Below are positions 1 through 35,830 of a stretch of 35,830 nucleotides of DNA, in pieces. Numbering within the stretch: the first letter of the stretch is position 1; each line of letters opens with the position of its first letter. This DNA is from Deferrisomatales bacterium (GTDB taxonomy: Bacteria > Desulfobacterota > Deferrisomatia > Deferrisomatales > JACRMM01). The notes beneath the pieces are model-generated. The model did not search any database. It saw only the letters and a program-made list of their open reading frames with translations, and was not told where the DNA came from. Location: contig JAWSUI010000038.1 in NCBI GenBank assembly GCA_033551855.1, positions 1 to 35,830 of the forward strand, given 5' to 3'. Position numbers and translations under genes: made by a program.

Positions 1-839
1 GGGCGGGGGGCGGCGGCCCAGGCCCGCACGGCCTCTTCGAGAACCGCGGCCGCCTGGGCGGCGCCCTCCCCGGAGCGCCGGACCACCTCCCGGTGGTCCA
101 GTGCCCCGGCCCCCAGCCCGGCCGCCGGGTTCACCACCAGGCCCAGGGCCACGACGTCGAGCCCCAGGAAGCGGGCCCACACGGCCTCGGGCACCGTGGA
201 CATGCCCACCGTGGCGGCCCCCAGGAGCCGCGCCATGCGCACCTCTGCCGGGGTCTCGTAGGTGGGGCCGGCAAAGGCGGCGAGCACGCCCCGGGAAAGA
301 GGTATGCCCCGGGGGCGCAGGCGCTCGGCCAGGGCCTCGAAGAGGTCCGCCCGGTAGGTGCGGGTGAGGTCCACGAAGGCCGGTCCCGCGTCGGTGCGGA
401 CGCCTTCCAGGGGGTTGCAGCCGGTGAGGTTCAGGTGGTCCTCCACCAGCACCCAGGTACCCACGACCGCTTCCTCCGCCACTCCCCCCACGGCGGAGAG
501 CAGCACTGCCAGCCGGGCCCCCAGGAGCGCCCCCAGGCGCACCGGGAAGGCCGCCCCGGCCGGGGTCACGCCCTCATAGAGGTGGCGCCGCCCCAGGAAC
601 AGGGCCGTTGCCCGGCCGCCGACCGCGCACCGGCGCAGCCGTCCCGGATGCCCCGGCACGGTGCATGCGCCCAGCCCCGGGACGGCCTCGAAGGGCACCG
701 TGGGGCCGGGGGGGTTGCCCAGGAGGGCCCCCGCCAGGCCGGACCCCAGAACGGCCGCCACCTCCACCCCCTCCCAGGCCGACCCCAGGCGGCGCCGGGC
801 CTCCCGGGCCTCCGGGTCCGCCCAGCCCTCGGGGTTCAC
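1..839 (-). CDS. punA: Purine nucleoside phosphorylase (3' end runs off the window)
   Basis: Not in the ORF track because there is no stop in the window. Hand translation from GTG 839 gives VLGSGL, TVPGHPGRL, GRRHLYEG, GPTYETPAE and VGMSTVPE, the trimeric PNP motifs. GTGA overlap with the upstream stop. Confidence 0.9.
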   Translation of the reverse strand, partial: MNPEGWADPEAREARRRLGSAWEGVEVAAVLGSGLAGALLGNPPGPTVPFEAVPGLGACTVPGHPGRLRRCAVGGRATALFLGRRHLYEGVTPAGAAFPVRLGALLGARLAVLLSAVGGVAEEAVVGTWVLVEDHLNLTGCNPLEGVRTDAGPAFVDLTRTYRADLFEALAERLRPRGIPLSRGVLAAFAGPTYETPAEVRMARLLGAATVGMSTVPEAVWARFLGLDVVALGLVVNPAAGLGAGALDHREVVRRSGEGAAQAAAVLEEAVRAWAAAPR

Positions 840-1689
840 GGCCGCAACCCCTCCAGATCCGCGGGGAAGGACAGGTTCATCACCGCCCCGGGCGGCCCGG
901 GCACCTTGAGGGCCTCGCCGTTCCAGGTGAAGCGCACGGCGCCGGCGCTGCCCAGGCGCAGGGCAACACCCTCGCGCGCCTCCACGACCACCCGCTCCCC
1001 CGGCTCCAAGAGGCGCTCTTGGGGGCGGCCCCCGTCGGCCGTGATGCGCAGCCACACCTTCTCCACGGCCAGGATCTCGAGGCGGCTCACCTCCGGGACC
1101 CCCCGGTCGTCGGGTGCCGCCTCGGGTGACGGCGCGGCAGCGGGGGGCGGCTCGACGGCGGGCTGGACCTCCGGCTCCGGGGCTCCGGCTGGCTCTGCGG
1201 GAGCTCTCCGGACGGTGCCGGGGCCGCGGGGATCGGCCGGGGCAGAACCGCCTCCGGAGCCTCCACGCCGGGGACGGGCGCAGGGCGCTCCACGCTCCAT
1301 GGACTCCAGACCCAGATCCCGAGGGCGGCGCCCACCAGGAGCAGCGTGGCGATCAGCACGGGGCCCGGCCCCCGCTCCCGCCGGAGCTCGGGTGCCCACT
1401 GGCCCTGGGGGATCACCAGGGGGGCGGGGCCCTCCACCTCCCCCCGCGCCCGCCGGTAGCGCTCCAGAAGCTCCTCGGCCGGCAGGCCCAGGTCCTTTGC
1501 GACCAGGCGGACGAAGCCCCTCCCGATGACACCCCTCGGCAGGGAGTCCCACCGCTCCTCCTCCAGGGCCTCCAAGTGGCGCAGCGGCACCCGGGTGGTC
1601 TCCGCCAGGTCCTGGCGGCTGAGGCCCGCCTCCTCCCGGGCCGCCCGCAGGGCCTCCCCGAAGCCGGTATCGCGGCTCTCACCCCCCAC
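836..1689 (-). pseudogene. rodZ: RodZ-like HTH-TM-DUF4115 protein split by a 1-nt frameshift (pseudogene or sequencing error)
   Basis: ORF 1087..1689 has the HTH (GEALRAAREEAGLS...LEALEEERWDSLP...RGFVR) and a TM helix. ORF 836..1552 has the C-terminal domain (WLRITADG...LRLGSAGAVRFTWNG) in another frame. The switch lies in the Pro-rich linker, near the G4 run at 1179-1182. Confidence 0.8.
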
Positions 1690-1692
1690 GGC

Positions 1693-2424
1693 TCACCCCG
1701 GCCCCAGGAGATCGAGGTAGGTCTTGGCGGCCTGCCCCACGTCACCGCCGGGGGCCAAGCGCCAAGCCCGGTCGAAGGACTCGCGGGCGGCGGCACGGTC
1801 CCCCAGGCGCAGCAGGCTCACTCCCCGCTTGAGGTGGGTGTCGGCGTCGTCGGGGAGGGCACGGAGGGCTCGATCGAATTCCGCCACGGCCGACCCGTGG
1901 TCGCCCCGGTCCTGGAGGAGCTCCCCTAGGAACTTGTGGGCCAGGGGGAAGCCGGGCGCGACCTCGACGGCCTCCCGGAGGCGGCGCTCGGCCTCGGCGG
2001 TCCGGCCCACCCTGGCGAGAGACCGACCCAGGTTGGCGAGGGCGCGCTCCTGGGTGGCATAGAAGACGTTCTTGAGCGCGGCCTCGAACGCCGGGATCGC
2101 CGCCTCGTAGCGCCCCTGGTCCATGTACAGCGCGCCCAGATCGTTCCAGGCCTCCGAATAGTCGGGCTTGAGGTCCACCGCGCGCCGAAACTTCTCCTCC
2201 GCCAGGGAGTGCTCCCGGCGCAGCCAGTAGGTGGCCCCCAGGTAGTACTGGATCTTGGGGTCCTCGGGCTCCAAGCTCTCCGCCTTGGTGAACTCCCGGA
2301 GCGCAGGCGCCGGGCGCCCCTCGGAGAGGAACGCCATCCCGAGCTGGAACGAGGACTGGGCCTCCCGCTGCCTCGCCTCCTTGTCGGCGGCGCACCCGGC
2401 CCCGAGGAAGGCGAGCAGGACCAA
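1693..2424 (-). CDS. TPR lipoprotein, type IV pilus pilotin PilF/PilW-like
   Basis: Lipobox-like LGAGC followed by TPR repeats (YSEAWNDLGALY, YATQERALANLG). Sits upstream of rodZ. Start uncertain: TTG 2424 chosen, but the frame is open to 2553. Confidence 0.75.
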   Translation of the reverse strand: MVLLAFLGAGCAADKEARQREAQSSFQLGMAFLSEGRPAPALREFTKAESLEPEDPKIQYYLGATYWLRREHSLAEEKFRRAVDLKPDYSEAWNDLGALYMDQGRYEAAIPAFEAALKNVFYATQERALANLGRSLARVGRTAEAERRLREAVEVAPGFPLAHKFLGELLQDRGDHGSAVAEFDRALRALPDDADTHLKRGVSLLRLGDRAAARESFDRAWRLAPGGDVGQAAKTYLDLLGPG

Positions 2425-2436
2425 CAGGGAAAGGGT

Positions 2437-2464
2437 TTGACACCCCCGAGCCGCCCGGTATAGT
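2437..2464 (+). promoter_or_regulatory. Sigma70-type promoter for the response regulator
   Basis: TTGACA-N16-TATAGT, followed by GGAGGAGG RBS before ATG 2516. Confidence 0.65.
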
Positions 2465-2515
2465 GCCCCGCCGACCCATGCCGCCCAACGAGAGGGGGAG
2501 GAGGTCGCCCGGGCC

Positions 2516-2890
2516 ATGGCCCACATCTTGTTCATCGACGACGACGAGAGCATACGTTTCCTCGTTCAGGAAGAGCTCACTCTGGAAGGCCACCGGGTCC
2601 GCGTGGCGGACGACGGCTGGGACGGCCTCCGGGCAGTGGAAGAAGCCTGCCCCGATGTGGTGGTGGTGGACATCAAGATGCCCGGAATAGGGGGCCTCGA
2701 GGTGCTTCGCCGCCTCAAGGAGACCCACCCCCAGATCCCGGTCTTCCTGTTCACCGCCTACAACGACTACCGGGCGGAGGCCATCCAACTCGGCGCAGAC
2801 GGCTACTTCATCAAGTCCCCGGACATGTCCCGCCTCAAAAACGCCATCTTCGGCGTCACCGGCGGTGCCTCTCCATCCTTCGCGTCCTGA
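2516..2890 (+). CDS. Single-domain (CheY-like) response regulator
   Basis: ILFIDDD, VVVVDIKMPG (phospho-Asp), FTAY and conserved K; no output domain. Confidence 0.92.
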   Translation: MAHILFIDDDESIRFLVQEELTLEGHRVRVADDGWDGLRAVEEACPDVVVVDIKMPGIGGLEVLRRLKETHPQIPVFLFTAYNDYRAEAIQLGADGYFIKSPDMSRLKNAIFGVTGGASPSFAS

Positions 2891-2902
2891 GGGCCCGGCA
2901 CG

Positions 2903-3820
2903 TCAGACCTCGCTCTCGAAGTGGGTCAGCCCCTTGAACTCCCGGAACCGGGCCGCGACCTCGGGGTAGGTCAGGCGCTCCAGGCGCCGGAAGCTGAAGT
3001 CCTCCACGTTGAAGCTCGCCAGGGCGGAGCCGAAGACCACGGCCCGGCGCACGTTCTCCGGTTCGGTGTTGCCGGTGCTCGCCAGGTACCCCAAGAGCCC
3101 CCCGGCAAAAGAGTCCCCCGCCCCGGTGGGGTCGTAGACTGCCTCCAGGGGGTAGGCGGGCGCGGCAAAGACGTGGCCGTCGCAGAAGTAGAGGGCGCCG
3201 TATTCCCCTCTCTTGACGACCACACCCTTCGGTCCCCAGGACCGGATCTTCTGGGCCGCGCGCACCAGGTTCGGCTCGTCGGCCAGCATCCGGGCCTCGG
3301 CCTCGTTGAGGAGGAGCAGATCGACCCGCCCCAGGGCCCGGAGGAGGCTGCGCCGCTTCCCCTCGATCCAGAAGTTCATGGTGTCGAGGGCCACGTAGTC
3401 GGGCTGGGTCACCTGATCGAGCACCCGGGTCTGGAGGTCCGGATCGATGTTGGCCAGGAAGACGAAGGGCGCCCGCCGGTGGGCTTCGGGGAGCACCGGA
3501 TCGAACCCCTCGAAGACGTTCAGGTGGGTCTCCAGGCTCTGGGCTTCGTTGAGGTCGAACCCGTAGCGCCCCTTCCACCGGAAGGTGCGGCCCGGGACCG
3601 TGAAGAGGGCCGAGAGGTCCACCTCCCGCTCCTCGAGGAACCCCAGGCTTTCCCGCGGGAAGTCCTCCCCCACCACAGCCACCAGCCTCACCCGGGCGAA
3701 CAGGCTCGCCGCCGAAGTGAAGTGCAGAGCCGAGCCCCCTAGCGCCGCGTCGTCGCGACCGAAGGGCGTCTCCACCGAGTCGATGGCCACCGACCCGACC
3801 ACCAGGACCTCGCCGTTCAC
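2903..3820 (-). CDS. PfkB family carbohydrate/nucleoside kinase
   Basis: GSVAIDSVETP, LGGSA, DPTGAGDSFAGG signature. GTG 3820 overlaps the mtnP stop. Confidence 0.92.
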   Translation of the reverse strand: MNGEVLVVGSVAIDSVETPFGRDDAALGGSALHFTSAASLFARVRLVAVVGEDFPRESLGFLEEREVDLSALFTVPGRTFRWKGRYGFDLNEAQSLETHLNVFEGFDPVLPEAHRRAPFVFLANIDPDLQTRVLDQVTQPDYVALDTMNFWIEGKRRSLLRALGRVDLLLLNEAEARMLADEPNLVRAAQKIRSWGPKGVVVKRGEYGALYFCDGHVFAAPAYPLEAVYDPTGAGDSFAGGLLGYLASTGNTEPENVRRAVVFGSALASFNVEDFSFRRLERLTYPEVAARFREFKGLTHFESEV

Positions 3821-4689
3821 GTGCCCTGCCCTCCCAGGTACTTGCCGTAGAACAGGTCCACGGCCCGCCGGGTCTCGGGCGGCACCTGCTCCGGCGCCGT
3901 GAGGATGGCGTAGCGGGCCGCCTCGGCGCACGCGCAGGAGCGCTCTGCCGGGAGGCTCGCCGCGGCCTCCCGGATGATGCGCTTGGCGGTCTCGACGTTG
4001 TGGCGGAGCACCGAGAGCACCGCCTCCACGGTGACCTCCTCCTCGGTCTCGTGCCAGCAGTCGTAGTCCGTCACCAGGGCCACCGTCACGTAACACAGCT
4101 CGGCCTCGCGGGCCAGGCGGGCCTCGGTGGCGTTGGTCATGCCGATCACCCGGGCGCCCCAGCCCCGGTACAGGAACGACTCGGCGCGGGTGGAGAACTG
4201 GGGCCCCTGGATGCACAGGTAGGCTCCGCCCCGGTGGAAGGGCACACCCACCGCCTCGCGGGTGTCCCAGACCACCGACTGGAGGGCCCCGCAGACCGGA
4301 TCCGCCAGGCCCACGTGCCCCACGAGGCCGTTGCCGAAGAAGGTGGAGGGCCTGCCCCAGGTGCGGTCGATGAACTGGTCCGGGAGAACGATCTCCCCAG
4401 GGCGGGCTTCCTCCTCGAGGCTCCCCACAGCCGAGACCGAGATGACCCACTCGGCCCCCAGGGACTTCAGGGCCCAGATGTTCGCTCGATAGGGCACCTC
4501 GGAGGGGAGAAAACGGTGCCCTCGCCCGTGGCGGGGCAGGAAGACGAGCCGCCGCCCGGCGTAGCGCCCTTCCACGAGGGCGTCGGAGGGGGCGCCGAAC
4601 GGGGTGGACACCTCCACCTCCCGCACCTCCTCGAGCCCCTCCATCTCGTAAAGCCCGCTCCCCCCGATGACCCCGATGGCACTTTGCAT
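3817..4689 (-). CDS. mtnP: S-methyl-5'-thioadenosine phosphorylase
   Basis: IGVIGGSGLY, RHGRGH, YRANIWAL, GPQFSTRAES, GMT, VTDYDCWH. Confidence 0.95.
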   Translation of the reverse strand: MQSAIGVIGGSGLYEMEGLEEVREVEVSTPFGAPSDALVEGRYAGRRLVFLPRHGRGHRFLPSEVPYRANIWALKSLGAEWVISVSAVGSLEEEARPGEIVLPDQFIDRTWGRPSTFFGNGLVGHVGLADPVCGALQSVVWDTREAVGVPFHRGGAYLCIQGPQFSTRAESFLYRGWGARVIGMTNATEARLAREAELCYVTVALVTDYDCWHETEEEVTVEAVLSVLRHNVETAKRIIREAAASLPAERSCACAEAARYAILTAPEQVPPETRRAVDLFYGKYLGGQGT

Positions 4690-4690
4690 G

Positions 4691-4718
4691 TCCGTTGTCC
4701 GTGGTCCGTGGTCAGTGG
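4691..4718. repeat. Heptamer tandem repeat (TCCGTTG TCCGTGG TCCGTGG TCAGTGG)
   Basis: Four 7-bp units fill the entire rlmN-mtnP spacer and include the rlmN stop codon. Confidence 0.8.
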
Positions 4719-5764
4719 GGGACCGCCGCCCGATGGGCTGCATCTGCGCGCAGTTGGCCGCAGGCGGCCAGGATATCCTGTCCGCGGCTGCGGCGCACCA
4801 CGGCGGTGAGCCCCTTGGAGAGGAGCACCTTCTGAAACGCCTCCACGGACCCCGGGTCGGGGGAACGGAAGCCGCTTTCCCCGTGGGGGTTGTAGGCGAT
4901 CAGGTTGACCTTGCACCGCAGGCTCGACAGCAGCCTCACCAAGCGTCCGGCGTCCTCGGGCGTGTCGTTCACCCCCCCCAAGAGCACGTACTCCACCGTG
5001 TAACGCGCACGGGCCGGCAGGGACAGCTCCTGCAGCGCCCCGAGAAGCTCGGCGAGGGGGTGGCGCCGGTTGACGGGCATGAGCCGGTCGCGCACCTCGT
5101 CGGTCGTGGCGTTGAGCGAGACCGCCAGGCTCCCGAGGACGTCCGGGGGGAGGCGGCGCAGCGCCGGCACCAGGCCGCAGGTGGAGACCGTGACCCGCCG
5201 TTTCGTGATGTTGAGGCCGTGGTCCGAGGTGAGCACACGGAACGCGGCCAGCACCGCCTCGAGGTTGTGGAGGGGCTCCCCCATGCCCATGAACACCACG
5301 TTCGTGACCCGCTCCCCCGGACCGGCCAGGCCGTGGCCCAGCACCACCTGTCCCACGATCTCCGCGGCCGTGAGGTTCCGCACCAGCCCACCGGTGCCGG
5401 TCCGGCAGAAGGCGCAGCCCATGGCGCACCCGACCTGGGACGAGACGCACTGGGTGAGGCGCTCCCCGTCGGGGATGAGCACCGTCTCGATCCGCTCCCC
5501 GTCCTCCAGGTCCAGCAGGAGCTTGCGCGTGCCGTCGGCGCTGCGCCGCTCCTCCACGACACGAGGCAGCAACAGGGAGGCCCGGCCCCGAAGCTTCGCC
5601 CGGGCCTCCCGGGAAAGGTCGGTCATGGCCTCCACGTCGAGCACGCCGCGCTTGTACACCCACTGCATCAACTGACGGGCTCGGAAGGGCCGCTCACCGA
5701 CGCCCTCGAGGAACGCCTCGAGGGCTGGGAGGTCGAGGCCGAGCAGGTTCACCGCTGCTTCCAT
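4712..5764 (-). CDS. rlmN: 23S rRNA/tRNA adenine C2 methyltransferase (radical SAM)
   Basis: CVSSQVGCAMGCAFC, FMGMGEP, SLNA, EYVLL, DILAACGQL. True start is ATG 5764, not 7018. Confidence 0.96.
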   Translation of the reverse strand: MEAAVNLLGLDLPALEAFLEGVGERPFRARQLMQWVYKRGVLDVEAMTDLSREARAKLRGRASLLLPRVVEERRSADGTRKLLLDLEDGERIETVLIPDGERLTQCVSSQVGCAMGCAFCRTGTGGLVRNLTAAEIVGQVVLGHGLAGPGERVTNVVFMGMGEPLHNLEAVLAAFRVLTSDHGLNITKRRVTVSTCGLVPALRRLPPDVLGSLAVSLNATTDEVRDRLMPVNRRHPLAELLGALQELSLPARARYTVEYVLLGGVNDTPEDAGRLVRLLSSLRCKVNLIAYNPHGESGFRSPDPGSVEAFQKVLLSKGLTAVVRRSRGQDILAACGQLRADAAHRAAVPH

Positions 5765-5797
5765 GGACACCCGGATGACGGGGAGGCGCAAGAGAGC

Positions 5798-5827
5798 TTT
5801 ATAACGCGGCCCTTCGCGGCCCGTCAA
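5798..5827 (-). promoter_or_regulatory. Candidate sigma70 promoter for the rlmN operon
   Basis: Minus strand TTGACG-N18-TATAAA about 35 nt upstream of the ATG. Confidence 0.5.
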
Positions 5828-5831
5828 CGAA

Positions 5832-6054
5832 GGGGGCGACCCGGAATCCACCACCGCATTGTGGGGCGGAGTCCGGGAGCCCAGGAGTTCAGCCCCCGCA
5901 CCGCGTCCAACGAGTCGACGAGGCCGGTGCAACCGGGTGAAGCCCGGCGCACCGGGACTGCGGGGACACTTCTTCGAATGACTGCGGATTGCGGGGCGAA
6001 ACGCAGGGGCTCCCGGACTCCACTCGCTGACCAGCCGTGAATCCAGGCGCCCCC
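5832..6054. repeat. ~220-bp nested inverted-repeat element (MITE-like or structured RNA)
   Basis: Perfect 15-bp IR GGAGTCCGGGAGCCC (5868-5882)/GGGCTCCCGGACTCC (6007-6021). Inner stems CCCCGCA/TGCGGGG and CCGGTGC..CCGGG/CCCGG..GCACCGG. Imperfect outer IR GGGGGCGACCCGGAATCCAC/GTGAATCCAGGCGCCCCC. Confidence 0.6.
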
Positions 6055-6109
6055 AATTCTCCCGCCTCGTCGGCGGGCGGGGGCGAGGCGCCCGCCGACC
6101 CCGGCGTCT

Positions 6110-6139
6110 TTGACACCCCCGAGAGGCGGTGACTATACT
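6110..6139 (+). promoter_or_regulatory. Sigma70-type promoter, probably giving a leaderless mRNA
   Basis: TTGACA-N18-TATACT; the ATG follows after 6 nt with no SD. Confidence 0.6.
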
Positions 6140-6145
6140 CGCTCC

Positions 6146-7123
6146 ATGGCCCGAGCGGTGCGCCCGACGATCCTCTTCCTGGCAGCCCTCGCCCTGGCGG
6201 TCCTGGCGCCCGAGGCGGCGTGGGCGTGGGGCCCTGCAACCCACCTGGAGCTCGGCACCGTGGTGCTGGCCAACCTGGGGGCGCTGCCCCCCGCCCTCCA
6301 GGAGCCCCTGCGGTCCCATCCCCTGTGCTTCCTGTACGGGAACATCGCCGCCGACATCGTCGTGGCCAAGCGTTTCACCCACTACCTGCGCCACTGCCAC
6401 CGCTGGACCGTGGGGCTCGAGGTGCTGGGGCGAACGTCGCGCCCCTCGGAGGCTGCCTTCGCGTGGGGCTACCTGGCCCACCTGGCCGCCGACGTGGTGG
6501 CGCACAACTATTTCGTCCCGTACAAGACGATCCTGAGCTTCAACACCCGCGCCCTGAATCACGCCTACTGGGAGGTGCGGTTCGACACCTACGCCCCGGA
6601 CGAGGTCTGGCGGGTGCCGTACCAGATCAGCCGGGAGATGCACACCCGCAACGATGAGATCCTCAAGGCCGTGCTCTCGCGCACCCTGCTCTCCTTCCAG
6701 ACCAACAAGGTGCTCTTCAACAGCGTCGTGCTCATGGGACGGTTCCGGAAGTGGCACGACATCATCCGGCAAGCCCTGGCCCAGTCCACCGTGACCCTCG
6801 ACCCGGCGCGGGTGCGGCGGTACAAAGACCTGTCCCTGGAGGCGATCCTGGCCTTCCTCTCGAACCGGGAGGACGCCTGGTGCTTCCGGGCCGACCCCAC
6901 GGGGAGCCAGAGCCTCAAGGCCGCCGGGATCATCCGCAGCCACCTGCGGCGCCTCTACCGGCGGGGACACCTCTCCCGGGAGGCATTCCTCGACATCCTG
7001 GAGCGGTACCGACCCCACCTGGAGGCGAGCATCTACGCCGAGCCGAGCTCCCAGGAATTGGTGGAGTCCGCCCTCGCGCTGCTCGAAGCCCCGCCGCCGG
7101 CACCCCAGGGTGCCGCGGCCTGA
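6146..7123 (+). CDS. Zinc-dependent phospholipase C family protein (secreted)
   Basis: Signal peptide ending AWA, then WGPATH (N-terminal Trp/His Zn ligands), GNIAAD, GYLAHLAADVVAH and NHAYWE. Confidence 0.85.
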   Translation: MARAVRPTILFLAALALAVLAPEAAWAWGPATHLELGTVVLANLGALPPALQEPLRSHPLCFLYGNIAADIVVAKRFTHYLRHCHRWTVGLEVLGRTSRPSEAAFAWGYLAHLAADVVAHNYFVPYKTILSFNTRALNHAYWEVRFDTYAPDEVWRVPYQISREMHTRNDEILKAVLSRTLLSFQTNKVLFNSVVLMGRFRKWHDIIRQALAQSTVTLDPARVRRYKDLSLEAILAFLSNREDAWCFRADPTGSQSLKAAGIIRSHLRRLYRRGHLSREAFLDILERYRPHLEASIYAEPSSQELVESALALLEAPPPAPQGAAA

Positions 7124-7153
7124 ATCGCCGCCTCTGGGGAGCGGGCCCGGCGG

Positions 7154-7855
7154 TCAGCCGTCGGGACCCCGGGGCGGCCGGGGCCGCGCACCCAGCCGAC
7201 GGCCGGCCTCCCGCCACAGGGCCAGGGCGGAGGAGGCCCCCAGCCGGTCCGCCCCCGCCGCGAGCAGCGCTTCGGCCTGCTCGAAGGTGCGGATCCCCCC
7301 CGATGCCTTGACGCCGCAGCGCCGGCCCGCCACCTGGCGCAGCAGCCTCACGTCCGGGATCCGTGCCCCCGGCGGGCCGAAGCCGGTGGAAGTCTTCAGG
7401 TAGTCGGCCCCGGCGCCGAGGGCCAGGGCGGCCGCCTCACGGGTCTGGGAGGGGGTGAGCGCCCCGGTCTCGAGAATGACCTTCAGCACCCCGTTGGCCG
7501 CCGCCCGGCGCGCGTCGCGCAGCTCGGCGGAGACCGGGGACAAACGCCCCTCGAGGAACAGGCCCAGGTTGAAGACGAGGTCCACCTCGTGGGCCCCTGA
7601 GAGGAAGAGCTCCTCCACCTCGGCCACCTTGACCCGGGAGATCTGGCTCCCCAGGGGAAAGCCTGCCACCCCCACCACCCGCACCGCGGTGCCCGCCAGG
7701 TGGGCCGCTGCCTCCGCCACGCGACACGGGGCGACACACACCCCGGCGAAGCCGGCTGAGACGGCCTCGCGGCACAGGGCCTCCACCTCCGGGGCCCGGG
7801 CCGTCGGGGCGAGGAGGGTGGACTCGATGGTCTGGGAGAACTCCTGGAGCGTCAT
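7154..7855 (-). CDS. deoC: Deoxyribose-phosphate aldolase
   Basis: GFPLG, LKVILET, KTSTGF (Schiff-base Lys), VKASGGIR, RLGASS. Confidence 0.92.
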   Translation of the reverse strand: MTLQEFSQTIESTLLAPTARAPEVEALCREAVSAGFAGVCVAPCRVAEAAAHLAGTAVRVVGVAGFPLGSQISRVKVAEVEELFLSGAHEVDLVFNLGLFLEGRLSPVSAELRDARRAAANGVLKVILETGALTPSQTREAAALALGAGADYLKTSTGFGPPGARIPDVRLLRQVAGRRCGVKASGGIRTFEQAEALLAAGADRLGASSALALWREAGRRLGARPRPPRGPDG

Positions 7856-8013
7856 GGCCGCCGTCCGGCGTGGGGAGACGGGCGCCGCCCCGCCCGTTCC
7901 CTCGTCTCGGGGCCCTGAAGACGGGCTCCCTTGGGGGAGCCAACCTACCATCCCCCGGAACTTGCCCTCAAGCAGGTTTCCGCCGCTCCCCCCTTCGGGG
8001 TATCCTCGCCCCC

Positions 8014-9159
8014 GTGCGCATCCTGAACCGCTACATCCTCACCGAGTGCCTTCCCACCCTGGGCCTCTCCCTGGTGGTGTTCACCTTCGTGCTGCTGATG
8101 CACCGGTTGATCAAGCTCTCGGACCTGGTCATCGCGAAGGGGGTGCCCCTGGGCCAGGTACTGGGCCTCCTGGCCTTGGCCCTGCCGGCTCTGGTTCCCC
8201 TTCTCCTCCCTGTGAGCCTGCTGCTGGCAGTGCTCCTGGCCATGGGGCGGCTGAGCGGCGACAGCGAGATCGTGGCCATGCGCGCCTGCGGGGTGGGCCT
8301 GCGGGAGAACCTCCTCCCGGTCATGGCGCTCTCCGTCGCCGTCTGCGCCGGAACCGGGGCGGTGAGCCTGTGGTTGCAGCCCGCGGCCGCCCGCAGCCTC
8401 CAGGCCGCCCTCTACGACGCGGTGCGGAACCGGATCTCCGTCACCACGGAGGCCGGGGTGTTCACCGAGATTGCCTCCGGAGTCACGGTCTACGCCGAAG
8501 GGATGGATGAGGAGACCGGGAGACTGGAGAACCTCTTCCTGCACCTGGAGCGCCCCCAGACGGAGGGCCTGTGGGTCCTGGCGCGGGTCGGGAGGCTTCG
8601 GGACGAGGGGGGGGCCCTGGGGCTGGAGCTCGAGGACGGTGAGATGCACCAGGGGTCGGGCCCCGACCGCCCCTACCACCGGCTGCGCTTCGACCGCTAC
8701 CGCCTGCGCATCCCCCTGCCCGGCGCCGCCTGGAGCCCCGACGAAGGGGAGGCCCCCACCGCAGAGCTGCTTGCCCTGGCCTACGGACCCGAGCCTTCCC
8801 GGAGGGCCCGCCTCGAGCTCCACCAGCGCCTCGCCCTGCCGGCTTCGTGCCTGGTCTTCGGTCTGCTGGGGGCGACCCTGGGGCTCCACCACTCCCGGGC
8901 CGGGCGGAGCCGGGGGGTGAGCCTGTGCCTGGGGGTGCTCCTGGTCTATTACGCCGTGTTCACGGCCGGGCGGACCCTGGGACGGGGCGGTGTCCTGCCG
9001 CCGGAGCTCGCCATGTGGCTCCCGAACCTGCTCCTCGGCACGCTGGCCGTCTACGCGTATCTGCGCAAGAGCCGGGAGGCCCCCCTGCCCCTGGAGGAAG
9101 CCGCGGGACGCTGGCTGGGAAACCTTCGTCGGGCGCTGGCGGGGGCGCACAACGGATGA
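8014..9159 (+). CDS. lptF: LPS export ABC transporter permease LptF
   Basis: ILNRYI, GRLSGDSEIVAMRACGVG, ELHQRLALP, AMWLPN. Paired with lptG. Confidence 0.88.
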   Translation: MRILNRYILTECLPTLGLSLVVFTFVLLMHRLIKLSDLVIAKGVPLGQVLGLLALALPALVPLLLPVSLLLAVLLAMGRLSGDSEIVAMRACGVGLRENLLPVMALSVAVCAGTGAVSLWLQPAAARSLQAALYDAVRNRISVTTEAGVFTEIASGVTVYAEGMDEETGRLENLFLHLERPQTEGLWVLARVGRLRDEGGALGLELEDGEMHQGSGPDRPYHRLRFDRYRLRIPLPGAAWSPDEGEAPTAELLALAYGPEPSRRARLELHQRLALPASCLVFGLLGATLGLHHSRAGRSRGVSLCLGVLLVYYAVFTAGRTLGRGGVLPPELAMWLPNLLLGTLAVYAYLRKSREAPLPLEEAAGRWLGNLRRALAGAHNG

Positions 9160-10238
9160 AGATCGTCGACCGCCACCTCTCCGGCGAGTTCTTCCGGCTG
9201 TTCCTCGCGGCCGGGCTGACCTTCACGGGGCTGTTCCTGCTCGTGGAGTTCTTCGAGAAGCTCCGCATGTTCCTCAAGTACGAGGCGGGCGCCACCGACG
9301 CCCTGCTCTTCCTGTTGGCCCGGGTCCCGTGGATGGTGTCCCAGGTGCTGCCCATGGCCACCCTCCTGGGCACCCTCCTGTCCGTGATGCTCCTGGCGGG
9401 TCAGGGCGAGATCACGGCCCTGCGCTGCGCCGGGGTCTCGCTCACCCGCCTGCTCCGTCCCTATCTGGTGTGCGGGCTGGTCGCCGCAGGCGCAAACGCC
9501 CTCATCCAGGAGGTGGGGGCACCCCAGGGCTTCGCCTTCGCGCGGGAGGTCCAGGAGGTGCGCATCAAGAAGCGCCCCCCCTCCTCCCTGCTGAAGAGCG
9601 AGGACCTGTGGGTGCGCTCGGGGACACGGATCATCCACGTGGGCTTGGTGGCCCCGGAGGACGGCCGTCTCGTGGGGGTGAGCGTGGCGGAGGTGCAGGG
9701 CAACCGGGTGTTGCGCCGCATCGATGCCGTGGAGGCCCATTGGGGCGCCGAGGGGTGGGTGCTCCGGGAGGCCGTGGTACGGGAGTTCCAACCGGACGGG
9801 ACCTTCTCCCGGGATGCGCTGGAATCGCTGCCGTACCCTCTCGAAGGCCGCCCGGAGGATTTCCTGATCGCCGACGTGGGCCCGGACGAGGCCAGCTGGG
9901 CACAGCTGCGGCGGCGCATCGACCGGTACCGGGCGCAGGGGATCGAGACCCGGGCGCTGGAGGTCGCGCTCTGGGCGAAGACCAGCCTTCCCCTGGTCAA
10001 CGTGGTCATGCCCCTGCTGGGCTTTCCCTTCGCCGTCCGTGCCGGCCGCAGAGGGGGCGCGGCCGCGGCCGTGGTGGCCTCCCTCTGCCTCGGTTTCGCC
10101 TACTGGCTCACGCTGGCCGTCGGCCTCGGCCTGGGGAGCGCGGGGTTCCTGCCCCCCCCACTGGCTGCCTGGGGGGGGAACCTCCTGTTCACGGTCTTGG
10201 GCGCCGCGCTCCTGTACCGCGCCGAGAGGGCCGTGTGA
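9156..10238 (+). CDS. lptG: LPS export ABC transporter permease LptG
   Basis: MKIVDRHL, GEITALRCAGVS, LPPPLAAW. ATGA overlap with lptF. Confidence 0.88.
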   Translation: MKIVDRHLSGEFFRLFLAAGLTFTGLFLLVEFFEKLRMFLKYEAGATDALLFLLARVPWMVSQVLPMATLLGTLLSVMLLAGQGEITALRCAGVSLTRLLRPYLVCGLVAAGANALIQEVGAPQGFAFAREVQEVRIKKRPPSSLLKSEDLWVRSGTRIIHVGLVAPEDGRLVGVSVAEVQGNRVLRRIDAVEAHWGAEGWVLREAVVREFQPDGTFSRDALESLPYPLEGRPEDFLIADVGPDEASWAQLRRRIDRYRAQGIETRALEVALWAKTSLPLVNVVMPLLGFPFAVRAGRRGGAAAAVVASLCLGFAYWLTLAVGLGLGSAGFLPPPLAAWGGNLLFTVLGAALLYRAERAV

Positions 10239-10266
10239 TCCCCACCGGAAGCGACCGGCCGGGCTC

Positions 10267-10920
10267 CTATCCTGAGGACCGGGCCTCCGGTGCACCCTGG
10301 GCCTTCCCCGCAAGGAGCCGGGCGGCCTGTTCCAGGTCCGCCGGCTGGTTCACGTTGAGGAAAGATCGGAGCTCCGGGTCGTGGCGCCGCAACTCGGGCT
10401 CCCGCACCTCCAAGGTGCGCACCTTCCCGTACACATCCAGGATCCGGAGGTTGCCCCGTGCGATCTCCTCCTCGAGGAAGGGGAGAACCGAAGGCCGATA
10501 CACGGCGCACAAAGGCTCGTAGCCCTCGGCCACCCGGGGCACCACCACGTCCCACCCCGGGCTGGCCTGCCACAGGTGGCGAAGGAGCGCGGGTTCCAGG
10601 AGCGGCATGTCGCAGGCGACGCACAGCACCGCTTCCTCTCCCGCCTGTTTCGCACCGGCCACAGCCGTCGCCACCCCCCCCAAGGCGCCGGCCCCCGGGT
10701 AGAGATCAGGCCAGGTGGGGACCGCCAGCCGGTCCAGGCGCGGGGCGCCGCCTACCACTACGATACGTGTGGAGAAGAGGGCCACCCGGGACCAGACCCG
10801 CTCGATGAGGGGGACCCCGCCCAGGGGGAGCGCGACCTTGTCGGCCCCCATCCGCCGGCTCTTTCCGCCTGCGAGGATGGCGGTCAGGGGAGAGCCGAGG
10901 AGCGGACGGGCCCCGCCCAT
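10267..10920 (-). CDS. mobA: Molybdenum cofactor guanylyltransferase
   Basis: ILAGGKSRRMGADK, GALGGV, VACDMP, EPLCAVY, FLNVNQPADL. Confidence 0.93.
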   Translation of the reverse strand: MGGARPLLGSPLTAILAGGKSRRMGADKVALPLGGVPLIERVWSRVALFSTRIVVVGGAPRLDRLAVPTWPDLYPGAGALGGVATAVAGAKQAGEEAVLCVACDMPLLEPALLRHLWQASPGWDVVVPRVAEGYEPLCAVYRPSVLPFLEEEIARGNLRILDVYGKVRTLEVREPELRRHDPELRSFLNVNQPADLEQAARLLAGKAQGAPEARSSG

Positions 10921-10926
10921 GACGGG

Positions 10927-11190
10927 TCAGCCTTCGGCGACGGGTTGCAGGCCGACACCCAGGACCTCGACCGCGAAATTGCGCACGCGGGCCGCCCCCA
11001 CCATCATCGCCAACGCCAGGACCTGCCGAATCTCGGCGTCGGAAGCCCCTTCCTGCTTCGCTCCCGCGAAGTGGCGCCGGCTTCAGTGGGCGCAGCCCCC
11101 GGCCGCGGCCGCGGCTAGGGCGCAGAGCTCCCGGGTCTTGGGGTCCAGGGCATCCTCGTACTCGAACTGGAGAAACTTCTCCCGCGTCAT
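10927..11190 (-). CDS. CMD/AhpD-like selenoprotein, 87 aa, CxxU motif (TGA 11083-11085 = Sec)
   Basis: GGAGG RBS before ATG 11190. Read-through gives MTREKFLQFEYEDALDPKTRELCALAAAAAGGCAH-U-SRRHFAGAKQEGASDAEIRQVLALAMMVGAARVRNFAVEVLGVGLQPVAEG*. The CMD-family pattern (LDPKTRELxALAxA..CxxC..H..A..GASxxEI) continues across the TGA. SECIS-like hairpin present and selA adjacent. Confidence 0.9.
11042..11085 (-). promoter_or_regulatory. Bacterial SECIS element
   Basis: mRNA reads UGA-AGCCGGCGCCA-CUUCGC-GGGA-GCGAAG-CAGGAAGG-GGCUUC. The 6-bp upper stem starts 11 nt after the UGA, the apical loop begins with G, and GAAGCC/GGCUUC forms a lower stem. Confidence 0.75.
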
Positions 11191-11301
11191 GTGCCGTCCT
11201 CCGGCCCCCGTGGAGCTCCGAGGGGTCCGCTGCTCGCCTGTCGCCGTTTCCCCTGCCGGTCTCCGGGGCCCCATCTGCCCGCAGCCGGCCTTCCCCCTTT
11301 T

Positions 11302-12711
11302 TCAGGCACCCGAGTCCCGATCGAAGGCCTCGCCGAGGGCAGCCGCCACCACCCGGTCCTCCCCGGGCGCCAGGGTCCGGGGGTCGAACAAAAGGGCGTC
11401 CTCCTGGATCCGCGCGATGACCGGGGGCCGGTGGCCGCGCAGCGCCCCCTCGAGCCGAGAGACCCCCTTCCCCCCCCGGGCAACCCGCACCAGCCAGGTA
11501 GGGAGGGCCTGGAGGGGCAGGGAACCTCCACCGACCTCGGAGGTACCCTCCACGACGCCGACCTGCGCCCGACCGCCGAGGGCCTCGCATATGGACGCCG
11601 CAAGCGTCTCGGCCCTGGCGCGCAATTCCCGGGGGTCGATCGCCAGCTGGGCGAGGGCGGGAACCCTCCTCAGGGCCTCCTGGGGGTCGCGGTACAGGGC
11701 GAGGGTCGCCTCCAGGGCCGCGAGGGTCACCTTGTCGGGCCGCAACGCCCGCATCAGCGGGTGGCGGGCACAGGCCTCGAGAGCCTCTTGGCGCCCCACC
11801 AGCAGGCCCGCCTGGGGGCCACCCAGGAGCTTGTCGCCGGAGAAGGTCACGACCTCGACCCCGGCCGCCACAACCTCGGGGACCGTGGGCTCGTGCTCCA
11901 AACCCAGGAGCCCCAGGTCGACCAGGGACCCGCTGCCCAGGTCCTCCACGACCGGGAGGCCGTGGCGGCGCCCGAGGGCCACCAGTTCCTCGGTGGAGAC
12001 CGCCGAGGTGAATCCCAGCACGCGATAGTTGGAGGTGTGGACCCGCAGCAGCAGCGCGGTCTCCGGCCCGATGGCCCGCTCGTAGTCACGCAGGTGCGTG
12101 CGGTTCGTGGTGCCCACCTCCCTCAGGACGCACCCGCCCTGAACGAGCACCTCGGGGATCCGGAACGAGCCCCCGATCTCCACCAGCTCCCCCCGGCTGA
12201 CCACCACTTCCCTCCCCCGGGCCAGGGCGGACAGGGCGAGGAGAACCGCCGCCGCGTTGTTGTTGACGGCGAGCGCGGCCTCGGCTCCCGTGAGATCCCG
12301 GAGCAGGCCCGCCACCAGGTCGTGGCGGTGCCCCCGGCGGCCCTCGGCCAGATCGTACTCCAGGTTGCAGTAGCCGGCTGCCCGGCCCATGGCCTCCCGG
12401 GCCTCCGCCGCCAGGGGAGCCCGGCCCAGGTTGGTGTGCAGGACCACCCCCGTCGCGTTGACCACCGGCACGAGCCGGGGGGCCAGGCGCTCCCTGGCCA
12501 GCTCGAGGCTCTCCCGGGCCACCGACTCGGGGTCGAGGGGCACCGGCTCCCCCGCGAGGACCCCGCGCCGGCGCCGGTCCAGGACCTCACGCACCGACGC
12601 GGCGAGGTACTCCCGGGGGACGGCCCCTCCCCGGCCGGCCTCCCGGAGCGCCGGCTCCTGGAGGACCCGCTCCACGGCCGGAATGTCGCGCAGGCGCTCC
12701 CTCCCGCTCAC
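11302..12711 (-). CDS. selA: L-seryl-tRNA(Sec) selenium transferase
   Basis: VVNATGVVLHTNLGRAPL, VNNNAAA, SRGELVEIGGSFRIP, EVGTTNRTH, FSGDKLLGGPQAG (PLP Lys). Confidence 0.97.
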   Translation of the reverse strand: MSGRERLRDIPAVERVLQEPALREAGRGGAVPREYLAASVREVLDRRRRGVLAGEPVPLDPESVARESLELARERLAPRLVPVVNATGVVLHTNLGRAPLAAEAREAMGRAAGYCNLEYDLAEGRRGHRHDLVAGLLRDLTGAEAALAVNNNAAAVLLALSALARGREVVVSRGELVEIGGSFRIPEVLVQGGCVLREVGTTNRTHLRDYERAIGPETALLLRVHTSNYRVLGFTSAVSTEELVALGRRHGLPVVEDLGSGSLVDLGLLGLEHEPTVPEVVAAGVEVVTFSGDKLLGGPQAGLLVGRQEALEACARHPLMRALRPDKVTLAALEATLALYRDPQEALRRVPALAQLAIDPRELRARAETLAASICEALGGRAQVGVVEGTSEVGGGSLPLQALPTWLVRVARGGKGVSRLEGALRGHRPPVIARIQEDALLFDPRTLAPGEDRVVAAALGEAFDRDSGA

Positions 12712-12718
12712 GAGCGCC

Positions 12719-13309
12719 TCACCGACGGCCCCCCACCCGGTTCTCGGTTCCCGCCAGGATCCGCTCGACGTTGGGCTGGTGCTTCCAGAGGAGGAGGCCG
12801 CCCACGGCCAGCGCCAGGGTCACCACCGCCAGGGGCTCCTGGAAAAAGGCGCACAGCAGAGGGAGGGCGGCAGCGGCGCTCATGCTCCCCAGGCTCACCA
12901 TGCGAGACCCCCAGACGACCGCCGCGAAGAGCACCGCCGCCCAGAAGAGCGCGCCGGGGGCCAGGGCCAGGAAGACGCCGAGCCCCGTGGCCACCCCCTT
13001 CCCCCCTTTGAATCCCAGGTACACGGGGAAGAGGTGTCCGAGGAACGCAGCCAACCCGACTGCCGCCACGGCCCATGGGGACGCAAAGACCCCGTAGGCC
13101 CAGGCGACGGGGAGAAACCCCTTGAGGGCATCCCCCGCCAGTGTGGCGGCCCCCGCGCCTCGGCCGAGGGTACGCCCTACGTTCGTCGCCCCGATGTTTC
13201 CGGACCCGGAGCGTCGGGGATCGTTCGCGCCCAGGAGGCGGGCGACGACGAGGCCGGTGGGCACGGAACCCAACAGATAGGCGAACGCAAGGAACAAAAG
13301 CCATTTCAT
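12719..13309 (-). CDS. plsY: Glycerol-3-phosphate acyltransferase
   Basis: AYLLGSVP, GSGNIGATNVGR, GHLFPVYLGFKGGKGVAT, KHQPNVERILAGTE. Confidence 0.95.
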   Translation of the reverse strand: MKWLLFLAFAYLLGSVPTGLVVARLLGANDPRRSGSGNIGATNVGRTLGRGAGAATLAGDALKGFLPVAWAYGVFASPWAVAAVGLAAFLGHLFPVYLGFKGGKGVATGLGVFLALAPGALFWAAVLFAAVVWGSRMVSLGSMSAAAALPLLCAFFQEPLAVVTLALAVGGLLLWKHQPNVERILAGTENRVGGRR

Positions 13310-13347
13310 GGGACACCCCTCGGCGCCGCCCCAGTGAAAACGCCGCC

Positions 13348-13376
13348 AAACTAGCACAGGGGGGTGAGGCGGACAA
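13348..13376 (-). promoter_or_regulatory. Candidate sigma70 promoter for plsY-selA-selenoprotein-mobA
   Basis: Minus strand TTGTCC-N17-TAGTTT with an extended TG. Confidence 0.45.
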
Positions 13377-13696
13377 GCGACGCCCCCGGAGTCCGCCGGC
13401 ACATCGTGGAGCGGCCTCAGGGCGCCCTTCTGCCCTGCCGCTGGGTCCGCGGTCTCTCGGGAGGGCACGCCCCGGTGGAGCCGGTGCCCCAAGCCCAGGC
13501 CCTACCCGCTCGCCGTCCTCGCCACTCTTCGGCGTTGCCGCCCGCAGCGACGCTCCATGGCTCCCGACCCCCGCCCCGAAGGGTGGCGGTGGCCTTCGGG
13601 GCCTGGAAGGCTGCCACTCGCAGGCAAGCGGGGAGACATTGACAGGCGAGCGTCCGGCGGTGAGACTCCTGGGCCGAAGGGGAGGGGAGGGTCGGC

Positions 13697-14392
13697 GTGA
13701 AGAAGGGCTCACGGTCCACAGCGCCCTTGGGGACCGGTGCGGCGGCACTCGTTCTGGCTTGGCTCCTCGCCTGCGCGCCGGCGGAGGGGCTCGAGCTCAC
13801 GGTGCAGGGGGCCAATCGCGCTTTCGAGGGGTTGGAACTCCAGGGGGAGCCCGCGGAGCGGGGGCCCTTCACGGTGCGCCTGTGGGCCCGGGATGCACGG
13901 CTGAGGCTCCTCTCCCACCGGTTGACCCTGCACCCCCTGGAGGACGGGTCACACCGGGCACATCTCGCGATCCGGGGCGCGGGGAGTGCAACCCTGTGGG
14001 CCTCGGTGAGTATCCTGGGCTGGAACACCCAGCAGTCGGGGGCGGCGACCGCGCCGGAGCAAGGCAAGGAGCTGACCGGCCGAATCCTGCTGACCCGGGA
14101 GGCGGACCGCTACCGGGTGACGCCCCTGGAGTTGCCGCGGGACGTGACCGTTCGGGTGGATACGGTCCTGGCGGAGCGGGTGGCGGGGTGGTGCGACGGG
14201 CTGCCGCTCCTGTCCGCCCTGGGGGCCGACTGCGGGGCCCTGCGGCGCGCGGTCACGACCGCAACGGTGCCCCTGCCCCCCCCGGGAGCGACGTACGACA
14301 TCCCTAGGGGGGACTTGTCCCCCGAGGAGCAACGGGCCCTCGACGACTACCTGGAGGCGGCGCAGCGCAGCGGCCCCGACCTCGACCGGTGA
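13697..14392 (+). CDS. Hypothetical exported protein
   Basis: GGAGG RBS, signal-peptide-like N-terminus (KK..LVLAWLLACAPAEG), upstream TTGACA-N17-GAGACT (13639-13667). No family recognised. Confidence 0.7.
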   Translation: MKKGSRSTAPLGTGAAALVLAWLLACAPAEGLELTVQGANRAFEGLELQGEPAERGPFTVRLWARDARLRLLSHRLTLHPLEDGSHRAHLAIRGAGSATLWASVSILGWNTQQSGAATAPEQGKELTGRILLTREADRYRVTPLELPRDVTVRVDTVLAERVAGWCDGLPLLSALGADCGALRRAVTTATVPLPPPGATYDIPRGDLSPEEQRALDDYLEAAQRSGPDLDR

Positions 14393-14461
14393 CACGCCGG
14401 GGGCAGGCACGGTGCGCTTCCCCGAGGGGACCGCCTCCCGACGCCCGGCCCCGGACGCCTC

Positions 14462-14944
14462 TCAGGCCTCTGCGGCCAACCCCTCCTCCCGGGCGCTGTC
14501 CCCCAGGTCGTGCCTCTTCCGACGCAGGTAGCTCACCGTGTCGTCCTCGGCCCGCTCCCCGGACGCCGCGGGCTCGGCCGCCTCGGTCGCGATCTTCCGG
14601 CAGGTGCCCTCCAAGACTCCCCCCTTGGCAATCGTCACCGACGCCGCCTGGACGTCGCCGTGGATTACGCCCGTCTCCCCCACGTCCAGCTGCCGGAGCG
14701 CCCGGACGTTGCCCCGGAGGGTGCCGTTGACCGAAACGTGCCCGGCCACCACGTCGGCTTCGAGGATTCCGGAGCGGCTGAGGATCACGGCTCCCTCGCT
14801 CTGGAGGGTTCCCCGGAAGGTGCCCTCGACGCAGACGCTGTTCTTCGTCGAGAGCAGCCCCTCGAAGACGGCCTCCGCGCCGATGACCGTGTCGATGGAT
14901 CGGTTTTCGCCCTTGCTGTCTGCCCGGGAACCGAAGATGGCCAT
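14462..14944 (-). CDS. Bactofilin (polymer-forming cytoskeletal protein)
   Basis: TVIGAEAVFEG..VEGTFRG..VNGTLRGNV..GVIHGDV..IAKGGVLEGTC beta-helix pattern. Follows an M23 gene. Confidence 0.9.
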   Translation of the reverse strand: MAIFGSRADSKGENRSIDTVIGAEAVFEGLLSTKNSVCVEGTFRGTLQSEGAVILSRSGILEADVVAGHVSVNGTLRGNVRALRQLDVGETGVIHGDVQAASVTIAKGGVLEGTCRKIATEAAEPAASGERAEDDTVSYLRRKRHDLGDSAREEGLAAEA

Positions 14945-14953
14945 GTTGTCTTC

Positions 14954-15898
14954 TCACAGTCTGAGGGTTTTGAAGGGACGATCCCAGATGTAGTCCTGAG
15001 GGTCGACATAGGCCCCATCGACCCGCACGCTGTAGTGCAGGTGGGTCCCGGTGCTTCGCCCGGTGTTTCCCATCCGCCCGATCACGTCGCCACGCTGGAC
15101 GCGGGCCCCCGCTTTGACCTTGGCGACGGCGAGGTGGCCGAAGACGGTCTGGACGGCCGGGCCGTGGCGGAGCCTCACGTAGATCCCGAGCCGACGGTCC
15201 TGCCCGACCTGAGCCACTTCCCCGTCCGCCGGCGCGACGATCGGGGCCTTCCAGGGACCGGCGATGTCCACGCCGTTGTGGAACTCCCTTCCGGTGCCGG
15301 TGATCGGGTTCCCCCTCCACCCGTACCTCGAGGACACCCACAGGCCGTCCGAGTCCACGGGCAGGATGAGGGGGATCCGGCGCGACTCGGCGCTCCGATC
15401 CTCCAGGTGCGCCACCACTTCCTCGAGGCCGCTCCGAAGGGTCCGGGATGTATCGGCGAAGGGACCCCCGAAGGGGTCTTCTCCCGGGAGCTCGCCGTCT
15501 ACCCCCCCAAACGGGCCCTCCTCGCCGTCGCCGGACCCCATGCCTCCTTGGTGGGATCTCCTCTCGTCGTAGCTCTGCTCGTTCAGCCCCAGGAAGCGGC
15601 GGATCCGCACCTCCAAGTCCCGGATCTCGAGGAGCTCCTCTTCCATCCGCTGCTTCTCCAGGAGGAGGGCCCGCCCCGCCTCCTCGCTCTCCTGGCGGCC
15701 TGCCTCCAGCCGATGCAGGGTGCCCTCCAGCCCACGGAGCTCGACGGAGGCCGTGCGCGCCCAGAGGAGGCTTCCCGCCGAGAGGGCGAGGAAGAGGAAG
15801 AACCCCCCGACCACACCTACCACCGCTGCCTTGGGCAGGGAGACCACGCGAGTGGAGGAGCCTCCTTTCCCCACCCACACGAGCGTCACTCGATCCAC
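14954..15898 (-). CDS. M23 family peptidoglycan metallopeptidase with TM and coiled coil
   Basis: HNGVDIA (HxxxD), STGTHLHY (HxH). AAGGAG RBS before GTG 15898. Confidence 0.92.
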   Translation of the reverse strand: MDRVTLVWVGKGGSSTRVVSLPKAAVVGVVGGFFLFLALSAGSLLWARTASVELRGLEGTLHRLEAGRQESEEAGRALLLEKQRMEEELLEIRDLEVRIRRFLGLNEQSYDERRSHQGGMGSGDGEEGPFGGVDGELPGEDPFGGPFADTSRTLRSGLEEVVAHLEDRSAESRRIPLILPVDSDGLWVSSRYGWRGNPITGTGREFHNGVDIAGPWKAPIVAPADGEVAQVGQDRRLGIYVRLRHGPAVQTVFGHLAVAKVKAGARVQRGDVIGRMGNTGRSTGTHLHYSVRVDGAYVDPQDYIWDRPFKTLRL

Positions 15899-15954
15899 CG
15901 GTTCTCCTTTCCGGGCTTTGCACACGCCCGTGGACGCGGGCGATCCTTCCCCAC

Positions 15955-15981
15955 CTATCGGCCGCGGGAGGAATGGCTTGA
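15955..15981 (-). promoter_or_regulatory. Candidate sigma28 (FliA) promoter
   Basis: TCAAGCCA-N11-GCCGATAG upstream of the M23-bactofilin genes. Confidence 0.6.
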
Positions 15982-16221
15982 GCCGCCCCTCGCAACAAAA
16001 GGGCGAGACGTTCCCGGCGGGGACGCAGGGATCACACCAGCGTGGGGGTGGCGGCCCGGAAGAGGAGAAGGGGCGCGCGTGAGCCGCCGGGGGCCGGGAG
16101 CGGTTGCCAAGAGACAAACCGGACCCCGGAACCGTACCGGAGGGGGTGCCTGGGGCTCGGGCGCGGCACGCCGCACAACGGCCGGGGGGCGTTGGCCGGT
16201 CTCAGGCGGAGGCCCAAGAAG

Positions 16222-16429
16222 GGCTCTTCCGGGGAATGACGGGTTGCCGGACTCGAGGGCGGCCGGGTGGGTCCGAGGACGCGGGCGGGCGGCCGCTCGA
16301 CGGGAGCAGCCGCTTCGGGAGTCGCGATGCCGCGAGGATTCCGGACGCGGCGGGGGAGAACACCTACCGTGCAGTCCGGCCTCGTCTGCCGGAGTGGGCG
16401 GGCCCACCCGGTCGTTTACCGGAAGAACC
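16222..16429 (+). mobile_element. MITE-like structured repeat, family A copy 1
   Basis: High similarity to 22351-22559. Imperfect 19-bp terminal IR GGCTCTTCCGGGGAATGAC/GTCGTTTACCGGAAGAACC. Confidence 0.75.
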
Positions 16430-16463
16430 AAAAAAGCCAAAGCCTGGGTCTAAGCTCCCAGGC
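16430..16463 (-). terminator. Possible intrinsic terminator downstream of clpA
   Basis: Minus strand GCCTGGG-agcttaga-CCCAGGC followed by TTTGGCTTTTTT. Confidence 0.45.
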
Positions 16464-16595
16464 CTCAGCAAGCAGCCCCCGGAGCGCGGAGCGCCCGTGG
16501 GTTCTGCACACCCCATAGATGCAGCGATGCCCTCGAAGGTTACGGGCCCCCTGACTGCGCCAAGCCCTCTCGGCAGGCTCGGTCGGGCGTGGGTC

Positions 16596-18875
16596 TCAAG
16601 CGGCCCCCTGGACGTCGAGGCGCACCTCGCCCCTCTCGACCCCGACCTCGACCCGGCCCCCGGACTGGAGTCGGCCGAAAAGCAGCTCGTCGGCCAGGCG
16701 GCGCCGGATCTCCCGATCGATCAGCCGGCCCATCGGCCGGGCGCCCTGCCGGCGATCGTACCCCCTCTCGGCCAGCCAGCGGCGGGCCTCCGGGGTCAGT
16801 ACCAGCTCGACCCTCCTCCCGTGAAGCTGCTCCCCGAGCTCCCCCACGAGCTTGTCCACCACCCGCTCGATGACCTCGGGGCTGAGGGGGGAGAAGGGAA
16901 TCCAGGCATCCAGGCGATTGCGGAACTCCGGCGAGAAGGTGCGCTCCACGGCCCCCCTCTCTCCGCCCCCGCCGCCCCCGAACCCGCCGAAGCCGATGCG
17001 TTCCTGGGCGAGCTCCTGGGCGCCCGCGTTGGTCGTCAGGATCAGCACCACATTGCGGAAGTCGGCTTTTCGCCCGTTGTTGTCCGTGAGGGTGGCGTGG
17101 TCCATCACCTGGAGGAGGATGTTGTAGACGTCCGGGTGTGCCTTCTCGATCTCGTCCAGGACCAGCACCGCGTAGGGGTGCTTGAGGATGGCGTCGGTCA
17201 GGAGCCCCCCCTGGTCGAAGCCCACGTACCCCGGGGGGGCGCCGATGAGCCGGGAGACCGCGTGCTTCTCCATGTACTCGCTCATGTCGAACCGCACCAG
17301 CTCGACGCCCATCGCCACGGCCAACTGACGCGCCAATTCCGTCTTGCCCACCCCCGTGGGCCCCGAGAAGAGGAACGAGCCGACAGGCCGCTCCGTACCC
17401 CCCAGGCCCGCCCGGGACAGCTTGATGGCCGCCACCAGACTTCCCACCGCGGCGTCCTGGCCAAAGATCACCTCCTTCAGCTCGCCCTCCAGGCTGGAGA
17501 GCCTCTCCCGATCGGTGGTGGAGACGGTCCGGGCGGGAATCCGCGCCATTTTCGCGACCAGGGTCTCCACGTCCCGGGACCGCACCGTCTTGCGGGGCGG
17601 ACGGCCCAGGCGGGCTGCGGCCCCCGCCTCGTCCATGACGTCAATGGCCTTGTCCGGCAGGTGGCGATCCGAGAGGTACTTCGCCGAGAGCTCGGCAGCC
17701 ACCTCGAGGGCCCGGTCACCGTAGCGAACTCCGTGGTGCTCCTCATACCGGGAGCGCAGCCCTTTGAGGATCTGTACCGTCTCACCCACCGAGGGCTCCC
17801 TGATCTCGATCCTTTGGAAGCGCCGGGCCAAGGCCCGATCCCGCTCCAGCGCCCCCTGGTACTCCTTGTAGGTCGTCGATCCGATGCAGCGCAACTTGCC
17901 CCCGGCCAGGGCGGGTTTGAGGAGGTTGGAGGCATCGAGGGTACCTCCGCTCACCGCCCCGGCGCCCACGACCGTGTGGATCTCGTCGATGAAGAGGATC
18001 GCGTTGGGCCGCTGGGTGACCGCCTCGATCACGGCCTTGATCCGCTGCTCGAACTCCCCCCGGTACTTGGTGCCGGCGATGAGGGCCCCCATGTCCAGCG
18101 CAAAGATCTCGGCGCCCCGGAGGGGCTCGGGCACCCGCCCTTCGTGCACCGCCAGGGCGAGACCCTCGGCCACGGCGGTCTTTCCCACCCCGGCCTCCCC
18201 CACGAACACCGGGTTGTTCTTTCGGCGCCGGCACAGCACCTGCACCGTCCTCTCCAACTCGGCCGTGCGCCCGATCAGGGGGTCGATACCGCCTTGGGCC
18301 GCCCTCCGGACGAGATCGACGGTAAAAGCCGCCAGGGGCTCCCGGCTCGGCCGCGGGGTCTCTTCTTCTGCCTCCTCCCCTTCCCCGCCCTCCTCATCGG
18401 CCTCCTCCGGCTCCGCGGCCCCAGCGCCTTCTCCGTCGGCCCCCGGCCTCGGCACCCCGTGGGAGATGACGTTGAGCAGGTCCAGCCGGGTCACCCCATG
18501 GGCTCGGAGGAGAGACACCGCGTGGGCCTCGGCCTCGCGGTACATGGCCGCGAGGACGTCGGCGGCATCGATTTCCTTCTTGCCGGAGGACAAGACGTGG
18601 TCGGCGGCCCGCTGGAGCACCCGCGTCACCGCCAGGGTCTGCTCGATGTCGAGCTTCGCGCCCTCGGGCACCGCCTCGAGGGACTCCAGATACTTTTCCA
18701 GGCCGAGCCGCAGCTCTTCCACCTCGGCCCCGCAGGCCCGCAGGATGTCCACGGTGTAGGGGTCCCGCAGCATGCCCAGGAGCAGGTGCTCCAGAGAAAC
18801 CAAGTCGTGGCGGCGCCTCAGGGCCTCCTGCACCGCGGTATTGAAAGCGAGCTGCAGATCCTTCGCGATCGTCAT
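16596..18875 (-). CDS. clpA: ATP-dependent Clp protease ATP-binding subunit ClpA
   Basis: Two AAA modules (GEAGVGKT, GPTGVGKT), FDMSEYMEKHAVSRLIGAPPGYVG, IGF loop, no middle domain. Follows clpS. Confidence 0.96.
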   Translation of the reverse strand: MTIAKDLQLAFNTAVQEALRRRHDLVSLEHLLLGMLRDPYTVDILRACGAEVEELRLGLEKYLESLEAVPEGAKLDIEQTLAVTRVLQRAADHVLSSGKKEIDAADVLAAMYREAEAHAVSLLRAHGVTRLDLLNVISHGVPRPGADGEGAGAAEPEEADEEGGEGEEAEEETPRPSREPLAAFTVDLVRRAAQGGIDPLIGRTAELERTVQVLCRRRKNNPVFVGEAGVGKTAVAEGLALAVHEGRVPEPLRGAEIFALDMGALIAGTKYRGEFEQRIKAVIEAVTQRPNAILFIDEIHTVVGAGAVSGGTLDASNLLKPALAGGKLRCIGSTTYKEYQGALERDRALARRFQRIEIREPSVGETVQILKGLRSRYEEHHGVRYGDRALEVAAELSAKYLSDRHLPDKAIDVMDEAGAAARLGRPPRKTVRSRDVETLVAKMARIPARTVSTTDRERLSSLEGELKEVIFGQDAAVGSLVAAIKLSRAGLGGTERPVGSFLFSGPTGVGKTELARQLAVAMGVELVRFDMSEYMEKHAVSRLIGAPPGYVGFDQGGLLTDAILKHPYAVLVLDEIEKAHPDVYNILLQVMDHATLTDNNGRKADFRNVVLILTTNAGAQELAQERIGFGGFGGGGGGERGAVERTFSPEFRNRLDAWIPFSPLSPEVIERVVDKLVGELGEQLHGRRVELVLTPEARRWLAERGYDRRQGARPMGRLIDREIRRRLADELLFGRLQSGGRVEVGVERGEVRLDVQGAA

Positions 18876-19201
18876 CCGGTAGGCTCCATGGTGCAGAGGA
18901 GGGGAAACTCGGCCTCCCGCGCCAGGCGGCTCACCTTCGCCACCCGGGACTCGGCGACCTCCCGCGGGTATACGCCCGCTTCCCCCACCCCCCTGCGGTG
19001 TATGTGCAGCATGATCTCTATGGCCTCTTTCTCGGTCCGGTGGAAGACCCCCATGAGCACCTCCACCACGAACTCCATGGTGGTGTAGTCGTCGTTGTGC
19101 AGGAGCACCCGGTAGAGCCGCGGCGGCTGCACCCGCACCTTCCGTTCCAGGGCGGTAGACAGATCGCCCTGCGAGTCCGTGCGGTTTCCTCTCCCTGCCA
19201 T
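18872..19201 (-). CDS. clpS: ClpA adaptor ClpS
   Basis: PRLYRVLLHNDDYTTMEFVV, EVAESRV, FPLLCTME. Confidence 0.96.
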   Translation of the reverse strand: MAGRGNRTDSQGDLSTALERKVRVQPPRLYRVLLHNDDYTTMEFVVEVLMGVFHRTEKEAIEIMLHIHRRGVGEAGVYPREVAESRVAKVSRLAREAEFPLLCTMEPTG

Positions 19202-19301
19202 ACCCGCGAGTATAAGCCCTCTCGGCTGCCTTTGCGACCCTCGGCGGCCACCCGTCCGGACCGCGGCGCCGAAAAGAAAAACCTGTCCCACATCTTGCTT
19301 A

Positions 19302-19317
19302 TTGGATTTTCTTTGCT
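19302..19317 (+). promoter_or_regulatory. Possible sigma54 promoter of the minor pilin cluster
   Basis: TGGATTTTCTTTGCT has GG-N10-GC spacing in an AT-rich patch. An overlapping sigma70-like TTGCTT-N16-TAGTTT is an alternative reading. Confidence 0.4.
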
Positions 19318-19330
19318 AGTTTTTCGGTCA

Positions 19331-20287
19331 ATGCTTCCGAGAGTAGGCAGTCCCGCCCCGTCCCACCGAGCAGGATTCGCCCTGGCCTCCGCGATGATGG
19401 TCCTCGCCCTGCTTTGTCTCCTGGGGATGTCCGCCGTGCAGTCCACAACACTGGAGGTGCAGCTTTCCGCTAGGGACCGGGACGCACGGGCGGCCCTCTA
19501 CGTTGCCGAGGCCGCCCTCGAGGAGGCCCGGTACTACCTCGCCCGGGGATGGGGCAAGACCGCGCCGGCCGGGACCGGCCGCGTCCGGGTCGTCACCCGG
19601 CTCCCCGGCCTCCCCGACGTCTGGGTGGCAGGGCGCTACGCGGGGTTCACCCTCTTCGACCGAGAGGGCCGGGCGTTCCCGGTCCACTCCAATACGGGCG
19701 GCTTCCCCGCGGAGGTGACGGTTGCCGGGGGGGACCCGACGCCTGGTCCCTTCGTGCTCGTGCGCGACCTTCCGGCGGTGGGGGGGAGCGAGCTCCCCAC
19801 GGTCGGCTGGGACGACTTCTTCTCGGAGCTCCGGGTGGAGGACCCCACCTGGGCCGAAAGCTCCGCGCCCGATCTCTGGACGGGGTGGGTTGTCTGGAAC
19901 CCCGTCGGGCAGGGATTTCCCGTCGTCGCATCGGGCACCCTGCCGGAACCGCCCACCGTGTGGCTCCGGTTGACCGGAAACCCGGGTGACGGCCCCTTCC
20001 GGATGGCCCGCCACCCCTGGGCGGAGGCCCTCGCGGCAGGCCACGGGGTGCCGGGGGACCAGGACCCCGACACCCCCGGCTGGGACCGCATCTTCCCCGG
20101 TGGGGCTGCCCACGCGACAGGTACGGCCACGGTCGAGGCACGAGCGGACGCGGGGGAAGCGGGCCGCTTCACCCTGTCCTCCGTCGGCACGGTGGGGCAT
20201 AGCCGGCGGCGCGTGAGCCTGAGCCTCCGCCGGGCCGGCCTGCCCGACCAGCAACTCCGGGACTGGAAGGTGGACGATGCGCCCTGA
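19331..20287 (+). CDS. pilX: PilX-like minor pilin
   Basis: RAG|FALASAMMVL without E5, followed by the PilX N-terminal pattern STTLEVQLSA..ALYVAEAALEEA. Start codon approximate. Confidence 0.75.
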   Translation: MLPRVGSPAPSHRAGFALASAMMVLALLCLLGMSAVQSTTLEVQLSARDRDARAALYVAEAALEEARYYLARGWGKTAPAGTGRVRVVTRLPGLPDVWVAGRYAGFTLFDREGRAFPVHSNTGGFPAEVTVAGGDPTPGPFVLVRDLPAVGGSELPTVGWDDFFSELRVEDPTWAESSAPDLWTGWVVWNPVGQGFPVVASGTLPEPPTVWLRLTGNPGDGPFRMARHPWAEALAAGHGVPGDQDPDTPGWDRIFPGGAAHATGTATVEARADAGEAGRFTLSSVGTVGHSRRRVSLSLRRAGLPDQQLRDWKVDDAP

Positions 20288-20810
20288 CCCCCGAGGGCTC
20301 ACCCTGGTGGAACTGGTGGTCGCCCTCGCTCTCGTCGGGGTGCTCGCGGCTGTGGGCACACCCTACCTTCTGGCAAACCTCCCCGCCTTGCGGGTCAACG
20401 CCGCGGTGCGCCACGTGATCGGCGACCTGCGTCTCGCCCGGTCCCTGGCCGTCGAGCGGGGCGTGGACTGCCTCCTGGTCTTCGACGTGCCGGCGGTGAA
20501 GTATACGGTGATCCTCGACACCGACGACGTGCCGGGGGTCAGCGACGGGGACGAGGTGCTCAAGGAGGTGGACCTCGGGCGCCGGTACCGGGGGGTGGCG
20601 TTTGGAAGCGCCACCGCGGCCGATCCCATCACCTTCGGCGGCGACCAGGCTCTCTTCAAGCCCCGCGGCACGTCCAACGGGGGGAGCGTGCACCTGCGAC
20701 CCGGGCAGGACGCGGGGGTCCGCCAGGATCGGGAGCGAAGGGTGACCGTGCTGTCCACCACCGGCCGGGTCCGGGCGTTTCGGAGGAGCGGAAGCCAGTG
20801 GGAGGGCTAG
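20277..20810 (+). CDS. FimT/GspH-like minor pilin
   Basis: RG|LTLVELVV prepilin motif, DLRLARSLAV, FKPRGTS, TGRVR. Confidence 0.88.
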   Translation: MRPDPRGLTLVELVVALALVGVLAAVGTPYLLANLPALRVNAAVRHVIGDLRLARSLAVERGVDCLLVFDVPAVKYTVILDTDDVPGVSDGDEVLKEVDLGRRYRGVAFGSATAADPITFGGDQALFKPRGTSNGGSVHLRPGQDAGVRQDRERRVTVLSTTGRVRAFRRSGSQWEG

Positions 20811-21013
20811 TAGCACAGCGAGAGTCGCGTCGGAGTCGGGCGCGGGGCCTTCCTGGAGGGCGGTCAGGCGGCCTCGCAACGATGCCCTGGGCGCACCGGA
20901 GGGCCGCAGAGCCGCTCGAAACCGCCTCGCGAGCTGCACGGCGCGCCGGGGTCCTGCCGGCCGTAGGAAAGGTCTCGCGCCGAACCCACACGGAGAACCG
21001 ATGGCTCGTTTCA

Positions 21014-21415
21014 GTGCTAGGCCGGGCCCCACCGGGGGCCCGCGGGTTCACCCTGGTGGAGGCCTTGGTTGCCGTCGCCGTGTTCTCGGTGGGGTTGGTC
21101 AGCCTCGCGCCCCTGGTGGTGGCCAACGTGCGGGCCAACGACGAGGCGGCGGTGCGGACCCGCGCCGTGTGCGTGGCCCAAGACCGGGCGGAGGATCTCC
21201 GAGGGATGGACTACCCCGCGGTCCGCAGTCTGGCGGCGGCCCCCTCCCCCCCGGCCAACGACGGGGTCTACTCCGTGGAGTTGGCCTTCCCCCCGGTGCC
21301 GGCGGTGGAGGGGGACGAGGACGACCTGACCCGGGTGCGGGTGACGGTGCGCTGGGAGCCGGCCAGGGGAGGAGCACGGGAGGTTTCCTTCGTCACCACC
21401 CGGGCGAGGTACTGA
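21014..21415 (+). CDS. pilV: PilV-like minor pilin (start uncertain)
   Basis: RG|FTLVEALVAVAVFSVGL, AQDRAEDLR, VRVTVRW. Confidence 0.75.
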   Translation: MLGRAPPGARGFTLVEALVAVAVFSVGLVSLAPLVVANVRANDEAAVRTRAVCVAQDRAEDLRGMDYPAVRSLAAAPSPPANDGVYSVELAFPPVPAVEGDEDDLTRVRVTVRWEPARGGAREVSFVTTRARY

Positions 21416-22140
21416 TGGGGCGAAACAGAGGGCTCACCCTGGTGGAGCTCTTGGTCGCCCTTGCGGTGGTGGGCACCCTCCTGTCCTTCGTCTATCGGAT
21501 CTTCCTATCCCAGCAGCGCTCCTTCGCCCTCCAGGAGGAAGTGGCCGACGCGCAGCAGAACGCCCGGCTCGCCCTGGAAGAGCTCTCCCGGGCCTTGGCT
21601 TCCCTCGGGGTCGGGGTCGCGGCCGGCCAGGGTCAGGTGTCGCTGCTCGTCGCCCACCCCGATCAGATCACCTTCAACGCCGACCGGAGCGGCGACCACA
21701 ACGCCCTCGCGCCCGGGTCCCCCGTGCCCGGGGCAGGGCCGGCCGACCCCTACCCGTCGGTACCCGGCACCTACGCCCTCTCCCCCGCCGAGACATATCG
21801 TTACTACCTCCGCGCCGACGGCTCGCACCACGTGCTCGCCCGGGAGGTGAACGGCGGGACCGGCCAGCAGACCGCCCTGCTCATCGCCAACCCGGGACTC
21901 GGCCAGCCCCTGTTTCGCTACCACGGGGATTTCGACGGCGACGGGGTGACGGAGACTCTCGACCGGGTGGACCTGCAGACCAGCCCCCGGCTGGCCGCGG
22001 GCGAGCCCCTCGACGCGCTGGTGCGACGGATCGAGATCCACGTGGTGACCCGAACCGCCCACCCCGATCGCCGCCACTCGGATCACGGCGGCCACCGCGT
22101 CACCCGCTTCACGACTTCCGTCACCCTGCGAAACCTCTAG
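21415..22140 (+). CDS. pilW: PilW-like minor pilin
   Basis: MGRNRG|LTLVELLVAL, QQRSFALQEEVADAQQNARLAL, C-terminal TSVTLRNL. TGATG coupling to pilV. Confidence 0.8.
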   Translation: MGRNRGLTLVELLVALAVVGTLLSFVYRIFLSQQRSFALQEEVADAQQNARLALEELSRALASLGVGVAAGQGQVSLLVAHPDQITFNADRSGDHNALAPGSPVPGAGPADPYPSVPGTYALSPAETYRYYLRADGSHHVLAREVNGGTGQQTALLIANPGLGQPLFRYHGDFDGDGVTETLDRVDLQTSPRLAAGEPLDALVRRIEIHVVTRTAHPDRRHSDHGGHRVTRFTTSVTLRNL

Positions 22141-22350
22141 CAACCCCGACTGGGCGAGCCGGTTGCCGTGGGATGCCCGGCCCACCCCGCCTGTCCTGCC
22201 CGCCCGCCGTCTCGCCACCGGGTCCGGCGGGCGACGCCCGCTCCAGCCTGGGTGGCACCGGAGCGTCCCGAGAAGGGGCCCGGCGTAGCCCAGGGGTCAC
22301 GACTGGGGCGTGTCGACGAACGGATGCTCCCGGGGGAAGGGCATGTTTCG

Positions 22351-22559
22351 GGATCATCCGGGAAATGACCGGGTAGTCGCCTCCAGGGACGTTCGGGTGG
22401 GCCCGGCCACGCAGGCGGACGGCCGCTCGACGTGAGCAGCCGCTTCGGGAGTCGCGATGCCGGGAGGATTCCGGATGCGGCGGGGGAGAACACCTGCCGT
22501 GCAGCCCGGCATCGTCTGCCGGAGTGGGCGGGCCCGCCCGGTCGTTTACCGGTGGGACC
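22351..22559 (+). mobile_element. MITE-like structured repeat, family A copy 2
   Basis: Shares long blocks with copy 1 (GAGCAGCCGCTTCGGGAGTCGCGATGCCG, GCGGCGGGGGAGAACACCT, TCGTCTGCCGGAGTGGGCGGGCCC, GGTCGTTTACCGG). Confidence 0.75.
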
Positions 22560-22659
22560 ATTTTTCGCCACCCCTCCCGGCACGCTTCCTGCTATCCTGC
22601 CGGGAAGAGATTCCCCCCGGACCGAACCGCCGCACTCCACGAAGAGACGCACGACCGCG

Positions 22660-24288
22660 ATGCCAAGACCCCGCTGCAAACCTCCGCCCCCGGCGCAAAC
22701 CGGTCCGGGCGTCCTCCGAAGGGCCTTGGCGGCGGCCTCCCTGTGGGCGGTGACGGCGGGCCTTGCCGGCTTTCCCGCCCCGGCGCTGGGCACCGCCCCT
22801 CCGGGGGGTTGGGCGGAGGGACGCATACTGGTCCAGCCCCGAGCCGGGGTGACCGAGGCGGACCTCGAGAGGGTCCTGAGACGCCACCTCGGCCGATCCG
22901 CCCAAAGGCTGCACGGGTTGGGAACCCGCGTCGTGGAAGTGCCAGCCCGTTTCGAGGCCGTGGTGGCGGAAGCCTTGTCCCGGGACCCCCGGGTGGCGTT
23001 CGCCGAACCGGACTTCCGATACCGGCTGCAGCAGTTTCCCGACGACCCGCGCTACCCGAGCCAGTGGCACCTCCCGCGGATCGAGGCCCCCGAAGCCTGG
23101 ACCACGTCCCTGGGCGAAGGCGTGGTCGTCGCCGTGCTCGACACCGGAGTGGACGGGAACCATCCCGACCTCGCCGGCCGACTCCTCCCCGGCTGGAACT
23201 TCTGCGACGGGGATGAGGACACCAACGACGTACACGGCCACGGGACCCAGGTCGCGGGCGTCGTCGCCGCCCAGGGAGACAACGCCGTCGGAGTCGCCTC
23301 GGTGGCGTGGCGTGCCTCCATCTTGCCCGCGCGCGTCGGCTACGCCGACGGCACCGCATTCTCCAGCACCATTGCCAGCGCGCTCGGGTGGGCCGCCGAC
23401 CAGGGCGCGCAGGTGGCCAACATCAGCTACGACATCGTGGGGAGCCGCGCGATCGCCGCCGCTGCGGGGCGCTTCCGGTCGCGCGGCGGCATCGTGGTCG
23501 CCGCGGCGGGCAACACCGGAGCGGCCGTGGAGGCCCCGAGCGAGCCGAACTTCATTTCCGTCAGCGCCACCACGAGCCGGGACACACGGGCGAACTGGTC
23601 GAGCTACGGCCCCCACGTGGACCTCTCGGCCCCGGGCGCAGACATCCTCACCACGGAGATCGGCGGCGGCTATGCCGTCGTCAGCGGCACCTCCTTCGCG
23701 AGCCCGTGCGTCGCCGGTGTCGCGGCGCTCGTCCTTGCGGCCAACCCGGCCCTCGCCTCCCCGGAGGTGGAGTCGATCCTGTTCGGGACCTCCCTGGACC
23801 TGGGAAGCGGGGGTTGGGACGAGGAGTACGGCCACGGACGCGTGAATGCAGCCGCAGCGGTTCGGGCCGCGGTGGGGGAGGCCGGAGGGGACGACCGCGA
23901 GCCGGAGGTCGCCTTCGCCTCGCCCGCCGACGGGGAGGAGGTTTCCGGGGGTGTGGGGGTGGACGTGCACGCCTCGGACGATACGGGCGTCGCCTTCGTC
24001 GAGCTGTACGTGGACGGCTCCCCACACGGCGTGTCCGAACAAGAACCCCACGGGTTCTTCGTGGATTTCAGCGACCGGCCCCCGGGACCGGCGGAGCTGA
24101 CCGCCTACGCCTACGACTCCGCGGGGAACCGGAGCTCCCCGGCCCGGATCACCGTCCAGGTCACGGTCGCCCGCCTCCTCGGCGAGGGCGAAGGGGTAGG
24201 TACGGGAGACCCTCCCCAGGCCGACGCAGCCATCTCCGGTGGGGGCGGCGGGGGCGGCTGCTTTCTCTCCACCCTTTCCGGCAAGTAG
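22660..24288 (+). CDS. S8 family (subtilisin-like) serine peptidase with Ig-like domain and C-terminal Gly-rich/CF sorting motif
   Basis: VAVLDTG (D), HGTQVAG (H), AAAGN, SGTSFASP (S). Ig-like segment ASDDTGVAFVELYVDG..AYDSAGN. Ends SGGGGGGGCFLSTLSGK. Confidence 0.92.
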   Translation: MPRPRCKPPPPAQTGPGVLRRALAAASLWAVTAGLAGFPAPALGTAPPGGWAEGRILVQPRAGVTEADLERVLRRHLGRSAQRLHGLGTRVVEVPARFEAVVAEALSRDPRVAFAEPDFRYRLQQFPDDPRYPSQWHLPRIEAPEAWTTSLGEGVVVAVLDTGVDGNHPDLAGRLLPGWNFCDGDEDTNDVHGHGTQVAGVVAAQGDNAVGVASVAWRASILPARVGYADGTAFSSTIASALGWAADQGAQVANISYDIVGSRAIAAAAGRFRSRGGIVVAAAGNTGAAVEAPSEPNFISVSATTSRDTRANWSSYGPHVDLSAPGADILTTEIGGGYAVVSGTSFASPCVAGVAALVLAANPALASPEVESILFGTSLDLGSGGWDEEYGHGRVNAAAAVRAAVGEAGGDDREPEVAFASPADGEEVSGGVGVDVHASDDTGVAFVELYVDGSPHGVSEQEPHGFFVDFSDRPPGPAELTAYAYDSAGNRSSPARITVQVTVARLLGEGEGVGTGDPPQADAAISGGGGGGGCFLSTLSGK

Positions 24289-24497
24289 GGCTCTCCCGGG
24301 GAATCACGGGTTGCCGTACCTGAGGACGGCCGGGTGGGTCCGGCGGCGCAGGCGGACGGCCGCTCGACAAGAGCATCCCCGTCGGGGCCTGTGGCCCCCT
24401 CGGGCCTTCCGGAGGACCCGAGGGCCCGCAAGCGGCGGGTCGTCCGGCATCGGCCGCCGGAGTGGGCGGACCCACCCGGCCGTTTCCCGGATGAGCC
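24289..24497 (+). mobile_element. MITE-like structured repeat, family A copy 3 (different interior)
   Basis: Ends match copies 1 and 2. Perfect 17-bp IR ACGGCCGGGTGGGTCCG/CGGACCCACCCGGCCGT. Begins right after the S8 TAG. Confidence 0.7.
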
Positions 24498-24584
24498 GCA
24501 AGTAGCGGGATTCGCGCCCCCCGGCCCACGGCCCCGTGCACCTCGAAGCCGGGGGATCGCGGGAGGCAACGGGAACCGACCGCC

Positions 24585-24794
24585 ATGGCCGACGACGACT
24601 TTCGCCCCGTGCCGGGTCTCCGGGGCAGGCTCTATGACCCGCGGTCCCACGGGGAGAGGAAGCACCCCTGCCGGGACTGCTTCGCGTGCCAGTGGTGCGC
24701 CGACACGCGGTGTGCAGCGTGCCGATGCCGGGATTCGACCGGACCGGAGGGCGGCAGCACCGAGCAGCCCGGGGGCGGGTGCTGCCGCCGCTAG
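24585..24794 (+). CDS. Small Cys-rich hypothetical protein
   Basis: KHPCRDCFACQWCADTRCAAC (CxxCxxCxxC-x4-CxxC) in the only coding-like frame of this gap. Confidence 0.65.
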   Translation: MADDDFRPVPGLRGRLYDPRSHGERKHPCRDCFACQWCADTRCAACRCRDSTGPEGGSTEQPGGGCCRR

Positions 24795-24824
24795 CCGGAG
24801 CCCCCCGCTGCCGGGCCTTGCGCT

Positions 24825-25307
24825 TCAGCCTCTCAGGTCCCGCATGACGGCCGTCTCATCGCACTCGGGAAACTTCACGCAGTGGACGCAGTCCTGCCAG
24901 ACCTTGTGGGGAAGCGTGGACTTCTCCACCTCGTGGAAGCTCAGGGTCTGGAAGAAGTGGGGCCGGTAGGTCAGGGCGAAGACCCGGGCGAGACCGAGCT
25001 CCTGCGCCTCCTGGAGGCACCGCTCGACGAGAACCCGCCCGATGCCCCGACGCTGGCGGTCCCGGCGCACCGCCAGGGACCGGACCTCGGCGAGGTCGAT
25101 CCAACAGATGCGCAGGGCCGAGAGGCCCACGAGCTCGCCCCCCTCTCGAGCCACCACGAAATCCCGGATGCTCTCGTAGAGGTCGAGCCGCGAGCGCGCC
25201 AGGAGGTCACCGCTGCGGGCAAAGTCGTCGAGGATGCCCTTCATGGCTTCCACGTCCTGCAGGCGGGCCCGCTCCACGGTTGGAACGGCAGGGGCGGCAA
25301 GCGTCAC
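24825..25307 (-). CDS. GNAT N-acetyltransferase (short ArgA/N-acetylglutamate synthase-like)
   Basis: LLARSRLDLYESIRDF, LAEVRSLAV, RGIGRVLV, FALTY, LPHKVWQDCVHCVKFPECDE. Confidence 0.88.
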   Translation of the reverse strand: MTLAAPAVPTVERARLQDVEAMKGILDDFARSGDLLARSRLDLYESIRDFVVAREGGELVGLSALRICWIDLAEVRSLAVRRDRQRRGIGRVLVERCLQEAQELGLARVFALTYRPHFFQTLSFHEVEKSTLPHKVWQDCVHCVKFPECDETAVMRDLRG

Positions 25308-26980
25308 GGCGCACTCCTCTGGAGCAGTTCGCGGGCATGTTCCCGCGTGGTTTCGGTCACGCGCCGGCCGCCGAGCATCCGGGCCAGCTCCTCGACCCGC
25401 TCCTGGGGGTCCAGGGGCCTCACCCGGGTCACGGTCCGCCCTTCCTCGGCTACCTTCTCCACCCGGAGGTGTCGCCCCGCACGGCCGGCGATCTGCGGGA
25501 GGTGCGTGATGCATAGAACCTGGCAGGCGGGTGCGAGGGCAGCGAGCCGCTCCCCAACGGCAGCCGCCACCGCGCCGCCAATGCCGGCGTCCACCTCGTC
25601 GAACACCAGGGTCTCCACGCCGGCGTCCCGCAGTGCGTTCTTGAGGGCCAGAAGCACCCGGGACAGCTCTCCCCCCGAAGCGATGCGCGCCAGGGGAAGG
25701 GGGGGCTCCCCGGGGTTCGGTGCCAGCAGGAAGCGCACCTGGTCGGCCCCGCCGGCCCCGGGCTCCCCGGCCCGCACCTCCACCGAGAAGGCGGCGGGGC
25801 CCAAAGCCAACGCCTCGAGCTCCGCCCCCACCCTCCGGCCGAGCTCCTTCCCGGCGCGCCCGCGGGCTTCCCGCAGGATGCGCCCGGCCTCGGCCAGGGC
25901 AGCCCCGGTCCGGTCCCTGGCTGCCCCGGCCCTCTCCAGGGCGAACTCGGTGTTCTCCGCCTCCCAGAGCTCCTCCTCCAGGGCCCGGAGGCGTTCGGCC
26001 AGGGCCTCGGCCGGAACCCCATGCTTGCGCTCCAGCCGGCGCAGGGCGTCGAGGCGCTCCTCCACCTCCTCCAGGCGCCCGGGGTCCGCCTCCAGCGCCG
26101 CCCGCCGGTCCCGCAGGCCCAGGGCGGCTTCCTCCAAGAGGGCCTTGGCTTCGGCCAGGAGCTCCAGGAGGGGTCCCGCCGCGGGATCGCGGCGTCCGGC
26201 GTCCTCCACGGCCCGGGCGGCCCGGGCCAAACGATCCAGTGAGGCCTCCGCCCCGGAGTACAGCTCGGCCTCGGCGTCTCCGTACGCCTCCAGGAGCCTT
26301 CCCGCGTGCACCAGGAGATCTCGCTCCTGCCGCAGGCGTTCCCCTTCCCCCGGCTCCGCGCGGACGGCTCGGAGCTCCTCGACCTCATGCCGGAGGGTTT
26401 CCGCCCTCTCGCGGGCCCGGGCCTCCAACCCCTCGAGCCGGCCCACCTCGGCCTCCGCGGCCCGCCACGCGTGGTAGGCATCCCCGTAGGCCTCCCGCGC
26501 CGCCCGCCCCGGCTCGTCCAGGGAGGCATCCAGGAGGGCCCGGTGGGTCTCCTCCCGCAGGAGGCCCTGGTGCTGGTGCTGGCTCGAGACCTCGACCAGG
26601 CTCCGGCCGAGGCGGGCGAGAACGGCCAGGGGTGCGAGCGCCCCGTTGACGTGGGCCCTGCTGCGGCCGTCGGACCCCACCGTGCGGGCCACCAACAGGG
26701 GCTCGCCCTCCTCCCAAGGTATGCCGGCTTCCCCGAGGACGGCCGCGGCCTCCGCCCGGGCCGCGCCCCGGGGCGAGAAGAGGCCCTCGACCCGGGCTGC
26801 CTCGGCGCCCACGCGCACCCCGTCGCGGCTCGCCCGCTCCCCCAGCAGCAGGCCCAAGGCCTGGAGGAGGATGGACTTCCCCGCCCCGGTCTCTCCAGTG
26901 AGGGCGGTGAACCCCTCCCCGAGCTCGAGCTCCACCTCGTCCACCAGGGCGAAATCGCGGATGCGCAGGAGCTCGATCAC
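25304..26980 (-). CDS. recN: DNA repair protein RecN
   Basis: LTGETGAGKS, IASGGELSR, FDEVDAGIGG, CITHLPQIA, EELARMLGG. Confidence 0.96.
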   Translation of the reverse strand: MIELLRIRDFALVDEVELELGEGFTALTGETGAGKSILLQALGLLLGERASRDGVRVGAEAARVEGLFSPRGAARAEAAAVLGEAGIPWEEGEPLLVARTVGSDGRSRAHVNGALAPLAVLARLGRSLVEVSSQHQHQGLLREETHRALLDASLDEPGRAAREAYGDAYHAWRAAEAEVGRLEGLEARARERAETLRHEVEELRAVRAEPGEGERLRQERDLLVHAGRLLEAYGDAEAELYSGAEASLDRLARAARAVEDAGRRDPAAGPLLELLAEAKALLEEAALGLRDRRAALEADPGRLEEVEERLDALRRLERKHGVPAEALAERLRALEEELWEAENTEFALERAGAARDRTGAALAEAGRILREARGRAGKELGRRVGAELEALALGPAAFSVEVRAGEPGAGGADQVRFLLAPNPGEPPLPLARIASGGELSRVLLALKNALRDAGVETLVFDEVDAGIGGAVAAAVGERLAALAPACQVLCITHLPQIAGRAGRHLRVEKVAEEGRTVTRVRPLDPQERVEELARMLGGRRVTETTREHARELLQRSAP

Positions 26981-27909
26981 GGCTCCTCCCCCCGGTAGGA
27001 GCCGCCCCACATGAGCTTGGTACGGAGAACCTGAAAGTGATCCCGAAACAGGGAGCGCACCAGGAGCACCCGCCGGTCGGACTTGTGCACCCGCACCACG
27101 TCCCCCCGCTCGAGCTCGAACCCCTCTTGGCCATCCAGGGTGAGGAAGACGTCGCCGTTCTTGGAGAGGAGCCGCACCTCCACCGCGGAGGCGTCGCGCA
27201 GGAGGATCGGCCGGTGGGTGAGGGTGTGGGGACAGATAGGGCTCAGCAGCATCGCCGGAAGGTCCGGGCTCACGATGGGCCCGCCGGCCGAGAGGCTGTA
27301 CGCGGTCGAGCCGGTCGGGGTGGCGACGATGAGCCCGTCCGCCCGGTAGGTGGTCAGGTAGTGGCCGTCAACCCGGACCTCGAACTCGCTGATCCGCGCC
27401 AGAGCGCCCTTGTTCACGACCACGTCGTTGAGAACGTGGAACTCGGAGGTCTCCCCCCCGGACCTGCCCACGGTGCACCCGAGGGCGGTGCGGGACTCCA
27501 GGGCGGTGCGCCCCTCCAGGAATCGCTCCAAGGTGGGGTACAGCTCGCTGCGGGAGATCTCCGTCAGGAACCCGAGGTGGCCCAGGTTCACCCCCAGGAT
27601 CGGCACTTGGCAACCGTCCAGGGCCCGCACCGCGGCAAGGAAGGTGCCGTCCCCACCCAGGACCACCAGGAGGTCCACCTCGCGGCAGCGGCCCTCGGCC
27701 ACCCGGCGGTCGAGCTCCGTCTCGTCGAGAACCTCGAGGCCTCGGGCGCTCGCCCAACCGCGGACCTCTGCCGCGACCTGATCGGCCTCCGGGGTCGTCT
27801 TCTTCCGAAAGAGGGCTATCGTCGCGGGCCGCAAGAAGCCTCCTGGACCGGAGGGCCGGGGAAGATCGGCGTGCCGGAACCCCCCTCGCCGCCGCACGCC
27901 GGGGCTCAC
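26977..27909 (-). CDS. nadK: NAD kinase
   Basis: LGGDGTFL, GVNLGHLGFL, LNDVVV, ADGLIVATPTGSTAYSLSAGGP. Start uncertain. Confidence 0.95.
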   Translation of the reverse strand: MSPGVRRRGGFRHADLPRPSGPGGFLRPATIALFRKKTTPEADQVAAEVRGWASARGLEVLDETELDRRVAEGRCREVDLLVVLGGDGTFLAAVRALDGCQVPILGVNLGHLGFLTEISRSELYPTLERFLEGRTALESRTALGCTVGRSGGETSEFHVLNDVVVNKGALARISEFEVRVDGHYLTTYRADGLIVATPTGSTAYSLSAGGPIVSPDLPAMLLSPICPHTLTHRPILLRDASAVEVRLLSKNGDVFLTLDGQEGFELERGDVVRVHKSDRRVLLVRSLFRDHFQVLRTKLMWGGSYRGEEP

Positions 27910-28004
27910 CCAACGTCTGCCGCCGGGGGCGGGAATCTAAAGCCGGCGGCGCCCTGTCGGTAGCCTGCCAGCCCGGGCACCGGCTGTGGTATTCTAGCAA
28001 ACCC

Positions 28005-29360
28005 ATGAGGCCTCTGAAAGCAACCCCCCCGAGCCCCGCCACGCCTCCACCCAGGCCCCCGCTGGCGGAGCGCATGCGACCTCGGACCCTCGAAGAGATC
28101 GTGGGCCAGGACGCCCTGCTGCAGCCCGGCCGCCCCCTTCGTCGGGCCCTGGAGCAGGGAGAGCTCCCCTCCCTGCTCCTGTGGGGCCCCCCCGGAAGCG
28201 GCAAGACGAGCCTGGCCCGCCTCCTGGCCGCCGAGGCGGGATACCGCTTCGTGCCCCTGTCCGCGGTGCTCGCCGGTGTCCGGGAGGTGCGGGAGGTGGT
28301 GGCCGAGGCCGCGGGAAGGCGGGAAGCCGGGGAGCGGACGCTGCTGTTCCTCGACGAAATCCACCGCTTCAACAAGGCCCAGCAGGACGCCCTCCTGCCC
28401 CACGTGGAGGCGGGCACCGTCACCCTGGTGGGTGCGACGACCGAGAACCCATCATTCCAGGTGGTTTCGCCGCTCCTCTCCCGCACACTGGTGGCGCGCC
28501 TCGAACCCCTGGCCGCCGACGCGCTGCGGAGCATCCTGCGACGTGCCCTGGAGGAGCCCGGCGTGGGGCTCGCCGACGGGACGGTGCACCTGACGCAGGA
28601 GGCGGAGGACCTGCTGCTCCGCAGCGCCCAGGGAGACGCCCGCCGGGCCCTCAACCTCCTCGAGGCGGCTGCCCGGGCGGCCCAGGCCGACGGGGGCGGG
28701 TCCCGCATCGTGGGGGCCGGGGACCTCGCGGCGGTGCTGCAGAGCCCGGTACTGTACCACGACGCCGGCGGCGACTGGCACTACGACGTGGTGAGCGCCC
28801 TGATCAAGAGCCTGCGAGGTTCGGATCCGGACGCAGCGCTGTACTGGCTGGCCCGCATGGTGGAAGCTGGGGAGGACCCCCTCTTCGTGGCCCGGAGGAT
28901 GGTCATCTTCGCCTCGGAGGACGTGGGCAACGCCGATCCCGGGGCCCTCCGGGTCGCACTCGACGCCAAGGAGGCGGTCCATTTCGTCGGCATGCCCGAG
29001 GGGTTCATCCCTCTCGCCCAGGCCGCGGTGTACCTAGCGACCGCCCCTAAGTCAAACGCCTCGTACTCGGCCTACCTCAGAGCCCGGGAGGACGTCCGGC
29101 GCCACGGCACCCTGCCGGTTCCCCTGCACCTGCGCAACGCGCCCACGTCCCTGGCCCGGGCGACGGGGTGCGGCGAAGGGTATCTCTACCCCCACGACCA
29201 CCCCGACGGCGTCGTCGCCCAGACCTACCTCCCCGACGCCCTGACCGGCACCCGTTACTTCTCGCCGGGCCGCTTCGGGTTCGAGAGGGAGATCGCCAAG
29301 CGCCTGGACTGGTGGCGCCGTCGCCGGGAGGCACCGGATGCGGGCGGCGGCAAGCCCTGA
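28005..29360 (+). CDS. rarA: Replication-associated recombination protein A (RarA/MgsA)
   Basis: PLAERMRP, WGPPGSGKT, DEIHRFNKAQQD, GATTENPSF, KSLRGSDPDAA, APKSNA. Confidence 0.96.
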   Translation: MRPLKATPPSPATPPPRPPLAERMRPRTLEEIVGQDALLQPGRPLRRALEQGELPSLLLWGPPGSGKTSLARLLAAEAGYRFVPLSAVLAGVREVREVVAEAAGRREAGERTLLFLDEIHRFNKAQQDALLPHVEAGTVTLVGATTENPSFQVVSPLLSRTLVARLEPLAADALRSILRRALEEPGVGLADGTVHLTQEAEDLLLRSAQGDARRALNLLEAAARAAQADGGGSRIVGAGDLAAVLQSPVLYHDAGGDWHYDVVSALIKSLRGSDPDAALYWLARMVEAGEDPLFVARRMVIFASEDVGNADPGALRVALDAKEAVHFVGMPEGFIPLAQAAVYLATAPKSNASYSAYLRAREDVRRHGTLPVPLHLRNAPTSLARATGCGEGYLYPHDHPDGVVAQTYLPDALTGTRYFSPGRFGFEREIAKRLDWWRRRREAPDAGGGKP

Positions 29361-29504
29361 GGGCCTGTGAGCGTATCGTCGCGAGCAGACCCGAGGGCAA
29401 GGGGCACGTGAGAGGACGGCACGACCCATCCGGTCGACAGGCGAGGAGCGGTCACGTGCGCAACGAAGGGATCCTGTCGGACACCAGACGGATTCTCAGG
29501 CTCT
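29360..29504 (+). mobile_element. MITE-like repeat, family B copy 1
   Basis: Shares GCGAGCAGACCCGA, AGGCGAGGAG and GTGCGCAACGAAG with the reverse complement of 33265-33389. Imperfect terminal IR AGGGCCTGTGAG/CTCAGGCTCT. Confidence 0.6.
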
Positions 29505-29523
29505 GAGAACCGGGAGGAGACCC

Positions 29524-30012
29524 ATGGAGGTCCCCACGCCGAGGCCGGCCGGCTGCCCCCGCTCATTCCGCCGCATTCTGGTGGCGACCCACTTCTCCCC
29601 CCGCTCCAAGCGGGCGTTCCACAAGGCCCTGGACCTGGCGGCGGACCTCGGTGCGGAGATCCACCTACTCCACGTCCACAGCGTGCCGGCCCCCCGCCCG
29701 CTGTTCTTCATCTCCATGCACCCGGAGGACCACCGACGCCTGTCGGAACGGGCCAAGGGGCGTGCGCGCCGACGCTTCGAGGACTTCCTCAGGGGGGAGG
29801 ACCTGGGGACCGTACCGGTGACGACCGTGGTTCGCCAGGGGCTACCGCCCCGGGAAATCGTGGCCTACGCAGCCGAGGCGGGGTCGGACCTGGTCGTGGT
29901 GGGGGAACGGCCGGAGACGCGCGCCCAGCACGTCCTCCAACACCTGGTCTTCGAGAGCGTGGGGGAGCGGGTGCGGCGGGAGAGCCCCTGCCCCGTGCTC
30001 ACCGTGCGGTGA
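29524..30012 (+). CDS. Universal stress protein
   Basis: FRRILVATHFS, LLHV, DLVVVG, SVGERVRRESPCPVLTVR. GGAGGAG RBS. Confidence 0.9.
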   Translation: MEVPTPRPAGCPRSFRRILVATHFSPRSKRAFHKALDLAADLGAEIHLLHVHSVPAPRPLFFISMHPEDHRRLSERAKGRARRRFEDFLRGEDLGTVPVTTVVRQGLPPREIVAYAAEAGSDLVVVGERPETRAQHVLQHLVFESVGERVRRESPCPVLTVR

Positions 30013-30039
30013 GCAGGCCCGCGCGCGGAGTGCAGGCGC

Positions 30040-30273
30040 TCACCGATCCTTCTTGAGGAGCTCCTTGAGGCGGCCGAGATCCATGGGCGGGGCCTGGGTG
30101 GCAGCCAGGTTCTCCTTGCGGATCTCCTCGTAGATCTCCTTGCGGTGGACCGGCACCTCCCGAGGCGCCTGGATGCCCAGCTTGACGCTGTTGCCGTCGA
30201 TGCCGAGGACCTTCACCTCGATCGAGTCCCCGATCATAATCGATTCGTCCAGCTTCCGGGTGAGGACGAGCAT
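30040..30273 (-). CDS. csrA: Carbon storage regulator CsrA
   Basis: [35 protein letters not shown]. Confidence 0.96.
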
Positions 30274-30315
30274 CCGGGCCCCCGCAACGTCGGTCATAAG
30301 GGCGACTCGCGGGGG

Positions 30316-30344
30316 ACTATACCGGTTTCACACCGCTGTTTCAA
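30316..30344 (-). promoter_or_regulatory. Sigma70 promoter internal to fliW-csrA
   Basis: TTGAAA-N17-TATAGT on the minus strand. Confidence 0.6.
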
Positions 30345-30407
30345 GAATCCCCCCGGCCCGGGATTCCCCGTCCCGGCACCGCCCGGGACCGGGGTGCCTC
30401 TGCCCTC

Positions 30408-30857
30408 TCAGGCCGGCTGGCAGGCCCGCCGTCCGTGGCCGATCAGAGGTGTGCGCACCCGGTGTCCGGCGTCCTCGAGGATCACCTGGCGAGCGAGCCC
30501 CCGCTCGGGATTGAAGACCAGAGGCGCCCGGAGGTTCGCCGTGACCCGGCCGGAGTCCTCGGACGGGGTCACCACCACCGCCACCACCGCCTCGGCCCCC
30601 TCACACAACTCGAGATCCCCCAGGGCTTCCGACGCCAACTCGCTCCCGTAGTCCGGGAAGAAGTACCGGGGATCCGCGACGAGGAAACAGAGATCCGGGC
30701 GATCGACCGCCCGGAACCACCGGAAAGGGATCTCGGGGTCCGGCGTCAACAAGGCGAATCGATGGTGCCCCGGGAACCCCGGCATGGGCTCCGTGAGGGT
30801 CAACACCGTTCCCTCGTCCACCTCGATCTCATCGAGCCCCCGGGTCTGGATCTGCAC
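30408..30857 (-). CDS. fliW: Flagellar assembly factor FliW
   Basis: PGFP, FLVADPRYFFPDY, TANLRAPLVFN, ARQVIL. Adjacent to csrA. Confidence 0.9.
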   Translation of the reverse strand: MQIQTRGLDEIEVDEGTVLTLTEPMPGFPGHHRFALLTPDPEIPFRWFRAVDRPDLCFLVADPRYFFPDYGSELASEALGDLELCEGAEAVVAVVVTPSEDSGRVTANLRAPLVFNPERGLARQVILEDAGHRVRTPLIGHGRRACQPA

Positions 30858-30951
30858 GGCGCGCGCCCTCCGATAGGTGTTTTTTCCGGCGAACGAACCT
30901 TCCTCGGCCCACCACCGCCCATCCCGGCAGCGGACATGAGGCCCGGCAGTC

Positions 30952-30979
30952 TCATCGGCCCCGAACCGGTGTGACTTTA
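30952..30979 (-). promoter_or_regulatory. Candidate sigma28 promoter for fliW-csrA
   Basis: TAAAGTCA-N12-GCCGATGA. Confidence 0.55.
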
Positions 30980-31013
30980 CCGCACCGCCCGACGGTGCCC
31001 CCCCGGAGGCCAC

Positions 31014-31922
31014 TCACGGGGGCGCCCGGCCGCGGAAGGCGGCGGGGTCGACGCGGCTGCGCGCCATGAGGGTGTAGAAGTCCTTCCGGGCCTTCCCCGA
31101 GTACTCGGCGGCTTGGGTCACGTTGCCCTCCGTGAGGAGCAGGAGGGTCTGGACATAGGCCCGCTCGAACTCTCTCTTTGCTTGGGCGAACGTCACCGGG
31201 TGGGCCTGTGACCCCCGGCGGGGGAGAGTGGCCGGAAGCTCCCAGGGGCCACCGTCCCGCGAAGGCAGGGCCGCCACCACCAGGCTCTCCAGCTCCCGGA
31301 GGTTTCCGGGCCACGAGTACCCCAGGGCCTGGGCCATGAAGGCCTCGGGTACGGGGGGAAGACGGCGGTCCGGGGCGTGGCGCCGGGCAAAGTGCTCCCA
31401 GTGGGCCGGGACCTCCTCGAGGCGTTCCCGCAGGGGGGGGACGGCGAGGGGGAACACCTCGAGCAGGTAGTAGAGGTCGCGCCGGAACCAGCCACCCTCG
31501 ACCCCTGCCAGGAGGTCGCGCTGGGCCGTCGAGACAATCCGGACCACGGCCTCGGCCTCCTCTTCGCAGGCGTCCCACTCTTCCACCAACCCGACCAGGA
31601 GCGCCTGCACTTCGGCACTGGCCTGATCCACCTCCTCCAAGACGAGGGTGCCACCTTCGAGGGACGCCAAGAGACCCTTTCCGGAGAGTTGCTCGGCCAC
31701 GCCCGGGCGCCGGAGATGGACCCGGACGAGGGGCTTCCCAGCCCGGGGGCTGGCGGCGTGAAGGACGGTCGCGGCATGGGACCGCCCCACCCCGGCCTCC
31801 CCATACAGCACGAGGCGCACGTCGGTGGCCGAGATCCGCCGGAGCACCTCGAGGACCCGCACCATCGCGGGTGCCTGGGCGAAAAACGGCGAGGGGCCGT
31901 CCACCTGGGGGGCTGCGGTCAT
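31014..31922 (-). CDS. Degenerate sigma54-interaction (AAA+) domain protein with Fis-type HTH
   Basis: GEAGVGRS, GGTLVLEEV, FRRDLYYLL, WPGNLRELE, GNVTQAA. No GAFTGA loop and no sensory domain. Confidence 0.85.
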   Translation of the reverse strand: MTAAPQVDGPSPFFAQAPAMVRVLEVLRRISATDVRLVLYGEAGVGRSHAATVLHAASPRAGKPLVRVHLRRPGVAEQLSGKGLLASLEGGTLVLEEVDQASAEVQALLVGLVEEWDACEEEAEAVVRIVSTAQRDLLAGVEGGWFRRDLYYLLEVFPLAVPPLRERLEEVPAHWEHFARRHAPDRRLPPVPEAFMAQALGYSWPGNLRELESLVVAALPSRDGGPWELPATLPRRGSQAHPVTFAQAKREFERAYVQTLLLLTEGNVTQAAEYSGKARKDFYTLMARSRVDPAAFRGRAPP

Positions 31923-32019
31923 AGTCCTCTCCTCGGGTCGGGTGCGGGCAGGGGAGCGGCCACCCGAGGGGGGTCCTTCCGAAACCCCCTACGGAATCGG
32001 TGCTCCGCGCCTGCGGGTC

Positions 32020-32047
32020 TCATCGGACACCCGATGCGGGGACTTGA
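32020..32047 (-). promoter_or_regulatory. Candidate sigma28 promoter
   Basis: TCAAGTCC-N12-TCCGATGA, with the same spacing and the same CCGATGAGAC as the fliW site. Confidence 0.5.
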
Positions 32048-32149
32048 CACCTTTTCGACACACCCGGGGACGGGGAGGACGGGAGCGGGGACAGCGGCGG
32101 GAGGAGATCGGCACCAGGGTCGGCGGGGATTCTGCGCCGGGTCTTCCTG

Positions 32150-33256
32150 TCACGGGGGTGGTTTCAGCCCTCCGGGTCCCGGCGGCCCTCCCCTGCTCCC
32201 GCCGGTTCCCCGGTAGGCCCGGGCGAGCAGCTCGGCCACCGGCTCGAAGAGGTCGGAGGGGATGGGCTCACCGATCTCGGTCCGGCGGTACAGGGCCCCG
32301 GCCAGGGAAGGCGCCTCGTAGACCGGGACCCCCTTCCCCCGGCCCAGCTCCCCCATGCGCTCGGCCACCGCCCCGGCCCCCTTGCCGACGACCCGGGGGG
32401 CGCTCCTTTCCGCCGTGTCGTACCGAAGCGCCACCGCGAGGCGGGTCGGGTCCGTGACGATCAGGTCGGCCCCGGGGACCTCCGCCATCATCCGGCGTCG
32501 TGCCAGCTCCCGCTGGAGGCTCCGGAGGCGGCTCTTCACGAGGGGGTCCCCCTCGGTGTCCCGGTACTCGTCCTTGACCTCCTGCTTCGACATCCGGATC
32601 CGATCCTCCCATTGCCACCGCTGGAGCCCGTAGTCGAGAAGCGCGAGGGCGGCGTAGAACAGGAGGATGTTCCGGAGGATCTCGAACCCGAGGTCGAGCA
32701 GGTACGTCAGGAGGGCCGCAGCGGGCAGGGCCGCAAGGAACGGGAGCTCACCCAGGCGGCTGCGCACCGCCACGTACCCGAGGAACCCGACCGAGGCCAC
32801 CTTCAGCAGGTTTCTCAGCAGGTCGAGGAGCCTTGCCCGCCGGAACAGGTGGCGGAACCCCTCGAAGGGATCCAGCCGCCCAACGTCGGGGGCAACTGCC
32901 CGGAAGGAGAAGAGGAAGCCTACCTGGAGCAGGTTGCCCGCGATGCCCCCCGCCACCACCGCGACCAGGACGGGGGTGAGGGCACGGATCAGGCACCCCG
33001 CCGCCCGCGCCGCCAGGGTGACAACCGCCGGGCCGGTCAATTCCGGGCCGGTCCCGAAACGCAGCAGGTCCGACGCCAGGAAGTGCAGCTCGGTGAGGGT
33101 GCTCCGGGCCCCGACCCAGAACCCGAGGACCCCGGCCGCCAGGACGAAGGCCGTGACCACCTCGGGGCTCCGGGCCACATCGCCGCGCTCCCGCGCCTCC
33201 CTTCTGCGCTTGGGGGTTGCGGGCTCCGTGCGATCCCACTCTTCGTCGGCGGCCAC
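32150..33256 (-). CDS. flhB: Flagellar export protein FlhB
   Basis: RTEPATPKRRREARERGDVARS, RMSKQEVKDEYRDTEGDP, VALRYD, APRVVGKG. Confidence 0.92.
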   Translation of the reverse strand: MAADEEWDRTEPATPKRRREARERGDVARSPEVVTAFVLAAGVLGFWVGARSTLTELHFLASDLLRFGTGPELTGPAVVTLAARAAGCLIRALTPVLVAVVAGGIAGNLLQVGFLFSFRAVAPDVGRLDPFEGFRHLFRRARLLDLLRNLLKVASVGFLGYVAVRSRLGELPFLAALPAAALLTYLLDLGFEILRNILLFYAALALLDYGLQRWQWEDRIRMSKQEVKDEYRDTEGDPLVKSRLRSLQRELARRRMMAEVPGADLIVTDPTRLAVALRYDTAERSAPRVVGKGAGAVAERMGELGRGKGVPVYEAPSLAGALYRRTEIGEPIPSDLFEPVAELLARAYRGTGGSRGGPPGPGGLKPPP

Positions 33257-33264
33257 GGCTCAGC

Positions 33265-33389
33265 TGCGCGACCGGACTGCTTCGTTGCGCACTCCCGCAC
33301 TCCTCGCCTATCTACCTGATATGTCCCGTCGTTCGCTCGCGCGCGCCTCGCAAGTCGGGTCTGCTCGCTACGCTTCTCTCACGGGCTCT
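33265..33389 (-). mobile_element. MITE-like repeat, family B copy 2 (one end apparently missing)
   Basis: Reverse complement aligns with 29360-29480. Begins at the fliR TGA. Confidence 0.6.
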
Positions 33390-34168
33390 CAGCCCAGCAA
33401 CGAGAAGACCCCTTCGAGTGCCTCGAAGGTGTGGGAGAGGGCGCGCAACCAAGTGGCGCCCCACGGGCCCACCGCGAGGCCCAGGACCGTGAACCCCACG
33501 AGGATCTGGAGGGGAAATCCAAGGAGCAGCACGTTGAGCTGCGGCACGGAACGTGCCAGCACCCCCAGGACGACCTGGGAGGCGAACACCGCCGCCACGA
33601 CGGGGGCGGCGAGCTTGAGCCCCAGGACGAACACCTCCCCGGTGAGGTGCACCAGGGCTCCGGCAACGGAGCCGCTCACCAGGGGCTGTCCAGGCGGCAC
33701 GCTGGCGAGGTTTCGGGCGAACCCCTCCAGGAGCAGCCCCTCCCCGCCCACCGCGAGGAAGAGCAGCGCGGCGAGGACGAACTGGACGTGGCTCACCACC
33801 GAGACCTCGGGTTCCATCCCGGGGGCCAGCACGCTCGCGACGCCCAGTCCCATTTGCACCCCGGCCACCTGGCCGCCGAATCGAGCCGCGGCGAAGACCA
33901 GTTGGGCGACGTAGCCGGCCAGGGCACCGACAAGCACCTCCTGCACCCCGAGCACGAGCAGGACGGACAGGGACTCCGGGACAGGTATCTCCCCTGGCAA
34001 CCCGAGAGCCCCCAAGCAGGCGCTCACCCCGAGGGCCGCCGCGGCCCGGACGCGTGCCGGCACGAAGGAGGTGGAGAAGACAGGGGCGAAGGCGAACAGC
34101 GCCCCCACGCGCAGGAGCACGAGAAGGAACCCGAAGAGCCGCGCTTCGCTGATGCCCAGGATGTCCAA
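33389..34168 (-). CDS. fliR: Flagellar export protein FliR
   Basis: LLRVGALFAFAPVF, GGQVAGVQMGL, ARSVPQLNVLLLGFPLQI. Confidence 0.92.
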   Translation of the reverse strand: MDILGISEARLFGFLLVLLRVGALFAFAPVFSTSFVPARVRAAAALGVSACLGALGLPGEIPVPESLSVLLVLGVQEVLVGALAGYVAQLVFAAARFGGQVAGVQMGLGVASVLAPGMEPEVSVVSHVQFVLAALLFLAVGGEGLLLEGFARNLASVPPGQPLVSGSVAGALVHLTGEVFVLGLKLAAPVVAAVFASQVVLGVLARSVPQLNVLLLGFPLQILVGFTVLGLAVGPWGATWLRALSHTFEALEGVFSLLG

Positions 34169-34246
34169 CGGGCTCCCTCCTGGCTCTCCCCACCCGGCCC
34201 CCTCCCGGTCCGTTCCTCCCCGGAGCGCACCCCGTGCCCCGGAGTC

Positions 34247-34516
34247 CTACCCCGCCAGGCGGTGGAGGCCTTCGAACAGCTCGGCCGCGTAGCGGAGCAG
34301 GACCCCCAGGGCCCAGGGCAGGGTGAGGAGGAACACCGCCAGCACCGCGAAGAACTTGGGCACGAAGGTCAGGGTCTGCTCCTGGACCTGGGTCACGGCC
34401 TGCATCAAGCCGACGAGGATCCCTACGGCCAGGGAGGCCAGCAGCAGAGGGCTTGCCAGGAGCAGGGTCACCTCCAGCGCCTGACGGCCCACGGCCACAA
34501 CGTCGTCGGGGCTCAC
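34247..34516 (-). CDS. fliQ: Flagellar export protein FliQ
   Basis: QAVTQVQEQTLTFVPK, LPW. Confidence 0.94.
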   Translation of the reverse strand: MSPDDVVAVGRQALEVTLLLASPLLLASLAVGILVGLMQAVTQVQEQTLTFVPKFFAVLAVFLLTLPWALGVLLRYAAELFEGLHRLAG

Positions 34517-35256
34517 CCGAGGAAGCTCCGGACGAGGCTGCCCACCACCAGGTTCCACCCATCGACCAGGACGAAGAAGACGACCTTGAAAGGAAGGCTC
34601 ACCATCATGGGGGGGAGGAGGAACATACCCAGGCTCATCAGGACGCTCGCGACGACCAGGTCGATGACGAGGAAGGGGATGTAGAGGAGGAACCCGATCG
34701 TGAAGGCGGTGCGCAGCTCGCTGATCACGAAGGCAGGAACGAGGGCTGCGAGGGGCACCTCCTCGGGGGCCGCCGGTGGGGGCGCCTTCGACAGCCGCAC
34801 GAAGAGCGCGATGTCCCTCTCCCGGGTGTGCGCGAGGAGGAATCCCTGCACCGGGGGCCGGGCTCGCTCCAGAGCCTCCTCCTGGGACACCTGCCCATCC
34901 AGGTACGGCCGCACGGCTCCTGCGTACACCGCCTCCCAGGTGGGGGTCATGACGAAGAGAGTGAGGAAGAGCGCCAGCCCGACCAGGATCTGGTTGGGCG
35001 GCATCGCGTGGGTCCCCAGCGCGTTGCGCAGAAACGACAAGACCACCACGATCCGCGTGAAGGAGGTGAGCAGGATCAGCAGGGCCGGCGCCAATGCCAG
35101 GACCGTCAGGAGGAGGACGAGCTGGAGGGCGAGGGCCACGTCCTGGGGACCCGCAGCCCGCTCGACCCCGAACCGAACGACCGGGATCAGCCCCTGCTCA
35201 GCGGAGGCTGCACAGGGCACCGCGAGGAGGAGACCCGCCGGGAGGAGCCGCCTCAC
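34513..35256 (-). CDS. fliP: Flagellar export protein FliP
   Basis: TSFTRIVVVL, PPNQILVGLALFLT, PAFVISEL, SLPFKVVFFVLVDGW. Confidence 0.96.
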   Translation of the reverse strand: MRRLLPAGLLLAVPCAASAEQGLIPVVRFGVERAAGPQDVALALQLVLLLTVLALAPALLILLTSFTRIVVVLSFLRNALGTHAMPPNQILVGLALFLTLFVMTPTWEAVYAGAVRPYLDGQVSQEEALERARPPVQGFLLAHTRERDIALFVRLSKAPPPAAPEEVPLAALVPAFVISELRTAFTIGFLLYIPFLVIDLVVASVLMSLGMFLLPPMMVSLPFKVVFFVLVDGWNLVVGSLVRSFLG

Positions 35257-35830
35257 GGGGACCCACCCGCCGGTGGACGCCTGCGCAACGCGGCAAGGCG
35301 CTCCTCCGGCGTCGGCTCCGGCCCCTTCGCTACTTCGCTGCCGGGGGGGCCGGCAGCGGCACCCGACTCGAGATCGAGACGGCTGCGCAGGGCAGCCTCG
35401 AAGGGGGTCTGCCGAAAGCCATACCTCTGGTCGAGCTGGGCCAGTGCCGCCTCGTCCCGGATCTCGGCGACGAGACGCAACCCTTCGGGACCCTGGGAGA
35501 GAAGCCACACCAGGCCGCCGACCTCTGCGAGAACCAGGCCTTGACGAGGCCCCACGGCACGCGTCGCGAGGACCCGAATGGGGCCGGAGCCTCGGCCCCC
35601 GGGAAGAAACCTCCCCCCCGAGACCCTGCGAGCGACCCAGACCAGCCCCGCCAGGAGGGCCAGCACCAGCAGAAGCCCGGACAACATGCTCAGCAACCCG
35701 GCCCCCGCATCGTAGGAGGGAAGCGCCTCTTCCGCCAGATCGGCCAGGTAGGCCCCCCGCTCCCCGGGCGCGTCCGGCACGGCGGCGTGCCCCGGATCAT
35801 CGGCCGGGAGGGAGGCCGCCGGGTTCTCGC
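35253..35830 (-). CDS. fliO: Flagellar protein FliO (5' end probably outside the window)
   Basis: TM segment LLLVLALLAGLVWVARR, then IRVLATRAVGPRQGLVLAEVGG. Frame is open to the window edge; lies upstream of fliP. Confidence 0.8.
   Translation of the reverse strand, partial: ENPAASLPADDPGHAAVPDAPGERGAYLADLAEEALPSYDAGAGLLSMLSGLLLVLALLAGLVWVARRVSGGRFLPGGRGSGPIRVLATRAVGPRQGLVLAEVGGLVWLLSQGPEGLRLVAEIRDEAALAQLDQRYGFRQTPFEAALRSRLDLESGAAAGPPGSEVAKGPEPTPEERLAALRRRPPAGGSP

Follow-up and report, generated by a model that had tools for sequence, protein, structure and literature searches.

Selenoproteins that carry a CxxU motif within a CMD domain were first listed in PMC1088965, and related entries appear as 'AhpD-like 2', a CMD-like CxxU selenoprotein (PMC2398784), and as a 'distant AhpD homolog' with CxxU in Geobacter (PMC1794560). 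A 2026 review (PMC13188914) equates the 'distant AhpD homolog' with model NF041047, the GSU3128 family, and also lists CMD-like PF02627 CxxU proteins. For AhpD itself, PMC3141380 describes a relay made up of Glu118, Cys130, His132, Cys133 and His137 together with a water, and AhpD proteins are stated in PMC8945050 either to reduce peroxide directly or to transfer electrons from lipoyl carriers to peroxiredoxins.

Here we compare with these proteins a gene from a Deferrisomatales bacterium (assembly GCA_033551855.1; genome GC 69.6%), located in a stretch of 35,830 nucleotides of contig JAWSUI010000038.1 that was analysed as a whole and is referred to as the window. A first-pass annotation had proposed that an AhpD-like CxxU protein, of a family already reported, is encoded there across an in-frame UGA. 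Such a family is indeed catalogued, as entries in PMC1088965, PMC1794560 and PMC13188914 attest.

The interrupted frame and its probable decoding

The interval 10927–11190 had been assigned correctly, and the strand, which the first-pass annotation did not give, is minus; the plus-strand reading yielded nothing sensible. Read from 11190 to 10927, the frame comprises 87 residues: a first part of 35 ending in GGCAH, an in-frame TGA at codon 36, and 51 sense codons followed by a terminal TGA (10929-10927). Translation thus reproduces the earlier description, including the mobA ATG (at 10920) 6 nt beyond the stop. A plain ORF list gives a 63-aa frame that begins at an ATG at 11274 and terminates at the codon-36 TGA. 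This start was rejected and the ATG at 11190 preferred, because GGAGGA stands 6 nt before the latter and because a start codon is found there or one codon earlier in 13/13 orthologues. Feature positions are collected in Table 1.

Table 1. Positions of the features discussed, in window numbering except for the last row, which refers to contigs of the host genome (G000).
Feature	Position	Strand	Basis
CMD/AhpD-core gene, motif C33-x-H35-U36	10927..11190	-	ATG at 11190; PF02627, TIGR00778 and NF041047 scores; model
In-frame TGA, codon 36, likely Sec	11083..11085	-	TGA in 13/13 orthologues; Cys in homologues
Predicted bacterial SECIS upper stem-loop	11056..11071	-	Fold; pairs kept; fits the model as given in PMC13188914
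Shine-Dalgarno-like GGAGGA, 6 nt 5' of the ATG	11197..11202	-	Sequence; orthologue starts preceded by purine-rich leaders
selA, selenocysteine synthase, upstream neighbour at 111 nt	11302..12711	-	PF03841 491 bits; TIGR00474 573.6 bits (cut-off 267.9)
MobA-like NTP transferase gene, downstream neighbour at 6 nt	10267..10920	-	PF12804 119.7 bits
Further in-frame-TGA genes of the host genome	C50:3310-4233, C3:38101-38541, C61:7230-7574, C126:1172-1348, C5:62003-63274, C3 near 3108, C9 near 85966		

The search for orthologues covered 61 genomes, 13 of which hold one at an identity of at least 51%, namely the genome itself and 12 of 20 relatives from the same order (five further close matches duplicate five of the 13 and were counted once). 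The TGA lies at codon 36 in 13/13 orthologues (51–77% identity), which are kin from one order and not independent tests. Conservation of the downstream codons, as proposed in the first-pass annotation, is borne out by 48–55 sense codons after the TGA in every orthologue. Uncorrected pN/pS over 78 pairs was 0.31 for codons 47–77 versus 0.30 for codons 14–35, so that constraint at the protein level is the same after the UGA as before it. Searching 1.84 billion representatives with a profile gave 697 matches, and column counts were taken from the 150 listed. Among the matches listed, Cys occupies the UGA column in 130 of 150 homologues, in agreement with the proposed placement of the TGA at the second Cys of a CxxC motif, and Cys is likewise opposite the UGA in the four PDB alignments inspected; the gaps in this column (7/150 among the matches listed) all belong to fragments of 31–54 aa that end before it or start after it.

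Downstream of the TGA, a predicted hairpin is formed by a 6-bp stem (11071-11066 paired with 11061-11056) and a GGGA loop (11065-11062). The bacterial SECIS model, as quoted in PMC13188914, specifies a loop of 3–9 nt with G in its first two positions, a stem of 4–16 bp, a distance of 16–37 nt from the UGA and an energy of at most -7.5 kcal/mol. The hairpin agrees with all four of these constraints: its GGGA loop lies at a distance of 17 nt from the UGA, its six base pairs begin 11 nt after it, and its energy is -9.0 kcal/mol (22-nt stretch). All six stem pairs are intact in 12/13 orthologues and the five inner pairs in 13/13; the stem is also kept in 10 of the 11 GSU3128 members described below and is absent from 3/3 Cys-codon homologues checked. 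Across codons 14–77, 39 alignment columns are four-fold degenerate, and the only invariant ones are Ala42 and Ala44, both GCG and both within the hairpin, a pattern to be read against the use of GCG for 85 of 266 Ala codons in five genes of the window. A loose hairpin rule is satisfied by 1634 of the genome's 72,098 TGA triplets, and folding z-scores of the hairpin region against shuffles are modest (-0.59 to -2.76). No covariation is seen inside the clade, as the stem does not vary there; the sole U–A to C–G swap in the stem lies between clades and also alters two amino acids.

The genome encodes all four sel components. In addition to selA in the window, selB lies on contig C1, a tRNA-Sec (selC; 70.9 bits, anticodon UCA) on C4, and selD, bearing an in-frame TGA of its own, on C50; the first-pass annotation had asked for selB, selC and selD to be confirmed. 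Among the relatives with an orthologue, selA is found in 12/12 and selB in 11/12, the exception being a 70%-complete genome. In one relative selA looks frameshifted (L091:7064-8444, G007:C18), and in another the selB match contains a TGA (G002:C347:1834-2982); either could stem from misassembly of an incomplete genome.

An alternative account takes the TGA as a true stop, leaving a pseudogene or a short peptide, or has it read as Trp or Cys, with no selenocysteine in either case. Such a stop accords with the public collections (NCBI, nr), in which a look-up blind to U-bearing records found the gene as a 35-aa stub and no read-through form; this stub is also the truncation by standard annotation that had been predicted. 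Annotation elsewhere in the clade has likewise separated the two halves: the orthologue of G012 is represented by a 50-residue post-UGA piece annotated as a hypothetical protein, and a word-indexed protein search gave a single match, one 50-aa fragment. A true stop is, however, at odds with the fact that in 13/13 orthologues the same TGA precedes a downstream frame that is intact and subject to purifying selection, with the frozen synonymous sites of the hairpin, and with the complete sel machinery. Translation as Trp finds no more favour, as TGA is the stop codon of 7 of the 8 genes checked in the window and TGG is the Trp codon, and a UGA=Trp code was therefore rejected. We consider this account extremely improbable, and the conserved TGA, the Cys column, the constrained SECIS-type hairpin and the sel genes together indicate that the UGA of codon 36 is likely decoded as selenocysteine, as first proposed. 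Three possible obstacles had been named beforehand, i.e. homologues ending at or lacking Cys/Sec at this position, poorly conserved downstream codons, and a genome without selB or selC; each was checked, and none overturned the selenoprotein reading.

Placement among CMD and AhpD-like proteins

The read-through product matches PF02627 (CMD) with 61 bits over residues 9–74 (cut-off 23), so that the continuation does complete the CMD/AhpD pattern that had been recognised by eye, and it matches TIGR00778 (AhpD core) with 36.7 bits over a cut-off of 27.8, compared to 22.2 for the 35-residue stub. On a loose definition of a CMD-like CxxU selenoprotein (PF02627, a UGA at the second Cys, a SECIS, and selA/selB/selC/selD), the gene falls inside the group. 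It resembles the PF02627 CxxU selenoproteins in scoring above that cut-off, in its CxxU motif and in its downstream SECIS-type hairpin, the published members being compared by description.

The best NCBIfam match is NF041047, the GSU3128 family, with residues 2–78 aligned to model positions 3–80 of 84. As its score of 72.2 bits is below the curated cut-off of 110, the protein was not filed in that family, and NF041047 exceeded its cut-off in 0 of the 61 genomes searched. When the search was extended to 401 genomes of the phylum, 20 of them yielded a match at E 1e-11; the matches include 11 further TGA-bearing genes, from other families within the phylum, with NF041047 scores of 137–169. Like these GSU3128 members, the protein is a stand-alone CMD protein (83–94 aa; here 87) with CxxU in the same place and an invariant relay Glu and His, and it shares with them an N-terminal F/Y-E-x-x-L-D motif, a C-terminal R-x-[RK]-N-F motif, 40–51% identity and the same hairpin stem (10/11). 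It differs from them in having C-x-H-U in place of C-P-T/D-U, a third Cys at 23 rather than 27, and a position in the gene string plsY-selA-mobA, whereas 0/11 members have those genes within 1.5 kb. In a midpoint-rooted tree of 50 rows and about 80 columns, the 13 orthologues and the GSU3128 members fell on one side of a branch with 100/99 support after five long rows (P0010, P0020, P0030, P0062 and P0091) were dropped; with these included the support was 57/88, four of the five falling on the same side. Judged from these sequence comparisons, the gene probably diverged from GSU3128 as a sister lineage. P0004, a cluster of 17 metagenomic proteins, is a Cys form close to GSU3128 (96.5 bits) that retains CxxC and has lost the relay Glu and His.

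Other candidate families were rejected by score: full-length AhpD (TIGR00777; 17.8 bits versus a cut-off of 191.95), AhpD-like selenoprotein form 1 (COG2128, TIGR01926; 18.5 versus 81.8) and the 4-carboxymuconolactone decarboxylase PcaC (TIGR02425; 15.8 versus 155.7). PcaC is described in PMC3141380 as having no CxxC motif, in contrast to the CxxU of the present protein. The best PDB matches, with E-values between 4e-8 and 5e-4 by sequence and a TM-score of at most 0.71 by fold, are the single-domain CxxC CMD proteins TM1620 (1VKE, 1P8C), RclX (7Y4R), the Rhodospirillum AhpD core (2OUW) and lpg0406 (5DIK); unlike the window protein, these are Cys-using proteins of 112–145 aa with an N-terminal extension.

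The genome contains further likely selenoprotein genes. A second CxxU CMD domain, fused to a methyltransferase, is encoded at L107:3848-4834 (minus strand; G000:C46 about 24847-25833); this gene passes the MduS double-selenoprotein model NF045649 (503.7 versus 380); its first TGA is followed by a similar hairpin, and a second one comes after a conserved C-terminal P-G-A/S-T. In-frame TGA codons also occur in selD, in three AhpC/TSA-domain genes, in one molybdopterin oxidoreductase gene, and in two near-identical V-U-P-V-C genes (Table 1), the last two of which look as if they encode proteins of the PrdB/GrdB type.

Active-site residues and proposed chemistry

An AlphaFold model with Cys in place of Sec (pLDDT 90.5) has helices at residues 17–31, 34–46, 51–61 and 66–77, which suggests a four-helix CMD fold. 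A fold search with this model gave no match at E 0.001, and the top match was TM1620 (TM-score 0.71, rmsd 1.9, E 0.005). In AhpD the second cysteine position of the CxxC motif is the attacking one, and here it is the position of the UGA. The residue pattern is E21-x11-C33-x-H35-U36-x3-H40, in which E21, C33 and H40 are invariant in 13/13 orthologues; His35 is replaced by Thr in 2/13 and is Thr or Asp in 11/11 GSU3128 members. In the numbering of PMC3141380, which describes AhpD of M. tuberculosis and PA0269, E21, C33, H35, U36 and H40 are spaced as E118, C130, H132, C133 and H137 of AhpD; the window protein differs in being half the length, in having Sec in place of the second Cys, and in having no ahpC among its annotated neighbours.

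This AhpD relay spacing, the CMD fold and the known chemistry of AhpD lead us to infer a Cys33/Sec36 redox pair that would reduce peroxide or a partner disulfide. From established selenocysteine biology, SelB would bind the hairpin and bring Sec-tRNA(Sec) to codon 36; with selenium absent, the ribosome would halt at this codon and free a 35-residue stub without half the active site. By analogy with AhpD, a Glu21–His40 relay would keep Sec36 as the selenolate, which would attack either peroxide or a disulfide in a partner protein, for instance a peroxiredoxin. Resolution of Sec36 to a selenenyl-sulfide would then fall to Cys33, followed by re-reduction by a lipoyl- or flavin-linked donor, and the protein may form oligomers as solved single-domain relatives do. 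The partner itself is a guess, because the annotated neighbours include no recognised peroxiredoxin or reductase gene; AhpC/TSA-domain matches number 11 in the genome, none of them beside the gene, and three carry an in-frame TGA. Taken jointly, and by analogy with AhpD, selenocysteine insertion at UGA-36 through the hairpin and an AhpD-type reductase or peroxidase function through the Cys33/Sec36 pair constitute a reading that we regard as probable.

A third cysteine raises the question of a different function for the same selenoprotein. Cys23 (codon 23, window 11122-11124, minus strand), in helix 1, is present in 12/13 orthologues and in 5 of 144 aligned representatives, and the sole orthologue that lacks it has a Cys at 64; the GSU3128 members have a third helix-1 Cys at position 27 in 11/11, found in 4 of the 144. 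A clade-specific cysteine of this kind, rare in other CMD proteins, would suit a metal- or metalloid-binding or redox-sensing module composed of Cys23, Cys33 and Sec36 in place of a catalytic reductase, and the fusion of related CxxU domains to methyltransferases (NF041537, NF045649) is in keeping with such a role. The Glu–His relay is nevertheless invariant in 24/24 proteins (13 orthologues and 11 GSU3128 members), as expected for catalysis, and no metal-resistance gene occurs among the annotated neighbours. A binding or sensing role therefore appears rather unlikely to us, and a catalytic Cys33/Sec36 pair is preferred.

The selA–mobA setting and its implications

The gene directly downstream is mobA in 10/13 genomes; in the window this neighbour has MobA models as its best NCBIfam matches, every one below its cut-off. 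Upstream, selA precedes the gene directly in 4/13 genomes, and in a further 3 it does so with lemA and TPM-domain genes in between (within ~2 kb in 7/13); G012 probably has the same order across a contig break. Seven stretches from relatives without the gene at that place (G009, G010, G013, G014, G015, G017 and G020; L099-L105) were inspected, chosen since selA and mobA had already been seen close together, and in 7/7 selA and mobA are adjacent, either directly or across lemA-TPM-TPM. As an observation in its own right, plsY-selA-(lemA-TPM-TPM)-mobA is a gene string conserved across the order. In the region 10100-13800 neither a sigma-70 promoter nor a terminator was found, which is compatible with co-transcription and does not prove it; an Rfam scan of the window returned no family, and ARAGORN no tRNA.

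These arrangements bear on the possibility that the selenoprotein is real and dedicated to its neighbours, either by keeping the dithiolene of the Mo/W cofactor or a selenium donor reduced for MobA/SelA, or through a UGA that gates mobA translation on selenium. The frequency with which mobA directly follows, its retention beside the gene in G004 and G008, where selA has relocated, and the proximity of selA in seven genomes all point in this direction, as does the overlap of the mobA start with the stop in G012 and, by eye, in G004. In the distant orthologues G013 and G015, moreover, the gene lies tail to tail with an ABC transporter (TOBE and PBP domains), of tungstate/molybdate type on our own reading of the Pfam domains. 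However, selA and mobA adjoin in all seven stretches lacking the gene there, the spacing between the stop and the mobA start varies between -4 and 60 nt (the mobA frame being found by motif in 7 of the 10 loci having mobA), selA or mobA lies within 1.5 kb of 0/11 GSU3128 members, and in G005 the gene kept TPM and rplU as neighbours but not mobA. Given the variable gaps, a conserved coupling of translation to mobA is thus not supported, nor is a specific tie to selA, given the selA–mobA adjacency without the gene and the GSU3128 members without selA nearby. We judge dedication to the neighbours improbable.

Because selA and mobA adjoin in relatives that lack the gene there, the selA–mobA setting looks inherited. 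Most simply, it represents an inherited string, plsY-selA-(lemA-TPM-TPM)-gene-mobA-rplU, broken at differing links in each lineage, and selA and mobA likely reflect gene order rather than partnership. The first-pass annotation had placed the gene right after selA. This is true of the position here (111 nt), but carries little functional weight, since direct precedence by selA is limited to 4/13 orthologues and the two neighbours adjoin in relatives without the gene between them. There remains a highly improbable scenario in which a sister subfamily of GSU3128, with its own Cys23, was recruited to a selA–mobA operon as a selenium gate or as the long-missing reductant of the cofactor dithiolene. 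If the selenium-gate reading were true, the UGA would tie MobA output, and hence the maturation of Mo/W-bisPGD selenoenzymes (e.g. formate dehydrogenase), to the supply of Sec-tRNA. A literature search found no description of a selA–mobA operon, the nearest item concerning a different MobA-related gene beside selD.

Further searches yielded no biochemical study of this AhpD-like CxxU family, none under the name GSU3128, and nothing related by title on selenocysteine in Deferrisoma; BSepDB (PMC13326102) or the supplements of the cited papers may already hold the gene or its clade. CxxU CMD/AhpD selenoproteins have been listed since 2005–2006, and no concept is changed by this gene. What is corrected is the annotation, in that the searched collections hold the clade only as fragments of 31–55 residues from either side of the UGA. 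As the curated GSU3128 model misses the gene, NF041047 could be widened. The 13 selenoproteins are close to a minimal AhpD core and have an unusually clean SECIS, which would make them useful for probing Sec at the second position of the CxxC motif.
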